A DNA stretch of 64,000 bases. Source: Patescibacteria group bacterium (lineage in GTDB: Bacteria > Patescibacteriota > Minisyncoccia > Phycocordibacterales > Phycocordibacteraceae). The notes beneath the pieces were generated by a model. That model had not been told where the DNA came from. It did not search any database and saw nothing but the letters and a program-made list of their open reading frames with translations. How positions within the stretch are numbered: the first letter of the stretch is position 1; the number at the start of each line of letters is the position of its first letter. This document shows, one piece after another, positions 1 to 64,000 of this stretch. The stretch lies in the NCBI GenBank assembly GCA_018826905.1, contig JAHJYC010000005.1, positions 46,681 through 110,680 on the forward strand. The letters run 5' to 3'. The translations under genes and the position numbers were made by a program.

Positions 1-1
1 A

Positions 2-3000
2 ACAGACGATGATATTGTTCTAGGTTCCGGTCTCTACCTTCAAAACAGCGGAACAGTATACGGAAGCCAGTTAGTTAATCTATCTAGCGGCGATAATGCC
101 GCGGTCGGGGTTCCAAGCACAGGCGTGGTGATTAATCGGAATATAGCAGACGCGAACTCGGCGTTGCTGGTCTCACAGGTCCACGCAGGCTCGACAGGAG
201 ATATCGTGCAATTCCTAAACAGCGCAGGGGCGCAAGTAGTCATCAAGCAAAGCGGGAATGTTGGTATCGGCACCACCTCGCCGTCCTACCCGCTTGCAGT
301 TGAAGGGGACATAAATGCAAACGGCAAGTACCGCGTAAACGGAACACAGGTGCTCTACCTTCCGAATCAGACAAGCCTCACGGGCTCATTGATCTATGGA
401 AATGGAGGAAACTCGCTCTCTAACACTTCTGGAAACGAAGGACGTTACAACACTGGCCTTGGCCTCGGTGCGTTAACTGCAATGACCACGGGTAGCTTCA
501 ATACTGCTATCGGACAAAACGCCCTTGAAGACACCACTACGGGAACATTCAACGTAGGTCTCGGCGGCTCAGCGTTGTTCCAGAACATAACTGGTTCATT
601 TAACTTGGCCATCGGCTACTCAGCACTTGGTGGTTCAACAAGCAACAGTTCTACTGTAGCAATTGGTACTCAGACCGGTGACCGCGTGACTGCTGACGGC
701 GGAACCTATATTGGTCATCAAGCAGGACGTGGAGCTTCTACGTACTCATCCACCGGAACCACTGCCGTAGGTTTCCAGGCTGGTTCAATCGGAACACCAG
801 GAAACTACAACACCTTCCTTGGGTACCGTGCCGGATATATTGTCACTGGCGCAACGAACACATTGCTCGGCTATCAGGCAGGAGACAATGTAACGTCAGG
901 TTCAAATAACATTGTTATTGGAAACAACATTGACGCTCCTTCCGCAACGGCAAGTAACCAATTGAATATTGGAAACATAATCTTTGGTACTACTATCTCA
1001 GGAACCGGTACTACTCTCTCAACAGGAAATATTGGTATCGGCACCACAAACCCTCTTGCAAAACTTGTTGTTGTTGGAGGCAATGCGAACTCGTTCCGGA
1101 TAGATAACGCAGGAGAACAGTATACGTCTATGGACTACTACAATGCAGGTAGTTCCAAGGCAACCACCTACTACGATAATTCAGGCGCTGAGTTTGTAAT
1201 GCGTACAACTGGATCAGCAAGTATTGGCTTTGATACGAACCTCACCCGAAAAATGACGATAACGAGTGCAGGCAACGTTGGTATCGGTACCACGACGCCG
1301 GGCACCCTCTTGTCTATTAGCGGGTCAAGTGCTGCTCTTACTATAACGGATACACGAGACGTCACTGGATCTATCGGAGATGTGGTGAACAGCATTGATT
1401 TCAGGAGTAATGACGCTAGTAATCTTCTCGCAGGCGCAGTACGTACAAAGATAAGTAGTGTTGCAGAGGACATCTACTGGTCTCAGACGGGACTGGCATT
1501 CTCAACGCATAATGGAACAACACTTTCAGAAAAGTTACGAATCACTAATGCAGGCAGCGTTGGTATCGGTACAACGACTCCACAAGGTCAAATGCATGTA
1601 ATTGGGAACATTTTTGCAACCGGCTCAAATGGTGCAGGGGGGCCTGGTGGACTTGGTCTCGTCGCTATTCCAGGCTCTCCTATATCAGGGCGCCTTACGT
1701 ACGGTACAGATGGCACTGGGTGGATGTTCAGAATCGCAAAGAATCAGGGAGGTACTGTTACAGACCAATTTACTATCGTAGACAATGGAAACGTCGGTAT
1801 TGGTACCACAAGTCCAATTTCAACACTCCATGTAGAGAACACGATAGGGACGGCCTCAACGCAGCTCTCTATAGTAAATGGGGTGAGTAGCGACTTCACT
1901 GGTAGTTCCATCTTGCTTCAGTCAGCAAACACTGCACGAGGTAACGGTATATTCTCACTAAACGGTTCCTCAGAATGGTACATGGGTACTCCGTACTCTA
2001 ATGATGTGTTTACCATAGCTCGGTCTGCTACTGCGACACACTCAAATGCAACTGCGCAGCTGACAAATAGTCTTCTAACAATATATCCTACGGGCAAGGT
2101 CGGTATCGGTACATCAACTCCAGCAACAACGCTTGATGTGTACTCCAGTGGCAACACGGGGCTTCAGGTGGGCGGGCCTTCCACTGCAAGTCCATATATT
2201 CAATTGAATCAGGGGGCAGTGACAAGAGCATTTATGCAGTACAATAATGCTGGAGGCTATACTGAATATTACTCTTCGGCTCCACACTACTTCTCAACGA
2301 GTAATGTTGGTATCGGCGACACCTCTCCTGACGCCAAGTTGGATATTCTCCAAGCAAGCGATACATCCGCACAAGGTTTCCAGATAAGTCGCTCAAATGA
2401 TACGGATTATACAAGACTCTACATGTCAGCAGGTGTCGGCTCACTTAGCGATACCCTCATCTTTAATACTTCCTTCGGAGGAGATGTTGCTGCAATTGGC
2501 AGGGATGGAAGTGCATACTTTGCCGGCAACGTTGGCATTGGTACAGCGAGCCCTACAAAAAAGCTGCTAGTTGCAACGAACACAGTAAATGGAGACGGTA
2601 TCACTGTGGTCAATGGGAGCACCGGTTCATATCTCACTCTTGAGGCAAATGGTGCAACCGGCTTTGGTGTTAGTAAGTGGGCACACTCTACGGTGCTGGA
2701 GGCGGTTCCTTCCTCAACAGGAGGATTAGTGCTCGGTGCGTACACAGGGGATATAACCTTCCAGACATCAGGCAGAAGCAACAGCATGACTATACTCGAG
2801 AACGGCAACGTCGGTATCAATAACACGAGCCCTTCTTATAGATTTACGGTCTCAGACTCTACATCAAGCGGTATAGCAGGACGATTTGCGCAAGGCGGTC
2901 TAGGTAGTCCGTTCGGTATCTATGCAACTGCTTCAGGGGCGGGTACGCAGAACACAGCGGGATACTTCCAGGCAGGTAGTGCAACAACCAACATTGGAGT

Positions 3001-5197
3001 GAACGCAGATGTGGCAGTGGGCGCAAATAATTACGCTATCTATGCAGGAAACACAGCCAAGTCATACTTTGCTGGCAACGTTGGTGTTGGGCCTGCCTCT
3101 CCACTTTCTAAATTGCATGTTTCAGCAACTGCAGCTGCAAGTATGACCCTTGGTTCTCCTACAGGTGTAGGTCTCACAGTTTCTCCAACTGGAGGCGGCT
3201 ACGGTCTTAACTTTGGAGCAAACTCTGATGGAAAGTCTTGGATTCAAGGAGGACGTGTTGATGGAACTGCAACTGCATACAACATTAGTATGCAGGCGGC
3301 AGGCGGTAACGTCGGTATCGGTACCACAAACCCTTCAGGAATGCTCACTGTCGGTGGTGTCCAGAGCGGTAATGCAGGTCTTGAAATTGTCCCAGGATCG
3401 GGTATTACGATGCAGGCGTATAATCGCACGAGCGTTGCCTATGCTTCTTTGAGTCTAGACGGAACAGCAATCAACATGCGCCCAAGCGGAACAATCATGG
3501 CAATAGTTAACGGAAGCGGACTTTTTGTATCAAACCTTGTCTCTTGTGGAGGTGTGCAGACAAACGGCTCAGGACTCATGAGCTGTACGTCAGATGAAAA
3601 CCTTAAGGATGTAGAGAGTGAATTCACTTCTGGCCTTACGGCAATCCGTGGCATTACCCCACAGACCTACACATGGAAGGAGGGAACTGAGTACTTTGAT
3701 GGAGGAATCCAGTACTCAGGATTCATTGCGCAGAACGTAGGAGCAAATATCCCTGAAGCGATGTCTACAGGCGCAAGTGGATTCAAGCAAATCAACACCA
3801 CGACAATCCTTGCAGCATCTGTGAACGCAATTAAAGAACTGGGAGACCGTACTGACTCGCTTTCGCTCGCGACCTCAACACTCGCTTCACGCCTCACCGT
3901 ACTTGAAGCAGCATCGTCAACACCAAAGGCTGTTGCGGCAACTGACCTTACAGCAACAGGCATCATTGTGACGGGGAATGGCTCCTTCACAGAAACAGTG
4001 TCCGCAAAGCGCTTCACTGTTGCAAACATAGAGCAGAGCTTCTCAATAGGAAGCACCACTGTATCAGTTGAGCTCCCTTCAAATGTACTCACTACTACAG
4101 GAAATGCAGACCTCTATAAGGTTGCTACGTACGCTATTGCAAAAGTACAAGCACTTGCAGACAGAACAGATCTTCTTGCGACTCGTATTGATTCAATTGA
4201 GTCTCGTTTGGTTGCACTTGAGAACGCGACTACTTCAGTTACAAGTATTGCGACCGGCACTCTTGATCTTGCAACAACAACAATCAAACAAGCACTCCGC
4301 AGCCTCGGCATTATGATTGAAGACGGTATCGCGCAGTTCCAGACACTGGTCTTCCGTCAGCTCGCAGTGTCTCAAGACGAAGACGGTGCATCGTCTGCAG
4401 GACAAGAAACTATCCTAGAAGGGAACACTGCCGTAAGGGTGGAAAACCAGTTTGTGCTCACAACTTCAAAGATCTTCGTTACCTTCACGAGTCCTGTTGA
4501 GGGCGCGTGGTACATCAGCAACAAAGAGCAGGGAAGCTTCAGGGTTACACTTGAACGTGCACAATCTTCAGATGTAAGCTTTGACTACTTCATCCTTCAG
4601 ACTGAAGGCCAGCTCGCTTCACCTGCCGGTGCTCCGCAACCAGTACAACAACCGGCGCCGCTTCCAGCAGTACCGCCAACCTCAGATCAGCAGGGAGGAA
4701 ATGAAGGAGGTACTTCAGCACCAGAAAACACCTCTGGAGACACAACTGCCCCACAGATAACATTGAACGGACAAGCAGCAAGAGAAATCACAAAGGGAAG
4801 TAGTTGGACTGATCCAGGAGCAACTGCAACAGATGAGACTGATGGAGATCTCACGGCAGCTATACAAAAAACAGGCTCTGTAGATACAAATACAGTAGGC
4901 ACCTACACAATCTCTTACTCCGTCTCTGATGCCGCAGGAAACGAGGGCCACGTATCACGCATTGTGACTGTTAAGGAAGGTACAACTTCAGGATCTGGTA
5001 CTACTCCAGCTCCAGCACCTACCCCGGCTCCAGCTCCAGCACCTGAGCCAACACCCGAACCTGCGCCAGCTCCTGCCCCTGCGCCAGCACCTACCCCGGC
5101 TCCAGCTCCCGCTCCCGCGCCTGCACCAGCTCCTGCCCCTGCGCCAGCACCTACCCCGGCTCCGGCTCCAGCTCCCGCGCCTGCACCAGCAGCGTAG
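2..5197 (+). CDS. Giant surface / tail-fibre-like repeat protein, 5' truncated by the window edge. It carries about 11 GNVGIGTTxP...L repeats, an internal peptidase-S74 intramolecular-chaperone domain (SDENLKDV autocleavage motif, ~3590-3960), a coiled coil, a DUF5011-like Ig domain (~4740-4975) and a C-terminal (PAPAPT)n tail.
   Basis: The reading frame is open from base 2 with no upstream stop; the ORF track gives 125..5197. The NVGIGTTSP/NPLAKL-type motif recurs through the first ~3.3 kb. 'SDENLKDVESEF...TYTWKEGTEYFDGGIQYSGFIAQNV' matches the endosialidase / T5 pb1-type chaperone-of-endosialidase domain. Confidence 0.75.
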   Translation, partial: TDDDIVLGSGLYLQNSGTVYGSQLVNLSSGDNAAVGVPSTGVVINRNIADANSALLVSQVHAGSTGDIVQFLNSAGAQVVIKQSGNVGIGTTSPSYPLAVEGDINANGKYRVNGTQVLYLPNQTSLTGSLIYGNGGNSLSNTSGNEGRYNTGLGLGALTAMTTGSFNTAIGQNALEDTTTGTFNVGLGGSALFQNITGSFNLAIGYSALGGSTSNSSTVAIGTQTGDRVTADGGTYIGHQAGRGASTYSSTGTTAVGFQAGSIGTPGNYNTFLGYRAGYIVTGATNTLLGYQAGDNVTSGSNNIVIGNNIDAPSATASNQLNIGNIIFGTTISGTGTTLSTGNIGIGTTNPLAKLVVVGGNANSFRIDNAGEQYTSMDYYNAGSSKATTYYDNSGAEFVMRTTGSASIGFDTNLTRKMTITSAGNVGIGTTTPGTLLSISGSSAALTITDTRDVTGSIGDVVNSIDFRSNDASNLLAGAVRTKISSVAEDIYWSQTGLAFSTHNGTTLSEKLRITNAGSVGIGTTTPQGQMHVIGNIFATGSNGAGGPGGLGLVAIPGSPISGRLTYGTDGTGWMFRIAKNQGGTVTDQFTIVDNGNVGIGTTSPISTLHVENTIGTASTQLSIVNGVSSDFTGSSILLQSANTARGNGIFSLNGSSEWYMGTPYSNDVFTIARSATATHSNATAQLTNSLLTIYPTGKVGIGTSTPATTLDVYSSGNTGLQVGGPSTASPYIQLNQGAVTRAFMQYNNAGGYTEYYSSAPHYFSTSNVGIGDTSPDAKLDILQASDTSAQGFQISRSNDTDYTRLYMSAGVGSLSDTLIFNTSFGGDVAAIGRDGSAYFAGNVGIGTASPTKKLLVATNTVNGDGITVVNGSTGSYLTLEANGATGFGVSKWAHSTVLEAVPSSTGGLVLGAYTGDITFQTSGRSNSMTILENGNVGINNTSPSYRFTVSDSTSSGIAGRFAQGGLGSPFGIYATASGAGTQNTAGYFQAGSATTNIGVNADVAVGANNYAIYAGNTAKSYFAGNVGVGPASPLSKLHVSATAAASMTLGSPTGVGLTVSPTGGGYGLNFGANSDGKSWIQGGRVDGTATAYNISMQAAGGNVGIGTTNPSGMLTVGGVQSGNAGLEIVPGSGITMQAYNRTSVAYASLSLDGTAINMRPSGTIMAIVNGSGLFVSNLVSCGGVQTNGSGLMSCTSDENLKDVESEFTSGLTAIRGITPQTYTWKEGTEYFDGGIQYSGFIAQNVGANIPEAMSTGASGFKQINTTTILAASVNAIKELGDRTDSLSLATSTLASRLTVLEAASSTPKAVAATDLTATGIIVTGNGSFTETVSAKRFTVANIEQSFSIGSTTVSVELPSNVLTTTGNADLYKVATYAIAKVQALADRTDLLATRIDSIESRLVALENATTSVTSIATGTLDLATTTIKQALRSLGIMIEDGIAQFQTLVFRQLAVSQDEDGASSAGQETILEGNTAVRVENQFVLTTSKIFVTFTSPVEGAWYISNKEQGSFRVTLERAQSSDVSFDYFILQTEGQLASPAGAPQPVQQPAPLPAVPPTSDQQGGNEGGTSAPENTSGDTTAPQITLNGQAAREITKGSSWTDPGATATDETDGDLTAAIQKTGSVDTNTVGTYTISYSVSDAAGNEGHVSRIVTVKEGTTSGSGTTPAPAPTPAPAPAPEPTPEPAPAPAPAPAPTPAPAPAPAPAPAPAPAPAPTPAPAPAPAPAPAA
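4984..5194 (+). repeat. Coding tandem repeat: imperfect 60-bp units (at least two near-identical copies at ~5068-5127 and 5128-5187) encoding a (PAPAPT)n low-complexity tail.
   Basis: Direct repetition of 'agctcctgcccctgcgccagcacctaccccggctcc(a/g)gctcc...' is visible in the sequence. It is translated as TPAPAPAPAPAPAP... Confidence 0.8.
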
Positions 5198-5265
5198 CAG
5201 TGTGGGGATTGCCCTCATATATTCAGTGCTAGACTAAGGATATATAAGTTAGTGAACTATCTGGT

Positions 5266-6276
5266 ATGGCACTGCGTGTAGCAATCAATGGATTTGGAAG
5301 AATAGGAAGGGCATTTGTACGACACTCTTGGGACAATCCAGAGATAGAGCTCGTTGCAGTGAATGACTTGGGGTCAGTAGAGAACCTTGCATACCTGCTT
5401 AAATACGACACCGTCTATGGAAAAGCACCGTTTTCTGTAGAGGTGCAAGACGGAAACCTCCGTATTAACGGAAAAGAGGTTCGTTTCCTCTCAGAAAAAG
5501 ATCCCGCACTCCTTCCTTGGAAAGATGTAGGAGTTGATGTAGTTGTTGAATCAACTGGATTCTTTACGAACTACGAGAAGGCAAATGCACACGTAGCTGC
5601 CGGCGCTCGCCGTGTGGTTATTTCAGGTCCTGTGAAGGAAGAGAATCCGCTTGGTGCAACAGTGCTCATGGGGCTTGATGAGAGCAAGATCGGTACCTGT
5701 GCCATAACAAGCAATGCGTCTTGTACGACAAACGCATCCTCTCCTGTTATTGCCATTCTTGACGAAACTATTGGTATTGAGAAAGCAGTGCTCTCCACAA
5801 CACACGCCTACACAGCAAGTCAGTCAATCGTGGATGGTCCTGCAAAGAAAGACATACGCGAGGGAAGAGCAGCAGCACAAAATATTGTTCCTACCTCAAC
5901 AGGAGCAGCTGTTGCAGTAACAAAAGCGTACCCTGCCCTTGAAGGAAAGTTTGATGGTATTTCACTCCGCGTTCCTGTACCTGCGGGATCTATTGCGGAC
6001 ATTACGTTTATCGCCAAGAGAAACACCACCAAAGAAGAGGTAAACGACATATTGAGAGCAGCTGCGAAAGACCCACACTGGGAAGGATTGTTCGCTGCTT
6101 CAGATGAAGAACTTGTATCAAGCGACATAATAAATGAGAAGTACGCCTCAATTGCAGATCTTGCGATGACGCGAGTAGTTGATGGAAATCTCGTAAAGGT
6201 ACTTGCGTGGTACGACAACGAAGCGGGGTACACAGCGACACTGGTGCGCCATGTACTGAAGGCGGGGAAGCAATAA
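5266..6276 (+). CDS. gap: Glyceraldehyde-3-phosphate dehydrogenase.
   Basis: N-terminal NGFGRIGR Rossmann motif, active-site 'ASCTTN' and the C-terminal WYDNE motif. 336 aa. Confidence 0.92.
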   Translation: MALRVAINGFGRIGRAFVRHSWDNPEIELVAVNDLGSVENLAYLLKYDTVYGKAPFSVEVQDGNLRINGKEVRFLSEKDPALLPWKDVGVDVVVESTGFFTNYEKANAHVAAGARRVVISGPVKEENPLGATVLMGLDESKIGTCAITSNASCTTNASSPVIAILDETIGIEKAVLSTTHAYTASQSIVDGPAKKDIREGRAAAQNIVPTSTGAAVAVTKAYPALEGKFDGISLRVPVPAGSIADITFIAKRNTTKEEVNDILRAAAKDPHWEGLFAASDEELVSSDIINEKYASIADLAMTRVVDGNLVKVLAWYDNEAGYTATLVRHVLKAGKQ

Positions 6277-6279
6277 TCT

Positions 6280-6819
6280 ATGATGACGGAAAGACTTAAT
6301 TCCCGTCAAAAAGGATTCACCCTGATAGAGCTACTTGTTGTTATCGCTATCATTGGTCTTTTGTCTTCCGTTGTTCTTGCGTCACTGAATACAGCGAGAG
6401 TTAAGTCACGAGATGCAAAACGCATTCAGGATCTTACCAGTATTAGGACTGCGCTTGAACTGCATTTTCTGGACAGAGGATATTATCCGCAATCGGGATG
6501 CGGATGGGACTGTAACGGGTATCGGTACAGCTACGACTCCTCGTGGACAACGCTTGCAGCTGATCTTGCTCCTTACATAAAGCAACTACCAGTAGATCCA
6601 TTGAATGCTCCAGGGTGCGGCCCATGGGGTAATGGGTGCTACACCTATGCCTATGGAAATGTTGGAAGAAATACCTATCCACACCAGTATGACCTCACGG
6701 CACAACTTGAAGACCCTACTAGTTCGCACCGATGTTCTGTAAAGGGATACCTGTTTTATTTCAATAATCAGCCGTGGTGTGGAGGGTACTCTGGACAGAT
6801 ATATGAAGCTTCAAGATAA
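6280..6819 (+). CDS. Type IV pilin-like / pseudopilin protein with a prepilin-type N-terminal cleavage-methylation domain.
   Basis: 'KGFTLIELLVVIAIIGLLSSVVLASLNTAR' class-III signal peptide with a G^F cleavage site. Confidence 0.8.
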   Translation: MMTERLNSRQKGFTLIELLVVIAIIGLLSSVVLASLNTARVKSRDAKRIQDLTSIRTALELHFLDRGYYPQSGCGWDCNGYRYSYDSSWTTLAADLAPYIKQLPVDPLNAPGCGPWGNGCYTYAYGNVGRNTYPHQYDLTAQLEDPTSSHRCSVKGYLFYFNNQPWCGGYSGQIYEASR

Positions 6820-6841
6820 AAGTAAGTGGTATGCTTAAGAT

Positions 6842-7093
6842 ATGAAAGAGGTTCAATTTGATGGAGAACAGTATAGGACTCCTAGGTACCAAGCCCCAAA
6901 GAAGAAAGGATTCGCAGAGATGCTTATTGCCTGGGGAATAGTTAAGAATGAACAGCAGGCAGGATATGTACTAGCGGGAGGTGCGGCTACAGTGCTCATT
7001 CTCTCTCTTTTTATTTTTTTATCGGGAGGAACGAGTACACTGAATAAGAACCCTTCACTTGTTCCTGAAATTGCCGTACCAATCGGCCCTTAA
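6842..7093 (+). CDS. Small single-TM membrane protein. It is paralogous to ORFs 13049..13285 and 42355..42594, each of which is adjacent to a pilin gene.
   Basis: 83 aa. Shared pattern: F-D/N-x-E-Q ... KKP/KKG ... LAKD/VKNEQ ... TM helix ... Pro-rich C-terminus. Confidence 0.5.
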   Translation: MKEVQFDGEQYRTPRYQAPKKKGFAEMLIAWGIVKNEQQAGYVLAGGAATVLILSLFIFLSGGTSTLNKNPSLVPEIAVPIGP

Positions 7094-7096
7094 CCT

Positions 7097-7585
7097 ATGA
7101 CTATATATATTGCCGCAGATCATACTGGTATCATTTTAAAAACGGCACTCGTTGAGTATCTCCAAGAAGCACTTTCATACGAAGTTGAAGACATGGGAGC
7201 ACATGAAATTGCTCCAGACGATGATTATCCAGACTATGTAGTGCCGTGCGCTAAGAAAGTAGTCGCGAACCAAGGATCTCTTGGGATTGTAATCGGTGGT
7301 TCAGGTCAAGGAGAAGCAATGGCAGCGAACCGTGTATCTGGGGTGCGTGCCGCGCTCTTTTACGGACAAGCCCACGCAACAGGTCCTATTGATGCGCTCG
7401 GCGCACCAGCCCTGGACGGGTACGATATCATCCGTCTTGCAAGAGAACACAACAACGCAAACATACTTTCTCTTGCTGCGCGGTTTATAACTTTGGACGA
7501 TGCGAAAGAGGCAGTACGCATTTTCCTCTCAGCAGGATTTACGGCAGACGAGCGACATGTACGACGCATTCAAAAGCTCGGCTAA
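7097..7585 (+). CDS. rpiB: Ribose-5-phosphate isomerase B (RpiB/LacAB family). It has the Glu-type active site seen in mycobacterial RpiB (GGSGQGE).
   Basis: 'IYIAADHTGIILK...GIVIGGSGQGEAMAANR' aligns with the RpiB family. Confidence 0.8.
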   Translation: MTIYIAADHTGIILKTALVEYLQEALSYEVEDMGAHEIAPDDDYPDYVVPCAKKVVANQGSLGIVIGGSGQGEAMAANRVSGVRAALFYGQAHATGPIDALGAPALDGYDIIRLAREHNNANILSLAARFITLDDAKEAVRIFLSAGFTADERHVRRIQKLG

Positions 7586-7589
7586 CACT

Positions 7590-8306
7590 ATGGCTATTAT
7601 CATTCCAGCAATTATCCCTACCTCTAAAGAACATCTTGAAGAGTCTCTTCTGAAGCTCAAAGGGCTCTGTTCTGAAGTACAGGTAGATGTAGTTGATGGA
7701 ACATTTGCGTCTCCTTTGTCATGGCCCTATGGAACAAAGGATCTAACGGCAATGCACGATGAAGGAGAAATGCTCCCAGGGTGCGGAGAGTTCAGCTTTG
7801 AAATTGATCTCATGAGTGCCGATCCTGAGACAGACACAGGACCATGGATAACGGTGGGAGCTACACGGGTAACTGTTCATGCAGAAAGCACCCCGTACCT
7901 AAATCGTTTCTTTAAGAATATCCGTGGCGAGTACGGACATGACAAAGATTTTGTGTCAGACTTGCTTTCAATTGGGCTTGCAGTTGGTATTGAAACAGAC
8001 ACTGCTCTCCTAGAGCCCTATCTTGAAGACGTTGAGTACGTACAATTCATGGGAATTCGTTCTATTGGAAAACAAGGACAGGGGTTTGATTCTCGCGTCT
8101 TGCCGAAGATACGCGCATTTAAGAAGAAGTATCCGAATATACCCATTCAAGTAGATGGAGGAGTATCTCTAACTACTGCACCTGGGTTACTTGAGGCAGG
8201 AGCATCTCGTCTCGTTGTTGGTTCTGCACTGTGGAACTCTGCAGACCTTAAGGAAGAACTAGAGAAGTTTATATCACTCACAGAACGACACGGTATCTAC
8301 GGATAG
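7590..8306 (+). CDS. rpe: Ribulose-phosphate 3-epimerase-family TIM-barrel protein (divergent).
   Basis: 'IIPAIIPTS...VQVDVVDGTFASP...FEIDLMSA...VTVHAES...IQVDGGVS...AGASRLVVGSALW' parallels the RPE motifs IAPSILSAD / HFDVMDNHYVPN / DVHLMV / EVDGGV. The start was set at ATG 7590, just after the rpiB stop, rather than the overlapping ORF-track start at 7500. Confidence 0.65.
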   Translation: MAIIIPAIIPTSKEHLEESLLKLKGLCSEVQVDVVDGTFASPLSWPYGTKDLTAMHDEGEMLPGCGEFSFEIDLMSADPETDTGPWITVGATRVTVHAESTPYLNRFFKNIRGEYGHDKDFVSDLLSIGLAVGIETDTALLEPYLEDVEYVQFMGIRSIGKQGQGFDSRVLPKIRAFKKKYPNIPIQVDGGVSLTTAPGLLEAGASRLVVGSALWNSADLKEELEKFISLTERHGIYG

Positions 8307-9185
8307 GTGCATGGTATTCTCTATATAATGTCACGTACTGATACTGAGCTCGCTCTACTTGATACAAAAGCCGCAGCAATACGCGAAACAATTCTAGACA
8401 TGCTTGTTGCGGCAGGCTCAGGACATACTGCAGGGCCCTTAGGTATGGCAGATATCTTCGCTGCCTTTTATTTTGATGTACTTGTGCATGACCCGAAGAA
8501 TCCAGAATGGGAAGAGAGAGACCGGCTACTGCTCTCCAATGGACATATTGTACCGGTACAGTACGCCACCATGGCGCATTCGGGGTATTTTCCTGTAGAA
8601 GAATGCCTCACGCTCCGCAAGTTTGGCAGTCGTCTGCAAGGACACCCTGAACGAGACCGGTTGCCGGGCCTTGAGACAACATCTGGCCCGCTTGGGTCAG
8701 GACTTTCTCAAGCCTCTGGTATGGCATACGCATTTCGAATGGATGGAAAGAAAAATCGTGTGTACTGCTTGATGTCAGATGGAGAGCAACAGGAAGGAAA
8801 CATATGGGAAGCAGTTATGTTTGCAGGCAAGAACCGTCTCTCAAATCTTACGGCTGTTATGGACCGCAACAACATTCAGATAGACGGAATGACAGAAGAC
8901 GTTATGCCGCTGGAGTCTTTAGCAGCAAAATACGAAGCATTCAACTGGCATGTTCTTGAGGTAAACGGACACAACATCTCAGAATTTATTGATGCCGTTG
9001 AAACAGCAAAGGCAGTGTACGAGAAACCAACACTCATCATTGCACACACAATTCCAGGGAAAGGAGTTCCTGAGATTGAGTTTGACTACAAGTGGCACGG
9101 AAAGCCACCCTCAAAGGAAGAAGCAAAGCGCTTTATTCAGCAATTACGCTCGGGAGCGGGAAGGGTGCCGAACGAGTATGCCTAA
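8307..9185 (+). CDS. tkt: Transketolase N-terminal subunit (thiamine-diphosphate-binding half of a split transketolase).
   Basis: 'GSGHTAGPLGMADIFAAFYF...LLSNGH' TPP-binding motifs. 292 aa, which is half-length. An alternative start is ATG 8328. Confidence 0.85.
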   Translation: MHGILYIMSRTDTELALLDTKAAAIRETILDMLVAAGSGHTAGPLGMADIFAAFYFDVLVHDPKNPEWEERDRLLLSNGHIVPVQYATMAHSGYFPVEECLTLRKFGSRLQGHPERDRLPGLETTSGPLGSGLSQASGMAYAFRMDGKKNRVYCLMSDGEQQEGNIWEAVMFAGKNRLSNLTAVMDRNNIQIDGMTEDVMPLESLAAKYEAFNWHVLEVNGHNISEFIDAVETAKAVYEKPTLIIAHTIPGKGVPEIEFDYKWHGKPPSKEEAKRFIQQLRSGAGRVPNEYA

Positions 9186-9729
9186 GAGAGGATTCACACT
9201 CATAGAACTTCTCGTTGTTATTGCAATTATCGGCATTCTTTCTTCAGTGGTGCTTGCTTCTTTGAATACTGCTCGCGAGAAAGCAAAAGTAGCAAACGCA
9301 GTGTCTCAACTAAGACAGTTTCGTAATGTGGTGGCGTTGTATTTTACGGACACCGGACAGTATCCTGCAGGGTGTGGACTAAGTTGCACAGCGAGTACTG
9401 ACCCGTATTTAAATGCACTTGGTGTTCCTGGGTGGAACGGCCCGTATTTTGCAGGTGGTGTGTGGAATCTAGAACACCCATGGGGAGGACACTTCACCAT
9501 AGACAGTGCTGACCTTACGGGAGACGGTCAGCCAGAGATGTATTTCTTTCTGGACGAGGATGCACCAGGAACCAATAGTAGCGACAACACGGGAATCATA
9601 CCGTTGTCTGCTCTCCTTGCCATTGATAAAACTCTTGATGATGGAGATCTTGCAACAGGAAACTTGCGTGGCAATGGACTTGGCTTTACCTCAGCCGTAG
9701 GGGAGTTGGTGTACGCACCTCAATTTTAA
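9178..9729 (+). CDS. Type IV pilin-like protein (prepilin N-terminal domain).
   Basis: 'MPKRGFTLIELLVVIAIIGILSSVVLASLNTAREKAK'. ATG 9178 overlaps the tkt-N stop by 8 bp. The ORF-track upstream extension was rejected. Confidence 0.8.
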   Translation: MPKRGFTLIELLVVIAIIGILSSVVLASLNTAREKAKVANAVSQLRQFRNVVALYFTDTGQYPAGCGLSCTASTDPYLNALGVPGWNGPYFAGGVWNLEHPWGGHFTIDSADLTGDGQPEMYFFLDEDAPGTNSSDNTGIIPLSALLAIDKTLDDGDLATGNLRGNGLGFTSAVGELVYAPQF

Positions 9730-9767
9730 ATACTCCGCGTCCCTTCCTACGGTATACTTATACAAAT

Positions 9768-10742
9768 ATGATACAGCCGACAGCACATCTCGCAGACAAT
9801 CTTTTTGCAAAAGATATAGAAAAGAAACCAACTCGTGATGGATTTGGTACTGGAACAGTTGCGGCAGGAAAAAAAGACAAGAATGTCGTTGTGTTGTGTG
9901 CAGATCTAAAAGAATCAACACGTGCGGAATGGTTTGAAAAGGAGTTCCCTGATAGATTCGTTGAGATTGGTGTTGCTGAGCAGAATCTGGCAACAGTAGG
10001 GAGTGGTATGGCGGCTGTAGGAAAGGTGCCATTTGTTGCGTCCTATGCCGCCTTTTCTCCGGGACGAAACTATGAGCAGATACGAACAACTATTGCGCTG
10101 AATCAACAGCACGTCATTGTGTGTGGTATGCACGCAGGTGTTTCAGTAGGGCCAGATGGTGCAACGCATCAGATGCTTGAAGACATTGGCCTCATGCGTA
10201 TGCTTCCTGGTATGACGGTGCTTGTCCCAGGAGACGCGCTTGAAGCGCACAAGGCAGTGGTTGCTGCGGCAACACATAACGGACCGGTGTATATACGATT
10301 TGGACGCACGGCCTCTCCTGTCTTTAGTACTGAAGAGACTCCGTTTGAAATTGGAAAGGCAGTTCTGCTTTGGGATCACGCAAAACCGCGGGTAGCAATT
10401 ATGTCTACAGGAACACTTTCATACCAGGCACTGCTTGCAGCAAAAGCACTGGCAGCAGAAGGTACTGAAGTCTCTGTACTTCATGTGCCAACAGTTAAAC
10501 CACTTGATACAGAAGCAGTACTCGCTCTTGCAAAACGTGCTGGCCGCATTATCACAGTTGAAGAACATCAGACGATGGGAGGCTTCGGAAGTGCAATTGC
10601 CGAATGTGTTTCAGAACACTATCCAGTGCCAGTGCATCGTATGGGAGTGCAAGACCTGTTTGGACAGTCCGGAGATCCTGATGAATTGATGCAGCACTAT
10701 GGGCTTTCTGCTACTCACATAGTTGAAGCCGTTCGCTCGTAG
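9768..10742 (+). CDS. tkt: Transketolase C-terminal subunit (pyrimidine-binding plus C-terminal domains).
   Basis: 'FVEIGVAEQNLATVGSGMAAVGKVPFVASYAAF' pyrimidine-binding domain. 324 aa. Confidence 0.85.
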   Translation: MIQPTAHLADNLFAKDIEKKPTRDGFGTGTVAAGKKDKNVVVLCADLKESTRAEWFEKEFPDRFVEIGVAEQNLATVGSGMAAVGKVPFVASYAAFSPGRNYEQIRTTIALNQQHVIVCGMHAGVSVGPDGATHQMLEDIGLMRMLPGMTVLVPGDALEAHKAVVAAATHNGPVYIRFGRTASPVFSTEETPFEIGKAVLLWDHAKPRVAIMSTGTLSYQALLAAKALAAEGTEVSVLHVPTVKPLDTEAVLALAKRAGRIITVEEHQTMGGFGSAIAECVSEHYPVPVHRMGVQDLFGQSGDPDELMQHYGLSATHIVEAVRS

Positions 10743-10743
10743 A

Positions 10744-10920
10744 GTGCCGTATACTAAACAGGTGAAGGGAAAGAAACTAAATCTTTACGTCGCGGCACTG
10801 GTTATAACAGTATTCGGTGCCGGAGCAACGATGCTCATTGTTTCTGCAGCGTCTGACGTGGCCGTACCTGAGTACGCAAACGTTGATCCCTTTTCTCCTA
10901 CCGTTGATTTTGGACACTAA
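10744..10920 (+). CDS. Possible small single-TM protein. It may be a diverged member of the pilin-adjacent small-protein family.
   Basis: Open frame after the tkt-C stop. 'KKLNLYVAALVITVFGAGATMLIVS...VPEYANVDPFSP'. Start is uncertain (GTG 10744 / TTG 10723). Confidence 0.3.
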   Translation: MPYTKQVKGKKLNLYVAALVITVFGAGATMLIVSAASDVAVPEYANVDPFSPTVDFGH

Positions 10921-10946
10921 AAAGCCTGCAAAATGCAGGCTTTTTT
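10921..10946. terminator. Bidirectional rho-independent terminator hairpin between convergent genes.
   Basis: 'aaaagcctgca aaa tgcaggctttttt', a perfect stem flanked by A and T tracts. Confidence 0.7.
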
Positions 10947-11945
10947 CTAGTTGAGTTCCGTAAGTGTGTATTCCGGCGGAGCATCTTTTAAGTACGCGTC
11001 CAATGCCTCTCGTGTGAGGAGACCTTTTTGTGCACCCACTTCCTGTACAACTGACATAGAGTTAATAGGGCCCCAGAGGAGTGCCTGGTCTAGAGGGTAT
11101 CCAAGTGCTAGCGCTACAGCAACGGTTGCAGAGAATGCATCTCCCGCTCCGGTGCGTTCAAAGGGGGGACGAGTATCAGGATACATAGGCACGTGTAGTT
11201 TTCGTGCACCGTCATATGCATACGCACCTTCTCGTCCGTCAGTAATAACTACAATCTTTGGGCCAAGCGCGTGAATCTCTTCAAGGAGTACTTTTATGTC
11301 GTGCTCCTCAGGGAGTTCTAAGATGCGCTGAGCTTCTTCTTTGTTTGAGAAGAAAAGCTCGCTTCGTGCGTAGAGGGGAGCCAACGCTTCTTTGCCGATC
11401 TTCATTTGGAATGTTCCCGGCTGGAACACGAGCTTGGTCTCTGGGTGTGCCTCAAGCAATGCAACGAGTGCTTCATGGTACGGAAGAGAATTCTCTGCAA
11501 GTGAAGAAAGGTATATCCATTTCGGGCTCTCAGACAGTTCTGGGACGGTGTATGCAAACTCTTCGTGCTTAACCAAAATAGTGCGCTCACTGCCGTACCA
11601 GAGAACGAAATGATAATTAGTTATTTTCCCTGCCTCCGTCACCATAAGTGAGGTGTCTACCCCCTCTTTCTGAAGTACTTCAATACACTCAGTTCCGTAT
11701 CGATCATCTCCTACATAGGAGCGCAGGGATGCAGGAAGACCAAGACGGCTCGCTGCAACTGCTGCATTTGATGCGTTTCCAACAGCAACGGCGTGTACGG
11801 CGTACTCGTAGGGGATTTTGTCTCCAAAACGCATGCAAATCTCTTTGCTCTCAGGATTAACTCCTGGCGCAACGTGTGCATCTGTAAGGCGAATAAACGG
11901 TTCTGTAACAATGTCGCCTATAGCGAGAAATTCAATGTGTGACAT
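10947..11945 (-). CDS. PfkB-family carbohydrate kinase (ribokinase / fructokinase-like).
   Basis: C-terminal 'GAGDAFSA' PfkB signature. 332 aa. Confidence 0.8.
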   Translation of the reverse strand: MSHIEFLAIGDIVTEPFIRLTDAHVAPGVNPESKEICMRFGDKIPYEYAVHAVAVGNASNAAVAASRLGLPASLRSYVGDDRYGTECIEVLQKEGVDTSLMVTEAGKITNYHFVLWYGSERTILVKHEEFAYTVPELSESPKWIYLSSLAENSLPYHEALVALLEAHPETKLVFQPGTFQMKIGKEALAPLYARSELFFSNKEEAQRILELPEEHDIKVLLEEIHALGPKIVVITDGREGAYAYDGARKLHVPMYPDTRPPFERTGAGDAFSATVAVALALGYPLDQALLWGPINSMSVVQEVGAQKGLLTREALDAYLKDAPPEYTLTELN

Positions 11946-12012
11946 AGAGGTAGTATAGCAAGCTTGTGTACTAAGAGCTGTGGAGTACCTATACAGGCTA
12001 TACTGTTTTCAT

Positions 12013-13008
12013 ATGACCAATCTTTCAGATACAGCGCAGCAACTGGTAGCTCATGGGAAAGGTATTTTGGCTGCAGACGAGAGCTTTTCAACTGCAGACA
12101 AACGACTTCGTGAGTACGGAATAGAGCCGAGCGAAGAAATGCGTCGCAAGTTCCGTGACATGCTTCTCGCGACACCTGGAATTGATACGTATTTGTCTGG
12201 GGTTATTTTGTACGAAGAGACACTAGAGCAAAATGCTGACAATGGAATTCCGTTTGCAACACTTCTTGCAAACGAGCATGTGCTCCCTGGAATCAAAGTA
12301 GATCAAGGACTGGACGAATTCCCCGATTCCCCTGGAGAGAGTATTACTAAAGGATTACTTGGGTTACCGGAACGGCTTCAAGAATACCGAGATACGTATG
12401 GAGCTCGCTTTACGAAGTGGCGTGCAGCCATTCGTATTGAAGGGGATCGTCTTCCAACTTCAGCAATGCTTGTTGAGAACGCGAAGCGCCTTGCAAGCTA
12501 CGCCTACGAAGTACAAAAGGCAGGTATGGTTCCTATGGTAGAACCTGAAGTGCTTCTTGAGGGAGCACACAGCAGACTCCGTGCACGAGAGGTTGTGGAA
12601 ACAACGTTGCATGTACTCTTTGATGCGCTTGCTGAACAGAACGTTGATCTCTCGGGAATACTCCTTAAGACGTCAATGGTGCTCTCAGGAAGCAAGAGCG
12701 GCCGCACGGATACGTCAGAGGAAGTGGCAGAGGACACGCTTGCGGTATTGCTCGCTAGTGTGCCTAAGGAAGTGCCTGGAATTGTATTCCTATCAGGCGG
12801 ACAGGGTCCAGACCAAGCAACTGACAATTTAAGAGCCATTACCGCCAGAGCAAAGGAGGTGCAGGCACCATGGATCCTTACGTTTAGCTACGCCAGAGCC
12901 CTTCAGGAAGAAGCACTTGCTGTATGGAAAGGGAAGGATGAGTATGAGGACGCAGCAAGAGAGGTCTTTATAGGAAGACTTAAAAAAGTCCAAGCCGCTC
13001 TTGCATAA
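12013..13008 (+). CDS. fba: Fructose-bisphosphate aldolase, class I.
   Basis: 'AHGKGILAADES' class-I aldolase signature. The start was set at ATG 12013. Confidence 0.85.
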   Translation: MTNLSDTAQQLVAHGKGILAADESFSTADKRLREYGIEPSEEMRRKFRDMLLATPGIDTYLSGVILYEETLEQNADNGIPFATLLANEHVLPGIKVDQGLDEFPDSPGESITKGLLGLPERLQEYRDTYGARFTKWRAAIRIEGDRLPTSAMLVENAKRLASYAYEVQKAGMVPMVEPEVLLEGAHSRLRAREVVETTLHVLFDALAEQNVDLSGILLKTSMVLSGSKSGRTDTSEEVAEDTLAVLLASVPKEVPGIVFLSGGQGPDQATDNLRAITARAKEVQAPWILTFSYARALQEEALAVWKGKDEYEDAAREVFIGRLKKVQAALA

Positions 13009-13048
13009 CTGTGGTTGAAGAATACCGCAAAGACGGTATGGTGTATTT

Positions 13049-13285
13049 ATGGCTGTTGAATTTAATGAGCCTACCTATACCGCATCTCAGACTGTAGGTG
13101 CAGCGCGCAAACCATCCCTCTTTGTAAGAATCATCTTGAAAACAGGTCTTGCAAAGGATGTGGCACAGGCAGAAAAAGTCCTCCTTATACTGATTTGCGC
13201 CGCATTCCTTGCGGCCCTAGGTATATTTTTTGTAAGTAGCTCTGGAACTTCAGGAGTAGTCCCACTTCCAGAACCGATACTATGA
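13049..13285 (+). CDS. Small single-TM membrane protein, a paralog of 6842..7093 and 42355..42594. It lies immediately upstream of a pilin gene.
   Basis: '...EFNEPTY...ARKPSLFVRIILKTGLAKDVAQAEKVLLILICAAFLAALGIFF...VVPLPEPIL'. A 4-bp ATGA overlap joins it to the next gene. Confidence 0.5.
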   Translation: MAVEFNEPTYTASQTVGAARKPSLFVRIILKTGLAKDVAQAEKVLLILICAAFLAALGIFFVSSSGTSGVVPLPEPIL

Positions 13286-13764
13286 ACAGAAGGAGAAGCG
13301 GATTTACTCTCATAGAGCTTCTCGTGGTGATAGCCATAATTAGTCTGTTGTCTTCTGTGGTGATTGCCTCTCTAAATACCGCACGACTTAAGGGTAGGGA
13401 AGCAAAGCGCCAAGCTGAAATTGCATCAGTTATGCGAGCAATTAGTCTCTATAGGCTAGACAATCCAGGGAGCTACCCACCCATTGGGGGCGACTTGCAT
13501 GGATGTACTACAAACACCTGTTTATCAGTGCTCACCGACGAACTGGTGCCCAAGTACATACAAGAAATTCCCATGGACCCAAAATTTGGTAATACGAGCA
13601 CCGGATATAGGTATTGCAGGAGTGGTTCATACCCAAACGAATATGCAATTTTAAGGCAGAGTGAAAAGACAGGAGCATGGTGTTCGGTCCAAACACCGGC
13701 TCCGGTATCGGGAACATTTTGCTGGCATACTGCAGGGGTGCCTACGTATCCGCGCTGCAATTAA
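13282..13764 (+). CDS. Type IV pilin-like protein.
   Basis: 'SGFTLIELLVVIAIISLLSSVVIASLNTARLKGREAKRQAE'. Confidence 0.8.
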   Translation: MNRRRSGFTLIELLVVIAIISLLSSVVIASLNTARLKGREAKRQAEIASVMRAISLYRLDNPGSYPPIGGDLHGCTTNTCLSVLTDELVPKYIQEIPMDPKFGNTSTGYRYCRSGSYPNEYAILRQSEKTGAWCSVQTPAPVSGTFCWHTAGVPTYPRCN

Positions 13765-13804
13765 CTTGCCTCACAGGCTGTTTTCAGGCATACTCCATTC
13801 CACT

Positions 13805-14440
13805 ATGCACAGCCTTACCGCAACCCCCCGCACTGTTACTGGAAAGACCTCTGAGCTTCTTGCAAAGGACGGCCTTATTCCAGCAATAGTCTACGGTCCG
13901 AAGCAGGACCCTATTACCATTTCTCTTTCGCTTCATGAGTTTGAGGCAGTGCTTCGCCATGGAGGAGAATCTGCGCTTATAGAACTCTCTGGACTTGAGA
14001 AGCCAATGCAGGTGCTTATTCATGATTTGGATCGCGACCCAGTGACCCATACTCCTCGCCATACTGATTTGTATGCAGTTCAAAAGGGAGCAAAGGTAAC
14101 GGTATCAACACAGCTTTCATTTGTGGGTGAGTCTCAGGCAGTAAAAGAAGGTGCAAACCTTGTTAAGGTGCTTCATGAAGTGGAGATTGAATCAGATCCT
14201 TCAAAGATTCCTACTGAGATTGAAGTTGATATCAGCTCGCTCGTTACTCTTGAGGACCAGATCCGCGTATCAGACATTAAGGCCCCAGCAGGTGTTGAAA
14301 TCCTTACTCCTGGAGATGAGATCGTTGCTCTAGCGCAGGCTGTTGAAGAGGAGCCAGAAGAGGAGACGGCTGCTCCTGACATGGACAGTATTGAGGTTGA
14401 GAAGAAAGGAAAGGAGGAAGAGTCTACAGAAAGCGAATAA
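13805..14440 (+). CDS. rplY: 50S ribosomal protein L25 (general stress protein Ctc form) with an acidic C-terminal tail.
   Basis: 'TGKTSELLAKDGLIPAIVYG...' L25 fold signature. The start was set at ATG 13805. Confidence 0.8.
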   Translation: MHSLTATPRTVTGKTSELLAKDGLIPAIVYGPKQDPITISLSLHEFEAVLRHGGESALIELSGLEKPMQVLIHDLDRDPVTHTPRHTDLYAVQKGAKVTVSTQLSFVGESQAVKEGANLVKVLHEVEIESDPSKIPTEIEVDISSLVTLEDQIRVSDIKAPAGVEILTPGDEIVALAQAVEEEPEEETAAPDMDSIEVEKKGKEEESTESE

Positions 14441-14455
14441 CCCTTCATTTTGTGC

Positions 14456-14490
14456 AAAAACCCTCGCATGTATGTGCGGGGGTTTTTGTT
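14456..14490 (+). terminator. Rho-independent terminator after rplY.
   Basis: 'aaaaaccctcgcatgtatgtgcgggggtttttgtt'. Confidence 0.65.
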
Positions 14491-14515
14491 CGTCTGATAT
14501 ACTACGAACTGATTT

Positions 14516-15853
14516 ATGCGAAGATATTTTGTCCTCCCGCTCATACTAGGTGCATTGCTATTAGGTCCTGCACTGCTTTTTGCACAAAGTACTGATTTAA
14601 CAGCGCAAGAGCGTGCGGCGCTTGAACGACAGCTTGCACAGCTTGAGGCTGATATGAAAAAGACGCAGGCTACTATTGATACGCTCTCCTCACAAGGAGA
14701 ATCATTGCAGCGAGACATTGCTATCTTGGATGGAGAAATCAAGAAAGCAAAGTTGCAGGTGCAAACTACTGAAGTTGAAATACGTGCACTCTCTGCAGGT
14801 ATTGTTGTGCACGGGAAAACAATTAACAATCTCTCTGCAAAACTAATTCGCGAAAAGGATTCCCTTGCGCAGATTATTCGCAAAACTGATGCGCTTGACG
14901 AGTACACACTTGTTGAAGCAGTGCTCTCAACAGAAGATCTCTCTGATTTCTTTGCGGATCTAGATTCCTTTGCAAGCATTAAGGCTGCGATGCGGGAATC
15001 GTTTGAAGAGCTTCGCGATACCCGTCAAAAAACAGAAAAAGAAAAGACGGGGCTAGAAGGAGCACGTACTGATCAACAAATACTTAAGTCCGCTCTTTTG
15101 TTGAACCAACAGAAGGTGCAAGCGAAAGAAGCGGAAAAGAAGAAACTACTTGCAGAAACAAAAGGACAGGAGAGTCAGTACCGCCAGCTAAAGTCAGCAC
15201 AGGAACAGACAGCTGCACAGATACGCGCAAAGTTGTTCCCGTTGCGAGACACCAGTGGTATCCAGTTCGGACAGGCTGTTGAGTATGCAAAAACGGCATC
15301 TCGTATAACGGGTGTGCGTCCCGCACTCATTCTTGCAATTCTTTCCCAAGAATCTGATCTTGGAAAGAACGTAGGACAGTGTCTTATAACAAGTCTTGAG
15401 ACAGGAGACGGAAAGGGAAAGAACACAGGAACACCGTTCCCTGGCACCATGAAAGTACCGAGAGACACAGTACCGTTCGCACGCCTCATGAAAGCGGCAG
15501 GACGTGATTGGGCAAACACACCGATATCCTGTCCGCTTCCTGGAGGGTACGGAGGCGCTATGGGACCAACGCAGTTTATTCCTTCAACATGGGAGATGTT
15601 TGAAGGAAAAATAAAGAGCGCACTTGGTGTTGCCGCAGCTGATCCATGGAATGCACTTCATGCAATTACTGCTACGGGACTCTATCTTGCTGACGTGGGT
15701 GCTACATCGGGTACGTATATTGCTGAGCATACTGCTGCCGCTCGCTACTATGCAGGAGGAAACTGGGCTACTTCTGGGCAGGGGTATGGAAACAGTGTGA
15801 TGTCAAAAGCTGCAGCCTTCCAGAAAGACATTGATTTCTTGAACGCTAACTAA
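14516..15853 (+). CDS. Secreted coiled-coil protein with a C-terminal MltB/Slt35-like lytic transglycosylase domain.
   Basis: Signal peptide 'LLLGPALLFAQS'. A long heptad-rich coiled coil (~residues 30-230). C-terminal 'ILSQESDLG...GAMGPTQFIPSTW' matches the ES catalytic motif and the GxMGxxQFMPxTW motif of MltB-type transglycosylases. Confidence 0.7.
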   Translation: MRRYFVLPLILGALLLGPALLFAQSTDLTAQERAALERQLAQLEADMKKTQATIDTLSSQGESLQRDIAILDGEIKKAKLQVQTTEVEIRALSAGIVVHGKTINNLSAKLIREKDSLAQIIRKTDALDEYTLVEAVLSTEDLSDFFADLDSFASIKAAMRESFEELRDTRQKTEKEKTGLEGARTDQQILKSALLLNQQKVQAKEAEKKKLLAETKGQESQYRQLKSAQEQTAAQIRAKLFPLRDTSGIQFGQAVEYAKTASRITGVRPALILAILSQESDLGKNVGQCLITSLETGDGKGKNTGTPFPGTMKVPRDTVPFARLMKAAGRDWANTPISCPLPGGYGGAMGPTQFIPSTWEMFEGKIKSALGVAAADPWNALHAITATGLYLADVGATSGTYIAEHTAAARYYAGGNWATSGQGYGNSVMSKAAAFQKDIDFLNAN

Positions 15854-16044
15854 TAAGAAAGAAGTCTAAAAGACAGGGCGTCTTTGGGGTATTGTCTTGC
15901 GCGTATTTCTCCACATGGACAACAGGGAACACCAATACCTCTCTCCCTTACAGGTATAATAGGAATATGAAAGTAGTACCACGCTTTCGTTATGTTGTGC
16001 GGGGAACACTGTAAACAAGCAATCCCATCTCTTATTTGTGGTAG

Positions 16045-16437
16045 ATGCTCACTATTTCTTTCGCCATGCACATTCTCCGATCCAAACCAGCAATCATTAG
16101 TTTCATAGTGCTGGCATTGGCCGTGCTAGGGCTTCTATACTATTTCCTTATTTTTAAGGAAACAAACCCAAAATCAGTGACTCTCCATACCTACGTCTGT
16201 AGTGATGGATCGTACTATTTCATGCGTGTTGACGACAAAGCGATTGAGGTTGCTGGTGTGCGATACGAGCTTGTTTCAGAAGAGGAAGGTATGCGCTACG
16301 AGGGAACAGGACCGATGGCGTTTACAATTAACGCTCCAGCTCTCAACGTATCGCTTAGAGAATCGGGTGAGGTGATAGCCGCATGCGAGCAAGGTTCAGT
16401 TGAAAGCACTCCCATTCTTGAACTGAAAAATATATGA
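16045..16437 (+). CDS. Hypothetical small membrane-anchored secreted protein (two Cys). It is downstream of, and probably co-transcribed with, the transglycosylase gene.
   Basis: N-terminal TM helix, 130 aa, 4-bp ATGA overlap with the following gene. A weak resemblance to MliC-type lysozyme inhibitors is speculative. Confidence 0.45.
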   Translation: MLTISFAMHILRSKPAIISFIVLALAVLGLLYYFLIFKETNPKSVTLHTYVCSDGSYYFMRVDDKAIEVAGVRYELVSEEEGMRYEGTGPMAFTINAPALNVSLRESGEVIAACEQGSVESTPILELKNI

Positions 16438-18272
16438 CACACATAACTACCGTATCCTTTTTGCATATGAACCGTTCATTCATCTTTCTATTTGTTTTCG
16501 CTTCCTTCTTTTTCGCTCTTGCAACACCACAGGCTCAAGCTTGTCGGTTTACCTGTTCTGTTGGCTCTGGAGGCTACATAGAGACTGGTCCAGGGCGCAC
16601 GGTCTGCCATGCCGGGGATACAGGAGGTGTTGATGCAGCCTGGGAAGGGTGTGATGAGGGGGGTGGCAATGATAGTGGAGGAGGAGGAGGGGGCGGAGGT
16701 GGAGGAGGGGGCGGCAGTAATCCCGACCTTACCGCAAGCGGTATCTCTCCACAGTCAGCAACAGTTGGATTTTCACAGACATATTCTGCGACTATCACGA
16801 ATGGAACTTCGGGGTTTGCGGGCGCGTCAGTTGCTCTCTTCCAGAAGGCAACCAACTCAAGCGGTGCAAATGCGGAAAACATCGGAACTGCCACAACTGA
16901 AAGCCTCGGTGGCGGCGCTTCTAGGAATGTCTCTTTGAGCTATACGCAGGGTTCTGTTGGTACGTTCTACATGAGAGCGTGTGCTGATACCAATAATGCA
17001 GTCGCTGAGACCAGTGAGAGCAATAACTGTGGTCCGTGGACCGCTGTAAACATTCAGCAGGTAACATCTGGCTCAGCGTGTGCGGTAACCACTACGGTCG
17101 GGCAACCAACGCCCTTTACGTTTGATGCAACAGGAAACTTTGCTCCAAGAAACGAAGTACGGTTTGTTGTACGTTGGCAGGGCACTTCTCCTAGTTACTA
17201 CCCTGACGACACGACGTGGTTCACCTCACTTCCTCAGGTCATATCAAATACTTGGAATGCGCCAGGGACATATACCATGACAGCGAGTGCCATGAGTAAT
17301 ATTGCTGGCGGGGGGTTTGCTGACCCGGTCGCTGTCTCAATTAATGGCTCCGGGTACGCTGTGAATCAATCTTGTGTCGTTACGGTGCAGGGTAATGAAA
17401 ACCTACCCGACCTTACGGCAGGGAGCATCTCTCCAACAACAGCACGAGTTGGGCAATCGGTTGCGCTCTCTGGAACAGTTACAAATATAGGAGCGGCTGT
17501 TGCTCCTGCCAGTAACACCTACTTCAGAATCTTGAATAGTGGAGGAAAGCAAATCTACCAAAACACGGTAAATATACCTGCAATACAGCCGAGTGCAGGG
17601 GACACGCGTTCAGTCTCCTACACCTTTACTGCAGAAGGAACGTATCAAGCGCAAATCTGTGGAGACTGGTTTGGATCAGTTACAGAATCAAACGAGAACA
17701 ATAACTGTGGTCCGCTTACCCCGATTAGCGTAACCAGCATCGTGAATGCGAATACCGTGTCTTGTTCAGTAAGTAATACGAATGTAAATCCTGGCGGGTC
17801 AGTAACCTACACAGCAATTCCTTCAGGAAGTGCGACAGGTCCATATACTTGGGTTGCGGACGACGGAGCTACAGGGTTTGGGACTAACGGGACGGCAACA
17901 CGTACCTTTGCTACTGCTGGTAACTACGGCATGCAGGTCTCTGCGACGGTTACCAGTCCTGCACAATGTCCAATTGTTACCGTTGCTGCGTGTGTAGGAA
18001 CACCTACCGTAGAGATTACAGCCACTCCAGCTCGTGTGCGGTCAGGGAGTACAACTACCCTGCGATGGTCAGGAACTGCCATAAACAACACCTGTACTAT
18101 CACGGGTCCTGGCGTGTCTCAAACTGTGTCTGCAGCCTCGTGTACCGTTCCTGAAGGAACTACAAGTTCCGGTACTATCACTACACAGAGTACGTACAGT
18201 ATTAGTTGTGATAACGGAGCAGTTACTGATTCTGTTATCGTGAACGTTATCCCTGAGTTTGAAGAGTTTTAA
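16434..18272 (+). CDS. Secreted surface protein with a poly-Gly tract, two CARDB-like domains (ending 'ESNxNNCGP') and an Ig-like Cys-pair domain. The C-terminus reads ...IVNVIPEFEEF.
   Basis: Signal peptide. 'GGGNDSGGGGGGGGGGGGG'. CARDB motifs 'DLTA.GISP...VTN.G...ETSESNNCGP'. 612 aa. Confidence 0.75.
   Translation: MTHITTVSFLHMNRSFIFLFVFASFFFALATPQAQACRFTCSVGSGGYIETGPGRTVCHAGDTGGVDAAWEGCDEGGGNDSGGGGGGGGGGGGGSNPDLTASGISPQSATVGFSQTYSATITNGTSGFAGASVALFQKATNSSGANAENIGTATTESLGGGASRNVSLSYTQGSVGTFYMRACADTNNAVAETSESNNCGPWTAVNIQQVTSGSACAVTTTVGQPTPFTFDATGNFAPRNEVRFVVRWQGTSPSYYPDDTTWFTSLPQVISNTWNAPGTYTMTASAMSNIAGGGFADPVAVSINGSGYAVNQSCVVTVQGNENLPDLTAGSISPTTARVGQSVALSGTVTNIGAAVAPASNTYFRILNSGGKQIYQNTVNIPAIQPSAGDTRSVSYTFTAEGTYQAQICGDWFGSVTESNENNNCGPLTPISVTSIVNANTVSCSVSNTNVNPGGSVTYTAIPSGSATGPYTWVADDGATGFGTNGTATRTFATAGNYGMQVSATVTSPAQCPIVTVAACVGTPTVEITATPARVRSGSTTTLRWSGTAINNTCTITGPGVSQTVSAASCTVPEGTTSSGTITTQSTYSISCDNGAVTDSVIVNVIPEFEEF
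17406..18272 (+). repeat. Copy A of an ~870-bp dispersed duplication (~85% nt identity to 20689..21558). It encodes a CARDB domain plus an Ig-like domain plus the IPEFEEF terminus.
   Basis: Visual alignment of the two segments. The protein identity is about 90%. Confidence 0.85.
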
Positions 18273-18281
18273 AAACACACT

Positions 18282-19274
18282 ATGGACACTACCCCAATTA
18301 CAGAACAACCAGTCAGCGCAGCACCATCAAAGAAGCGTACCTACATAACAATTGCAGTTGGTTGTCTGCTTGCCGTCCTTGTTATCCTCGCTGCAACACT
18401 CATTCGTGTTGATGGCTTCAGTATGTTTGATCGGATTAGGGCAAGTATTGAGTTGCGCAACATACACGCAGTTGAAAGAAACTACACCTCTGTATCTGTG
18501 CAGCGTTTCGGAATCATGTCGTTGTCGCCAGTATCATTTGAGTCGCTCCCAGGTACATTGAGCGATTATGCGAGCGCAAAGGGAGTTGCTGTGGGTATCG
18601 TAACTCTTACCGATACGGGGGCGCAGGAGATTGTATTACTTAATTCTGAACAAGGCGCACTAACGGGAAGCGAAAGTGCGAAGGCGTCGCTCGCTGTCTC
18701 CTCTGACGGTTCTCTAATCGCATACGCTGCGCAAACAGATGGATCACAATCTTTCAATCCTCTCCTTTCTTCGTGGACAGTTCGTATCCTTAACCGTGAC
18801 ACTGGTTCTGATATTGAACTTGGTACTGGATTTGGCCCACAGTTTTTTGCAAGGGATGGGGTTACGTATCTGTTGTTCACGACTCCTGAGGGAATACAAG
18901 TTGTTGACACGAGTACAGCTGAGTACCGTGCATTCACTACTCCGTTTGAGTTGAATGACCGCATAGAATTCGCCGTTCGCGTTGCGCCAGACGGGTCATA
19001 CCTAGCAATGCGTGACTCTGTAACTCAACAGTTCAGTCTCTATGAGATTTATCGTGTAGCGGCAAACATGCCACTAGGTATTAATCCAACAGGTGCTGAT
19101 CTCGTGGGGCTTCTTGACGTTGCATTCGCCAATGGCTCAGTGTATGGCGTGGATTCACATGACGGAGGTATTGAAGGAGGAGTTGCCGTACTTCGGATAA
19201 ATCCAAAGAGTGCTGAGGAAGGGAAGCCGATGTATTTATTCCCCGCAACCACCGATTATCGGTTAATCCAATAA
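18282..19274 (+). CDS. Hypothetical N-terminally anchored protein with TolB-like (PD40) beta-propeller repeats.
   Basis: TM 'YITIAVGCLLAVLVILAATLI'. 'SSDGSLIAYAA...APDGSYLAMRD' repeats. Confidence 0.55.
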   Translation: MDTTPITEQPVSAAPSKKRTYITIAVGCLLAVLVILAATLIRVDGFSMFDRIRASIELRNIHAVERNYTSVSVQRFGIMSLSPVSFESLPGTLSDYASAKGVAVGIVTLTDTGAQEIVLLNSEQGALTGSESAKASLAVSSDGSLIAYAAQTDGSQSFNPLLSSWTVRILNRDTGSDIELGTGFGPQFFARDGVTYLLFTTPEGIQVVDTSTAEYRAFTTPFELNDRIEFAVRVAPDGSYLAMRDSVTQQFSLYEIYRVAANMPLGINPTGADLVGLLDVAFANGSVYGVDSHDGGIEGGVAVLRINPKSAEEGKPMYLFPATTDYRLIQ

Positions 19275-19278
19275 GCGT

Positions 19279-21558
19279 ATGACTTCTTCACGCAGCTTTC
19301 CATTGCATATAGCATTCCTAATAGCGTCATTGGTTGCTTTGAGTGGTTTCTTGATGCCGCTTACTACGCATGCGCTCCCTCCCTCAGAAGCTGAGATAGA
19401 TGATGGGGGAGATGGTGGAGGAGGAGGAGGTGGTGGAGATGAGGGATACACGACGCCAACAGTAAGTATCACAGCGTCTCCGTCTAGCATACAGAGCGGT
19501 TACTCTTCTCAACTAAGCTTTAACTCGTCAGGCGTAACACGGTGCGTAATTGATAATGGCATCGGTGCCGTGTCCTCAAATATTGGCGGCACGCGTGTAG
19601 TATCTCCGACTCAATCAACCACGTACAGAATTAGCTGTGATGCACCACTGGAAGTCGTTACCGATGAAGTGATTGTTAACGTGGCACCTGCGCCGACACC
19701 ACTCACTGCATACTGCGAAGCTGGTCCGGACACTGCACAAATCAATGAAACCGTGCAGTGGAGTGCGACCCATTCAACAGGCTCTTCATCTGGTCTTGTC
19801 TGGCAGCAAGGCGCTTCATTTACCACAAAGATCTGTTCAGGAGGACAAAATTACCAATCATTGAACAGAACGTGTTCTGACGATGTTATGAACGGAGACG
19901 CTTGTTCAGTTGAGGGTCAACGTTGTAGACAGAGTGCGGGTTGTGATGGAGATACCTATACAGATGGCGAAGGTCAGCCTAATGCACATACTCAGTACGG
20001 AAGTGTTACGCCCTTCACTTGCGTTGCTTCTGGTCCTAGTAATGCTACCTACTCCTACGCATGGACGGGAACAGATGGGCTCACTGGAGCAACACAAGCA
20101 GTTTCAAAGGCATATGCCACTGCTGGAGAGAAGACCGGCCGCGCGACGGTAACACGAAGTACTGGTGGGTCGGCAAGCGCAAGTTGTACGGCACAAATTA
20201 GTCCAAGGACTCCAACAGCAACGCTAACAGCAAACCCGTCGTCTATTACGGCTGGTTCTCCATCAACACTTACGTGGAGTTCAACAAATGCGAATGCCTG
20301 TACGTTGAACGAGAGTATTGGATCTGTGTCTACTTCTGGTACCCGCTCAGTTTCTCCAGGTTCAACAACAACGTACACACTCATGTGTACAGCACCTTCC
20401 ACAGCTGTGTCTGGTACATGGCAATACAGAGGAAGTGATATAAGCGACTTTGCTTGCGTGCAGCCTGGCAATAACATAACTGATACCAATAAGGCGTATT
20501 CAAGTGTTCCGAACTGTCCAAGCAACCCGCAAGGAAAGGCCTGTAGCACTACTGGGGCATGTAAAGTGAATACAGTTCAGGGCTGCAACATTCATACGGA
20601 TATCTATGAGTGTTCAGGCTCATCTTCAAGTCCCGCGCAGTCTGCTACAGCCTCTGCGACTGTAACTGTTACCGCAACACCAACGCTCCCAGATCTCACG
20701 GCAGGGAGCATCTCGCCAACAACAGCAAGAACTGGCCAAGCAACATCGCTCTCTGGGACAGTTACAAACATAGGAGGAGCTGTTGCACCCGCAAGCAATA
20801 CGTACTTCAGAATCTTGAATAGTGGAGGGAAGCAGGTGTATCAAAACACGGTAAATATACCGGCCGTACAACCTGGATCTGGTGATACACGCTCAATCGC
20901 GTACACCTTTACTGCAGAAGGAACGTATCAGGCACAAGTGTGTGGAGACTGGTTTGGATCAGTTACGGAATCAAATGAGGGTAACAACTGTGGTCCGCTC
21001 ACACCAATTAGTGTAACGAGCATCGTGAACGCGAATACTGTGTCTTGTTCAGTGAACAACACAAGCATCAACCCCGGCGGGTCAGTAACGTACTCGGCAA
21101 CTCCTTCAGGAAGCGCAACCAGTCCATATACTTGGGTTGCAAATGATGGAGCTACAGGGTTTGGGTCTGGTGCTACTGCAACCCGCACCTTCACTGCTGC
21201 AGGTAACTACGGCATGCAAGTATCAGCCACAGGCGCCACAGCCCCTGCACAATGCCCGGTAGTCTCTGTTGCCGCGTGTGTAGGAACACCGACCGCTGAA
21301 ATAACAGCCACTCCAGCTCGTGTACGTTCAGGAGGTACAACTACTCTTAGATGGACGGCAAGTGCCATTAACACCTCGTGTACTATCACAGGCCCCGGTG
21401 TGTCCCAAACAGTATCCGCTGCCTCGTGTACCGTGCCGGAGGGAACAACTGGATCAGGAACCATTACAACCCAAAGCACCTATACAATTAGCTGCGACAA
21501 TGGGGAAATCACAGACTCCATTATCGTGAACGTTATTCCTGAGTTTGAGGAGTTTTAA
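19279..21558 (+). CDS. Secreted surface protein, a paralog of 16434..18272. It has a poly-Gly/Asp tract, three Ig-like Cys-pair domains, a Cys-rich central region and a C-terminal CARDB + Ig module ending IPEFEEF.
   Basis: Signal peptide. 'DDGGDGGGGGGGGDEG'. The C-terminal 290 aa are ~90% identical to the 16434 ORF. 759 aa. Confidence 0.75.
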   Translation: MTSSRSFPLHIAFLIASLVALSGFLMPLTTHALPPSEAEIDDGGDGGGGGGGGDEGYTTPTVSITASPSSIQSGYSSQLSFNSSGVTRCVIDNGIGAVSSNIGGTRVVSPTQSTTYRISCDAPLEVVTDEVIVNVAPAPTPLTAYCEAGPDTAQINETVQWSATHSTGSSSGLVWQQGASFTTKICSGGQNYQSLNRTCSDDVMNGDACSVEGQRCRQSAGCDGDTYTDGEGQPNAHTQYGSVTPFTCVASGPSNATYSYAWTGTDGLTGATQAVSKAYATAGEKTGRATVTRSTGGSASASCTAQISPRTPTATLTANPSSITAGSPSTLTWSSTNANACTLNESIGSVSTSGTRSVSPGSTTTYTLMCTAPSTAVSGTWQYRGSDISDFACVQPGNNITDTNKAYSSVPNCPSNPQGKACSTTGACKVNTVQGCNIHTDIYECSGSSSSPAQSATASATVTVTATPTLPDLTAGSISPTTARTGQATSLSGTVTNIGGAVAPASNTYFRILNSGGKQVYQNTVNIPAVQPGSGDTRSIAYTFTAEGTYQAQVCGDWFGSVTESNEGNNCGPLTPISVTSIVNANTVSCSVNNTSINPGGSVTYSATPSGSATSPYTWVANDGATGFGSGATATRTFTAAGNYGMQVSATGATAPAQCPVVSVAACVGTPTAEITATPARVRSGGTTTLRWTASAINTSCTITGPGVSQTVSAASCTVPEGTTGSGTITTQSTYTISCDNGEITDSIIVNVIPEFEEF
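20689..21558 (+). repeat. Copy B of the ~870-bp duplicated module.
   Basis: See 17406..18272. Confidence 0.85.
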
Positions 21559-21581
21559 GCTCAGAGGATAGGAGTACTAAG

Positions 21582-21614
21582 TCAGCCGCCCGCACAGGCG
21601 GTTGCTTGGTTTTA
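21582..21614 (+). terminator. Probable rho-independent terminator.
   Basis: 'cagccgcccgcacaggcggttgcttggtttta', a GC stem with one mismatch followed by a T-rich tail. Confidence 0.5.
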
Positions 21615-21639
21615 CGAGCTCTGGTATAGTCACAGAACT

Positions 21640-21894
21640 ATGAAAAAGGATATCCACCCAGCCGAGTACCGCACTGTTCTCTTTGAGGACATGTCTTCTG
21701 GTGCGCAGTTTTTGGTTGGTTCAACCATCCGGACAGATCAGACCGGCACGTATGAAGGGAAGGAATACCCTAAGTACGTGATTGAAATTTCAAGCCAGTC
21801 TCACCCATTTTATACTGGTGAGGATCGTACGCTTGATAAAACAGGACGTGTTGAACGCTTTAAGCAGCGGGTTGCTGCAGCTAAGAAGAAATAA
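21640..21894 (+). CDS. rpmE: 50S ribosomal protein L31, type B (zinc-independent YkgM-like form, no CxxC).
   Basis: 'MKKDIHPAEYRTVLFEDMSSGAQFLVGSTIRTD...ISSQSHPFYTG', close to type-B L31 (MKPNIHPEYRTVVFHD...SSKSHPFYTG). Confidence 0.85.
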   Translation: MKKDIHPAEYRTVLFEDMSSGAQFLVGSTIRTDQTGTYEGKEYPKYVIEISSQSHPFYTGEDRTLDKTGRVERFKQRVAAAKKK

Positions 21895-21905
21895 GCTGGT
21901 GTGAT

Positions 21906-21945
21906 GAAGGCCCCGCCCACTGGCGGGGCCTTCATACGTTATTAT
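21906..21945 (+). terminator. Hairpin terminator/attenuator between rpmE and prfA.
   Basis: Perfect 12-bp inverted repeat 'gaaggccccgcc cact ggcggggccttc', followed by a moderately T-rich tail. Confidence 0.6.
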
Positions 21946-21951
21946 TACCCT

Positions 21952-22905
21952 ATGGAATACTCTCCAGAGTTTAAACAAAATCATCAAACAGCATATTTGG
22001 CTGAAGAATATGAGCGCTTGGAAAAAGAGCGTGCAGAGGGCCGTGAAGCTGCGGGCGGGGATGAACTGCTCCTTGAAATGGTTGCGGAAGACGAGGAGCG
22101 AATAGCAACACGTCAGCAAGAGATCCTTAAGGAGATTGAGCAGATTTTGGATAAAGACAAAGAGGAGGCTGCGCGTCCCAAAGCTATTGTGCTTGAATTT
22201 CGGGCAGGAGCCGGAGGAGACGAAGCAACGCTTTTTGCTCAAGAGCTAAAGGAAATGTATTTGAAATATGCAGAAGGGAAACGATGGCGTGTTCGTACTA
22301 TTGATGAGCTGACGCTTGAAATAGACGGAGCAGATGCATATGACGCGCTTCGGTACGAGACGGGCGTGCATCGTGTGCAGCGCGTCCCTATAACTGAGAA
22401 GTCAGGACGTATTCACACATCTACCTCTTCGGTAGCAGCGCTTCCTATACGCACAAAGCCTGTTGTTGAGATTAACCCTTCAGATATTGAAATGGAGTTC
22501 ACTCGCTCAGGAGGAGCGGGAGGGCAGAACGTAAACAAGGTAGAGACCGCAGTACGTCTCATACATATTCCTTCAGGGATTGATGTACGTTCCTCAAGCG
22601 AACGAAGCCAGCTTGGGAACCGAGAGAAAGCTATGGGTATCTTGGCGGCGAAGCTTGAAGCTATTGCTATTGAAGAAGAGGCGAAGAAGCACGCGGATCT
22701 TAGAGCTGGCCAAATAGGGACAGGAGATCGTTCAGAGAAGATTCGTACTTACAATTTCCTTCAGGATCGCGTTACTGACCACAGAATTAAGGAGAGTTGG
22801 CACAATCTTCCAAAGATTTTGCAGGGGGGAATTGACCCAATTATTGAGGCCCTTAAGCAGGCTGCCCTAGAGGGCGGGATAGGTGCCGCTGAGGAGGGTG
22901 ATTGA
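21952..22905 (+). CDS. prfA: Peptide chain release factor 1.
   Basis: GGQ motif '[18 protein letters not shown]'. The RF1-type '[17 protein letters not shown]' (PxT) region. The start was set at ATG 21952, downstream of the hairpin. Confidence 0.85.
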
Positions 22906-22939
22906 AAGCCAGAACAGCCTGTGATATCCTTCTAAAATC

Positions 22940-23650
22940 ATGACTGAAGCAACTAAAACCGGGCAAACCGGACCGGGTGTTGAACGCCTGTTTGGTGCTG
23001 GTGCACACTTTGCGCAAGTAAAGAGTCGTCGCCACCCAACCATGCGTTCCTTTGTGCTAGGAAACAAGGCAAATCTTGAGATCTTTGATCTCCAGAAGAC
23101 AGACGCACAGCTTGCAAAGGCTAAGGAGGTTATGGCAACGCTTGCTCGCGACGGGAAGGTTGTCCTTATTGTTGGAGGAAAGCGTGAAGCATCTGATGCT
23201 GTTAAGGCAACTGGAAAGCGCCTCGGTATTCCGTATGTTGCTGGACGTTGGCTTGGGGGCACTATCTCAAACTTCACCGAGATCAAGAAGCGCATTGACC
23301 GTCTTGCTGATCTCTCAGAGAAGCGCGATACAGGAGAGCTTGCAAAGCTCTATACGAAGCTTGAGCGCGTACGTATTGATCGGGAGATTGATAAGCTCAC
23401 CCTCCGCCTTTCAGGCCTAGGAAGCCTTGCTCGCCGTCCTGACGCGATGATTATTGTTGATACTCGCCACGAGGCACACGCGTCTCGCGAAGCGAAGTCA
23501 GCAGGCATTCCTGTTATTGGCATCATGAGCTCGGACTGCAATCTTAAGGATGCAGCATACCCAATCGTAGTAAACGATGCGTCTCGTTCAGTTATTGACC
23601 TCGTGCTTAATGAGCTTGCAGAGGCGTACGAGGCTGGGCTCAAAGGGTAA
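22940..23650 (+). CDS. rpsB: 30S ribosomal protein S2.
   Basis: 'GAHFAQVKSRRHPTMRSFVLG...NLEIFDLQKT' S2 N-terminal signature. 236 aa. Confidence 0.9.
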   Translation: MTEATKTGQTGPGVERLFGAGAHFAQVKSRRHPTMRSFVLGNKANLEIFDLQKTDAQLAKAKEVMATLARDGKVVLIVGGKREASDAVKATGKRLGIPYVAGRWLGGTISNFTEIKKRIDRLADLSEKRDTGELAKLYTKLERVRIDREIDKLTLRLSGLGSLARRPDAMIIVDTRHEAHASREAKSAGIPVIGIMSSDCNLKDAAYPIVVNDASRSVIDLVLNELAEAYEAGLKG

Positions 23651-23689
23651 CCTTAAGGTCTCTTTACTTATTGAATAACAGTACCTGTC

Positions 23690-24271
23690 ATGGATATTTC
23701 TATTGATATCGTTAAGGAGCTTCGTGACCGCACCGGCGTGTCTATTATGCAGTGCCGCAAGGCCCTGGAAGAGGCTGAGGGAGATATGGACAAAGCAGAA
23801 GTGATTCTACGAAAGCGCTCAGGAGCTGCAGCAGACAAGAAGGCAGACCGAGAGCTCGGTGCAGGTGCTATTGGAAGCTACGTACATGACGGGGCTGTTG
23901 GTGCTATGGTGCTTCTTTCTTCTGAAACAGATTTCGTATCAAAGAATGACGAGTTTGCAGCACTCGCTCGCGATATTGCAATGCACGTCGCTGCTGCAAA
24001 CCCTACCTACCTCAGTGACGAGGATATCTCTCCAGAGGCCAAGGATGCAGCACACGCAGTGTTTGTTGAGGAGGTGAAGGATAAGCCAGCTGAAATGCAG
24101 GAGAAAATTCTTGAAGGAAAGATGGCAAGCTATTTCCGTGATCAGGTGCTCCTCGCACAGCCGTTCATCAAAGACGAGAACAAGACGATTCGCGATCTTT
24201 TGAATGAAGCTGCACAAAAGTTTGGAGAGCGTGTTGAGATCTCAAAGTTCGCTCGCTTCTCTTCTAGATAG
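23690..24271 (+). CDS. tsf: Elongation factor Ts (short form).
   Basis: 'VKELRDRTGVSIMQCRKALEEAEGDMDKAEVILRKRS' UBA-like N-terminus. It follows rpsB, matching the conserved rpsB-tsf order. Confidence 0.85.
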   Translation: MDISIDIVKELRDRTGVSIMQCRKALEEAEGDMDKAEVILRKRSGAAADKKADRELGAGAIGSYVHDGAVGAMVLLSSETDFVSKNDEFAALARDIAMHVAAANPTYLSDEDISPEAKDAAHAVFVEEVKDKPAEMQEKILEGKMASYFRDQVLLAQPFIKDENKTIRDLLNEAAQKFGERVEISKFARFSSR

Positions 24272-24275
24272 CAGC

Positions 24276-24304
24276 AAGAGCGGCGGGTGCCGCTCTTTCT
24301 CTCT
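24276..24304 (+). terminator. Rho-independent terminator after tsf.
   Basis: 'aagagcggc gggtg ccgctctt tctctct'. Confidence 0.6.
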
Positions 24305-24715
24305 ATGACCTACCTTATTATCATCGGAATCTCACTTACTCTCTTCGGCGGGTTTCTTCTTCTCACTGTTTTTGAGAAGAGTCGTGGACTACGTGTTGCT
24401 GGAAGGGTGCGCAACTATCTTGATGCGAGAACATCACGAACGCTATTCATTGTGTCGCATGTTGATTGGAGTGCGTTTATAAAGCATCTTGTTGTATCAG
24501 GAACTGAGCGAGTCGCTCATGACGTGGCGCACGCAGTGCTAAGTGTTGTGCGCACTATTGAGCGCCTTCTTACAAGAGCAGTTAAGAAACTGCGTGAACG
24601 CAGGGGAGTGTCTGCTCCACTTGAGGACACTTCAGAGAGCAAGCTCTTTGAGAGAATGCTTCTGCGTATGCGACGCACACTGCGAAGTACGCGTGGCTTG
24701 AAGAAAGAGGACTAG
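24305..24715 (+). CDS. Hypothetical membrane protein (N-terminal TM helix, Arg-rich C-terminus).
   Basis: ORF-track 24287..24715. The start was moved to ATG 24305 to clear the terminator. Confidence 0.4.
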   Translation: MTYLIIIGISLTLFGGFLLLTVFEKSRGLRVAGRVRNYLDARTSRTLFIVSHVDWSAFIKHLVVSGTERVAHDVAHAVLSVVRTIERLLTRAVKKLRERRGVSAPLEDTSESKLFERMLLRMRRTLRSTRGLKKED

Positions 24716-24739
24716 AGTGTTAAAAAGGAGGAACCAAGT

Positions 24740-24815
24740 GCCGGGATAGCTCAGTTGGTAGAGCAACGGTTTTGTAAACCGTAGGTCGCGAGTTCAAGCC
24801 TCGCTCCCGGCTCCA
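24740..24815 (+). tRNA. tRNA-Thr (anticodon UGU), with an encoded CCA end.
   Basis: Manual cloverleaf: acceptor GCCGGGA/TCCCGGC, D-arm GCTC-AGTTGGTA-GAGC, anticodon stem ACGGT/ACCGT with loop TTTGTAA, T-arm GCGAG-TTCAAGC-CTCGC, 3' TCCA. Confidence 0.85.
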
Positions 24816-24854
24816 AAAAAACACCCGCCCTGTTATGGGCGGGTGTTTTGTTTG
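24816..24854. terminator. Bidirectional terminator, with an A-tract, hairpin and T-tract, between the tRNA and a convergent minus-strand gene.
   Basis: 'aaaaaaacacccgccctgttatgggcgggtgttttgtttg'. Confidence 0.75.
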
Positions 24855-24861
24855 TATACGG

Positions 24862-25539
24862 CTATCTCTTTGTACTTGTTGCGGTTGAGGTTGCGAACAG
24901 TTCTTCTGGGAATAGTCCTTGGAAGCTCTCAAGATCAGTAAACCCATAGGAACGCTCTCCGTTAATCACGAACGCAGGCAATTTATTCTCAATCTTTTCA
25001 ACGGCAACAAGTGTTTTCAGTGCTCCTAGGTCTAGGTTGTAGTCAAAGGAATAAACGCGCAAAGACGGATACGTCTGACGGAGATACGACAGCGCGTATC
25101 CTGCACGATCACAGTTTTCACACTTTCCTTCTATGTTGGAATAGAAGTATAGAGCAGTTATAGGCTCAATATCGCAGGTAGCGGCAAGACGCTTTGTGAG
25201 TAGGTAGTCTCTGATTTGAAGCAGGGTGTACTGCTTCTTAAGCCGAAGCACTTCTGCATTCGTGCTCCCAAGACGACTCTCTGCTGCATCAAGACGGTCT
25301 CCAAGGCTAGAAACCTCTTGGGTAAGTTGTGTCCCTACAGACAAGTCCTCGCAAGGAGCCTCTTCAAGAAGAGAGAACTGAGTTTCTAGAGAAAGTGTAT
25401 CTGTTGCAAGTTGCGTCTGAAGCGCATCAAGTTCACGAATACGCTCCTGGTCTAGTTGATGAATGGTGAAAACAATAGTGCCAAGGATGGCAATGGTGAT
25501 CAAGAGAGCAAAGAGGGCGTTGCGAGCTGGGAGTGGCAT
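24862..25539 (-). CDS. Membrane-anchored coiled-coil protein with a C-terminal thioredoxin/glutaredoxin-like CxxC domain.
   Basis: N-terminal TM helix. A coiled coil. 'KCENCDRAGY...LPAFVINGERSYG', a CxxC motif followed by a Grx-like segment. Confidence 0.5.
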   Translation of the reverse strand: MPLPARNALFALLITIAILGTIVFTIHQLDQERIRELDALQTQLATDTLSLETQFSLLEEAPCEDLSVGTQLTQEVSSLGDRLDAAESRLGSTNAEVLRLKKQYTLLQIRDYLLTKRLAATCDIEPITALYFYSNIEGKCENCDRAGYALSYLRQTYPSLRVYSFDYNLDLGALKTLVAVEKIENKLPAFVINGERSYGFTDLESFQGLFPEELFATSTATSTKR

Positions 25540-25561
25540 ATAAAGAGATAAGGATTACGTA

Positions 25562-26800
25562 TTAGCGCCATGCTCGGCGCCTTCCGGTGAGTACATCAAA
25601 TAGTGCTCGTAGGAGCCAGAAAGGTGCGATGAGCGCATACACAAAAGTATAGCCAATAATGCCCAAAAACACCTTAGCAGGAGTTTGTGAGACGTTCCGT
25701 CCTATAAGGACAAGTGAGATTGAAAGCACTCCTACAACGACACTAGAGAGAAGAAGGAAGGTGATGGGAGTATAGAACCATTCGGGAGAGAAGCGGGGAA
25801 CCAATGTGTATGAGAGCGGTACTCCGCTTGTAATAATGATTCGCTCTACGATACCCACAACACCTGCCACGAGCGCTACTACAAAGAGGAATACACCGCC
25901 TACAATGGCAACGAATCCAAGAGGGAGGACCATGAGTCCTAGAATGCCGTAGTGGGGGTTTCCAACAAGATCGCGATAGTCAGTCATAACATTGCGTAGG
26001 AATCCAGTGGTCCAGCGCGTACGTTGCTTTACGAGCTTAGGGACTGAACGGGGTACACGAGTAAACACACGAGCGCGAGGAGCGTTCTCAATCTCATACC
26101 CCGCTCGTTGCATACGCAGTGCCATCTCCATGTCTTCAGCTTGGTGTGCGTGACGGAACCCTCCCAACTCATCAATAACGCTGCGTCTATAAAAGGAGAA
26201 AGGACCAGGAGTTACGTAGATACCGTTTACTGCTGAAAGTGTATGGCGCAGTGCGATGCCAATGATGTACTCAGTGTTCTGCATCTGTTCAAGAAAATTC
26301 TTCGGTTGGTGTACAGACATTGCTGGTGTGGCAGCAGCAACCTTCTCATCAAAGAAGCAGGGGATGATCTCCTTAAGGGCGTTCGGTGCAACAAAGGAAT
26401 CCGCATCAAGACATCCGATGAACTCAGCATCCTCAGCAAGTGCAATTCCTGCATTAATTGCGGTGTGCTTTCCTTCATTCTTCTTGTGAAGCACCGTTAC
26501 CTGAGGTGCGCTCGTGTATGAATCCATAACAACACGGGTGTTGTCTGTGGACCCGTCATCCACGAGGATAATCTGAAGCTTGTCAGAAGGGTATTCAAGA
26601 GCAAGGAGAGACTCCACGGTCCCCCCGATAGTATCCTCCTCGTTCCAGCAGGGTACGATAATTGCCACCCTCGGCGTCTCTTCTGTGGCTTTACGCTGCC
26701 TGCGTTCCTTTGCTGCTGGAGACAGAAACGTGAGGAGCATAAAGACCTCAAAATAGAGACCAAGAAAGATGAACGGATACGCAAGTATCTCAAAAGACAT
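25562..26800 (-). CDS. Family 2 glycosyltransferase. It is a processive membrane synthase type (QxxRW), like cellulose / chitin / PNAG synthases.
   Basis: 'IIVPCWNEEDTIGGTVESL...ILVDDGSTDNT' GT-A DxD region. 'QRTRWTTG' QxxRW motif. Flanking TM helices. Confidence 0.8.
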   Translation of the reverse strand: MSFEILAYPFIFLGLYFEVFMLLTFLSPAAKERRQRKATEETPRVAIIVPCWNEEDTIGGTVESLLALEYPSDKLQIILVDDGSTDNTRVVMDSYTSAPQVTVLHKKNEGKHTAINAGIALAEDAEFIGCLDADSFVAPNALKEIIPCFFDEKVAAATPAMSVHQPKNFLEQMQNTEYIIGIALRHTLSAVNGIYVTPGPFSFYRRSVIDELGGFRHAHQAEDMEMALRMQRAGYEIENAPRARVFTRVPRSVPKLVKQRTRWTTGFLRNVMTDYRDLVGNPHYGILGLMVLPLGFVAIVGGVFLFVVALVAGVVGIVERIIITSGVPLSYTLVPRFSPEWFYTPITFLLLSSVVVGVLSISLVLIGRNVSQTPAKVFLGIIGYTFVYALIAPFWLLRALFDVLTGRRRAWR

Positions 26801-26872
26801 ATAAGCCAGATTTCCCTAAAGTATAGCAAATATGCCTGTTTTTTACACGAGAGCGCTGTATACTAGGTAGCA

Positions 26873-27604
26873 ATGCCTCCAGGTCGCCTGCACCCGCTAT
26901 CAGTCGCCATTCGCGATATTGCCTCAATCTTCGGACGGATGGGCTTTTCCGTTGCCTATGGGCCTGAGCTTGAAGACGAGCACTACAACTTCAATGTATT
27001 AAACATTCCTGCTGATCACCCCGCTCGGGACATGCAGGATACTTTTTGGACGAAGGAAAGCCCGCGACGTGTTCCTCGTACACAAACAAGTCCTGTCCAG
27101 GTGCGGTACATGGAGGAGAAGATTGCACAAAATATTCTTCCACCGTATCGCATCATTGTGCCCGGCAAGGTGTTCCGCAACGAAGCGACTGACGCAACAC
27201 ATGAAGCACAGTTCTATCAGAATGAAGGACTAGTTGTAGGAAAGGGAATTACTCTCGCACACTTAAAAGGAACACTTGAACAGTTCTTTAAGGAATATTT
27301 GTCTGAGGGAGCGCGAGTTCGTTTCCGTCCAAGTTTTTTTCCTTTTACTGAGCCCTCAGTTGAAGTAGATGTATGGTTTGAGGCACAAGGGAAACCGGGA
27401 CGATGGCTTGAAGTTATGGGAGCGGGTATGGTGCACCCTTCTGTACTCAGGAATGCAGGAATAGACCCAACTGAGTACCAAGGGTTTGCTTTCGGGGGAG
27501 GAGTGGAGCGTTTGATTATGGTTAAGTACGGAGTAGATGATATTCGCGGATTCCATGGTGGCGATATTCGCTTTGTCTATGGGTTTGATGAGACAAAAGT
27601 ATAG
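26873..27604 (+). CDS. pheS: Phenylalanine--tRNA ligase alpha subunit (short form lacking the N-terminal helical domain).
   Basis: 'FPFTEPSVEVDVWF...GAGMVHP...FAFGGGVERL' class-II aaRS motifs 2 and 3. 243 aa. Confidence 0.85.
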   Translation: MPPGRLHPLSVAIRDIASIFGRMGFSVAYGPELEDEHYNFNVLNIPADHPARDMQDTFWTKESPRRVPRTQTSPVQVRYMEEKIAQNILPPYRIIVPGKVFRNEATDATHEAQFYQNEGLVVGKGITLAHLKGTLEQFFKEYLSEGARVRFRPSFFPFTEPSVEVDVWFEAQGKPGRWLEVMGAGMVHPSVLRNAGIDPTEYQGFAFGGGVERLIMVKYGVDDIRGFHGGDIRFVYGFDETKV

Positions 27605-27606
27605 TT

Positions 27607-29508
27607 ATGAAAGTTTCCCGCACATGGCTACAACAGTATTTTAATAAAGAACTCCCAAGTACAGAGGTGCTTGCTGAAGCGCTTACCTTTCACACCGCTG
27701 AGATTGAAGAGGCTACAGAGGACATGCTGGATGTGAATGTACTTCCCGATAGAGCAGCGTATTTGCTTTCTCATAGAGGTATTGCAACAGAGATTTCTGC
27801 AACGCTTTCTATTCCCTTAAAGCGCGACCCTTTGCGTGAGGAGCTTCCACAGTACGAATCAACCCCGAAACTCTCTGTCTCTCTTGATGCTGAGGGTACG
27901 TGCGACAGATACGTTGGGGCACTTATAACTGGAGTACGAGTAGGACCCTCTCCGGAGTGGCTTCGTGCGGCACTTGAATCAGTAGGGCAACGGTCAATAA
28001 ACAATATTGTTGATGCGACGAACTACGTCATGTTTAACATCGGACAACCGTTGCATGCATTTGACGCTGACAAACTAACTGCCCGAGAGGGCGTCTATGC
28101 AATTGGAGTACGGGCAGCAGAGGCACGTGAATGCATTACTGTACTCAGTGGCGAAACCTATGATGTACCTGAAGGAGCACTCCTTATTGCTGACATGAAT
28201 GCAGAAGGAACGGCACTTGGTATTGCTGGGATTAAAGGAGGAAAACACGCGAGCGTCTCTGAAGAAACAACGAACATTATTCTTGAGTCCGCTCATTTTG
28301 ACGGAACTGCAGTTCGTAAAACTGCGCAAGCGCTTAAACTTTTTACCGATGCGTCTAGCCGTTTCCAAAACAAGCCGTCTGTAGTACTTGCTGCATACGG
28401 TATGCGCGATGTTATTGCGCTGATTCAGGACATTGCAGGCGGTACGCTAGAAGGAGTGACTGATGTGCATAGTCCGTTACTTCCTCCGGATCCTCTTTCC
28501 GTTACGCTTGATCACATCAATGGAGTGCTTGGGACTTCCTATAGCACACAAGATGTGGCGGACGCCTTTAGTCGCCTCTCTTTTTCATACACACTTGCCG
28601 AGCAGACATTTACTATCCTGCGGCCCTTTGAGCGGAAAGACCTCACTATCGCAGAGGATCTTATTGAAGAAGCTGGACGCATACTTGGATACGATCGTAT
28701 TGAACCAGTTGCTCTCCCGCTTCAGATACTACCCCCAGAGCAGTCTAGATTTAGAGGAATTGAGGCAATTAAGGATTTCCTCACCGAGCGTGGCTTCACT
28801 GAGATATCAACCCCCGCATTCTCTGCTGAAGGAGATATTGAGCTAGAGAACCCACTTCAAGAGGACCGTCCTTTCATGAGAACAAGTTTGCTGCCATCAC
28901 TTGAGAGCGCGCTACAACGTGCGGTACATGTTGCGCCGAGAGTACTTGGCCACTCACGGTACATAAAACTCTTTGAAGTTGGTTCGGTTTTCTCTAAAGA
29001 AGGAGAGTCACTTTTGCTATCAATGGGCGTTGTTGATACAGCAGGGAAGTTAGGAGCTGACGCGCTTAAAGAGAATGTTGCCACCCTGGAACAGGAACTG
29101 CTTCGTATCCCAGCATCTGCTCGTTTCTCTCTTAATGGAACAATGATGGAGTTGAATCTTGAAAAGCTGAATCTAGAGAAGCTTGGTGAGACGTATGCAC
29201 CAATCTCTGTTCGTCTTTCATCGTACCGTCCCTATTCAGCCTATCCATTCGCACTCCGCGATGTTGCGGTCTGGACTCCAGGAGGCACTGCTGAAACCGA
29301 AGTTGCAGAGTGTATTCAGGCGAATGCTGGGGAGCTTTTGGTGCGCACCGATCTCTTTGATCGTTTTGAAAAAGAGGGTCGCATATCGTATGCATTTAGA
29401 CTTGTCTTTGAGTCACCGGAACGAACACTTTCTGATGCTGATCTAGATCCGGCGATGAGCCAAGTAACAGAGGCGCTCAACAAGAAAGAGGGGTGGGAGG
29501 TCCGTTAA
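27607..29508 (+). CDS. pheT: Phenylalanine--tRNA ligase beta subunit.
   Basis: 'MKVSRTWLQQYF' start typical of PheT. B3/B4 and B5 region similarity. It lies immediately downstream of pheS. Confidence 0.85.
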   Translation: MKVSRTWLQQYFNKELPSTEVLAEALTFHTAEIEEATEDMLDVNVLPDRAAYLLSHRGIATEISATLSIPLKRDPLREELPQYESTPKLSVSLDAEGTCDRYVGALITGVRVGPSPEWLRAALESVGQRSINNIVDATNYVMFNIGQPLHAFDADKLTAREGVYAIGVRAAEARECITVLSGETYDVPEGALLIADMNAEGTALGIAGIKGGKHASVSEETTNIILESAHFDGTAVRKTAQALKLFTDASSRFQNKPSVVLAAYGMRDVIALIQDIAGGTLEGVTDVHSPLLPPDPLSVTLDHINGVLGTSYSTQDVADAFSRLSFSYTLAEQTFTILRPFERKDLTIAEDLIEEAGRILGYDRIEPVALPLQILPPEQSRFRGIEAIKDFLTERGFTEISTPAFSAEGDIELENPLQEDRPFMRTSLLPSLESALQRAVHVAPRVLGHSRYIKLFEVGSVFSKEGESLLLSMGVVDTAGKLGADALKENVATLEQELLRIPASARFSLNGTMMELNLEKLNLEKLGETYAPISVRLSSYRPYSAYPFALRDVAVWTPGGTAETEVAECIQANAGELLVRTDLFDRFEKEGRISYAFRLVFESPERTLSDADLDPAMSQVTEALNKKEGWEVR

Positions 29509-29598
29509 AACCCTTATTTCATGGGCTCCTAGACGTACCTGTGGAGAAGGATCGGGTTCGTTTGAAGGCCTGTTTCGTGGTAGTATAGAGGTAACAAC

Positions 29599-31662
29599 AT
29601 GGCCAAAGCAGCAGACAATACCGGAAAGAAAAGCGCCGCCAAAAGCGGCGAGTACGATGCATCTTCCATTACCGTCCTTGAAGGACTTGATCCGGTACGA
29701 AAGCGTCCTGGTATGTATATCGGGACCACAGGTCCCGATGGACTACATCACCTTATCTGGGAGATCTTTGATAACTCTCGCGACGAGGCTATGGGTGGGT
29801 TTGCAGATAATATTGAGGTTGCATTGCTACCGGGAGGATATGTGCGTGTCGTAGATAACGGCCGCGGTATTCCTGTTGGTATTCACCCAAAGACAAAGGT
29901 GTCTGCACTAGAGACCATCATGACTACCCTCCATGCCGGAGGAAAGTTCGGAGGTGACGAATCAGGATATAAGGTTTCTGGAGGTCTTCACGGAGTGGGA
30001 GCTTCTGTAGTGAACGCACTTTCTGAACATACGAAAGTTATCGTCCATAAGGATGGGGCAGTTCATATGCAGGAGTACAAGATTGGAAAAGCGCTCGGCA
30101 AGGTAAAGCAGATTGGAAAGACCAGTCATAACGGAACGATCGTATTCTTCAAGCCTGATGTAACCATCTTTAAAGATGGCATCAATTGGAACTGGGACAA
30201 GATTGTAAGTCACTTGCGTCAGCAGGCGTATCTCGTAAAAGGAACACGTATTACTGTTATTGATGCGAGAGAGGAGACGGCCGTTGATGCTGAAGGAACG
30301 GTATACCTTCGTGCAGAAGGACTAGACAGTCCATCAATGTCTTTCTTCTTTGAGGGAGGGCTCCGGTCGCTCATTGGTTTTTATAACAAGCACCAGACGG
30401 TTGCACACAAAAATATCTTTTACGTTGACTCAAGCGAGGGAGACGTGGCGGTTGAGGTGGCACTTCAATATGTAGATGATATTTCTCCGAGACTGCTTGC
30501 GTTTGCGAACAATATTTACAATCCAGAGCACGGTACGCATGTCACAGGATTTAAGACAGCGCTTACTCGTACTATTAATACGTACGCACGTACTGCAGGG
30601 ATCCTAAAAGAAAGCGACGAGAATTTCACCGGAGATGATGTGCTTGAGGGTATAACTGCAGTTATCTCAGTGAAGATGCCTGAGATTCAGTTTGAAGGAC
30701 AGACGAAAGGGAAGCTTGGATCTGTGGAGGCGCAAGGGGCAACTGCAACTATCTTCGGATCGGCATTCGCTTCGTTCTTAGAAGAGAACCCAGACGATGC
30801 CCGCGCTATCGCAAATAAGGTATTGCTTGCACTTAAAGCAAGAAAAGCAGCTAAGGCAGCTAAAGACTCTGTTCTTAGAAAGGGCGCCCTTGAGGGAATG
30901 ACACTGCCTGGAAAACTTGCAGACTGCCAGACAAAGAATGCAGAGGAATCAGAGCTCTTTATCGTAGAGGGAGACTCTGCGGGAGGTACAGCAAAGACAG
31001 GACGAGATCGTCGTACTCAGGCTATTCTCCCGCTTCGTGGAAAGATTCTTAACATTGAGCGCGCACGTCTGGATAAAATGCTTGCTTCTGAGCAGATCAA
31101 GAATCTAGTGGTTGCACTCGGTACTGCTATTGGAGATATCTTTGATATTTCAAAACTCCGCTATCACAAGGTTATTATCGCAACAGACGCGGACGTAGAC
31201 GGGGCACACATTCGTACTCTGTTGCTCACTCTTTTCTATAGGCACTTCAGACAAGTTATAGATGGCGGATTTATTTATATTGCTCAGCCACCGTTGTACA
31301 AAATTAAGCGCGGAAAGGAGGTGCTGTATGCCTATACAGAAGAAGAGAAGGTGCGTCTATTAGGAAACGACGCTATAGCTGATTCTGATGAAGAAGAGGA
31401 GACTCCAGAAGAAGGAGAAGAGGTAGTTGCAAAGAAGGGAGCACCAAAGACCTCCATTCAAAGATATAAGGGACTTGGAGAGATGAACGCCTCAGAGCTC
31501 TGGGAAACAACCATGGATCCAGGGAAGCGAGTGTTGAAGCGCGTTACCGTTGAGGACGCACAAGATGCAGATCGTATCTTTGATATTCTCATGGGGACAG
31601 ATGTCGCAAGCAGGAAAGCATTCATTCAATCAAACGCCAAAATGGCAACGTTGGACGTATAA
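29599..31662 (+). CDS. gyrB: DNA gyrase subunit B.
   Basis: GHKL ATPase 'LEGLDPVRKRPGMYIGTT...LHHLIWEIFDNSRDE'. Toprim 'LFIVEGDSAGG'. C-terminal 'QRYKGLGEMN'. Confidence 0.85.
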   Translation: MAKAADNTGKKSAAKSGEYDASSITVLEGLDPVRKRPGMYIGTTGPDGLHHLIWEIFDNSRDEAMGGFADNIEVALLPGGYVRVVDNGRGIPVGIHPKTKVSALETIMTTLHAGGKFGGDESGYKVSGGLHGVGASVVNALSEHTKVIVHKDGAVHMQEYKIGKALGKVKQIGKTSHNGTIVFFKPDVTIFKDGINWNWDKIVSHLRQQAYLVKGTRITVIDAREETAVDAEGTVYLRAEGLDSPSMSFFFEGGLRSLIGFYNKHQTVAHKNIFYVDSSEGDVAVEVALQYVDDISPRLLAFANNIYNPEHGTHVTGFKTALTRTINTYARTAGILKESDENFTGDDVLEGITAVISVKMPEIQFEGQTKGKLGSVEAQGATATIFGSAFASFLEENPDDARAIANKVLLALKARKAAKAAKDSVLRKGALEGMTLPGKLADCQTKNAEESELFIVEGDSAGGTAKTGRDRRTQAILPLRGKILNIERARLDKMLASEQIKNLVVALGTAIGDIFDISKLRYHKVIIATDADVDGAHIRTLLLTLFYRHFRQVIDGGFIYIAQPPLYKIKRGKEVLYAYTEEEKVRLLGNDAIADSDEEEETPEEGEEVVAKKGAPKTSIQRYKGLGEMNASELWETTMDPGKRVLKRVTVEDAQDADRIFDILMGTDVASRKAFIQSNAKMATLDV

Positions 31663-31664
31663 AC

Positions 31665-31698
31665 AAAAAGCCCCGGGAATTCCCGGGGCTTTTTGTTT
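31665..31698. terminator. Bidirectional terminator (perfect palindrome) between gyrB and the convergent gene.
   Basis: 'aaaaagccccgggaattcccggggctttttgttt'. Confidence 0.8.
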
Positions 31699-31705
31699 AT
31701 AACGG

Positions 31706-32485
31706 TTAGTCCTCAATATCAATGCGTACTGAACGAGAGTTGTTTCCTTCGTTAGACTCGCTTATGTCGCGGTCTGGGTCTACGACGATAGTAATCTCAC
31801 GATCGTCTCCTTCGCGTGTTTGGTCAAATCCAAGGACGTAATCAATGCGCTCTCCAGGCTTGAGTGACTCTTGCTTGCCTGAGTGGAAGGTATAGCTACG
31901 GCTCGTTGGGAGCTCTGCATCAAATTCAAAGCGTCCTGAGATGTTTGTACCACGGTTAGCGATGGTGAACTTCACCGCACCACGCTCTCCATCTGGAACA
32001 CGGCTTGAAGCACGGAACGTGTCAGTGTCTGAAGACGTAAGGTATCCAGTAGTGATGTTTTCAATCACAAGGTCAGGGAGACCAAAGAGGGGAGCTGGAG
32101 TTGTTCCAACCTGTACGACACGCGTGACGGGAGTTCCTGGTGTTGGTGTTACCGGTGTAGTGTCTGGTGTCTCTGTTGCAGGAGGAGTTGTTGTTGCTGC
32201 AGGGATATCGTCTCCAAAGGGAACAGTCTCTGTGGGTGGAACCACAACGAGATCTGTGTCCTCAGTGTTTGGCTGGAATGCAGATGAGAAGTACACCGCA
32301 GCTGAACCGATGCGAGAAATAGCAGACGGCACAAAAGTTGCTGCATAAATGGCAAGCGCCATTCCAATAAGAATAAGGACGATAAATCCAACGATTGCAA
32401 GACCGTTTACCGCTGCACGGCGAACAGGCCTCTCCGAAGTTCGTAGTGTGGTCAGTTCCATATGCGCATTGTTTACCACACCCAT
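31706..32485 (-). CDS. N-terminally anchored secreted protein with a Thr/Pro-rich linker and a CARDB-like domain.
   Basis: TM helix. 'TTPPATETPDTTPVTPTPGTPVT'. CARDB end motif 'DPDRDISESNEGNNS'. Confidence 0.65.
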   Translation of the reverse strand: MGVVNNAHMELTTLRTSERPVRRAAVNGLAIVGFIVLILIGMALAIYAATFVPSAISRIGSAAVYFSSAFQPNTEDTDLVVVPPTETVPFGDDIPAATTTPPATETPDTTPVTPTPGTPVTRVVQVGTTPAPLFGLPDLVIENITTGYLTSSDTDTFRASSRVPDGERGAVKFTIANRGTNISGRFEFDAELPTSRSYTFHSGKQESLKPGERIDYVLGFDQTREGDDREITIVVDPDRDISESNEGNNSRSVRIDIED

Positions 32486-32614
32486 TATTCTTTGTCAACC
32501 ACCCCCACAGAAAGCGCTTCAGCGAATGTTCAGGTACCTGTAGGTATACTGAAGACCAGAATACCAGCGGACTTGACAATATGGGTGTTGTGGTGTAAAT
32601 ATGAGTAGGAGCCT

Positions 32615-33277
32615 ATGGCACTTGTCACAAATACCGTACAGCTGATTCGCGCTTCAGGGCGCGTATATGCTAAGAAATGGAGCTTTCTTCTCGCTTTTCT
32701 AGCGGTGTTCTTCGTATCATTCTCGGTTCTCGCGATCCTAGACTTGGTACCAGAAGCACCTGCCACAATCGTTGAGGAAGCAGTGGTAGTGCCACAGGAC
32801 GCATTGGTTGCTTCTGTGGTGTCAGCAGTACCTGAGAATCCTGTTCGTGTGGAGATTCCAGATATTGATCTTGATGTAACAATCAAGAACCCTGAGAGCA
32901 CAGATGTTGAGACCTTGGACGCTGCACTCCTTACAGGTGCAGTGCGTTATCCAACGTCAGCACAGCTTGGAGAAGAAGGGAACGTAATTCTCTTCGGACA
33001 CTCAAGCTACCTGCCGGTGGTAAACAACAAGGCGTTCAAGGCATTTAATGCAATTCAGAACCTTTCAGAGGGAAACCGCATTCTCGTACATAGTGAGGGG
33101 ATGACGTATGTCTACTCTGTAACGGACGTAGCTTCTGCAGACGCTGAGTCTGCTGCTATTCCACTTACAAAGACCGGACACACGCTAACACTCGCTACAT
33201 GTGATTCGTTTGGAAAGAAGACGGATCGTTTTGTGGTGGTCGCTCAACTTGTTGAGAGCTATCCGCTCGGAAGCTAG
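32615..33277 (+). CDS. Sortase-family transpeptidase.
   Basis: N-terminal TM helix. His motif 'ILFGHSSY'. Catalytic 'TLTLATCD' (TLxTC). Downstream conserved Arg ('RFVVVAQL'). Confidence 0.7.
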   Translation: MALVTNTVQLIRASGRVYAKKWSFLLAFLAVFFVSFSVLAILDLVPEAPATIVEEAVVVPQDALVASVVSAVPENPVRVEIPDIDLDVTIKNPESTDVETLDAALLTGAVRYPTSAQLGEEGNVILFGHSSYLPVVNNKAFKAFNAIQNLSEGNRILVHSEGMTYVYSVTDVASADAESAAIPLTKTGHTLTLATCDSFGKKTDRFVVVAQLVESYPLGS

Positions 33278-33372
33278 ACTTCTTGGCTGATAGGTCGCTG
33301 CAAGTAGCAGGCAGGACCAACTGTTCTTCAACCGCCGCCAATCAGGCGGCTCACAAAAGGAAGGAACTCGCC

Positions 33373-34278
33373 ATGCGAGATCTTAACCGACGTGCGCTGC
33401 TCCTTGCGGGCGGCGCATCCTGCGCACTGGGCGTCACTCCAGGCTTCGCCGGGCAAGACCCGACGTGGGAAAACTGGGGTGGAGCACCCTACGGAACCAG
33501 TTTCAGTGACGTGACTTCGGACACCAAGTTCGACTTCGCGTTGCAAGAACTCGGCATTCCCGAACCGCTCCGCCAGCCCTTCAAGGATCTGGTGCGCGCA
33601 AACCCGACTCCCGAGCCGCTCGTGTACCTGGTTCCCAACCAGGTCCTGAACGGCATGATGAGCGGTACTGATTCGCGGCACCCGAGGCCGCACGTCATGC
33701 GCAACGTCACCGTCGGCCGGACTGTCATCTCCCGGGGTGTCGTCCGAGCAGCGGAAGCTTGGGAATGGCGTCTCTCTCACGAGGGTCGCCTGTACCGGCT
33801 GATTCTTCCCAAGGTCTGCTTCAACTGGTCTCTGATCATCGAAGAAGAACCCGGAGAAGAACGCTGCGTCGAGCTGCACTTTAACGCCTTCGTTGGCGGC
33901 AATGTGCGCTGGGGCGTGGGCAGTTTGGACGGCGCGCTTGCGCCGAGCAGCTGCAACGCCATCCGGCAAGGCGACGGGTCTTGGAAGGCTTGGGGCGGGG
34001 AATGTGACGAATGCGTGCCGGCGGTTGGCTACATCAGTCAAACGCTGCGCGGAACGGCACAGGTCCCGCATCGGTACCTCTACGACGTCACGGAGCGTCA
34101 TCAAACGATCCGGTTTTCAACCGAGATCTGGGAGAAGACGGTCTACATCTGTCTGGAGGACGCGAACGGCAGAAGGTCCTGCGGGGTGTACATGCGCCCC
34201 GAAGACTGGAACGGTCGCTATTCCGCCGACATCCCTGATTCCATGTGGATCTTGGACGAAGGAAACTGTCCCGCATAG
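33373..34278 (+). CDS. Hypothetical secreted Cys-containing protein with a twin-arginine (Tat)-type signal peptide. It sits inside a GC-rich (~62-65%) compositional island.
   Basis: Strong SD 'aaggaaggaa' upstream of ATG 33373. 'MRDLNRRALLLAGGASCALG'. GC3-rich codons (ctg/ggc/ttc/gac) unlike the neighbouring genes. A terminator-like nested hairpin lies at 34287-34330. Confidence 0.6.
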   Translation: MRDLNRRALLLAGGASCALGVTPGFAGQDPTWENWGGAPYGTSFSDVTSDTKFDFALQELGIPEPLRQPFKDLVRANPTPEPLVYLVPNQVLNGMMSGTDSRHPRPHVMRNVTVGRTVISRGVVRAAEAWEWRLSHEGRLYRLILPKVCFNWSLIIEEEPGEERCVELHFNAFVGGNVRWGVGSLDGALAPSSCNAIRQGDGSWKAWGGECDECVPAVGYISQTLRGTAQVPHRYLYDVTERHQTIRFSTEIWEKTVYICLEDANGRRSCGVYMRPEDWNGRYSADIPDSMWILDEGNCPA

Positions 34279-34390
34279 GGACACCCGGGTTGGCTGGCAG
34301 CTCTCTACGAGCTTCCGCCAACCCTTTTCATACGCCACTTGGTGGCAAGGAGAAATTATTTATTGAATCGTTAGATTATCAAAGAACACA

Positions 34391-36526
34391 TTGATTATGG
34401 AACTCATGAAAGAACACATTGCATACGCGAAGACGCGCCCGATTATGGTTGCGATATTTGCTGTGCTCGCAACCATATCCATTGGTATGGCTGTTGCGTA
34501 CGCAACAGGATTCACTGTACCTGAGCCAACACAGGCACAGGTTATTGGACCTCCTTGTTGTACTCCGCCACCACCACCACCCCCTCCTCCGCCACCACCA
34601 CCACCACCACCCCCGCCACCGCCACCGCCACCGCCACCACCATTGCCGGTGCCGCAGTGTGAGCTTTCTGCAGCCCCAACTCAGGTATCTGTTGGAGGAA
34701 CCTCAATACTTACGTGGAGTACGGTTAATGCAACAAGTGCATCTATAGATCAGGGAGTTGGTCCAGTAAGTCCTGTAGAGGGCGGATCAGTGCCAGTAAC
34801 GGTTACAGGCAATACAACCTATACACTTACCGCAACTGGTCCTGGAGGAACCGTAACCTGTACTGCAGCTGTAACGGTGCCACCGCCACCAGATGAACTA
34901 CCAGTGTGTACGCTTGTTGCAAATCCAACGGCTATTCAGATTGGAGGATCTTCAGTACTTACGTGGACTACACAGAACTCAGTATCATTTGTTATTGACC
35001 GTGGAGTAGGGTCAGTAACTCCAGTTGCTGGAGGAGATGTGTCAGTGTCACCATTAGTGACTACTACCTATACCGGTACTGCAACAGGAACGAACGGGCA
35101 GACAGTTACCTGTGCTGCGACGATTACAGTAAGTATTCTCCCGCCAGCGCCTGTTTGTACTCTCGTCGCAAATCCAACGACCATAAACCCAGGTGGCTCC
35201 TCAACACTCACCTGGACTACTCAGAATGTAACGAGCGCCACTATTGATCAGGGAATCGGAGCCATCACTCCAGTTACTGGGGGATCAGTACCCGTATCTC
35301 CTTCAGTCACTACGACGTACACGCTTACGGGAACTGGAACAAACGGACAGACTGTTACGTGTCCTGCAACGGTTACCGTAACCACCAATCCTGTACCGAT
35401 CTGTACTCTTGTTGCTAATCCAACCACAATTGATCGTGGAGATGAGTCAACGCTTACATGGACAAGCTCCAATGTAACCTCGGGATCCATTAATCAGGGT
35501 GTAGGAACTATTACTCCAGTAGCTGGTGGAGACACACGCGTCTCTCCAACAAGTGACACGACCTATACCGCAACCTTCACGGGTCCATATGGAGATGTCA
35601 CCTGTACTGCAGCGGTTGATATCCGCAGCACCACTGGAGGAGGGGGAGGAGGCGGAGGACGTCGTAGTCCTCGCGTTGTCCTAGACTCACTTAAGCAACC
35701 TCTAGAAGAGCCACTCTCGTTCGTGTATCTCTCTGAGACTCCATATACTGGTCTTGATCTAGGACCATGGGGAACTGCGATCTACTGGCTCATGCTTATC
35801 GGATGGAGTGCTGCTGCTGCGTACCTTGTACTCTTCAACGCACTACCGTTTGTAACCGCTAGAGCACGAAGCTTTGGAGGGAATGTGAAGCAGGCACTAA
35901 ATGTTGAGCCAATTGAGATGAGTGCACATGCTGCACCAGCGCATGACACACACACTGCTCATCCGTCTGCTCCAACGCCAAGTCGTCCAGAAGGATTCAA
36001 TCAACGTGATGGATTCCGTTCATTCGCAGCGAACGAAGGCCTCACCATTGATGACATTGTAAAGGGACTCTCACGTCAGATTGAGGAGCGTCAGGACACA
36101 CGTCCAGAGGCAACTCCAGCATACACAGAACGTACTGCTGAACCTGTCGCACACGCAGCCCCTGTTCGTGAGGTGCCTAAGGCAACACATGAGCCAGTGT
36201 CTGAAGACGTTCGTGACTTCCTCGCAGCCCTTCTTGCAGGAGATCGTGATACGGTCTTCGGTATGATCCGCAACCTCGCTCGTGAGGGTGAGGACACGGA
36301 GCTCTTCGTCTCACATGCAGCATGTGCTCTTGATGACGCATACCGCGCATGTATTGATGGCACTACCTGTCACCCAGATATTGCTGAGCTCACGAGTGGA
36401 TGCCACCCATCATTCCTTGAGCGCATTGTTACCTCACTCACGACTGCTGTTGATGGAAGCTATTCAACCGGTATCACCGGTGTGAAGATGGCTCTCACAC
36501 GTGCACTCGGCGTAGTGGCTGGATAA
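34391..36526 (+). CDS. Large surface protein. Its parts in order: N-terminal signal-anchor, a ~29-residue poly-Pro tract, four tandem ~83-aa Ig-like Cys-pair repeats, a poly-Gly tract, a second TM helix, and a ~230-aa C-terminal domain with a Cys/His cluster.
   Basis: TM 'IMVAIFAVLATISIGMAVAYA'. (CCN)n at 34565-34645. Repeats 'TLTW.T.N.TSA.IDQG.G..TPV.GG...VSP...TTYT.T.TG..G.TVTC.A.VTV' x4. 'GGGGGGGGRRSPR'. TM 'AIYWLMLIGWSAAAAYLVLF'. The first ATG is at 34397. Confidence 0.75.
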   Translation: MIMELMKEHIAYAKTRPIMVAIFAVLATISIGMAVAYATGFTVPEPTQAQVIGPPCCTPPPPPPPPPPPPPPPPPPPPPPPPPPLPVPQCELSAAPTQVSVGGTSILTWSTVNATSASIDQGVGPVSPVEGGSVPVTVTGNTTYTLTATGPGGTVTCTAAVTVPPPPDELPVCTLVANPTAIQIGGSSVLTWTTQNSVSFVIDRGVGSVTPVAGGDVSVSPLVTTTYTGTATGTNGQTVTCAATITVSILPPAPVCTLVANPTTINPGGSSTLTWTTQNVTSATIDQGIGAITPVTGGSVPVSPSVTTTYTLTGTGTNGQTVTCPATVTVTTNPVPICTLVANPTTIDRGDESTLTWTSSNVTSGSINQGVGTITPVAGGDTRVSPTSDTTYTATFTGPYGDVTCTAAVDIRSTTGGGGGGGGRRSPRVVLDSLKQPLEEPLSFVYLSETPYTGLDLGPWGTAIYWLMLIGWSAAAAYLVLFNALPFVTARARSFGGNVKQALNVEPIEMSAHAAPAHDTHTAHPSAPTPSRPEGFNQRDGFRSFAANEGLTIDDIVKGLSRQIEERQDTRPEATPAYTERTAEPVAHAAPVREVPKATHEPVSEDVRDFLAALLAGDRDTVFGMIRNLAREGEDTELFVSHAACALDDAYRACIDGTTCHPDIAELTSGCHPSFLERIVTSLTTAVDGSYSTGITGVKMALTRALGVVAG
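34565..34645 (+). repeat. Coding (CCN)n microsatellite (poly-proline).
   Basis: 'ccgccaccaccaccacccc...ccgccaccgccaccgccacc' seen directly. Confidence 0.85.
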
Positions 36527-36542
36527 GAGCTAGACACAATTC

Positions 36543-36582
36543 AAAACACCCAGGGCATTGTCCTTGGGTGTTTTGTGTTTCT
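36543..36582. terminator. Bidirectional rho-independent terminator between convergent genes.
   Basis: 'aaaacacccagggcattgtccttgggtgttttgtgttt'. Confidence 0.7.
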
Positions 36583-36593
36583 TGACCGATTCT

Positions 36594-38357
36594 CTACGCT
36601 CTCGTACGAATCTCCTCAAGCACCCTTTCAACAAACTCAGATACAGCAATAGCTCCTTCAGGTCCCCGGTCTCTGCTTTCAACTGAAAGTGTGTTGCTCT
36701 CAATTTCCTTGTCTCCAACAACGAGAAGGTACGGAACCTTTTCTTGCTTTGCGCTTCGTATGCGCTTTCCGAGAGACTCGTTTGCATCATCAATCTCTAC
36801 ACGAATACCGGTACTCTGCATTTTCTGGAAGACGGTAGTCGCATATTCTTTCTGTTTTTCCGAAACGGGCAGTATGCGTGCCTGTATAGGACTTAACCAT
36901 GTGGGGAAGGCACCAGCGTAGTGTTCTATAAGAATTCCAAGGAAACGGTCAGGGGAGCCAACAAGTGCACGATGGATCATAACTGGTGTTTTCTTCGTGC
37001 CATCTTCGGCAGTGTACTCAAGACCAAACCGTGTTGGCTGCACGAAATCAAGCTGAATAGTAGATATCTGCCACTCTCGTCCAAGCGCATCAACGGCCAT
37101 AATATCTATCTTTGGCCCATAAAACGCTGCTTCACCAAGCGCCTCTTTAAACTCAATATTTTGAGTCGTAAGTAAATCGCGCATAACATCCTCAGCACGA
37201 TCCCATGTTGCATCCTCTCCTAAGTACTTCTCTTTGTTCTCAGGGTCACGTAATGAAAGACGCATCCAATACGAAATGCGATAAGTACCAAGTGCTTCCT
37301 GTATTGCAGCAAGTACGTTACTTACTTCCTTTTCAATCTGATCCTCTCTACAAAAGATATGCCCATCATCTTGACTAAATGCACGTAGACGAGTGAGGCC
37401 CGAGAGTTCTCCGGGACGCTCATCTCTATAGAGGACAGCAAAGTCTGAATATCTAATCGGAAGGTCTCTGTATGAGCGGGGCTTAGATGCAAAAATCTGC
37501 GTGTGTTGCGGACAATTCATCGGCTTCAAGAACATTTCGTCGGCAACGTACTGAGAGCGTACAGACAGCATGTCCTCCTTGTACTGATCGTAGTGTCCAG
37601 AGGTCTTGAATAATTCGGCCTTGTTTACGTTTGGAGTATGAACCTCTCCAAATCCAAGCTTGTTATTTAATTCTCGTGAGTAGCCAACTATTTCGTTGCG
37701 CACCGTAGCTCCGCGAGGAGTAAACAGGGGCATCCCCGGACCAACCAGATCTGAAAAGGTGAATAAGTCTAGTTCCTTCCCAAGCTTTCGGTGATCTCGT
37801 TTCTTTGCTTCCTCCTGTTGCGCTTGGTAGGCAACAAGTGCTTCCTTTGTATCAAAAGCAAGTCCGTAAATGCGGGTGAGCATGGGATTCTTCTCGTCTC
37901 CGCGCCAATAAGCGCCCGCAATACGCTCAAGCACGAATGTCCCAATCTTTATGTCATGCGCAGGACTTTCTGCGTGTCCTCCGCGACACAGATCCGTAAA
38001 GCCTCCTGCTGTATAGAGCGTAATAGGATCTTTCGCTGAAACGATGCCTTCAATAAGCTCAAGTTTGAAAGGATTCTCTGCAAAACGTGCGCGGGCATCT
38101 TCAGGAGATATCTCATTGCCGGTCATAGAGCCCCAGGAAGGAAGCATCTCTTCCATAGATGCCTGGAGTATCTCAAGGTCTGCCTCCTTTGGTGCAGGAC
38201 CTTCAGAGAAGTCAAAGTCGTAGTAAAACCCGTTATCAATAGCTGGACCGATAGTGGGGCGTGCGTGTGGGTATCGCTCAAGCACAGCAGCGGCAAGCAC
38301 ATGAGCCAGGGTGTGGCGCTTTTCTTCTAGGGAAGCCATATGGTAGGAGAATAGCAT
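36594..38357 (-). CDS. thrS: Threonine--tRNA ligase (lacks the N-terminal TGS domain; retains the editing-domain HxxxH motif).
   Basis: 'RHTLAHVLAAAV...GPAIDNGFYYDF' second additional domain. Class II catalytic core. Anticodon-binding domain. 587 aa. Confidence 0.85.
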   Translation of the reverse strand: MLFSYHMASLEEKRHTLAHVLAAAVLERYPHARPTIGPAIDNGFYYDFDFSEGPAPKEADLEILQASMEEMLPSWGSMTGNEISPEDARARFAENPFKLELIEGIVSAKDPITLYTAGGFTDLCRGGHAESPAHDIKIGTFVLERIAGAYWRGDEKNPMLTRIYGLAFDTKEALVAYQAQQEEAKKRDHRKLGKELDLFTFSDLVGPGMPLFTPRGATVRNEIVGYSRELNNKLGFGEVHTPNVNKAELFKTSGHYDQYKEDMLSVRSQYVADEMFLKPMNCPQHTQIFASKPRSYRDLPIRYSDFAVLYRDERPGELSGLTRLRAFSQDDGHIFCREDQIEKEVSNVLAAIQEALGTYRISYWMRLSLRDPENKEKYLGEDATWDRAEDVMRDLLTTQNIEFKEALGEAAFYGPKIDIMAVDALGREWQISTIQLDFVQPTRFGLEYTAEDGTKKTPVMIHRALVGSPDRFLGILIEHYAGAFPTWLSPIQARILPVSEKQKEYATTVFQKMQSTGIRVEIDDANESLGKRIRSAKQEKVPYLLVVGDKEIESNTLSVESRDRGPEGAIAVSEFVERVLEEIRTRA

Positions 38358-38394
38358 GAAAATGACGACCGAAGAGGGTCGTCATATGTCCTGA

Positions 38395-38592
38395 TTATGT
38401 GTTCGCGAGCTTCTGGATGCGCCCAGAGAAATCGTCAAGCAGGACTTGCAGTTCTGCCGGAATTTCCGCGTCCGTGCCGTTGTTTTCAAGAGCTTCAAGC
38501 CCTATCACTACACAGGCGCAGGCCTGCACCGTCTTGGAGGGCAATCCCTCTCCAAGACTGAGCACATCTTTTAGCGTTACCGTAGTAGCCAT
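38395..38592 (-). CDS. Possible small hypothetical protein (65 aa) between thrS and dnaE.
   Basis: The ORF fills the gap on the same strand. It has no recognisable motif. Confidence 0.25.
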   Translation of the reverse strand: MATTVTLKDVLSLGEGLPSKTVQACACVVIGLEALENNGTDAEIPAELQVLLDDFSGRIQKLANT

Positions 38593-38625
38593 CTAGACCC
38601 TCCAAAGACCAGTACGTCTCTTATA

Positions 38626-41600
38626 TCACAGAGCCTTTGCGTTCTCTATAGAAAGCGACGTCTCTCCATTTCTAATGGATACGGTTGCTTTAATAAGGAT
38701 GCAGGTGCCAGACGTAAGAAGAGCCGCGTGCTCGCTAAAGAGTTTTGGAAATACAACTGCCTCTATGCTGTCTGATTTGTCAGACACACGTATGAATGCC
38801 ATCTTCTCTCCCTTCTTTGTAAGAAGCGTGCGCACCTCTTCAAGCAAGATAGGCAAGATAACGGTGAGCCCTTGCTTCGGGTCTGCTTTGATTTCTGCAA
38901 TAGTGGTCCCTGCTTTGCTTATGGTCTCAGTGTGCGCATCTAGTGGATGGCCAGACACATAAATACCAAGAAGTTCTTTCTCCCAGAGTAACTTTTCTGA
39001 AAGAAGTGTTTCTTTTTGTCCTTGAGGAAGCGAGAGCGTGGGCGCGGCAAAGGAAGAGCCGAACAAAGAATCTTGTGGTGCTGCAGCAGTTGCATCCTTA
39101 TGAAAGGAGAGGAGGGTTTCTATGTGTGTCAGAAGATGCGCACGATCTCCAAAGGTATCCAATGCACCTGATTTAATAAGTGCTTCAAGAGACTTCTTGT
39201 TGAGGTTCTTTGAAGAGACACGAGACAAGAAATCAGAAAGAGACGCGAAAGGACCGTTTTCTTCTCTCTCAGCAATTATTGCTTCTGAGATTCCTTGCCC
39301 AAAGTTTTTGATGGTGGTGAGTCCAAAACGAACGGTATCTTTCTTCTCTCCTGCTACGGTGAAGTCTGAATCGGATTCATTAATATCTGGTGGGAGAACA
39401 GGAATGGAGAGGCGTTCCGCTTCAGCAACAAGTATTGAAATTTGCTCTGTGTCTCCTGCGTCAGCAGTAAGGAGCGCGGCCATATATTCAACAGGGTAGT
39501 TGGCCTTCATGTAGGCTGTCTGGTACGCAACTTTCCCATAGCACGCAGCATGGGCCTTGTTGAATCCGTAGGCAGCAAACGGCTCAATAAGTTTCCAGAT
39601 GCGTTCAGCTTTCTGTTCGGAAAGCTTCCCGTACTCTTTGAAGCCTTTCATAAGCTTCTCCTTCTGTGCCTCCATTTCAGCGGGAATCTTCTTTCCCATA
39701 GCTTTGCGGAGCATGTCTGCTTCAAGCCAGGAATACCCGCCGAGAGTAATGGCAGTGAGGAGCACATCGTCCTGGTAGACGAGTAATCCGTATGACGCAT
39801 CAAGATACTCCTTCATGCGTTCGTCTAGGTATGAGATAAGACGTGCATTCTTTTTGCGCTCAATGTATTGCGGAATAGTCTCCATTGGTCCCGGGCGGTA
39901 CAGGGCAACCATGGCATTGATGTCATGGATAGAGGTGGGCTGTAGTTCCTTCAGATATCGCGTCATGCCAGAGCCGTTCAATTGGAAGGTTCCTTCAGTT
40001 TCTCCTCGAGCGAGCATGGCGAATGTCTTCTGGTCATCAATCGGCACATTCTCAATATCAATCCATATGTCACGTGTTTCTCGCACGCGCTCAACTGCGT
40101 CTGAAAGAATGGCGAGGTTCTTAATACCAAGGAAATCAAACTTAAGGAGCCCTGCGTCCTCAACGGCGTGCATATCAAACTGTGTGATGCGCTTCTCTGG
40201 ATGTTTCGGATCAAACTGTACCGGAGTCCATTCTTGTAGGGGAGTTGGAGCGATAACCACACCAGCAGCATGCACACCTGTGTGACGCACGCACCCCTCA
40301 ATACGCTTTGCTAGGTCCAGAATTTCTTTCACATCTTCATCTTCGTCGTACAGCTGCTTCAGCTCAGGTTCAAGCTCAAGTGCTCGTGTAATAGTCATGG
40401 GGAATCCCTGACTTCCCATAGGAATAAGTTTAGCGATACGGTCTCCAGTACGATATGCATGTCCGAGAGCACGAGAGACATCTCTTACGGCCGCGCGCGC
40501 CATGAGTGTTCCAAAGGTACCAATCTGAGCAACCTTGTCTTCACCATATTTCTCACGAGCATACGCAATCATCTCGTCACGCCGGTTATCGGCGAAGTCC
40601 ATATCAATATCCGGTGCTTTAGGACGTTCCGGATTTAAGAAGCGCTCAAAAGGCAGTTTATAGAACAGCGGATCTACGTTCGTGATACCGCAGAGATAGG
40701 AAACAAGAGAGCCTGCAGCTGATCCGCGAGTGGTGGACATAATGCCAGCAGACTTTGCGAAGGTAAGCAGGTCTGATACCGCAAGGAAGTAGGGAGCAAA
40801 CCCTTTAGATATGATGACATCAAGCTCGTATTCAATACGCGTTACTACTTCGTCTGTTTTCTCCATACCGCGCATAGTCAGTCCACCGTATGTTTTCTTG
40901 CGCAGTTCTTCTTCGTGGCTAGATCCTTCCGGCACTTCAACATGAGGGAAGTTCCAACTGCCAAGCTTCATAGTTACGGAGCATCGGTCTGCGATTTCTC
41001 CAGAGGCGTCTACCGCTTCAGGAATATCTTTAAACCACTCACGCATTTGTTTCTCTGTAACAAAAGAGAAGTCTTCTTCTTCGTTACGCCCGCGTTCCCC
41101 TTGTCCAATACGACGCAGAACCTCCGTTGCTTCACGGTCCTCTGGCTTTAGATAGTAAACGTCATGTTGTGCAACAAGTCGCACACCCTCCTTTTTCCCA
41201 AGTTCTTGAATGCGTGCCATGCGCTCTGTATGTCCTTCAACCTTTGGGTGATGGGTAACTTCAAGAAAGACATTCTCTTTCCCGAAGATGCTTACGTACT
41301 CAGCAAGTACTGCGGCCGCACCATCTGCGTCGCCCGCCTTGAATGCAGTTGCAACATCGCCTGCAAAGGAAGGCAGGATGGCAATGAGACCCTCGCGATG
41401 TTCACGCAAAAGTTCCTTGTCCATGCGAGGACGCTCCAAGAAGCCCTCCAAGAACGATTTAGACACCAGTGCCATAAGGTTTTGGTACCCAGTGTTATTT
41501 TCTGCGAGTAGTACGATGCGTGTGCGTGTAGTATCAAGGCGCTCTTTGTCGTGTCGTGAGTGGGGAGCGAGGTACGCATCAACACCAATAATTGGTTTAA

Positions 41601-41778
41601 TGTCTGCCTTCGTAGTCGCCTGATAAAAAGAGATAGCTCCATGCATATTGCCCGCATCAGTAAGTCCGAGAGCGAACATGCCTTGTTTTTTAGCCTCTTG
41701 AACCAACTCCTTCACTTTAGGAAGCGCCTGCAAGAAGCTGTAGTGGCTGTGTGTGTGGAGATGAACAAAGCGTCCCAT
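38626..41778 (-). CDS. dnaE: DNA polymerase III alpha subunit.
   Basis: PHP domain 'FVHLHTHSHYSFLQA'. Pol-IIIa palm and fingers regions. 1050 aa. Confidence 0.9.
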   Translation of the reverse strand: MGRFVHLHTHSHYSFLQALPKVKELVQEAKKQGMFALGLTDAGNMHGAISFYQATTKADIKPIIGVDAYLAPHSRHDKERLDTTRTRIVLLAENNTGYQNLMALVSKSFLEGFLERPRMDKELLREHREGLIAILPSFAGDVATAFKAGDADGAAAVLAEYVSIFGKENVFLEVTHHPKVEGHTERMARIQELGKKEGVRLVAQHDVYYLKPEDREATEVLRRIGQGERGRNEEEDFSFVTEKQMREWFKDIPEAVDASGEIADRCSVTMKLGSWNFPHVEVPEGSSHEEELRKKTYGGLTMRGMEKTDEVVTRIEYELDVIISKGFAPYFLAVSDLLTFAKSAGIMSTTRGSAAGSLVSYLCGITNVDPLFYKLPFERFLNPERPKAPDIDMDFADNRRDEMIAYAREKYGEDKVAQIGTFGTLMARAAVRDVSRALGHAYRTGDRIAKLIPMGSQGFPMTITRALELEPELKQLYDEDEDVKEILDLAKRIEGCVRHTGVHAAGVVIAPTPLQEWTPVQFDPKHPEKRITQFDMHAVEDAGLLKFDFLGIKNLAILSDAVERVRETRDIWIDIENVPIDDQKTFAMLARGETEGTFQLNGSGMTRYLKELQPTSIHDINAMVALYRPGPMETIPQYIERKKNARLISYLDERMKEYLDASYGLLVYQDDVLLTAITLGGYSWLEADMLRKAMGKKIPAEMEAQKEKLMKGFKEYGKLSEQKAERIWKLIEPFAAYGFNKAHAACYGKVAYQTAYMKANYPVEYMAALLTADAGDTEQISILVAEAERLSIPVLPPDINESDSDFTVAGEKKDTVRFGLTTIKNFGQGISEAIIAEREENGPFASLSDFLSRVSSKNLNKKSLEALIKSGALDTFGDRAHLLTHIETLLSFHKDATAAAPQDSLFGSSFAAPTLSLPQGQKETLLSEKLLWEKELLGIYVSGHPLDAHTETISKAGTTIAEIKADPKQGLTVILPILLEEVRTLLTKKGEKMAFIRVSDKSDSIEAVVFPKLFSEHAALLTSGTCILIKATVSIRNGETSLSIENAKAL

Positions 41779-41823
41779 AATATGAACAGTATATCTGTTC
41801 TAGAGCACTCAATACAGGGGACT

Positions 41824-42333
41824 ATGAGGTACTATTACTTCATGCGAATTCAGCCCGTTAAACGGGGCTTTACCCTTATAGAGTTACTCGTTGTTATTGC
41901 TATTATCGGGCTCTTGTCTTCAGTGGTGCTTGCCAACTTAAGTACTGCACGCTTGAAAGCAAACAATGCGGCAGCGCTCGCCACAGGTAATTCAGTGCTT
42001 ACAAATATTGTTGCGTGTGATCTTGCGGGCGGGAAGGTGGTTGCCCCAAACTCTACGACCGTTCCAACAAATGCACTCTGTACCCTTGGTTCTGCATACG
42101 GCAAGTGGCCAAAAGCACCTAATGGATGGGTGTGGAGTACCTCTGTATGGACATCAGGAGATCAGAATCTTATATACACAACGAGCACCTACAACTCAAA
42201 CCAAATGTATTGTGGGCATTATCCACAATGGGACTCAAGTTACTGTAATTCAGTCTCAACGGCAGGATTATGCAGAGGAAGGAATAATTTCACCTGCACT
42301 ATGTATGACTCAACAACTGGATACTGGAAATAA
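41824..42333 (+). CDS. Type IV pilin-like protein.
   Basis: 'KRGFTLIELLVVIAIIGLLSSVVLANLSTARLKANNAAA'. The start was set at ATG 41824 (AGGGG SD upstream) rather than the ORF-track 41560, which would overlap the dnaE start. Confidence 0.75.
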   Translation: MRYYYFMRIQPVKRGFTLIELLVVIAIIGLLSSVVLANLSTARLKANNAAALATGNSVLTNIVACDLAGGKVVAPNSTTVPTNALCTLGSAYGKWPKAPNGWVWSTSVWTSGDQNLIYTTSTYNSNQMYCGHYPQWDSSYCNSVSTAGLCRGRNNFTCTMYDSTTGYWK

Positions 42334-42354
42334 AGAGGATATATACTGATACAT

Positions 42355-42594
42355 ATGGAAAACATCTCATTTGATGAGGAACAGCTCGTACGCACCGCAC
42401 CACTAGCAACCAAAAAGCCTGCACTCGTAGAGTTAGTTCTTCGTTGGAAACTCGCCAAAGACCAAAAGAGTGCGGAGATTCTTCTTATTAGCGTTGCTGT
42501 TATTGCAGGAGTACTTGCTTTGACGGTTCCGCTACTCTCAGTGCCCAAAGATATCCCGCCTCCACAAGTCACGCCATTTCCAGCAGGACAATGA
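42355..42594 (+). CDS. Small single-TM membrane protein, the third paralog of the pilin-adjacent family.
   Basis: 'ENISFDEEQL...ATKKPALVELVLRWKLAKDQKSAEILLISVAVIAGVLALTV...PPPQVTPFP'. A 4-bp overlap joins it to rnhB. Confidence 0.5.
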   Translation: MENISFDEEQLVRTAPLATKKPALVELVLRWKLAKDQKSAEILLISVAVIAGVLALTVPLLSVPKDIPPPQVTPFPAGQ

Positions 42595-43166
42595 AATTAG
42601 TGGGGGTTGATGAGGCGGGCCGAGGACCTATCGCAGGTCCAGTTGCTGTTGGCGCAGTCTGTGTGCCGGAAGAGTATCCAATCTTGGATATATTTCCTGG
42701 TTTGAATGATTCAAAAAAGCTCTCTGAGAAGAAAAGAGAAGCTCTCTTCTTAATCCTCCAAGAAGAGATTCGTAAAGGAGGTATTTCCGCTACCGTATGT
42801 CTTTCAAGTGCAAAGATGATTGATGAAAAGGGAATTGCATATGCAGTGCGACATGCACTTAACAGAGGAGTTACAAAGCTCCTTCCAGATTCTAAAGAAG
42901 GAAAGGTATTCCTAGACGGTTCTTTGCATGCGCCAGAAGAATACGTTCAGGAAACTGTTATTGGAGGAGATGGGACTGTTCCGGTAATTATGCTCGCTTC
43001 TATTGCCGCAAAGGTAACCAGGGATAGACTCATGAAAAAGAGGGCAGAAGAATATCCTGAATATAGTTTTGAGACTCATAAAGGATATGGGACCAAAGCA
43101 CACTATGCAGCGCTTCGTGCGCATGGACTGTGCCTTGAACACAGAGCTTCTTTTATACACCTGTAA
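42591..43166 (+). CDS. rnhB: Ribonuclease HII.
   Basis: 'GVDEAGRGPIAGPVAVGAV' RNase HII N-terminal catalytic motif. 191 aa. Confidence 0.85.
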   Translation: MKLVGVDEAGRGPIAGPVAVGAVCVPEEYPILDIFPGLNDSKKLSEKKREALFLILQEEIRKGGISATVCLSSAKMIDEKGIAYAVRHALNRGVTKLLPDSKEGKVFLDGSLHAPEEYVQETVIGGDGTVPVIMLASIAAKVTRDRLMKKRAEEYPEYSFETHKGYGTKAHYAALRAHGLCLEHRASFIHL

Positions 43167-43566
43167 ATACAGGGAGGGCCGCCAGCAAAGTCGCGCTGAC
43201 GGCCCCGAAGACTGCCGAAGCAATCTTGTGTCTGGTATCTAAGACGAGATTGCTCTCGTGTCAGATAGCAGAAAGCGTTGTCTATCCGACGCTTGGCGGG
43301 GTGAGGGTTTTCTGGAATCCGTCAGGGATCCAGAAGAAAGTGCCGTTCCCTCGGTCTCTGTTTGAACTGGTTCATCCGCTTTCTCATCTTCCGTTCCTTT
43401 TAGGTCGGTGTGCATGTGTGTGGGGTTGAACCGCTTCACTCCGCTAACGCTGGAGCTTACGCGCCGTGCCTTATTCGCTGGCAGAGGGCACTTATTGTGT
43501 AGCATTTATGTGTTCGCTCTCCAACCCCTTCCGCAAGAAACAAGGCTGTGGTATGGTGTGCCCACT

Positions 43567-43908
43567 ATGTCTGTACGAATGCGCCACACCCGTTCTCATA
43601 CCCGAAACCGCCGAAGCCACCATGCGCTTACGGACGGGGCTCTTGTTGTTGATAAGGATACTGGATCTGTCCGACAGCCTCACCGTATTGATGAGGCGAC
43701 TGGTATGTATCGCGGTATGCAGATCATCACTCCAAAGGTAAAGAGCGAGAAGAAGAGCAAGAAGGAAGGACGTGCAGAGCGCTCTGTAGTTGAAGTTGCA
43801 GACACGACACCTGAGGGCGCAAAGAAAGAGCAGAAGAAGCCAACGCTTCTTGGAAAGGTAACAAAAGCTCGTTCTAACACCCGTTCAGGATTCGGAGGAG
43901 GAGTGTAA
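43567..43908 (+). CDS. rpmF: 50S ribosomal protein L32 with a Lys-rich C-terminal extension.
   Basis: 'MSVRMRHTRSHTRNRRSHHALT...VDKDTG...YRGMQI' matches the bL32 N-terminal signature. The start was set at ATG 43567. Confidence 0.75.
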   Translation: MSVRMRHTRSHTRNRRSHHALTDGALVVDKDTGSVRQPHRIDEATGMYRGMQIITPKVKSEKKSKKEGRAERSVVEVADTTPEGAKKEQKKPTLLGKVTKARSNTRSGFGGGV

Positions 43909-43933
43909 CCCGGGCAACTCAAAATACTTATAC

Positions 43934-43967
43934 ACACTACGCGCCCCTGGCGCGTAGTGTTGTTTTT
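43934..43967 (+). terminator. Rho-independent terminator after rpmF.
   Basis: 'acactacgcgcc cctg gcgcgtagtgt tgttttt'. Confidence 0.7.
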
Positions 43968-43999
43968 AGGGTATCCTATCTATAACGCTCTTTTTATTT

Positions 44000-44902
44000 A
44001 TGGCTAACCGGCATCTCGCACGTTCTGTTGTTCTACAAACCCTCTTTGAGTGGGACACGTCTAACGCTTCCAAAGAGGAAGCAGAAGCAGCGCTCCAGCG
44101 AAACGTAGAAGAGTTTGGAGGAGATGATACAGACAAGCCATTTATGGAATTGCTCCTCCAGGGAGTGCTTGCAAAGCAGCCCGATCTTGATTTGGTTCTC
44201 ACAAAGGCTGCCCCTGATTGGCCGCTAGACCGCATTGCTCCTGTTGATAGGAATATTCTTCGTATTGGGCTGTATGAGCTGTTGTTTTCAGATCGCGCAC
44301 AGGTACCTGCCAAGGTAGCTATAAACGAAGCTATTGAGCTTGCAAAAGTATTTGGTGGAGACTCCTCTGGTCGTTTTGTGAATGGAGTACTTGGGGCGGT
44401 ATACAAGGAACTTGGTGAGCCGGGCAAGGATGAGACCGGGAAGAAAGAGCGCGTGCGACGAGAAGATCTCCCGCTACAACAGCTTGGGGGCGCGATTGTA
44501 TACGCACATCACGAGGGCCAGTACTATCTCGCATTGGTGCATGACGTGTTTGGACACTGGACACTGTCTAAAGGAAAGATTGAAGAGGGAGAAAATGTAG
44601 AGGAGGGAACGGTGCGTGAGATAAAGGAAGAGCTTGGTCTTGAGGTAACAATCAGAAGCAAGATTGGAGAGAATGAGTACATTGCTTCGCATCCTGAGCA
44701 CGGGAAGATGCGAAAGCATGTATCCTATTTCCTTGCAGAGTCTGAGTATGAGGATATCAAGCTTGAAAAGAAGGGAGGACTGGATGATGCTCGTTGGTTT
44801 AGGCTCACCGATATCTTGGATCTTAATTTTTATGACGACATGCTCCCTATCGTTACAGAGGCAGTACAGAAGCTGCTTGATACTGCGCGGACCCGTGTGT
44901 AG
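44000..44902 (+). CDS. nusB: NusB antitermination factor fused to a C-terminal Nudix hydrolase domain.
   Basis: N-terminal half: 'VPAKVAINEAIELAKVFGGDSSGRFVNGVL', near-identical to canonical NusB. C-terminal half: Nudix box 'GKIEEGENVEEGTVREIKEELGL' (GX5EX7REUXEEXGU). Confidence 0.75.
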   Translation: MANRHLARSVVLQTLFEWDTSNASKEEAEAALQRNVEEFGGDDTDKPFMELLLQGVLAKQPDLDLVLTKAAPDWPLDRIAPVDRNILRIGLYELLFSDRAQVPAKVAINEAIELAKVFGGDSSGRFVNGVLGAVYKELGEPGKDETGKKERVRREDLPLQQLGGAIVYAHHEGQYYLALVHDVFGHWTLSKGKIEEGENVEEGTVREIKEELGLEVTIRSKIGENEYIASHPEHGKMRKHVSYFLAESEYEDIKLEKKGGLDDARWFRLTDILDLNFYDDMLPIVTEAVQKLLDTARTRV

Positions 44903-44937
44903 GTTCCCATTCAGTACTTTTCTGGTATAACGGACCT

Positions 44938-45621
44938 ATGTCTGATTTCGCTGCACACGCAGAAAAGCTCGGCGTACAGTTTAACAACCTTGATTTACTG
45001 ATTGAGGCGTTGACCCATCGCTCATATTTGAATGAGCACCGTACTGCCGGGAACCATAACGAGCGTCTAGAGTTTCTAGGCGATGCGGTTCTTGAGCTTG
45101 CTGTTACACATTTTCTATTCACCCGTTTTCCCAACAAACCAGAAGGAGAATTAACGGCGTACAGAGCGGCCCTTGTAAATACCTATTCGCTTGCTGAAGA
45201 GGCAGAACGGCTCGGAGTAAACGATATGCTTCTTCTTTCTAAAGGAGAGCGAAAGGACACTGGAAGAGCCAGACAGATTATTCTTGCGAATGCCTTTGAG
45301 GCTATTCTTGGTGCTATTTATCTAGATCAAGGGTACGAGAGCGTAGATGCGTTCATCTCAAAGAATCTGAACCCAAAAATTGAGGAGGTTATTGCAAAGC
45401 GTACGTGGCAGGATGCAAAGAGTCATTTTCAGGAGATAGCGCAGGAAAAGCGTGGCGTTACTCCGACCTACAAGACCCTTACTGAAGAGGGGCCAGATCA
45501 CGACAAGCGATTTACCATTGGAGTGTTCTTAGGAGACAAAGAGATTGCGCGGGGCGAAGGCTCTAGCAAGCAGGAAGCTGAACAAGTAGCAGCGCAAGGA
45601 GCACTTGAAAAGATTGGGTAG
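44938..45621 (+). CDS. rnc: Ribonuclease III.
   Basis: 'ALTHRSY...NERLEFLGDAVLEL' RNase III signature. A C-terminal dsRBD. Confidence 0.85.
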   Translation: MSDFAAHAEKLGVQFNNLDLLIEALTHRSYLNEHRTAGNHNERLEFLGDAVLELAVTHFLFTRFPNKPEGELTAYRAALVNTYSLAEEAERLGVNDMLLLSKGERKDTGRARQIILANAFEAILGAIYLDQGYESVDAFISKNLNPKIEEVIAKRTWQDAKSHFQEIAQEKRGVTPTYKTLTEEGPDHDKRFTIGVFLGDKEIARGEGSSKQEAEQVAAQGALEKIG

Positions 45622-45677
45622 TTTTTTCTACAGAACGCACTGCATTCTCCTGCAAAGCCACGGTATACTGAAACACA

Positions 45678-47891
45678 ATGCTTAAGCGACTAGAGATCGC
45701 CGGATTCAAATCGTTTGCAAAGAAAACGGTCTTGGATTTTTCTAGTTCAGTTACCTCTGTTGTTGGACCAAATGGGTCGGGAAAGTCTAATGTTGCGGAA
45801 GCCTTCCGCTTTGCGCTTGGCGAACAATCAATGAAGTCTATGCGCGGGAAGCGCAGCGAAGACCTTATTTGGTCCGGGTCTAACATAGCGCCCCGTGCGA
45901 ACCGTGCTGCTGTTACCATCGTTTTTGATAATCGTGGCCGTATATTTCCAAAACTTGAATTTGATGAGGTTTCAATAGAGCGAGCAGTGTTCCGTGACGG
46001 AGCGAGTGAGTATGCAATTAATGGATCAAAGGTTCGCCTTCGCGATGTGCAGGAACTTCTTGCGTCTGCAAACATAGGAGAGACTGGACACCATATTATT
46101 TCTCAAGGAGAAGCAGACCGCATTCTTACAGCACAACCAAGAGAACGAAGAGCAATGCTTGAAGATGCGCTCGGTCTTAAGGTGTACGAGTTTAAGAAAC
46201 AAGAAGCTGAACGAAAGCTGGAGCGGACAGAAGAGAACGTGGGGCAGGTGGAGGCACTTAGAAGAGAGATCGCTCCTCATATTCGCTTTTTGCAGAAACA
46301 AGTAGAAAAATTGGAGCGTGCAGAGGAACTTGCCAAGGAATTGCGACTTGCGTCCCAAACGTATTTCGCTATTGAAGAGGCATACATTCGCATTGAACGA
46401 GAAAGAACAGAAGCAGCTACAACAGAGGCAACAGGAAGGCTAAGAGCCGTTGAAGCAGAGCTCTCACTCTTTGAAGAGCGCGCAACAACTGATAGCGAGG
46501 GAATGAAACGCTCTGAAGCAGTGCGTCAGGCAGAACGGAACTTAGACAGAATAACTGCTGAGCGTTCTGTACTTGCCAGAGACCTTGGGCGCATTGAGGG
46601 AGCGTTGAACGAAGCGAAGAAACGCAGTGTTGCTGTTGCGCGAGACCCATACGTAAAGATTCCAAGGGAGGACCTTTCAGCCTTGAAGGAAGAGGTAGAC
46701 GCACAAGTGGCACTCGTTGAAGGAGCTGAACCTGGCGCAATACATGCGGCCATTCAAAGTCTGCGTAACGCAATGGCTGCGTTCTTTGAGCGCTATGCAG
46801 GACCCGCTGACGACTTCATGGCAGACGAGGAGCTCATGGCGAAAGAGCTTGAAGGCAAGAGAGAAGATATGGTGCGTAAGGATGCAGAGTTAACCGAAGA
46901 GACTGAGCGTGCTCGTTCTGAGCTTTCGCATGCGCGCGAGCGCATGATGGCGCATGAAGAGACAGGAAGGGAACAGAATCGTCGTCTGCTTGATCTTGCA
47001 GAGAGTAAAGCAAAAGTAGAAGCAGAGCTTGCACGGCACTCAGCACATCTCGGACAGTTAGATTATCTTGCTGAAGACCTGGAACAGAATCGCAGAGAAG
47101 CCGTTGCGCTTGTTGGAGTCAATGCGCTTTCATATGAAGCAGTCTCTGAACTGCCCCAGGAAGAGCGAAGAGTACAGGAAGATAGAAAGCGAAGCATGGA
47201 GCGCCTCAAGATTCGTGTTGAAGAAGCTGGAGGCTCTGGAGAGGATGTGCGTAGCGAATACAAAGAGGCAACAGAGCGTGAAGCATTCCTTGCAACTGAG
47301 CTTGAAGACCTTGCAACATCAGCAGCGGGACTCCGCTCATTAATTGCAGAATTGGACGCAGAGCTTCAAAAGAGTTTTGCTGAAGGACTTGCAAAGGTGA
47401 ATGCATCGTTCGGAGAGTTCTTCGGCCTTATGTTTGGCGGAGGCGGAGCACGACTGGTGCTTGAGGAAGTATCTCAGCCGGGTGCTGAAGACGAGGAAGA
47501 TGAGTATGAGGAAGTGAAGAGAAAGCCAAACCAGAAACCTGGAATTGAGATTTCAGTGCACCTCCCAAAGAAGCGCGTGCAGTCCTTAATGCAACTTTCA
47601 GGAGGAGAGCGCGCACTTACTTCCATCGCGCTTATCTTTGCGATGAGTCAGGTGAATCCACCACCGTTTCTTATTCTAGACGAAACCGATGCTGCGCTTG
47701 ATGAAGCGAATAGCCGCAGATACGGAGACATGATTGAAAGTCTTTCACACAAGTCTCAGCTTATTGTGATCACTCATAACCGAGAGACGATGAGTCGCGC
47801 CAGCATCCTATACGGCGTTACTATGGGAGCAGATGGAATTTCCAAGTTGCTTTCGGTGAAGTTTGAAGAGGCGCAGGCTGTAGCAAAGTAA
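45678..47891 (+). CDS. smc: SMC-family chromosome condensation ATPase, unusually short (737 aa) with a reduced or absent hinge.
   Basis: N-terminal 'VVGPNGSGKSNVAEAFRFALGEQSMKSMRG'. C-terminal 'LSGGERALTSIALIFAMSQVNPPPFLILDETDAALD...ILYGVTM'. It follows rnc, matching the conserved rnc-smc order. Confidence 0.8.
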   Translation: MLKRLEIAGFKSFAKKTVLDFSSSVTSVVGPNGSGKSNVAEAFRFALGEQSMKSMRGKRSEDLIWSGSNIAPRANRAAVTIVFDNRGRIFPKLEFDEVSIERAVFRDGASEYAINGSKVRLRDVQELLASANIGETGHHIISQGEADRILTAQPRERRAMLEDALGLKVYEFKKQEAERKLERTEENVGQVEALRREIAPHIRFLQKQVEKLERAEELAKELRLASQTYFAIEEAYIRIERERTEAATTEATGRLRAVEAELSLFEERATTDSEGMKRSEAVRQAERNLDRITAERSVLARDLGRIEGALNEAKKRSVAVARDPYVKIPREDLSALKEEVDAQVALVEGAEPGAIHAAIQSLRNAMAAFFERYAGPADDFMADEELMAKELEGKREDMVRKDAELTEETERARSELSHARERMMAHEETGREQNRRLLDLAESKAKVEAELARHSAHLGQLDYLAEDLEQNRREAVALVGVNALSYEAVSELPQEERRVQEDRKRSMERLKIRVEEAGGSGEDVRSEYKEATEREAFLATELEDLATSAAGLRSLIAELDAELQKSFAEGLAKVNASFGEFFGLMFGGGGARLVLEEVSQPGAEDEEDEYEEVKRKPNQKPGIEISVHLPKKRVQSLMQLSGGERALTSIALIFAMSQVNPPPFLILDETDAALDEANSRRYGDMIESLSHKSQLIVITHNRETMSRASILYGVTMGADGISKLLSVKFEEAQAVAK

Positions 47892-47946
47892 TCCCCATAG
47901 ACGTCTCGTAGGAGAGGCGTATGCTTTAGGTACTAACTAAATACCT

Positions 47947-49194
47947 ATGGCTGCATTTGAATACTTTAAAGAGCATGTTGCAAAGGCGAGCGCCCTTCTT
48001 GAGCTTTCTTCTGAGACTCAAGCTCTGCTTATGACACCAAACCAGGTGCTTCATGCAGATCTAACAATTCCCTTGGAGGCTGGAGGAACAGGAACCTTTC
48101 CCGCATACCGGGTGCAATTCAACAATGCACGAGGTCCATACAAAGGAGGAATCCGTTTCCATCCTGAAGCAGACGAGGACGAGGTGTCTGCTCTTGCCGC
48201 TATGATGGCAGTTAAGTGTGCGGTAGTGGGCATTCCTCTTGGGGGAGCCAAGGGAGGAGTTGCTGTTGACCCGAAGAAGCTTTCTCAGAAGGATCTACAT
48301 CTACTAGCTAGAGAATACGTAAAAGCATTTAGCGAACACATAGGGCCAGACCAAGATATTCCAGCTCCTGACGTGTACACGAACGCAGAGATTATGGGAG
48401 TGATGCTGGACGAGTATGAGCGGATTACTGGGAAGAGCCAACCAGCGATGATTACAGGAAAGCCGCTTTCCTTGGGCGGATCTCTTGGAAGAGACACCGC
48501 AACGGCTGACGGTGCCGTTGAAGTACTGAAAGCACTCATGGAGGATCGCCACCTGGAAGCAGACGTGCTTACAGCAGCTGTTCAGGGCGCAGGGAATGCT
48601 GGAGGACAAGCAGCACATCTTCTGTATTCAATGGGCATGAGTGTTGTGTCTCTTGCAGACAGCAAGGGAACTATTTCAAGTGTAGAGGGACTTGATGTTG
48701 AGAAGCTCCTTATGTTCAAGGAGGCAGGGAATCATATCCCAGATGCAGGAGCACTCATGGAGCACGCTCAGGTAGGTCCTTCAGAAGAGGTGCTCTCTTC
48801 GTCTGCAGATGTTCTAGTTCCTGCTGCGCTTGAGGAGCAGATAACAAGAGAGAATGTGGGAAAGATTCAGGCGGGCATCATTCTTGAGGTTGCGAATGGA
48901 CCGGTTACTCCTGAAGCGGATGCACAACTGCATGCACAAGGAGTGGTGGTTATTCCAGATGTACTCGCAAACGCTGGAGGCGTAACCGTCTCATACTTTG
49001 AGTGGGTGCAGAATCGCTCTGGATACTATTGGAGTGCTGATATCGTGCGAGAGGGTATGCAGACAACTATGCGTAAAGCATATAAGTCTGTTGCTGACTT
49101 TGCTTCAGAGCGCGGTGTCTCTTTGAGAGAGGCAGCGTATGCGGTTGCCTTAGAGCGCATAACAGAAGCAATGCGCGGAAGAGGACAGATATAA
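47947..49194 (+). CDS. gdhA: Glutamate dehydrogenase.
   Basis: 'GPYKGGIRFHP...VVGIPLGGAKGG' GDH catalytic motifs. 415 aa. Confidence 0.85.
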   Translation: MAAFEYFKEHVAKASALLELSSETQALLMTPNQVLHADLTIPLEAGGTGTFPAYRVQFNNARGPYKGGIRFHPEADEDEVSALAAMMAVKCAVVGIPLGGAKGGVAVDPKKLSQKDLHLLAREYVKAFSEHIGPDQDIPAPDVYTNAEIMGVMLDEYERITGKSQPAMITGKPLSLGGSLGRDTATADGAVEVLKALMEDRHLEADVLTAAVQGAGNAGGQAAHLLYSMGMSVVSLADSKGTISSVEGLDVEKLLMFKEAGNHIPDAGALMEHAQVGPSEEVLSSSADVLVPAALEEQITRENVGKIQAGIILEVANGPVTPEADAQLHAQGVVVIPDVLANAGGVTVSYFEWVQNRSGYYWSADIVREGMQTTMRKAYKSVADFASERGVSLREAAYAVALERITEAMRGRGQI

Positions 49195-49196
49195 GT

Positions 49197-49226
49197 AAAA
49201 GTCCCGGACTAGTCCGGGACTTTTAC
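49197..49226. terminator. Bidirectional terminator between gdhA and the convergent rnr.
   Basis: 'aaaagtcccggactagtccgggactttt'. Confidence 0.8.
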
Positions 49227-51191
49227 TTACTTAACGAGAGAGAAATCCAGTTCTCGTTCTGCAAGTCTCGCTGCTAGAAGGGTGACTTTAACAGGGTCTC
49301 CAAGTGCGTAGACAGTTTGCGTCTTCTCGCCAACGATACGGTACCTCTTTTCGTCATATACGAAGTAATCATCACCAAGATCACGAATACGTATCATTCC
49401 TTCAGCACGGCTTTCGGTAAGCTCAACGAAGATTCCGCGATCTGATACGCCAGAGATAACTGCGTCAAACTCTTCTCCCACGTGTTCGCTCATGTACTCT
49501 ACCTGCTTCATCTTGATAGAATCGCGCTCGGCTTCTGTAGCAGCCGTCTCTCTTTCAGATGAGTTCATTGCGAGCTGGTCTAGCTCTGCATACTCATTCT
49601 TTCCAAACGGTGCATTCACCGTGTAGTGCTTCGTGAGACGGTGTATGAGGAGATCTGGGTAGCGACGAATCGGGGAAGTGAAGTGCGTGTAAAACTCAAA
49701 AGCCAATCCAAAGTGGCCAATATTCTTTGTGCTGTATACGGCCTTTGCCATTGAACGCAATGTCGCAGTCTTTATAAGGTATTCCTCAGGCTTCCCCTCC
49801 ACTTGCTTAAGAAGAGTGTTCATATCGTCTCCTTTAACCTTTCCTGCTGAAACAGGAAGGTTGTACCCCATAACTTGTAGAAACTGAGCGAGGTTCTCAA
49901 TGCGGTCAGCATCTGGACTGTCATGGATACGATAAATAGTGCCCCCGGTGAGGTGAGCTTTCTTCATCTCAGAGGTAAGGAACTCAGCTACTGCCTCGTT
50001 TGCAAGGAGCATAAAGTCTTCAATGAGAAGATTAGTGTCCCTTCGTTCCTTGAGAACAATCTCAGTTGGCTTGCCCGTCTCGTCCAGGAGGATCTTTACT
50101 TCAGGAGTATCAAAGGCAATTGCCCCCTTCTTAGTTCTACGTGCACGAATCTTGTCTGCGTACGTCTTTAAAATATTTAACTCCTCTAGCAACTCTCCGG
50201 CTTGTTGATCAAGCACAGACTGAGCATCCTCATACGTGAAGCGCTTGTCTGAGTGAATAACGGTAGGACCAAACCAACGAGAGACAATACCAGCCTCTTT
50301 GTCTAGCTCAAATACTGCAGACATTGCGAGGCGATCTTCATTTGGGTTCAGAGAACAAAGATCAGTTGAGAGAATATGAGGAAGCATCGGGATGGTGCGG
50401 TCTACAAGATAGACCGACGTAGCACGCTTTCGTGCTTCTTGGTCTATAGAGGAGCCAGGACGCACGAAGTGAGACACATCAGCAATGTGTACACCCACTT
50501 CTACGTTTCCGTTTGGGAGCGTGCGAACAGAGAGCGCATCGTCAAAGTCCTTAGCGTCAAAAGGATCAATGGTAAACGTTGTTACGTCACGGAAGTCTTT
50601 ACGTGTTCCAGCGGCAATGCCCTCATCAGCACCGTCCTTTAACATCTGGCGTCCATTCTTTTCAAGATCATTCGCCTCTTTCTGTACTCCAGGAGGGAAG
50701 TCAGAACGGAATCCTTGAGAGAGAGCGAGTGCTCGCATCTCAGTCTCGTGCTCTCCAGCTGGTCCGATAATCTCTTCAAGCTCTCCCCATGGATATGGCT
50801 GGTGCTTGTTCCATCCTTTAAAGCGAATCACTACTTTGTGCCCGATAGGTAAAGACTCTCCCTTTACTACAAAGGGAACATACATCTTTTTCCAATCAGG
50901 AACGAGCATGGTGAGATTCTCTTCCTTGTTTTCAACGAGCTTGCCCACAAAGGTCTCACGGTTGCGTTCTGTTACCTCAACGACACGTCCTGAGGGACGT
51001 TTCTTGCCAGTGCGCCGGTCTACTTCGTACCCGGTAAATTCAACCTTTACGGTGTCTCCTGAGAAAGCTCCCCCGAGACCCTCTCCTGGAATGAAGAGAT
51101 CGTCCTCATTCGGGTCATATGAAAAGAAGCCCTTTCCGGTCTTAATAATAGTTATTGGTCCCTCGTAGAGGGTGTCTTTCTGTATAGCCAT
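49227..51191 (-). CDS. rnr: Ribonuclease R (RNase II family, with RNB and C-terminal S1 domains).
   Basis: 'HFGLAFEFYTHFTSPIRRYPDLLIHR' RNB active-site region. 654 aa. Confidence 0.85.
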   Translation of the reverse strand: MAIQKDTLYEGPITIIKTGKGFFSYDPNEDDLFIPGEGLGGAFSGDTVKVEFTGYEVDRRTGKKRPSGRVVEVTERNRETFVGKLVENKEENLTMLVPDWKKMYVPFVVKGESLPIGHKVVIRFKGWNKHQPYPWGELEEIIGPAGEHETEMRALALSQGFRSDFPPGVQKEANDLEKNGRQMLKDGADEGIAAGTRKDFRDVTTFTIDPFDAKDFDDALSVRTLPNGNVEVGVHIADVSHFVRPGSSIDQEARKRATSVYLVDRTIPMLPHILSTDLCSLNPNEDRLAMSAVFELDKEAGIVSRWFGPTVIHSDKRFTYEDAQSVLDQQAGELLEELNILKTYADKIRARRTKKGAIAFDTPEVKILLDETGKPTEIVLKERRDTNLLIEDFMLLANEAVAEFLTSEMKKAHLTGGTIYRIHDSPDADRIENLAQFLQVMGYNLPVSAGKVKGDDMNTLLKQVEGKPEEYLIKTATLRSMAKAVYSTKNIGHFGLAFEFYTHFTSPIRRYPDLLIHRLTKHYTVNAPFGKNEYAELDQLAMNSSERETAATEAERDSIKMKQVEYMSEHVGEEFDAVISGVSDRGIFVELTESRAEGMIRIRDLGDDYFVYDEKRYRIVGEKTQTVYALGDPVKVTLLAARLAERELDFSLVK

Positions 51192-51297
51192 GTTCTCTGA
51201 ACTGTAGCAGATTAGGTCGTTTATGCTATATATACGGACCTAGCAAATAGGAATTCTTTGACGTGAGGGCATTCCTTTGGTACTCTTCCGCCTACAT

Positions 51298-51759
51298 ATG
51301 TTGATGATCCGATTCCAGCGCATTGGTCGTAAGAACGACGCAGCTTTCCGTATGGCAGTCCTTGAAAAGACTGCTGGACCTAAGGCTGGGAAGTACGTAG
51401 ACCTCGTTGGCACCTACAACCCAAAGACGAAGCAGATTACCTACAAGGCAGAGCGCATCCAGGAGTGGATTGCGAAGGGTGCCCAGGTATCTCCTTCACT
51501 TAAGAACCTCCTTATCAAGAACGGTGTTCTTACTGGAGAGAAGACCGCAGTTATCTCAAAGAAGAACCTTGAGAAGAACGTAGCCAAGAAGGCAGAGGAG
51601 GAAGCAGCTGCTAAGGCAGCAGCAGAGGAAGCTGCTAAGGCTGAGGCCGCAAAAGCAGCTGAAGCAGCTGAAGCGCCTGTAGCTGAAGAAGTTCCTGCAG
51701 CAGAGGAGGCAGCTCCAGCTGAGGAGACTCCAAAGGAAGAAGAGGAGGTTGCTGCGTAA
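51298..51759 (+). CDS. rpsP: 30S ribosomal protein S16 with an Ala/Glu-rich acidic C-terminal tail.
   Basis: 'IRFQRIGRKNDAAFRMAVLEKT...VDLVGTYNP' S16 core. The tail 'AKKAEEEAAAKAAAEEAAKAEAAK...' is low complexity. The start is uncertain (ATG 51298 or 51304). Confidence 0.8.
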   Translation: MLMIRFQRIGRKNDAAFRMAVLEKTAGPKAGKYVDLVGTYNPKTKQITYKAERIQEWIAKGAQVSPSLKNLLIKNGVLTGEKTAVISKKNLEKNVAKKAEEEAAAKAAAEEAAKAEAAKAAEAAEAPVAEEVPAAEEAAPAEETPKEEEEVAA

Positions 51760-51827
51760 GCAGCAGAAGCGCTTTCGCGCTTTGATTACAATTCCGCATA
51801 TTCTGATTTCTGTAACGATTTGACTTC

Positions 51828-52130
51828 ATGGAACAAGACCACGCATTTCTAGACTACACAGTGAAGGCACTGGTTGATAACCAGGAGGCTGTTGTTGTTA
51901 CTCGCTCTGTTGATGAGATGGGAGTACTGCTTACGCTTACCGTTGCTCCGGAAGACATGGGTAAGATCATCGGCAAGGATGGGAACATTGCAAAAGCAAT
52001 CCGCACCCTTCTTCGCGTTGTTGGTATGAAGCACAACGCTCGTGTGAATTTAAAGATTAACGAACCTTCAGGAGGAAAGCGCTTCCAAGAGGAAAAATCT
52101 CTTGAAGACGTTCTTGAAGGAATGAACTAA
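51828..52130 (+). CDS. KH-domain RNA-binding protein (UPF0109/YlqC-like).
   Basis: 'LTVAPEDMGKIIGKDGNIAKAIRTLLRV' KH GXXG motif. It sits between rpsP and trmD, as is typical. Confidence 0.7.
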   Translation: MEQDHAFLDYTVKALVDNQEAVVVTRSVDEMGVLLTLTVAPEDMGKIIGKDGNIAKAIRTLLRVVGMKHNARVNLKINEPSGGKRFQEEKSLEDVLEGMN

Positions 52131-52152
52131 AGCGGCAGGATGCCGCTTTTAG
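52129..52152 (+). terminator. Hairpin terminator/attenuator 3 nt upstream of the trmD start codon.
   Basis: 'aaagcggcaggatgccgctttt'. Confidence 0.55.
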
Positions 52153-52155
52153 CGT

Positions 52156-52812
52156 ATGTTGAAATTCCATCTCATCACACTATTTCCTGACGCATGTGAC
52201 GCGTATCTTTCTGCGTCTATTTTAGGACGGGCCCGTACCAACAAAAAGATAGCGGTCTCGTACCAGAGCCCGAGAGACTTTGTAACAAACAAATGGGGGA
52301 AGATAGACGAGCGTCCGTATGGGGGAGGTCCGGGTATGGTTATGACCGCGCTCCCCGTGGTGAAGGCGGTAAAGAAAGCCTTTGGAAGACGAAAGGGAAC
52401 AAGACTCGTGGTGTGGTTCAGTCCCTCTGGAAAGCAGTTTACAAACAAGGACGCAGACCAGCTCGCTACATATGACGAGATAGCTTTTGTCTGTGGCAGG
52501 TACGAAGGTATTGATGAGAGAGCATTTAAAATGCTGAAGACAATGGCACCTATAAAAACATTTGCTGTAGGAGAGGCAGTATATACAGGGGGAGAAGTTC
52601 CTGCACTTGCGATGGTTGATGCGATAACTCGCAGACTTCCGGGAGTGCTCGGGAAAGATGAATCAGTTGAGGAAAGACGCGTGGCTTCGCCTGCAGTCTA
52701 CACGCGTCCTGAGAATATTGAATGGGAAGGGAAGAACTATCGTGTTCCTAAAGTCCTGCAGACAGGAAATCATGCCAAGATTGATGAGTTCAGGACGAAA
52801 AAGAAGAAGTAG
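52156..52812 (+). CDS. trmD: tRNA (guanine37-N1)-methyltransferase.
   Basis: 'MLKFHLITLFPDAC' TrmD N-terminus. SPOUT fold motifs. 218 aa. Confidence 0.85.
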   Translation: MLKFHLITLFPDACDAYLSASILGRARTNKKIAVSYQSPRDFVTNKWGKIDERPYGGGPGMVMTALPVVKAVKKAFGRRKGTRLVVWFSPSGKQFTNKDADQLATYDEIAFVCGRYEGIDERAFKMLKTMAPIKTFAVGEAVYTGGEVPALAMVDAITRRLPGVLGKDESVEERRVASPAVYTRPENIEWEGKNYRVPKVLQTGNHAKIDEFRTKKKK

Positions 52813-52859
52813 CCAAAAAGTGTTTTATATAGTTTAATCGGCTCGGAAAGGGGGGCGCC

Positions 52860-53210
52860 ATGTCCTTATTTGACGAAGTCTACGACACGCTCTCTGGGAG
52901 ATCCTGGAGCAGTGTCTCAGAAATTCAGGAAGCGGTGCGAACGCAGCGCTACCTGAAACGGATCCACAGGCCGGTCTCGCTTTTCCGGAGAATACTTCCG
53001 GCCTTTGCGGATATGTTTGAGACACCCACTGAGGCTTCTGTGCAGTTTGTCTTGCAGCACTTCAGTCGCAAGACGTGGGTCTCGTGTCGCGAACGCGTCT
53101 CTGGGAACCCGGAGTACTCGCTTACCCTCAGGGGGCAAATGAAGACAGGCCCAGTGCAGATACGCAGGGACGATCTGGGAAGACCAGAAGGGCCGAGCGG
53201 CTACACATAA
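52860..53210 (+). CDS. Hypothetical protein encoded in GC-rich island 2.
   Basis: SD 'aaagggggg' 5 nt before ATG 52860. GC-rich codon usage. No recognisable motif. Confidence 0.45.
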   Translation: MSLFDEVYDTLSGRSWSSVSEIQEAVRTQRYLKRIHRPVSLFRRILPAFADMFETPTEASVQFVLQHFSRKTWVSCRERVSGNPEYSLTLRGQMKTGPVQIRRDDLGRPEGPSGYT

Positions 53211-53312
53211 AGGACGGAATCTCTCCGTCCTTTTTCATTGCACAACAGAGACGCTAGATTGACAATATCCCTATATTTGTTATAGTTTAAGGGAACCTGG
53301 CGCTGTGCCAGG

Positions 53313-53882
53313 ATGTCAAAACTGTTCCTGGGGGATCTAAGAATGCGACTACATGCACTGTTTCTGGGAGCGTGCGGCATCTTCGCCGCGCTTCTCATCG
53401 GCAAGGACGATCTGAGCGGAATCATTCTGACGGGCGTCGCCACTGTGGCGCTCTTCCTATGCTTCTTCCTTCAGAGCGACACGGCCAGCAGCTGGACCGA
53501 TATGGGCAAAGGGCCGACGCCCTACGCCTTCTCGTTCCTGACCATGAGCGTGGCGTCCATATCCATAGACGGAAGTCTGTGGGCGGGGATGTTCACCTTC
53601 GCGCTCTCACTCGGCCTGATGTTGGCAACTGCGGTCGCCATCTACGCTCAGGGTGCGTGCACCTGCGAGCGCATCAATTGGCGCGACGTGGGCCGGATCT
53701 ATCGCACACTCGGCCTGCCGATCATCGGCATGGTCCTGGTGCACTATCTGGTCGCTACCGACCGCAGCGTGGCCTCGGGGTGCATCGTTATCGCCGGCCT
53801 CACTTGGCTCGCGATGAAGACCGCCCCGCAGGAGCCGTTTGTTCGGCTGCCCGCATACTGGGCTCAACGCACCGCATCTTGA
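53313..53882 (+). CDS. Hypothetical polytopic membrane protein (~5 TM helices) in GC-rich island 2.
   Basis: Hydrophobic segments 'LHALFLGACGIFAALLIG', 'IILTGVATVALFLCFFL', 'MFTFALSLGLMLATAVAIY', 'LPIIGMVLVHYLV', 'CIVIAGLTWLAM'. GC ~62%. Confidence 0.5.
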   Translation: MSKLFLGDLRMRLHALFLGACGIFAALLIGKDDLSGIILTGVATVALFLCFFLQSDTASSWTDMGKGPTPYAFSFLTMSVASISIDGSLWAGMFTFALSLGLMLATAVAIYAQGACTCERINWRDVGRIYRTLGLPIIGMVLVHYLVATDRSVASGCIVIAGLTWLAMKTAPQEPFVRLPAYWAQRTAS

Positions 53883-53904
53883 TTGCATCCCAGCAATCCC
53901 GCAA

Positions 53905-53931
53905 GCGGCTCTCTTCGGAGGGTCGCTTTTT
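53905..53931 (+). terminator. Terminator-like GC hairpin with a UUCG tetraloop and a T5 tract, closing the GC-rich island.
   Basis: 'gcggctctc ttcg gagggtcgc ttttt' (9-bp stem including two G-U pairs). Confidence 0.55.
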
Positions 53932-54122
53932 CCTTTTCCACAGCCGCCTTGACCACCCCCTCATCTTCACGGTATATTAAGGAAACGAGATTGAGTAACG
54001 GGGGATAGAGGGCAAGAGAAAAACAAGTGCGATTTTAAAAACAGCGTCTCCATAACGAGGGACGCGGCTCATGCATACATGAGCCCGTTTGGCGTTTGGA
54101 GCTACGATAATACAGACCTGAC

Positions 54123-57100
54123 ATGCAGCAAAAAAAGCTCGTGCCAAAAACATTCGGTGCATACCGCGCCCCGCGTGTTGAGTTTCCTGACCTGGTAGGC
54201 CACCAGCGGGAATCTTTTAATTGGCTTTTGGCCGATGGAATCAAGGAGCTCTTTAAGGAGTTTTCTCCAGTGCAAGATTATTCAGGAAAGAAATTTGAAC
54301 TCCGCTTTGACGGATTTGAAGTAGGCGATCCTAAGGGAACTGAGGAAGAGGCACGTGAGAACATGCGTACCTATGAAGCTCCTCTTAAGGCGTCTGTTAC
54401 GCTCGTAAACAAGACGTTTGGATCTGAGAAGACTCAGGAGATTTTCCTCTCTGATATTCCGATGATGACACCTCACGGTAGTTTCATCGTATCTGGAGTT
54501 GAGCGTGCTATTGTCCCTCAGCTCGCCCGTTCGTTCGGTGCATTCTTTGTTGCTGAAGAAACAAAGGGAAGAAACTTCTTTGGTGCAAAACTTATTCCTG
54601 CACGTGGTGTATGGATTGAGATTGAATCTGATTCAGACGGAGCTATCTTCGTTAAGATTGATCGCAAGCGTAAATTCCCTGTCACGAACCTGCTCAGCGT
54701 ATTTGGTGCAGGAACACGCGAGGACATTCTTAAGAAATTTATTGGCGACGAGACTGCAACGAATGCAGTGAACGCAACACTCGCGCACGATACTGCGCAG
54801 AGCGTAGAAGATGCATATGTAGAAATACACCGCCGCATGCGCGACGGTGATTTGGCGACCCCAGACAATGCTAAGCAGTACGTGAACGCACTCTTCGCTG
54901 CTGATAGGTACGATCTTTCTAAAGTAGGACGTCATCGCCTGAATGCTCGTTTCTCACTTCCAACTGATAAGAAGTCTCTTGAACAGCGTGCTCTTACGCT
55001 AGACGATCTTCTTCGTATTGTTGCTGAGATCGCTCGCATGAACCAGGATCCTCAGGCTGTTCCAGATGATATTGATCACCTCGGCTTCCGTCGTGTTCGT
55101 TTCGTTGGAGAACTTCTTCAGGCTCGTATGCGTGTCGGTATGTCTCGCATGAAGCGAAACATCCAGGACCGCATGTCTACCATTGAGTCTGAGACTTCTC
55201 TTCCAATGGCATTCGTAAACCCACGTCCTCTCTCAGCATCAGTTCGTGAGTTCTTCACAGCGAACCAGCTTTCACAGTTCATGGACCAGCAGAACATTCT
55301 TGCTGAGCTTGAGAACATGCGCACCCTCTCAGCACTTGGCCCGGGAGGACTGACACGTGAGCGTGCAGGCTTTGAGGTTCGTGACGTGCACCCATCACAC
55401 TACGGACGTCTTTGTCCAATCCACACTCCAGAAGGAGCGAACATCGGTCTTATTCTTCGTCTTGCGCTACATGCTCGCACAAACGAGTTCGGTGTTATTG
55501 AAACTCCGTACGCAAAGGTAACGAAGGGAGTGGTGACTGAAGAGATTGAATACCTCAATGCTCTTGATGAGGAGTCATACGTTATTGCGCACGCAGCTAC
55601 CCCTGTTGACGCAAAGGGACGTATTGTTCCAGACACCATTGAGGCTCGTAAGGGAGGAGAACCGGCAGTGGTACACCGTGAGGAGATCAACTACATTGAT
55701 GCGTCTACGTATCAGATGTTCTCAGCTGCTACTGCGATGATTCCGTTCGTTGATCATGATGATGCGAACCGTGCACTCATGGGTTCAAACATGCAGAAGC
55801 AGGCAACACCAGTCCTCATTCCAGAGGCACCACTCGTTGCTACCGGTATTGAAGGACACGCAGCACGTAACACAGGACGCCTCATCATTGCTGAAGAGGC
55901 GGGAACGGTGTCATACGCCGACGCACGTCGCATTGTTGTCACGCCTTCAAACGGGAAGGATCATGAGTACAAGCTTCAGGGCCTCACTCAGACCAACCAG
56001 AACTCTGCATTCATGCAGCGCCCTATCGTAAAGACAGGAGACAAGGTGAAGAAGGGAGATGTGCTTGGAGACGCATCTTCTTCAGACCAGGGTCAGATGG
56101 CACTTGGACAGAACGTCCGTGTTGCCTTCATGAGTTGGAGTGGAGCAAACTACGAGGATGCGATCATTGTCTCTGAGAGACTAGTGGAAGAATCTAAGTT
56201 CACTACCGTACATATTGAAGATTTTGAGTGTGCTGTACGCGACACAAAGCTCGGAGCTGAAGTAACCACACACGACATTCCTAACGTCGGAGAACTTCGT
56301 TTGAAGAACCTTGATGAAGAAGGCGTTGTTCGTATTGGTGCTGAGGTACGACCTGGAGACATCCTCGTTGGAAAGGTAACGCCTAAGGGAGAGACACAGC
56401 TTACTCCTGAAGAGCGCTTGCTTCGTTCAATCTTTGGAGACAAAGCAAAGGACGTGAAGGACACCTCACTTCGTATGGAAGGAGGAAAGCGTGGCCGCGT
56501 TATTGGCGTACGTGTCTTTAGTCGTGAGAGTGGAGACCAGCTTGAGAGCGGTATTATCAAGAAGATTGTCGTTACCGTTGCACAGGTGCGCAACGTCTCA
56601 GTGGGAGACAAGCTTGCTGGTCGTCACGGAAACAAGGGAGTTATCTCTCGTGTGCTTCCTGTTGAGGACATGCCATACGACAAGGATGGAAATCCAGTGG
56701 ACATTATTCTTACTCCACTTGGAGTGCCATCTCGCATGAACCTTGGACAGATTCTTGAGTTGCACCTTGGACTTGCGGCACACACGCTTAACTACCAGGC
56801 AATTGTGCCTCCGTTTGCAGGAGCAACTGCTGACGAAATTCGTGCAGAGCTTGAGACTGCTGGCTTTGATCGCTCTGGAAAGATGCGTCTCTTTGATGGA
56901 CGAACCGGAGAAGCCTTTGCTCAGCCAATCTCAGTTGGATACATGTATGTTCTCAAACTCCATCACATGGTGGAGGACAAGATCCACATGCGTTCAATCG
57001 GTCCGTACAGCCTCATTACCCAGCAGCCGCTCGGAGGAAAGGCACAAAACGGAGGACAGCGCTTTGGAGAAATGGAAGTATGGGCACTCCTTGGATACGG

Positions 57101-57296
57101 AGCTGCCTACACACTCCGTGAGATGCTCACTATTAAGTCTGATGATATCCAGGGACGCTCTGCAACCTTTGATGCCATCGTGAAGGGTGAGCCAGTATCA
57201 CACGCTGGAACCCCAGCATCGTTCGCAGTACTTACTAATCAGATCCGCGGTCTGGCTCTTGATATAGAGCCAATGGAAGGCCGTTCGGACGTCTAA
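54123..57296 (+). CDS. rpoB: DNA-directed RNA polymerase beta subunit (compact, 1057 aa).
   Basis: Conserved rpoB blocks throughout, for example 'GPGGLTRERAGFEVRDVH', 'NMQKQA' and 'GQRFGEMEVWAL'. Confidence 0.92.
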   Translation: MQQKKLVPKTFGAYRAPRVEFPDLVGHQRESFNWLLADGIKELFKEFSPVQDYSGKKFELRFDGFEVGDPKGTEEEARENMRTYEAPLKASVTLVNKTFGSEKTQEIFLSDIPMMTPHGSFIVSGVERAIVPQLARSFGAFFVAEETKGRNFFGAKLIPARGVWIEIESDSDGAIFVKIDRKRKFPVTNLLSVFGAGTREDILKKFIGDETATNAVNATLAHDTAQSVEDAYVEIHRRMRDGDLATPDNAKQYVNALFAADRYDLSKVGRHRLNARFSLPTDKKSLEQRALTLDDLLRIVAEIARMNQDPQAVPDDIDHLGFRRVRFVGELLQARMRVGMSRMKRNIQDRMSTIESETSLPMAFVNPRPLSASVREFFTANQLSQFMDQQNILAELENMRTLSALGPGGLTRERAGFEVRDVHPSHYGRLCPIHTPEGANIGLILRLALHARTNEFGVIETPYAKVTKGVVTEEIEYLNALDEESYVIAHAATPVDAKGRIVPDTIEARKGGEPAVVHREEINYIDASTYQMFSAATAMIPFVDHDDANRALMGSNMQKQATPVLIPEAPLVATGIEGHAARNTGRLIIAEEAGTVSYADARRIVVTPSNGKDHEYKLQGLTQTNQNSAFMQRPIVKTGDKVKKGDVLGDASSSDQGQMALGQNVRVAFMSWSGANYEDAIIVSERLVEESKFTTVHIEDFECAVRDTKLGAEVTTHDIPNVGELRLKNLDEEGVVRIGAEVRPGDILVGKVTPKGETQLTPEERLLRSIFGDKAKDVKDTSLRMEGGKRGRVIGVRVFSRESGDQLESGIIKKIVVTVAQVRNVSVGDKLAGRHGNKGVISRVLPVEDMPYDKDGNPVDIILTPLGVPSRMNLGQILELHLGLAAHTLNYQAIVPPFAGATADEIRAELETAGFDRSGKMRLFDGRTGEAFAQPISVGYMYVLKLHHMVEDKIHMRSIGPYSLITQQPLGGKAQNGGQRFGEMEVWALLGYGAAYTLREMLTIKSDDIQGRSATFDAIVKGEPVSHAGTPASFAVLTNQIRGLALDIEPMEGRSDV

Positions 57297-57308
57297 CCCT
57301 AGACTACT

Positions 57309-60300
57309 ATGGCAACTCCCATGAATTCCTCCGGAAAGCGTCCGATGGCACCTCGTTCCCTAGAATGGAACGCACTTCGCCTTTCACTCGCTTCACCTGA
57401 GCGCATCCTTTCTTGGTCTCGTGGAGAAATCACGAAGCCGGAAACAATTAACTACCGTACGCAGCGCTCTGAAAAGCACGGACTCTTTGATGAAAAGATC
57501 TTTGGTCCTGAGCGTGATTACGAGTGTTACTGCGGAAAGTACAAAGGTATCCGTTATAAGGGTATTGTGTGTGACAAGTGTGGTGTAGAAATCACTCGCT
57601 CTATCGTGCGTCGTGAGCGTATGGGCCACATTGAGCTCGTTACTCCAGTAGCACACATTTGGTTCCTTCGCTCTATGCCAAGTCGCATGGCACTCATCCT
57701 CGGCATCCCTTCAGCTGATCTAGAGAAGGTGGTGTACTTCGCGGGATACATTGTGACTAAGGTCGCAGAAGACGTGAAGAAGCGCATCCTCGCTGAGCTT
57801 GAGAACGAGTACAAGACTAAGCACAAGGCAGCGTCAACTGACCAAGAGCGAGACACGCTTAAGGAGAAGATGACTGTTGCAAAGCACGACATTGAAAGCG
57901 TTGTCGTTGGAAAGGTATTTGATGAAGTTCAGTACCATCGCTTCTCAGTACGCTACGGAACACTCTTTGAAGCAAAGATCGGGGCAGAGGCTATCTACGA
58001 TATCTTCCGCACGCTTAAACTTGAAGACCTTAAAGCAACACTTGAAGAGCGCTATCCAAAGGCAGCTGCCGCTGAGCGTGAGAAGCTCGCAAAGCGTATT
58101 TCATTGATCTCTTCAATGATTGCATCAAAGGTACGTCCCGAGTGGATGTTCCTCACGAAGATTCCAGTTATTCCACCAGCCCTTCGCCCGATGGTTGCTC
58201 TTGAGGGTGGACGTCATGCAACGTCTGATGTGAACGACCTCTATCGTCGTGTTATCAACCGCAACAACCGTTTGAAGAAGTTGCTTGATATTCACGCGCC
58301 TGAAGTTATTCTCCGCAACGAGAAGCGTATTCTTCAGGAGGCTGTTGATGCGCTACTTGATAACTCAATCCGCAAGGGAGGAGCGTCAGGAGGAGCACTC
58401 ACTCCATCTCAGCGACGTCCGCTTAAGTCTCTCGCTGACTACCTAAAGGGAAAGCAAGGATACTTCCGACAGAACTTGCTTGGAAAGCGTGTGGACTACT
58501 CTGGTCGCTCTGTGATTGTGGTGGGACCTGATCTTGAGCTTGATGAGTGTGGTCTTCCAAAGCATATGGCACTTGAGCTCTTCCGCCCGTTCGTTATTGC
58601 AGGACTCTTGCAACGTGAACTTGCCTTCAACATCCGTGGCGCTGGTCGCTTGATTGAAGATGGTGTTGCAGAAGTGTGGGAAATTCTTGAAGAGGCGATT
58701 CGTGGCAAGCACGTACTCTTGAACCGTGCGCCTACACTGCACCGACAGGGTATTCAGGCCTTCCGCCCTCGTCTCATTGAGGGAGATGCGATTCAGCTTC
58801 ACCCGCTCGTCTGTCCTGCGTTCAACGCTGACTTCGATGGAGACCAGATGGCCATCCACGTCCCTCTTTCTGAAGAGGCACAGTGGGAGGCAGCTAACGT
58901 GATGTCTGCAAACAAAAACATTCTAAAGCCAGGATCTGGTGAGATGATTGTTATGACGCAGAAGCCACTTGATATCGTTCTTGGAACGTACTGGCTCACG
59001 AAGGCAATGCCTGGCTCTAAGGGAGAAGGAAACTACTTCCAGTCTCCAAACGCTGCGATTCTTGCGCATGAGTATGGAGCAATTGACCTCCGTGCTGTTA
59101 TTAACGTTCTTCCTGTTGCAGGAAAGGCGAAGTACTCAGCTATGGGTGACGGTATCTTTGAGACAACCGTAGGACGTCTCTTGTTCAACACCGTGCTTCC
59201 TGCTGACTATCCGTTTGTGAATGACGCGATCAGCAAGAAGGTTATTACCGGCATCATGAATGACTGTATTGATAAGTACGGCATTGATGCAGTTCCTGGA
59301 ATTGTAAACAAGGTGAAGCGCTTCGGCTTTGAGTACGCCACAAAGTCAGGCGTCTCATGGTCTCTAGACGATGTATCAGTTCCTGAAGGAAAGGATGCAA
59401 TCGTAACTGCAGCTCGTACAAAGGTTGAGCGTATTGAAGGAGATTTCCAGGACGGATTGCTCTCACAAGAAGAGAAGCGTCGTATGGTTATTGAAGTCTG
59501 GCACGGAGCGAAGACTGAGGTAGAGAAGCTCGTTGAGGATGCACTTGATCCAACTGGTTCAGTCCATGACATGGTGCGCTCTGGCGCTCGTGGTTCTATC
59601 GGAAACCTTACTCAGATGGCTGGTATGAAGGGACTTATCCAGAATACTGCTGGAGAGACTATTGAAGTGCCGATTGTGTCTTCAATGACAGAAGGTCTTA
59701 ATCCTGTTGAGTACTTCATGTCTACACACGGTGCACGTAAGGGTCTTACTGACACAGCACTTGGAACAGCTCGTGCAGGGTACCTTACTCGTCGTTTGTT
59801 TGATGTGGCACAAGACTCAATCATCACTGAAAAGGATTGTGGTACCAAGCGAGGCGTTGCGATTAATCGTGTGTCAGCTTCAGGTATTAAGATTGACTTC
59901 GCTGAGGCAGTTCGTGGACGCACACTCGCTCTTGAAGCTGCAGGCTTAAAGAAGGGGGCATATATCTCAGCAGCTGATGCACAGACTATTGCAGCAGACG
60001 AATCAGTAGCCTCTGTTTCAGTTCGCTCTCCAATGTCGTGTGAGACACGGTACGGTATCTGTGGCGTTTGTTATGGAATGGATCTTTCAACGCAGCTCCC
60101 AGTTGATCTTGGAGAGGCTGTAGGAACTATTGCAGCGCAGGCTATTGGAGAGCCGGGAACTCAGCTCACTATGCGTACCTTCCATGCCGGAGGAACAGCA
60201 TCTGTGGGAGGAGACATCACCTCAGGTCTTCCACGTATTGAGGAAGTCTTTGAGAAGCGTTCTCCAAAGAATCCAGCTGCCATCTCTAAGTTTGATGGAA

Positions 60301-61034
60301 TGGTTGCAGAGATTCGTGAGCAGGGCCGCGACAAAGTAGTTGTGGTAACTCCTGAGGCAGGACAAGGAAAGAAGGATGGCTCAAATACAGAGTATGTTCT
60401 TACGTATCCTCGTCAGGCACTCGTTAAGGAGGGTCAGGCTGTAGTGAAGGGACAATTCCTTTCAGACGGATCTGCTGATCTTGATGATCTCTTTGATCGC
60501 GCAGGACGGGCACTCGTTCAGGAGTACATTATTGCTGAGACCAGCAAGATCTATGAACTTCAGGGAGCGTCTGTGTCTCGCAAGCACTTGGAGGTTATCG
60601 TGAAGCAGATGTTCTCACGCGCGAAGATTACGGAGACGGGTGATTCAGATTACTCAGTCGGCGATGTTGTTGAGCAGTGGGAGTTTGACGAGGAAGTGAA
60701 GGATATGGAGGCTGAAGGAAAGATTGCACCAAAGGCGAGAGAAATGGTCCTTGGTATTAAGGAATCTGCACTTTCTCGCCGCTCCTTCCTTTCTGCAGCG
60801 TCCTTTGAGCAGACGACGAAGATTCTTATTAACGCATCTCTTAAGGGATCAGTTGATACACTTCGCGGACTCAAAGAGAACGTTATTCTTGGACGACTTA
60901 TTCCAGCAGGAACTGGATTCAGTGGTTCAAAGAAGCATGCTGCAATTGACGTCATGCAGGACAAAAGAGCTGCACAGATGCGTGCTGTTGAGGCACAGCG
61001 TCTTGCAGAGGAACCAGCTGCAGAAGTTCGGTAG
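57309..61034 (+). CDS. rpoC: DNA-directed RNA polymerase beta' subunit.
   Basis: Zinc-binding 'CYCGKYKGIRYKGIVCDKCG'. 'NADFDGDQMAIH' catalytic loop. 1241 aa. Confidence 0.92.
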   Translation: MATPMNSSGKRPMAPRSLEWNALRLSLASPERILSWSRGEITKPETINYRTQRSEKHGLFDEKIFGPERDYECYCGKYKGIRYKGIVCDKCGVEITRSIVRRERMGHIELVTPVAHIWFLRSMPSRMALILGIPSADLEKVVYFAGYIVTKVAEDVKKRILAELENEYKTKHKAASTDQERDTLKEKMTVAKHDIESVVVGKVFDEVQYHRFSVRYGTLFEAKIGAEAIYDIFRTLKLEDLKATLEERYPKAAAAEREKLAKRISLISSMIASKVRPEWMFLTKIPVIPPALRPMVALEGGRHATSDVNDLYRRVINRNNRLKKLLDIHAPEVILRNEKRILQEAVDALLDNSIRKGGASGGALTPSQRRPLKSLADYLKGKQGYFRQNLLGKRVDYSGRSVIVVGPDLELDECGLPKHMALELFRPFVIAGLLQRELAFNIRGAGRLIEDGVAEVWEILEEAIRGKHVLLNRAPTLHRQGIQAFRPRLIEGDAIQLHPLVCPAFNADFDGDQMAIHVPLSEEAQWEAANVMSANKNILKPGSGEMIVMTQKPLDIVLGTYWLTKAMPGSKGEGNYFQSPNAAILAHEYGAIDLRAVINVLPVAGKAKYSAMGDGIFETTVGRLLFNTVLPADYPFVNDAISKKVITGIMNDCIDKYGIDAVPGIVNKVKRFGFEYATKSGVSWSLDDVSVPEGKDAIVTAARTKVERIEGDFQDGLLSQEEKRRMVIEVWHGAKTEVEKLVEDALDPTGSVHDMVRSGARGSIGNLTQMAGMKGLIQNTAGETIEVPIVSSMTEGLNPVEYFMSTHGARKGLTDTALGTARAGYLTRRLFDVAQDSIITEKDCGTKRGVAINRVSASGIKIDFAEAVRGRTLALEAAGLKKGAYISAADAQTIAADESVASVSVRSPMSCETRYGICGVCYGMDLSTQLPVDLGEAVGTIAAQAIGEPGTQLTMRTFHAGGTASVGGDITSGLPRIEEVFEKRSPKNPAAISKFDGMVAEIREQGRDKVVVVTPEAGQGKKDGSNTEYVLTYPRQALVKEGQAVVKGQFLSDGSADLDDLFDRAGRALVQEYIIAETSKIYELQGASVSRKHLEVIVKQMFSRAKITETGDSDYSVGDVVEQWEFDEEVKDMEAEGKIAPKAREMVLGIKESALSRRSFLSAASFEQTTKILINASLKGSVDTLRGLKENVILGRLIPAGTGFSGSKKHAAIDVMQDKRAAQMRAVEAQRLAEEPAAEVR

Positions 61035-61046
61035 TAGAAATCTGTT

Positions 61047-61088
61047 TTTAAACACAAAACCCGCTCCTAGGAGCGGGTTTTGTGTTTA
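61047..61088. terminator. 42-nt perfect palindrome serving as a bidirectional terminator between rpoC and the convergent HTH gene.
   Basis: 'ttaaacacaaaacccgctcc tag gagcgggttttgtgtttaa'. Confidence 0.8.
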
Positions 61089-61106
61089 AAATAAAATCCC
61101 TCTCGC

Positions 61107-61595
61107 TTACCACGAAGGGGATTTGATCAACACGAAACGAGGAGCATTAGATGCTTCAAAGACATAGTAGAGTTTTTCTGGATCCAAAACCCGCGTATCC
61201 CACGTGAGAGATTCGGCGATATCTGGCGGCTCAATAAATGAAGACCTTAAGATAAATCGTCTGAGAGCCGCCTCGTGATGGATTTCTGGGGTCTGGACCC
61301 CTTGCTCCCATAAAGAAACATCCGACTTGCGGACCCCAAAGAAAGAAGCGAACTCTTTCTTGGAAAAACCCAAGTGCAGCCTAAGAAATTCTAATTCTAC
61401 AGGGACGAATCGCCTTTCTTGTTTGGCGATACACTTGGACACCTCTTTGTTCAGGGCATGAACATGCTCCCACTCAAATGTCCCGTTGGGTAACACTAGG
61501 TTCTGTAGGTAAACAGGGAACCCGCAGAGATTGTACACATGTGCGTAGGTAACCACTTGTTCCCCTTTCCAGAAGAATCTAAAAAGAACGTACAT
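61107..61595 (-). CDS. Hypothetical protein with a central XRE-family helix-turn-helix motif.
   Basis: 'LRLHLGFSKKEFASFFGVRKSDVSLWEQG'. It is a lone minus-strand gene between rpoC and dnaG. Confidence 0.55.
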   Translation of the reverse strand: MYVLFRFFWKGEQVVTYAHVYNLCGFPVYLQNLVLPNGTFEWEHVHALNKEVSKCIAKQERRFVPVELEFLRLHLGFSKKEFASFFGVRKSDVSLWEQGVQTPEIHHEAALRRFILRSSFIEPPDIAESLTWDTRVLDPEKLYYVFEASNAPRFVLIKSPSW

Positions 61596-61678
61596 TTTTT
61601 ATACTGTATTTCTTCCTGGATGACAAACGGCTCACCCAGAAGCTAAGTAAAGTAAGGTACGGTACACTAAAGATATCC

Positions 61679-63355
61679 ATGGATACCGTCCAGAAAATAA
61701 AAGAGAAACTCTCCATACTTGAAGTGGTGGCGCCCTATGTAAAGCTCGCTAAGTCTGGCCGGAACTATAAGGGCCTTTCTCCGTTTAATAAGGAGAAGAC
61801 ACCCTCTTTCTATGTGAATCCGGAACGAGGCACTTACTACTGCTTCTCTTCAGGACAGGGAGGAGACCAGTTTGAATTCATTCAAAAGATGGAGGGAGTG
61901 GATTTTAAAGGAGCACTCAAAATACTTGCAGAGAAAGCTGGTGTAGAAATTGTATATAGTGCCAATAAGGAGGACAAAGGGAAGCAAGACAAGCTGTTTG
62001 AAGCAATGTCACGTGCAGAGAACCAATACGTATCTTTGTTAGACACTAAAGGACCTGCCTATGCGTACGCTCTCTCCCGTGGGTTGTCTGCGGAATCTAT
62101 TAAAGACTGGAACATCGGATATGCCCCGGATACTTGGCGCACTCTACTTGAATCTTTAGAAGCCTCAGGTTTTACAAAACAGGAACTCTCTGCTGCAGGA
62201 CTTGTAAAAGAAGCTGACGAGAAGAAGGGGACATGGTATGACCGGTTCAGAAACCGTCTCATGTTTCCAATTAAAGATATTGCAGGACGAACTGTTGCGT
62301 TCACTGGGCGCGCACTAGATCCAAATGATCAAGCGAAGTACCTTAACTCACCCGAAACTGATCTCTACAAGAAATCAGAGATTCTTTTTGGTATGCATAA
62401 GGCAAAGGATGCAATTCGCACTAGGGGATTCGCCCTCCTTGTGGAAGGGCAGATGGATCTTCTTATGCTTCATCAGATAGGATTTACAAATACTGTTGCG
62501 CTCTCTGGTACGGCGCTTTCTCCTAAACACCTGACACTTGTTAAGCGCTATGCAGACAATCTTATGCTAGCTCTTGATAGCGATAGGGCCGGACTGAATG
62601 CGTCAATGAAAAACGCATTGGTGGCTCTCAAGTCAGGAATGCGTGTTAAAGCAGTCCTTCTTCCAGAAGGAAAGGATCCTGCAGATCTTGCAACTGAGGA
62701 TCCGAAAGAATTTACAAAGCGAGTATCGGAGGCGCTCCCTATTATTGAGTTTTTCCTTTCAGTACTTGCTGAGAGCGAGAAGGACTCGCACCGGCTCATA
62801 ATCAAAGCGGAACAAGTTGTGCTTCCGCTTATTGCAGCAATCCAAAGTCCCATGGAGCGAGAGCACTTCGTAGGTATCGCAGCCCAAAGATTAGGCTCAA
62901 CACCAGAGGCTTTGAGACAAGTGCTGGCGAGACTGCCTCAAGAGGGAGTGGAATCTACTAAAGTAGTAACAAACCAAGAGGTCCCGAAAAGTGAAAAGGT
63001 TAAACCAAGTGTCAGTTTAGGACTCTCAATTCGTGCTTTAGTTGCTGGATATCCTGAAACAGCCCTTGCAAAACGGCTCAAGGGCGAGTACGCTCGTATT
63101 ATCGGCGCACCGTTTCCGGATGAGCCTCCTCCCGAACAGGTTATTTTCGAGGCAGGAATCGCTTATGGCGAGGCACCGGATGAATTGGCAGCGGACGAGC
63201 TCATAACTGTTTTTGAAAAAACAATCCTCACGGAGCGTCTCAGTGACGCGACCGTGCGTCTTCGCGTAGCGGAAGCTTCTCAGAATAAGCAAGAAATTCA
63301 AGACGCGAGTGAAGCATGCCGCTCTCTCGCACAGGCACTCGCCACTTTTAAATAG
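61679..63355 (+). CDS. dnaG: DNA primase. The Toprim and RNA-polymerase core are intact, but the N-terminal zinc-binding motif is degenerate.
   Basis: 'PFNKEKTPSFYVNPERGTYYCFSSGQGGD' aligns to 'CPFHNEKTPSF...YHCFGCGAHG' with 3 of 4 Zn ligands replaced. Toprim 'LVEGQMDLLMLHQIG...LALDSDRAG'. Confidence 0.85.
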   Translation: MDTVQKIKEKLSILEVVAPYVKLAKSGRNYKGLSPFNKEKTPSFYVNPERGTYYCFSSGQGGDQFEFIQKMEGVDFKGALKILAEKAGVEIVYSANKEDKGKQDKLFEAMSRAENQYVSLLDTKGPAYAYALSRGLSAESIKDWNIGYAPDTWRTLLESLEASGFTKQELSAAGLVKEADEKKGTWYDRFRNRLMFPIKDIAGRTVAFTGRALDPNDQAKYLNSPETDLYKKSEILFGMHKAKDAIRTRGFALLVEGQMDLLMLHQIGFTNTVALSGTALSPKHLTLVKRYADNLMLALDSDRAGLNASMKNALVALKSGMRVKAVLLPEGKDPADLATEDPKEFTKRVSEALPIIEFFLSVLAESEKDSHRLIIKAEQVVLPLIAAIQSPMEREHFVGIAAQRLGSTPEALRQVLARLPQEGVESTKVVTNQEVPKSEKVKPSVSLGLSIRALVAGYPETALAKRLKGEYARIIGAPFPDEPPPEQVIFEAGIAYGEAPDELAADELITVFEKTILTERLSDATVRLRVAEASQNKQEIQDASEACRSLAQALATFK

Positions 63356-63388
63356 TGTTCACAATTATTCACTTTTTCTCACATTCCC

Positions 63389-64000
63389 ATGGCTCCAAAG
63401 AAACCTGCAAAGAAGGTAGTTAAGAAAGTTGCTGCTAAGAAAGCGGTAAAGAAAACAGCACCTAAGAAGGTTGTTAAAAAAACTGTAGCAAAGAAGCCTG
63501 CAAAAAAGGTTGCTGCGAAGAAGACTGCAGTTAAAAAGACGGTTAAGAAAGAGCAACTAAAGAACGTTGTTCGCGCGGCTGCTAAAGGTGCAAAAGCAAA
63601 GGCGGCAGCACAAAAGCTTGATAAGGCAGAAATGCTAATCAAGAAGGGTAAGGAGCGCGGATACATTACATACAGTGAGATTCTTAAGGAATTTCCACAT
63701 GTAGAGGACGATATCATTTTCCTTGATGAGCTGTATGAGCGATTTACCGTTGCTGGCATTGATATTCTTGAAGGAGGAATGCTTGAGGATGCTACAGACC
63801 AGTATCTTGCAACTCGCAATATTAAGGGCCGTGACTCTGCAGCGTACGACTCAATCCAGATTTATTTGAGAGAGATCGGACAGTACCCACTTCTAACTGC
63901 TGCAGAGGAGAGAGAGCTTGCGCAGAGAATTGAGCGTGGAGATGATGAGGCTCGCAACATTCTTGCTCGCTCCAATCTCCGTCTCGTTGTGTCTATTGCT
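63389..64000 (+). CDS. rpoD: RNA polymerase sigma-70 factor RpoD with a ~60-aa Lys/Ala-rich (AKK)n N-terminal extension. The 3' end is truncated by the window edge.
   Basis: ATG 63389. 'PKKPAKKVVKKVAAKK...'. Region 1.2/2.1 'YLREIGQYPLLTAAEERELAQRIERGDDEARNILARSNLRLVVSIA'. It follows dnaG, matching the conserved operon. Confidence 0.88.
   Translation, partial: MAPKKPAKKVVKKVAAKKAVKKTAPKKVVKKTVAKKPAKKVAAKKTAVKKTVKKEQLKNVVRAAAKGAKAKAAAQKLDKAEMLIKKGKERGYITYSEILKEFPHVEDDIIFLDELYERFTVAGIDILEGGMLEDATDQYLATRNIKGRDSAAYDSIQIYLREIGQYPLLTAAEERELAQRIERGDDEARNILARSNLRLVVSIA

Follow-up and report, generated by a model that had tools for sequence, protein, structure and literature searches.

How is a surface protein that continues into a large cytoplasmic tail held in the envelope of a Patescibacterium, and what might that tail do? 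The question is raised by an open reading frame in the window, by which we mean the whole stretch of 64,000 nucleotides that was analysed. The reading frame is present exactly where the first-pass annotation of this DNA had placed it. From the N terminus to the C terminus, its product consists of a hydrophobic anchor, 26 prolines, four Ig-like Cys-pair repeats, eight glycines, a transmembrane helix and a tail of about 225 residues.

Architecture and variability of the ectodomain

The features of the gene and its product are as follows.

34391..36526, + strand: whole ORF, 711 aa plus stop; listed start TTG at 34391, probable true start ATG at 34397 (MELMKEH...)
34391..34537, + strand: N-terminal signal peptide or anchor, aa 1-49; basic n-region, hydrophobic core at aa 17-43, then TQA/QV
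34565..34642, + strand: poly-Pro tract, 26 consecutive Pro, aa 59-84; conserved GPPCC just before it
34649..34885, + strand: Ig-like Cys-pair repeat 1, aa 87-165 (repeat HMM E 2.4e-39)
34898..35137, + strand: Ig-like Cys-pair repeat 2, aa 170-249
35147..35386, + strand: Ig-like Cys-pair repeat 3, aa 253-332 (repeat HMM E 2e-39)
35393..35629, + strand: Ig-like Cys-pair repeat 4, aa 335-413 (repeat HMM E 2.2e-42)
35636..35659, + strand: Gly×8 spacer, aa 416-423, membrane-proximal; (GGN)8 confirmed by TRF
35660..35752, + strand: conserved pre-anchor segment RRSPRVVLDSLKQPLEEPLSFVYLSE-TPYTG, aa 424-454; PYTG at 35741-35752, TPYTG at aa 450-454
35777..35854, + strand: transmembrane helix, aa 463-488, followed by basic TARARS (hydropathy; AF2 helix pLDDT 88-96)
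36011..36079, + strand: conserved cytoplasmic helix segment GFRSFA...LTIDDIVKGLSRQ, aa 541-563 (AF2 helices pLDDT ~70), flanked by variable disordered linkers
36197..36523, + strand: C-terminal cytoplasmic helical domain, aa ~603-711, with a fold like that of DnaX (gamma/tau) domain III, the clamp-loader collar
36542..36575, + strand: terminator-like hairpin with a 14-bp stem, 7 GC pairs and a T-rich tail, separating the target gene from the convergent thrS

At 711 residues the protein does not merit the label 'giant' that it was first given. Among orthologs the N terminus, MELMKEHIAYAKTRP, is conserved from the methionine encoded at 34397, which suggests that the ATG at this position is the real start. 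No Pfam or NCBIfam family matched the whole protein at E<=0.1. Downstream of the hydrophobic core, A-x-A/Q-V is conserved among full-length homologs, and the N-terminal segment is probably a cleaved signal peptide. Because this family-conserved site follows the hydrophobic segment, the description of the protein as bitopic is doubtful. If the signal peptide is cleaved, the poly-Pro tract would form the free distal end of the protein, rather than the membrane stalk that had been proposed, and the Gly tract would be the membrane-proximal spacer.

The first count of about 29 prolines was a fair one, as there are 26 in an unbroken run and 30 within aa 54-88. The CCN tract delimited by TRF (34568-34642) uses mixed codons, with 81% matches to CCA. 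That the tract might vary in length had been anticipated, and it does so: an ortholog with 88% identity has a tract 6 residues shorter, and lengths in different species span 0 to 45 residues.

The Cys pairs of the four repeats are at positions 90/157, 173/241, 256/324 and 338/405. Each repeat matched its own HMM at E~1e-39 to 1e-42, and the predicted fold is a 7-strand Ig-like sandwich (pLDDT 97.6), which confirms that these are four Ig-like Cys-pair repeats. The distribution first reported for the repeat needs revision. Two of the three copies assigned to ORF 19279 are clear and the third is marginal (E 0.057); the single copy assigned to ORF 16434 could not be detected with the narrow repeat HMM. 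Nor is the repeat specific to the surface-protein set of this genome, with more than 600 copies in 245 retrieved Paceibacteria proteins, some of which have quite different architectures. We also considered 'IPEFEEF', the C terminus of ORFs 16434 and 19279, as a recurrent signal, and found it confined to those two paralogs. The target's repeat had no match in Pfam; when 52 repeats were compared with Pfam, the best family, Ig_ADGRF3, matched only 5 of them (best E 4e-5).

Across the family, the ectodomain varies freely, with 0-9 Ig repeats and with widely differing lengths of the Pro and Gly tracts. The Gly(8) tract noted at first pass was confirmed, and a Gly run of 3-25 residues is found upstream of the motif described below in most homologs. 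Some family members contain SpaA or isopeptide-type domains, which are typical of sortase substrates. A highly variable ectodomain on an invariant anchor is the pattern expected of a fast-evolving surface through which episymbiotic bacteria contact a host or partner.

A PYTG motif and the neighbouring sortase

Eight residues ahead of the transmembrane helix lies the tetrapeptide PYTG, a sortase-type motif that was overlooked at first pass, as was the sortase encoded nearby. The four residues are invariant throughout our alignment A1. Of the 208 family members whose motif could be recognised, every one has P and T, 206 have G and 202 have Y. The P is preceded by I, V, L, M or T, and [IVLMT]PYTG is found in approximately 200 of the 208; the rare variants (PQTG, PHTG and PSTG) mostly affect the x position of LPxTG. 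AF2 predicts the motif segment to be unstructured (pLDDT ~50), so the motif would be accessible. The peptide spanning it, YLSETPYTGLDLG, is a candidate sortase substrate with predicted cleavage after Thr453. Strong conservation extends over approximately 25 further residues N-terminal to PYTG. Sortase signals do not usually show this, and the segment could have some other role.

Hydropathy and a confident AF2 helix support the second transmembrane helix proposed earlier; the best 19-residue Kyte-Doolittle window at this position has a family mean of 2.2 and a value of 1.83 in the target. The cytoplasmic location proposed for the C-terminal domain is borne out by a positive-inside pattern that holds family-wide, with 0 K/R before the helix versus 2.6 in the 15 residues after it (n=207). 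In 113 of 114 homologs, a further 245-338 residues follow the motif, and no short charged tail ends the protein. The LPXTG-anchor models of NCBIfam did not match the target protein. Motif, helix and tail together form a C-terminal module that defines an unannotated Paceibacteria family of 1,311 cluster representatives at 50% identity, and the module is located at the extreme C terminus in every representative.

The sortase gene lies two genes upstream of the target on the same strand, in the following setting.

31706..32485, - strand: membrane-anchored CARDB-domain protein (PF07705, E 2.4e-8), divergent from the sortase; a conserved neighbour of the cluster
32615..33277, + strand: sortase, 220 aa, with an N-terminal membrane anchor (PF04203, E 3.6e-22); His in LFGHSSY, Cys in TLATCDSFG, Arg in DRFVV
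33283..34278, + strand: variable secreted Cys-rich 'middle' gene; probable start ATG at 33373, giving MRDLNRRALLLAGG...; no Pfam or NCBIfam match

The catalytic H, C and R of the sortase are invariant in the sortase alignment A2, and with this enzyme no NCBIfam model of a sortase class reaches its cut-off, the best score being that for class E (49.6 bits versus 160). Sortases of this type are present in 438 species-level genomes. Starting from the substrate, an upstream sortase was found in 8 of 8 loci with upstream sequence, a divergent subfamily included. Starting from the enzyme, we gathered sortase loci from species-representative genomes with alignment A2; all 54 that had enough downstream sequence to be informative contain exactly one family gene, 4-2278 nt downstream of the sortase. 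There is one sortase gene per locus, and no other sorting-signal proteins were found within ±10 kb of the sortase in these 54 loci. When 80 sortase neighbourhoods were scanned for further [LIVM]PxTG substrates with short tails, only spurious ORFs emerged.

The surrounding genes (gyrB ... thrS, dnaE, rnhB) are syntenic in all loci, so the adjacency of the sortase could partly reflect frozen gene order. Rearrangements within the cluster at two loci, L006 and L008, argue against frozen gene order as the whole explanation: in both, the sortase directly abuts the family gene (gaps of 26 and 2 nt) and the middle gene is on the opposite side of the sortase. In related loci, the position of the middle gene is occupied by at least two unrelated families. 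A CARDB-type protein with alignable sequence is found at the same position and in the same orientation in six related loci; in a further locus, L007, a DUF1573-type protein takes this place. Between its sortase and its family gene, L007 also encodes a paralog of 195 aa. It has a signal peptide, a single Ig domain, IPYTG, a transmembrane helix and a short RTK tail, and by its sequence it ends in a sorting signal of the canonical kind that shares the family's pentapeptide. With the whole paralog as query, a homology search retrieved only itself; a short-tail PYTG family is thus not supported, and the evidence from this orphan is anecdotal.

Tandem Ig-like domains, SpaA or isopeptide-type domains in some relatives and the small extra IPYTG protein in L007, which could be a minor subunit, would all suit a sortase-polymerised fibre or pilus, in which a class C-like enzyme joins the Thr of PYTG to the nucleophile of the next subunit. 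[IV]PxTG also resembles pilin signals such as IPQTG. However, the target ectodomain (374 aa) contains zero Lys and no YPK motif, and 33 of 184 family ectodomains are likewise free of Lys, so that the canonical Lys nucleophile and the pilin motif are missing. The 54 loci, each with a single sortase gene and one family gene, also provide no set of major and minor pilins. We therefore consider polymerisation very improbable.

Sortases are enriched in CPR/Patescibacteria (PMC6744442). In the literature searched we found no description of a substrate or recognition motif for the sortases of these bacteria, and nothing relevant on PYTG in connection with a sortase. The CPR 'Pam' pilus is an unrelated donor-strand system. 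For an entire class of uncultivated bacteria, the [IV]PYTG signal and the adjacent sortase represent a candidate pair of substrate and enzyme.

The cytoplasmic tail

Within the cytoplasmic helix segment, G541, F542, L551, D555, I556, V557, G559, L560 and R562 are each conserved in at least 90% of sequences. In the 88%-identical ortholog the terminal domain has hardly changed, whereas the linkers have drifted. The tail matched no Pfam or NCBIfam family at E<=10, and no recognisable signalling domain (kinase, HAMP or GGDEF) was found in it. Searches of PDB sequences with profiles of the tail (A1) and of the terminal domain (A4) returned only de novo designed helical repeat proteins, which we regard as compositional or helical-repeat artefacts. 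Attention had earlier been drawn to a Cys/His motif in this region (CIDGTTCHPDIAELTSGCHP, aa 654-673). Its residues are poorly conserved (C654 24%, H672 48%, others 68-83%), which rules it out as a family-wide metal site. The first-pass interpretation is supported for the second transmembrane helix, the cytoplasmic location of the C-terminal domain, the Ig fold and the variation of the Pro tract. It is not supported for the specificity of the repeat or for the Cys/His motif, and the term 'bitopic' is doubtful.

That interpretation also missed the likeness of the tail to DnaX domain III. We found the helical fold of collar domains in the predicted terminal domain, and PF12169 matched 7 of 38 members, all below its gathering score (best 21.5 bits versus a cut-off of 24.4); the target's own terminal domain gave no match to PF12169. 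In weak sequence similarity and in modelled fold, the terminal domain resembles DnaX domain III, the 'collar' through which the clamp loader oligomerises, and may be its remote homologue. DnaX domain III reportedly binds other clamp-loader subunits. No dnaX/holB-like ORFs (Walker A plus SRC) were found in 1.4 Mb of Paceibacteria sequence.

Conceivably, the terminal domain mimics the clamp-loader collar in function or acts as its partner, tethering DnaX, delta and delta' to the membrane and so coupling events at the envelope to DNA replication. It is DnaX domain III in particular that the fold and the weak sequence similarity indicate, and in every locus the cluster has the replication genes gyrB, dnaE and rnhB for neighbours. 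But this gene order is simply syntenic, the protein has no AAA+ domains, and a helical collar fold also serves oligomerisation in an unrelated context, that of the MgsA/RarA C-terminal domain. We give such tethering little credence.

Conservation of the tail speaks for a function of its own, and such a function is most readily imagined in a protein that stays intact. The protein might accordingly be an uncleaved type I membrane receptor or adhesin, in line with the earlier idea of a signalling receptor. The PYTG segment would then be a conserved element close to the membrane at which, for example, the sortase-like or CARDB neighbour docks, and the DnaX-III-like domain would couple ectodomain events to cytoplasmic partners. 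The length of the conserved cytoplasmic part, the conserved residues upstream of PYTG and the missing classical short tail are consistent with this possibility. It is hard to square with an invariant P-x-T-G at the site of a sortase signal beside an intact sortase, in all 54 loci of one survey and all 8 of the other, and with the same pentapeptide in the tail-less paralog. Moreover, the tail has none of the usual signalling domains, and an ectodomain that varies so freely in repeat number is ill-suited to a specific ligand sensor. We regard an uncleaved receptor or adhesin as fairly unlikely.

Proposed sorting route and known systems

Starting from the observed architecture, motif invariance, gene linkage and fold similarity, we favour, with a probability of roughly 55%, the reading that the protein is a dedicated substrate of the neighbouring sortase and that its sorting signal bears an oligomerising cytoplasmic domain. 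The precursor would be exported through its N-terminal signal sequence, which would be cleaved. Outside the cell, the variable ectodomain would fold into a Pro-rich tip, n disulfide-bonded Ig-like domains and a Gly spacer, and the C-terminal module would anchor the precursor with the unstructured, invariant ...YLSx[IV]PYTG exposed on the outer face. The sortase would cut between T and G and move the ectodomain to the cell wall or to another envelope nucleophile as acceptor. In the cytoplasm, the tail domain may oligomerise or dock precursors or cleaved membrane stubs, and sorting would in this way be organised or reported.

Several points count against the sortase model: a stub of ~260 aa per molecule would be costly in a tiny cell, and the short charged tail that defines classical sorting signals is missing. 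The sub-threshold scores of the sortase and of the PF12169 matches, the lack of matches to LPXTG-anchor models, the shared synteny, the conservation upstream of PYTG and the orphan status of the short-tail paralog weigh in the same direction. A sorting-type signal with a large cytoplasmic domain is a previously undescribed design, present in many related genomes, and we know of no precedent for the fusion of a sorting signal to a clamp-loader-collar-type cytoplasmic domain. If the tail oligomerises or signals, sorting signals, usually seen as disposable retention tags, would be understood differently, and a replication-protein domain would have been reused at the cell envelope. A more speculative version, which we think quite unlikely, holds that this is a new type of sorting signal, with a membrane anchor fused to a cytoplasmic module derived from DnaX domain III. 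Cleavage by the sortase would pass the Ig-like ectodomain to the wall, and the 'collar' left behind in the membrane would either build envelope-organising rings or dock on the clamp loader and thereby link chromosome replication to surface assembly in the ultra-small cells of Paceibacteria.

Comparison with known systems brings out what is shared and what differs. As in bacterial tandem-repeat adhesins of the Ig-like, PKD and Big types, the repeats are ~80-residue, 7-strand beta-sandwiches arranged in tandem and variable in copy number. Unlike in those proteins, a conserved pair of cysteines lies close to the first and last strands of each repeat, and the repeats as a group are captured by no single curated Pfam family, with only sporadic weak matches to Ig_ADGRF3, Big_2 and PKD among them. 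The terminal domain differs from DnaX domain III (PF12169; the collar is also found in delta, delta' and RFC subunits) in that no AAA+ domains I-II precede it and that disordered linkers join it to the transmembrane helix of a surface protein; the likeness comes from fold and weak sequence similarity, every sequence match being below the Pfam gathering score.

A further parallel is with Gram-positive proteins that carry LPXTG sorting signals for sortases of the A or E type. Shared with these are a repetitive Ig-like ectodomain, a Pro/Gly-rich spacer, a hydrophobic helix with [LIV]PxTG directly ahead of it and basic residues behind it, a sortase with an H/C/R triad encoded alongside and, probably, an N-terminal export signal. 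Here, by contrast, x is fixed as Tyr, conservation extends over the ~25 upstream residues, the signal runs on into a conserved cytoplasmic region of ~225 aa with a folded domain, the sortase scores below every curated class model, and the organism belongs to the Patescibacteria, not to the firmicutes or actinobacteria. In the membranes of streptococci and enterococci, the remnants of cleaved LPXTG sorting signals are sensed or degraded. Common to those remnants and the protein described here is the idea that the membrane-bound product of sortase cleavage may have a biological role of its own; they differ in that the former are peptides of ~30 residues without a folded domain, whereas the putative remnant here would comprise ~260 residues and a conserved globular domain.

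Architecture and ectodomain of the target protein

The ORF listing of the window bore out the reading frame at 34391-36526 (+) as real, and comparison with orthologues suggests that the true start of its product, the target, is the ATG at 34397. Its translation contains the following features:

aa 17-43: N-terminal hydrophobic segment
aa 59-84: 26 consecutive prolines, preceded by GPPCC
Cys pairs 90/157, 173/241, 256/324 and 338/405: four repeats of ~80 residues, one bracketed by each pair
aa 416-423: eight consecutive glycines
aa 463-488: second hydrophobic segment
C-terminal region: ~225 residues, including CIDGTTCHPDIAELTSGCHP, quoted in the first-pass annotation

The slippage-prone tracts described in that annotation were recovered by TRF, with the CCN tract at 34568-34642 (codons mixed) and the (GGN)8 tract at 35636-35659, and an HMM made from the four repeats matched each of them (E~1e-39 to 1e-42). 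The repeat had also been assigned to two other ORFs; it was found in ORF 19279, with two clear copies and one marginal, and the four-repeat HMM detected none in ORF 16434, so that this assignment holds only in part. The products of these ORFs (16434-18272 and 19279-21558, both +) are secreted paralogues that carry CARDB and PKD domains and share an identical, unusual C terminus, ...VNVIPEFEEF, without a TM helix; across 1.4 Mb of related sequence, no further ORF has this ending. Elsewhere in the window, a 1,690-aa ORF starting near the window edge (125-5197, +) encodes Peptidase_S74 (endosialidase intramolecular chaperone) and Bact_surface_Ig-like domains and a C-terminal tail of ~60 residues of (Ala-Pro)n, a tail-fibre-like arrangement in a cellular genome. 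A type IV pilin-like protein with the N-terminal methylation motif GFTLIELLVV is encoded at 6280-6819 (+).

A site conserved across the family, A-x-A|Q-V, follows the N-terminal hydrophobic region. Should signal peptidase cut there, the mature protein would be single-pass, with the poly-Pro segment at its distal tip; the membrane- or wall-proximal spacer would then be the run of Gly rather than that of Pro. LPXTG proteins have Pro/Gly-rich wall-spanning regions, to which such a spacer could be likened. GPPCC, at aa 53-57 in the target and conserved in several homologues, lies right after this putative site; many homologues (P0128, P0129, P0136, P0210 and others) have G-C-T-S-N-C directly before the poly-Gly run, a motif absent from the target. 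The poly-Pro tract of the UBA6241 orthologue (L009) is six residues shorter than in the window and contains an ambiguous base (X in translation) in the public assembly; evidently the tract either resists assembly or is polymorphic. The target ectodomain contains no lysine, which argues against pilin-type polymerisation through a lysine nucleophile and makes it very unlikely that the target is a covalent fibre subunit.

A conserved C-terminal module with an invariant PYTG motif

No Pfam or NCBIfam model matched the target protein. Homology searching turned up over 1,600 relatives, and all those with a named source came from Patescibacteria, Parcubacteria, Paceibacterota or Kaiserbacteria; the closest genome was Patescibacteria UBA6241 (sortase identity 90%, target-orthologue identity 88%). 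The conserved part of the family is the C-terminal module, not the ectodomain: Ig repeats number 0 to 9 per protein (172 full-length homologues), Pro-rich tracts are between 0 and 45 residues long, and Gly runs between 3 and 25. With sequences clustered at 50% identity, a profile of the module matched 1,311 representatives, 797 of them at E<=1e-10, always with the module at the extreme C terminus and with N-terminal parts varying widely in length. Apparent short members proved to be truncated gene calls. One 317-aa member, P0183, seems to lack an ectodomain and to have a degenerate motif (LSQISYAG); perhaps it is a copy that has decayed, or else a variant that naturally has no ectodomain.

Directly N-terminal to the TM helix lies the segment Q-P-L-x-[FY]-V-Y-L-S-[QE]-[IVLMT]-P-Y-T-G-L-[DE]-L-G-P-x-G-T. 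The P, Y, T and G of PYTG are invariant in the alignment of the module (A1), and among 208 members with a recognisable motif the pentapeptide core varied only to rare PQTG, PHTG or PSTG. PYTG was present in 114 of 120 homologues among the matches listed, and in all but one of those bearing it 245-338 residues separate the motif from the C terminus. On its sequence, this pattern is that of an [LIV]PxTG sortase signal. AF2 left the PYTG region unstructured and predicted the TM segment as a confident helix. Lysine and arginine number 0 in the 15 residues before this helix versus a mean of 2.6 in the 15 after it, and net charge is −1.25 versus +1.75 (n=207), an asymmetry that places the tail in the cytoplasm; basic residues after the helix are the same stop-transfer feature as in sorting signals. 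That the target is instead an uncleaved receptor or adhesin, its tail serving cytoplasmic coupling, we consider unlikely.

AF2 prediction with 29 diverse tails gave disordered linkers, a conserved helix of moderate confidence (GFRSFA...LTIDDIVKGLSR) and a six-helix terminal domain at aa ~603-711 (pLDDT 96-98). When 38 terminal domains were scanned singly against Pfam, the commonest match was PF12169 (DNA polymerase III subunits gamma and tau domain III), in seven members (best E 2.2e-4). The matches do not reach the gathering score (21.5 bits, with 24.4 required), yet they align collinearly and share one register, and the domain is thus a probable remote homologue of DnaX domain III. DnaX domain III is the oligomerisation and subunit-binding collar of the clamp loader, a role reportedly described by Glover et al. 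and by Gao & McHenry in 2001. The fold and the replication genes nearby are the sole suggestions that the target tethers clamp-loader components to the membrane, which we consider very unlikely. The Cys/His motif highlighted in the first-pass annotation did not hold up as a conserved feature, its residues being only 24-83% conserved; in the 115-sequence alignment of tails, positions conserved in at least 90% lie away from it, for example L647-D648…Y651-R652, D688…Y691 and T696-G697-x-K699-x-A701-x-T703-R704-A705-L706. In 46 of 208 family tails (P0011, P0040 and P0015 among them), the linker between conserved helix and terminal domain carries one to four tandem short motifs of the VEP[IV]Y[ED]N type, which could serve docking or modification; they never occur in ectodomains, and the target has none.

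Linkage to a sortase

The genes neighbouring the target are as follows:

32615-33277 (+): sortase of 220 aa, two genes upstream of the target on the same strand (PF04203, E 3.6e-22)
33283-34278 (+), probable start 33373: 'middle' gene, starting MRDLNRRALLLAGG..., with a twin-arginine-like signal
31706-32485 (-): membrane-anchored CARDB-domain protein with a Thr/Pro-rich linker, divergent from the sortase

The sortase has a membrane anchor and a His/Cys/Arg triad that is invariant in eight orthologues. It scored far below every cut-off of the curated sortase class models, and its nearest solved structures are distant relatives only. We found no terminator-like hairpin between sortase and target, and a strong one 3' of the target. 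The product of the 'middle' gene is rich in Cys, and GC content peaks in this part of the window (0.54); the gene has relatives in L004 and L005, and an unrelated protein occupies its position in L001 and L003. The CARDB-type protein, which may be part of the system, is placed and oriented alike in six related loci, and in L007 a DUF1573-type protein stands there instead.

Among family-member loci, upstream sequence was available for eight, and in every one the sortase lies upstream of the family gene on the same strand. The flanking genes (gyrB ... thrS, dnaE, rnhB) are also syntenic, so adjacency alone could reflect inherited gene order. In a divergent subfamily (L006, L008), however, the variable 'middle' gene is located beyond the sortase, which is directly followed by the family gene, 26 nt away in L006 and 2 nt in L008; the pairing thus survives rearrangement. 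This type of sortase is encoded in 438 species-representative genomes. We sampled 80 loci from the sortase side, 26 of which end within 2.9 kb; each of the 54 with enough downstream sequence has exactly one family gene, on the same strand, 4-2278 nt downstream. Neither the ±10 kb around these sortases nor the 64-kb window contained another credible sorting-signal protein. In L007, a divergent Patescibacteria locus, a gene for a 195-aa protein lies between sortase and family gene; its product combines a signal peptide with a single Ig-like Cys-pair domain, IPYTG, a TM helix and the tail RTKQSFSQLFK. This short-tailed protein reads as a canonical sorting signal with the family's pentapeptide; because a homology search of the database recovered nothing but the protein itself, the support it gives is anecdotal. 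The same locus has a reverse-transcriptase (RVT_1) gene directly upstream of gyrB (1785-2756, +).

Comparison with known sortase systems

The best-supported reading, to which we give a probability of about 0.55, is that the target serves as the dedicated substrate of the sortase, with a sorting signal extended by a cytoplasmic collar-type domain. The analysis shows its architecture, the invariance of the motif, the gene linkage and the fold; on this reading the sortase would cleave the target for transfer to an acceptor, and the tail would presumably have a role in this system. Sortases are enriched in CPR (PMC6744442). We found no description in the literature searched of the substrates or recognition motif of CPR sortases, nor of PYTG as a sortase motif; the two terms co-occur in one Clostridium engineering study that appears unrelated. 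The CPR Pam pilus is a donor-strand system and differs from the sortase/target pair. To our knowledge, sortase biology so far includes neither a sorting signal that continues into a large, folded and conserved cytoplasmic domain nor a surface protein with a DnaX-III-like domain, and there is a minority chance that the target system is something more fundamentally new.

Follow-up and report, generated by a model that had tools for sequence, protein, structure and literature searches.

The GC-rich patch that lies between trmD and rpoB, at positions 52830-53935 of the 64,000-nucleotide stretch of DNA analyzed here (the window), appears on balance to be a native, positionally conserved and fast-changing locus of one Paceibacteria clade, whose GC-rich allele was probably imported from a relative of higher GC content within the clade, by homologous recombination. 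The patch, referred to here as island 2, consists of two genes, ORF1 and ORF2, and their signals. The locus is conserved in position and shares its regulatory sequences with those of relatives. Its base composition is in disequilibrium, its divergence is locally reduced, and the pattern among relatives is mosaic, one of them showing a cassette replacement.

The source genome belongs to the Patescibacteria (Paceibacteria, UBA6241-like) and has a GC content of about 48.6%. A preliminary description, made from the sequence alone, had singled out the interval between trmD and rpoB as a compositional outlier, and this was borne out. The GC content of 52830-53935 is 57.7%, as compared with 48.6 ± 1.6% (maximum 53.2%) in the other 1.1-kb segments, a z of 5.7. 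Only two such outliers are present in the 64 kb, island 2 and a second patch, island 1, at about 33283-34278 (61% GC). The figure of 60-63% GC given earlier for the whole of island 2 is true of ORF2 only; ORF1 has a GC content of 56%. Comparison of GC3 values placed the GC excess of island 2 at synonymous sites, the values being 0.66 for ORF1 and 0.77-0.78 for ORF2 versus 0.33-0.52 for all other long ORFs and host genes. The codon usage of ORF1, ORF2 and island 1 fits GC-richer relatives such as L088 (-1.92, -1.66 and -1.66 bits per codon, respectively) better than it fits the host (-2.06, -2.14 and -1.98), while trmD and KH are best fitted by host codon usage. The two islands are similar in GC3 and codon usage, as had been noticed before. 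Their GC-normalized dinucleotide signatures were indistinguishable from that of the host; at a length of 1.1 kb this measure neither separates the islands from the host nor ties them to each other. Arg-rich spurious ORFs in other frames, also described previously, are present, for example at 53372-53980. The composition of island 2 is truly atypical and away from equilibrium.

ORF1 (52860-53210, plus strand) has the length of 116 residues originally reported and encodes a soluble, Arg-rich protein. A Shine-Dalgarno-like sequence, AAAGGGGGG (52847-52855, plus strand), was read from the sequence 4 nt upstream of its ATG and is identical in the relatives L001 and L084. Substitutions in ORF1 are dominated by the third codon position, with 7/6/18 changes at the three positions relative to L001, 11/6/37 relative to L084 and 9/5/26 relative to L085. 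A word-indexed search of 5.8 billion proteins recovered only relatives that are 88-100% identical; beyond these, homology searches yielded one weak collinear homologue, which occupies the corresponding site of L088 and is 28% identical (pairwise E 4e-6). The AlphaFold topology is helix-helix-helix-strand-strand and winged-helix-like, although the model is of low confidence (mean pLDDT 50.7) and was built from a shallow alignment. A winged-helix or HTH domain was not recovered by profile, neither Pfam (E<=1) nor a PDB profile search giving a hit. The positional analogue of ORF1 in L010 gave sub-threshold hits to HTH_24 and HTH_12 (E 0.03-0.4). ORF1 appears to be absent from the NCBI annotation; the accessions of trmD, ORF2 and rpoB are consecutive.

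Upstream of ORF1 lies a 15-nt -10-like box, TTTTATATAGTTTAA (52823-52837, plus strand), with TATAGT at 52828-52833, which recurs upstream of ORF2 at 53276-53290 (direct repeat D3, 87% identity). Because it is not accompanied by a convincing -35 element, the ORF1 box may be a weak or optional promoter; the promoter scan made no call there. Having neither a -35 element nor an upstream terminator, ORF1 may be co-transcribed with trmD. The gene is followed by a predicted intrinsic terminator at 53210-53237 (plus strand; inverted repeat I6), which consists of AAGGACGGA-ATCTC-TCCGTCCTT and a T-run. The hairpin folds with an energy of -14.7 kcal/mol (z -5.8) and was called by the terminator scan on both strands. 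Since it is A/T-flanked, the terminator could be bidirectional.

ORF2 (53343-53882, plus strand) is predicted to encode an integral membrane protein of 179 residues with six helices. An ATG further upstream, at 53313, opens the frame of 189 codons that was proposed in the preliminary description (53313-53882). This ORF exists, but the start is most likely at 53343, as suggested by the Shine-Dalgarno sequence GGGGGA at 53330-53335 (plus strand) that precedes this ATG, the NCBI call (MBU1292705.1, 179 aa) and the starts of the homologues. The longer version was rejected, because ATG 53313 falls inside a conserved 5' UTR. The assignment as a membrane protein stood, but rather than the approximately five transmembrane segments first suggested, the AlphaFold model (pLDDT 85.2, pTM 0.81) has six long helices. 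Third-position substitutions are again in excess (12/10/31 and 12/5/24). Both ORF1 and ORF2 were shown, at the level of sequence, to be genuine protein-coding genes.

The word-indexed search gave only ORF2 relatives of at least 88% identity, and it was an exhaustive HMMER search that revealed the family, which comprises eleven cluster representatives at E<=1e-3 that are 29-92% identical. The family motifs are MPxDGS and LGLPxxGLxLVxYLVxTDRSVxSG, and G, D, P, G, L and P positions are invariant in the alignment. ORF2 has no match in Pfam, PHROGs, PADLOC, NCBIfam or PDB sequences, and the model had no significant structural match in the PDB or BFVD, a Foldseek search finding nothing at E<=0.001. 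The family is uncharacterized and, as far as these searches go, confined to this Paceibacteria clade. The best structural match to the model was PceB (8q4h_D), the three-helix membrane anchor of a reductive dehalogenase. However, the two proteins are 5% identical in sequence, only half of ORF2 is covered, and ORF2 has no dehalogenase context. Judged from the model, the likeness is a generic helix-bundle resemblance and provides no evidence for a common function.

For ORF2, a sigma-70-type promoter, TTGACA-16-TATAGT with TG before the -10 element, is predicted at 53259-53286 (plus strand) and matches the consensus at 11 of 12 positions; an ATTGACAA -35 element occurs in the equivalent place in L084-L088 and L094-L096. 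This promoter of ORF2 is clear, and only the -10-like TATAGT was seen for ORF1. The 5' UTR carries a putative stem-loop at 53296-53312 (plus strand), CCTGGC-GCTGT-GCCAGG followed by (A/G)TGTCA, which is also seen in the minimum-free-energy fold. The energy of this hairpin is unremarkable (z -0.5), and the support for it comes from conservation: the stem is retained with variable loops in L084, L086, L087 and L095, and both of its sides are altered (CCGGC/GCCGG) in L096.

Downstream of ORF2, the UUCG-loop hairpin of the original description is present at 53903-53933 (plus strand) as a predicted intrinsic terminator, AAGCGGCTCTC-UUCG-GAGGGTCGCTT followed by a T-run, with a folding energy of -17.3 kcal/mol and a z of -3.4. 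This terminator is identical in L084 even though the coding sequence there has been replaced, and counterpart hairpins with changed stems are found in L005, L087, L088 and L094. Both hairpins of the island, with their GC-rich stems, T-runs and locations downstream of a stop codon, fit predicted Rho-independent terminators. The suggestion that the ORF2 terminator is of a foreign style was weak and was rejected; the native terminators of the window are also hairpins with an A-tract, a GC-rich stem and a T-tract, and the position of the ORF2 terminator is conserved in relatives.

The island is bounded on the right by the predicted promoter and leader of rpoB (53949-54122, plus strand), the promoter scan having placed TTGACC-18-TATATT at 53949-53978. 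The rpoB leader is structured and conserved across relatives, with compensatory changes at 6 of the 18 pairs in a consensus structure derived from 15 sequences. This covarying, conserved RNA beside the island is possibly of wider interest than the island itself.

In all seven further lineages for which the context was fetched, an ORF2 homologue was located between trmD and rpoB. Genes of the family occupy this site in L086, L087, L088/L089, L094, L095 and L096/L097, as well as in the close relatives L001-L004 and L085. Across these loci the ORF2 protein is 29-44% identical, as compared with 78-85% for the flanking trmD and 90-97% for the N-terminus of rpoB, and the ATTGACAA promoter, the CCTGG/CCAGG 5' stem, the terminator and the rpoB leader are common to them. 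The trmD-rpoB gap is not invariant, ranging from about 0.2 to 4.4 kb across 62 related loci in which both genes were found. The earlier view of an insertion into a conserved neighborhood was not sustained, as homologues hold the same site in relatives, several of them with near-native composition. The GTDB species L005-L083 are without the ORF2 family and often have other small membrane-protein genes in the gap; both ORF1 and ORF2 are missing from the closest of these outside the UBA6241 group (L005 to L022). By hhalign, none of the small membrane ORFs that occupy this gap in L005, L006, L008, L010, L011, L017, L018 and L022 showed homology to the ORF2 family (probabilities <=3%). A metagenome scan with family alignment A3 returned one locus.

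The excess in GC3 does not come with the ORF2 family as such. The GC3 of the family member is 0.68 in L087, 0.61 in L095 and 0.75 in L094, as compared with 0.63-0.66, 0.49-0.54 and 0.65-0.67 in the respective flanks. The difference is about +0.03 to +0.11 in L087, L094, L095, L088 and L096, and rises to +0.29 in L086 and +0.31 in the window.

The substitution pattern was polarized with L001. On the window and L085 branches of ORF2 there were 28 changes from GC to AT and 6 from AT to GC (19 and 3 at third positions), whereas the corresponding ratios in trmD were balanced (16:20, 16:17 and 26:18); the counts are small and the L084 and L085 contigs short. ORF1 had no clear excess of changes from GC to AT, the ratio being 28:24 in total and 0:7 on the branch of the window. 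A low-divergence block extends from about 52700 to 54500 between the window and UBA6241 (L004). Third-position divergence was 0.15 in ORF1 and 0.17 in ORF2, and 0.42, 0.45, 0.48 and 0.31 in the flanking trmD, KH, RNase R and rpoB plus rpoC, respectively. This suggests that the island has been shared later than its flanks. However, part of the lowered synonymous divergence could be due to constraint at synonymous sites, and recent exchange need not be implied. Additionally, L085 is closest to the window in ORF2 (7.2%) and most distant from it in ORF1 (18.1%). In L084 the ORF2 coding sequence has been replaced by an unrelated multi-helix ORF of 203 residues (55% mismatch; hhalign probability 0.2%), and the promoter, UTR and terminator are conserved around it. 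ORF1, the replacement ORF, the island 1 protein and the ORF1-like protein of L088 matched no family in Pfam, PHROGs, PADLOC or NCBIfam.

According to the favored reading, a genome of about 48% GC would have received the GC-rich allele from within its own clade, the source being a relative of higher GC content. The 3' end of trmD and the promoter and UTR of ORF2 would have provided the left recombination arm, and the terminator, the rpoB promoter and leader and the 5' part of the rpoB coding sequence the right arm; the rpoB promoter and leader region probably served in this way. After import, the allele would have been decaying toward the AT-richer equilibrium of the host. ORF2 would be transcribed from its own strong promoter, with the 5' stem-loop, Shine-Dalgarno sequence and intrinsic terminator, next to the rpoB promoter and leader. 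ORF1 would probably be transcribed by read-through from trmD or from a weak promoter, with transcription ending at its own terminator. As for function, one may guess that ORF2 is an envelope protein subject to allele turnover and that ORF1 is possibly its DNA-binding partner. No donor lineage with a close, GC-native copy of the allele was found, the members of the 90% cluster all being in low-GC genomes or on short contigs.

Capsule and O-antigen loci are variable loci that are exchanged by homologous recombination through conserved flanks. At the vaa locus of Mycoplasma hominis, a divergent 'genetic islet' is reported to code for a putative membrane protein (PMC524362). Such loci resemble island 2 in their fixed site between conserved genes, content that is highly divergent or unrelated even between close lineages, mosaic ancestry, membrane or surface products and lack of an integrase or transposase. 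Unlike them, island 2 is tiny (one or two genes), lies directly upstream of rpoB and occurs in uncultured Patescibacteria, and the breakpoints in L084 coincide with the start codon and terminator of one coding sequence.

A less probable explanation, though one that retains some weight, is that GC is kept high locally without import, either by GC-biased gene conversion at a recombination hot spot or by selection for GC-ending codons or mRNA structure. A locus-specific process could contribute, because the GC3 of the ORF2 family is at least that of the flanks in all eight lineages measured and the unrelated ORF in the L084 slot is also GC3-rich (0.73, as compared with 0.42 for its trmD). Recombination is evident at the trmD-rpoB locus, and island 1 behaves alike at another variable locus. 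Recombination has been positively linked to gene GC content across bacteria (PMC4450053), and the GC-biased gene conversion described by Lassalle et al. (2015, PMC4450053) resembles the island in that synonymous-site GC is raised in recombining genes independently of codon optimization. However, the 28:6 excess in ORF2 shows that its GC is not currently maintained, and the GC3 excess, which varies between lineages from +0.03 to +0.31, is not constant. Moreover, L095, with a genome of about 52% GC, has an ORF2-family gene with a GC3 of 0.61, and apparent surface-protein genes elsewhere in the window have a host-like GC3 of 0.37-0.42 (among them 34391-36526, which encodes a long run of prolines). 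In contrast to the published cases of conversion bias, the excess of the island is large (+0.3 GC3) and the allele is now losing GC, which points to import and decay and not to a maintained bias. The two explanations overlap, since both involve recombination.

It is improbable, though worth stating, that the trmD-rpoB gap is an expression 'socket', in which a conserved strong promoter, stem-loop, Shine-Dalgarno sequence and terminator would receive unrelated small membrane-protein coding sequences, swapped between lineages at the start codon and terminator, as in L084. Such an integrase-free cassette system would diversify the envelope of these bacteria, which probably live as episymbionts, and ORF1 might be its regulator, with the palindromes of several promoter spacers as the target.

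The possibility was also considered that island 2 is a foreign two-gene cassette, which entered the trmD-rpoB gap from a GC-rich donor unrelated to this genome, perhaps the donor of island 1 or the organism on which the symbiont lives. This is very unlikely. The GC and GC3 well above the host, the lack of known families for ORF1 and ORF2, their absence from the closest species outside the UBA6241 group, and a gap of just 200-350 bp in some relatives would all be expected of an insertion. However, every homologue that could be placed belongs to this clade and occupies the trmD-rpoB site, with a shared promoter, UTR, terminator and rpoB leader, and such positional homologues appear largely to refute a foreign origin. 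The near-native composition of several homologues, the host-like dinucleotide signature and the native terminator style also speak against it. Furthermore, hallmarks of mobility are absent: the island has no integrase, tRNA or flanking repeat, the only tRNA of the window being a tRNA-Thr at 24740, and 52500-54300 contains only short, chance-level repeats. No phage relatives emerged when IMG/VR was scanned with each ORF and with the ORF2 family alignment, PHROGs and BFVD were also without a match, and PADLOC gave no anti-phage defense match for either ORF. A common donor for the two islands, as proposed earlier, found no support. The island 1 protein is a positional orthologue in relatives (gyrB-CARDB-sortase-X), so the likeness of the islands can be attributed to a shared process and a shared exotic donor is not needed; the signature comparison tied them no closer.

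Like classical horizontally acquired genomic islands, island 2 stands out in GC and GC3, has a codon usage better fitted by another genome, contains orphan genes and shows signs of ameliorating toward host composition. It differs from them in having no mobility gene, tRNA target or flanking repeat, in a host-like signature with a likely source within the clade, and in the presence of its genes and regulation at the same site in relatives. Its conserved boundaries, formed upstream by a promoter with a UTR and downstream by a terminator, are unlike integron architecture, and no integrase-like ORF was noticed adjoining it.

Finally, it is scarcely credible that the patch is an assembly chimera or noncoding, whether a GC-rich structured RNA or spurious ORFs: RNA genes often account for GC-rich patches within AT-richer genomes, a minus-strand ORF of 179 residues was placed in L001 by one gene caller, and ORF1 lacks NCBI annotation, but the same arrangement recurs in independent ENA, JGI, NCBI and Logan assemblies, so that misassembly is unlikely, the third-position excess is in the plus-strand frames, and ORF2 has a conserved family and a confident model. 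The minus-strand ORF was rejected, as the minus frames of the window are interrupted by stops. In Rfam 15 the only match in the window was the tRNA-Thr, and at 52600-54300 there were only chance-level matches (E 1.8-2.2, far below the gathering scores); the patch itself had no family match either at gathering or at E<=5.

A strong anomaly of GC and codon usage in a metagenome-assembled genome need not signify contamination or distant transfer. In this case the anomaly appears to mark a hypervariable locus that is native to the genome and exchanges alleles among related lineages about 10% apart in genomic GC. The analysis brings to light a membrane-protein family that had no name before and is linked to the rpsP-KH-trmD / rpoBC neighborhood of the Paceibacteria, and, in ORF1, a gene apparently missing from public annotation. 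The natural cassette replacement in L084 could be useful for work on recombination and on how the envelope diversifies in these uncultured bacteria.

The patch at 52830-53935, between trmD and rpoB, has a GC content of 57.7%, compared with 48.6 ± 1.6% (maximum 53.2%) for the other 1.1-kb windows (z = 5.7). The compositional outlier noted in the preliminary description is therefore real, but the 60-63% GC given there holds for ORF2 only and not for the patch as a whole. The only comparable region of the window is a second GC-rich patch, island 1 (approximately 33283-34278, 61% GC). The excess sits at synonymous sites: the GC content at third positions (GC3) is 0.66 in ORF1 (52860-53210, plus strand), 0.77-0.78 in ORF2 (53343-53882, plus strand), 0.72 in the island 1 ORF and 0.33-0.52 in every other long ORF. 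The GC-normalised dinucleotide signature of the patch is host-like (δ* ×1000 = 89 vs. 91 ± 36 for host 1.1-kb pieces), which agrees with a donor within the clade, evidence that is weak at a length of 1.1 kb.

The gene order at the locus is RNase R (minus strand), rpsP, KH, trmD, ORF1, ORF2, rpoB and rpoC. Exact look-up identified trmD, ORF2 and rpoB as MBU1292704.1, MBU1292705.1 (a 179-aa "hypothetical protein") and MBU1292706.1, and four NCBI assemblies contain the same three proteins. Because these accessions run consecutively, ORF1 seems to be absent from the NCBI annotation of the MAG; despite this seeming gap, its substitution pattern supports it as a gene. Both ORFs are real genes, as had been proposed. 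When the window was compared with relatives approximately 85-90% identical in DNA, third positions of the plus-strand frames showed an excess of substitutions (codon positions 1/2/3: 7/6/18, 11/6/37 and 9/5/26 in ORF1; 12/10/31 and 12/5/24 in ORF2). One gene caller placed a minus-strand ORF at the ORF2 region in L001, a close relative; this was rejected, as all three minus-strand frames carry stops in the window. The most likely start of ORF2 is 53343, because of the Shine-Dalgarno sequence GGGGGA, the match to the NCBI length and the alignment with homologue starts. The ATG at 53313 falls within a conserved 5' UTR, and 179 residues are favoured over the 189 previously assigned.

A word-indexed search of 5.8 billion proteins returned relatives of ORF1 and ORF2 at 88% identity or more only. 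When 1.84 billion cluster representatives were searched exhaustively with HMMER, a small ORF2 family emerged (11 representatives at E ≤ 1e-3, 29-92% identity, 163-207 aa), with the conserved motifs MPxDGS and LGLPxxGLxLVxYLVxTDRSVxSG. Neither protein had a meaningful match in Pfam, PHROGs, PADLOC, NCBIfam, PDB, BFVD or IMG/VR, and the ORF2 family is an uncharacterised one. The AlphaFold model of ORF2, built on the family alignment, has six long helices (pLDDT 85.2, pTM 0.81), supporting a membrane protein of compact six-helix build whose loops carry conserved motifs; the membrane assignment made earlier stands, while the count of about five transmembrane helices does not. The model of ORF1 is poor (pLDDT 50.7), with the element order helix-helix-helix-strand-strand.

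Contigs were examined for seven further ORF2-family lineages (L086, L087, L088/L089, L094, L095 and L096/L097). In all seven, trmD immediately precedes the ORF2 homologue and rpoB follows it, within the RNase R-rpsP-KH-trmD ... rpoBC neighbourhood known from the window; identity to the window is 78-85% for trmD, 90-97% for the rpoB N-terminus and just 29-44% for ORF2. The regulatory layout is also shared: a -35 element ATTGACAA upstream of the homologue, a 5' stem CCTGG/CCAGG that encloses variable loops and precedes (A/G)AGTCA (the stem altered on both sides in L096, to CCGGC/GCCGG), a terminator after the homologue, and the rpoB promoter with its conserved leader. Between trmD and the ORF2 homologue, L088 carries a 125-aa ORF collinear with ORF1 (28% identity, E 4e-6) that has the same C-terminal RDDxGRP motif. 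Homologues at the same site with a shared layout are the decisive evidence: the locus is native to the clade, and not an interruption of an invariant neighbourhood as had been supposed; the trmD-rpoB gap itself varies from approximately 0.2 to 4.4 kb across 62 related loci in GTDB genomes. In the 14 close relatives for which the gap ORFs were listed, the gap often contains small ORFs for membrane proteins; several of these have a comparable ATTGACAA promoter, and for none could a relationship to ORF2 be detected. In L088, an insertion of a 59-aa ORF plus a gene with a Fic domain (L088:1649-2411) additionally separates KH from trmD. The pair resembles a Fic toxin accompanied by a small partner, and shows that the "conserved" operon accepts insertions at other points as well.

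GC3 of the ORF2-family gene was compared with that of its flanks, trmD and rpoB. The values were 0.78 against 0.45-0.47 in the window, 0.84 against 0.52-0.57 in L086, 0.61 against 0.49-0.54 in L095, 0.68 against 0.63-0.66 in L087, 0.75 against 0.65-0.67 in L094, 0.84 against 0.71-0.74 in L088 and 0.87 against 0.76 in L096. A small excess of approximately +0.1 seems general in the family, while the +0.3 of the window and L086 is not. Several relatives thus have the gene at near-native composition, an observation that the preliminary description itself had named as speaking against a foreign origin.

The ORF2 allele of the window may have been imported from a GC-richer relative in the clade and have decayed since, an explanation that we judge somewhat likelier to be right than wrong. 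It rests on substitution direction, codon usage, reduced divergence and mosaic ancestry. With L001 used to polarise changes on the branches to the window and L085 (L001 and L085 being close relatives), ORF2 had 28 GC→AT vs. 6 AT→GC changes (19:3 at third positions), small counts whose bias approximates the 4.4:1 calculated for a sequence of GC3 0.77 relaxing to the host value of 0.43; trmD was balanced (16:20, 16:17 and 26:18), and ORF1 had no GC→AT excess. The codon usage of ORF1, ORF2 and island 1 is nearer to relatives of 57-60% GC (e.g. L088) than to the host, while for trmD and KH the host is the best fit. Third-position divergence from UBA6241, the nearest GTDB species (rpoB identity 98%), is 0.15 in ORF1 and 0.17 in ORF2, compared with 0.31 in rpoB/rpoC and 0.42-0.48 in trmD, KH and RNase R. 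The low-divergence block extends from approximately 52700 to 54500, and the lower synonymous divergence of the two ORFs could partly reflect constraint. In ORF2 (7.2%) and the rpoB leader (3.0%), the smallest distance to the window is that of L085, which is nevertheless the most distant in ORF1 (18.1%). In L084 (Logan SRR10598221), ORF1 is retained at 15% divergence, and the ORF2 coding sequence is swapped for an unrelated 203-aa multi-helix ORF of GC3 0.73 (L084:1240-1963, corresponding to 53259-53935); its 55% mismatch to ORF2 is the random level of alignment. Up to the coding boundaries, L084 and the window are nearly identical in promoter, 5' stem-loop, SD region and terminator, and the replacement is confined to the coding sequence. 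No donor lineage with a close copy of the window's allele was found.

The possibility was considered that a purely local process keeps the locus GC-rich without import. A process of this kind, such as GC-biased gene conversion in a recombining locus (PMC4450053), could produce the +0.1 seen throughout the family and some of what exceeds it; as the whole explanation it is doubtful. An unrelated foreign donor is improbable, given homologues in the clade at the same site, several near-native in GC3, and no mobile-element features were found at the locus; the mechanism first proposed was mostly wrong, though the observation behind it was real. An artefact or non-coding sequence is scarcely credible in view of the third-position excess, the minus-frame stops and the confident model of ORF2.

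It had been suggested that island 1 may come from the same donor. Its protein (approximately 301 aa from 33373, with a twin-arginine-like signal, MRDLNRRALLLAGGA...) is encoded immediately behind the genes of a CARDB-domain protein and a sortase (upstream region 31706-33277). Homologues are 38-73% identical, plus one 92% match over 13% of the query, and in the three lineages examined, all three have one after the same gyrB-CARDB-sortase genes, with flanking proteins 66-87% identical. Given this position, island 1, too, is a native locus that evolves fast. Its GC3 is 0.72 against approximately 0.43 in the host; the homologues have 0.61 in L090 (flanks 0.48-0.59) and 0.76 in L093 (0.57). Both islands are thus rapidly evolving orthologues that keep their position and have raised GC3 in clade members of low GC. 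They share a process, and a common exotic donor is not needed; the dinucleotide comparison neither ties nor parts them. After island 1, a 711-aa ORF (34391-36526) has no Pfam family and is probably a cell-surface repeat protein, with repeat blocks of approximately 95 aa (CTLVANPT...TWT...) and a run of about 30 prolines that accounts for the GC-rich spike at approximately 34500-34700.

Terminator hairpins at 53210-53237 (-14.7 kcal/mol, z -5.8) and 53903-53933 (-17.3 kcal/mol, z -3.4) fold far better than shuffled sequence, confirming the one reported after ORF2. Native terminators in the window are likewise A-tract/GC-stem/T-tract hairpins, so the argument from a foreign terminator style is weak. 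A promoter scan supports a strong, near-consensus predicted promoter for ORF2 (TTGACA-16-TATAGT, 53259-53286). Upstream of ORF1 there is just a -10-like box, common to both ORFs; no terminator was found between trmD and ORF1, and read-through from trmD is therefore plausible. Among ORF2-type promoters that precede small membrane ORFs between trmD and rpoB in L006, L008, L017, L094 and L096, several share a ATTGACAA(T/A)A -35 element, and their spacer palindromes (e.g. CCCCGTATGGGG, ACGCTTAAAAGGCGT, ACACCAATATGGTGT and TACCATCGTATAGTGGTA) could be operator sites.

Related Paceibacteria show strong conservation of the rpoB leader (53979-54122; promoter 53949-53978), including the blocks GATTGAGTAACGGGGG, AGCGTCTCC...GAGGGACGC, a hairpin and GGCGTTT; a GATTGAGT-like box occurs in many more distant relatives too. 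RNAalifold (15 sequences) predicted a long-range stem and two hairpins, with compensatory changes on both sides at 6 of 18 pairs, and no Rfam family matched. The leader could represent a new RNA that regulates rpoBC in cis or by attenuation. Directly after rpoC, DNA divergence from UBA6241 rises to approximately 40% over 61100-61700, around a 162-aa minus-strand ORF (61107-61595), which could mark a further hypervariable or replaced site.

The evidence supports the view that ORF2 far outpaces its neighbours in evolution or exchange, with purifying selection on close alleles (dN/dS approximately 0.2, a rough estimate from substitution counts). As a tentative working guess, ORF2 belongs to the envelope, and phages or host cells exert the pressure under which its alleles turn over; ORF1 might, equally tentatively, be a small partner that binds DNA. 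The phenomenon itself is of an ordinary kind, a variable locus exchanged by recombination, in an unusual organism; to this the locus adds an uncharacterised protein family and, in L084, a natural cassette replacement.
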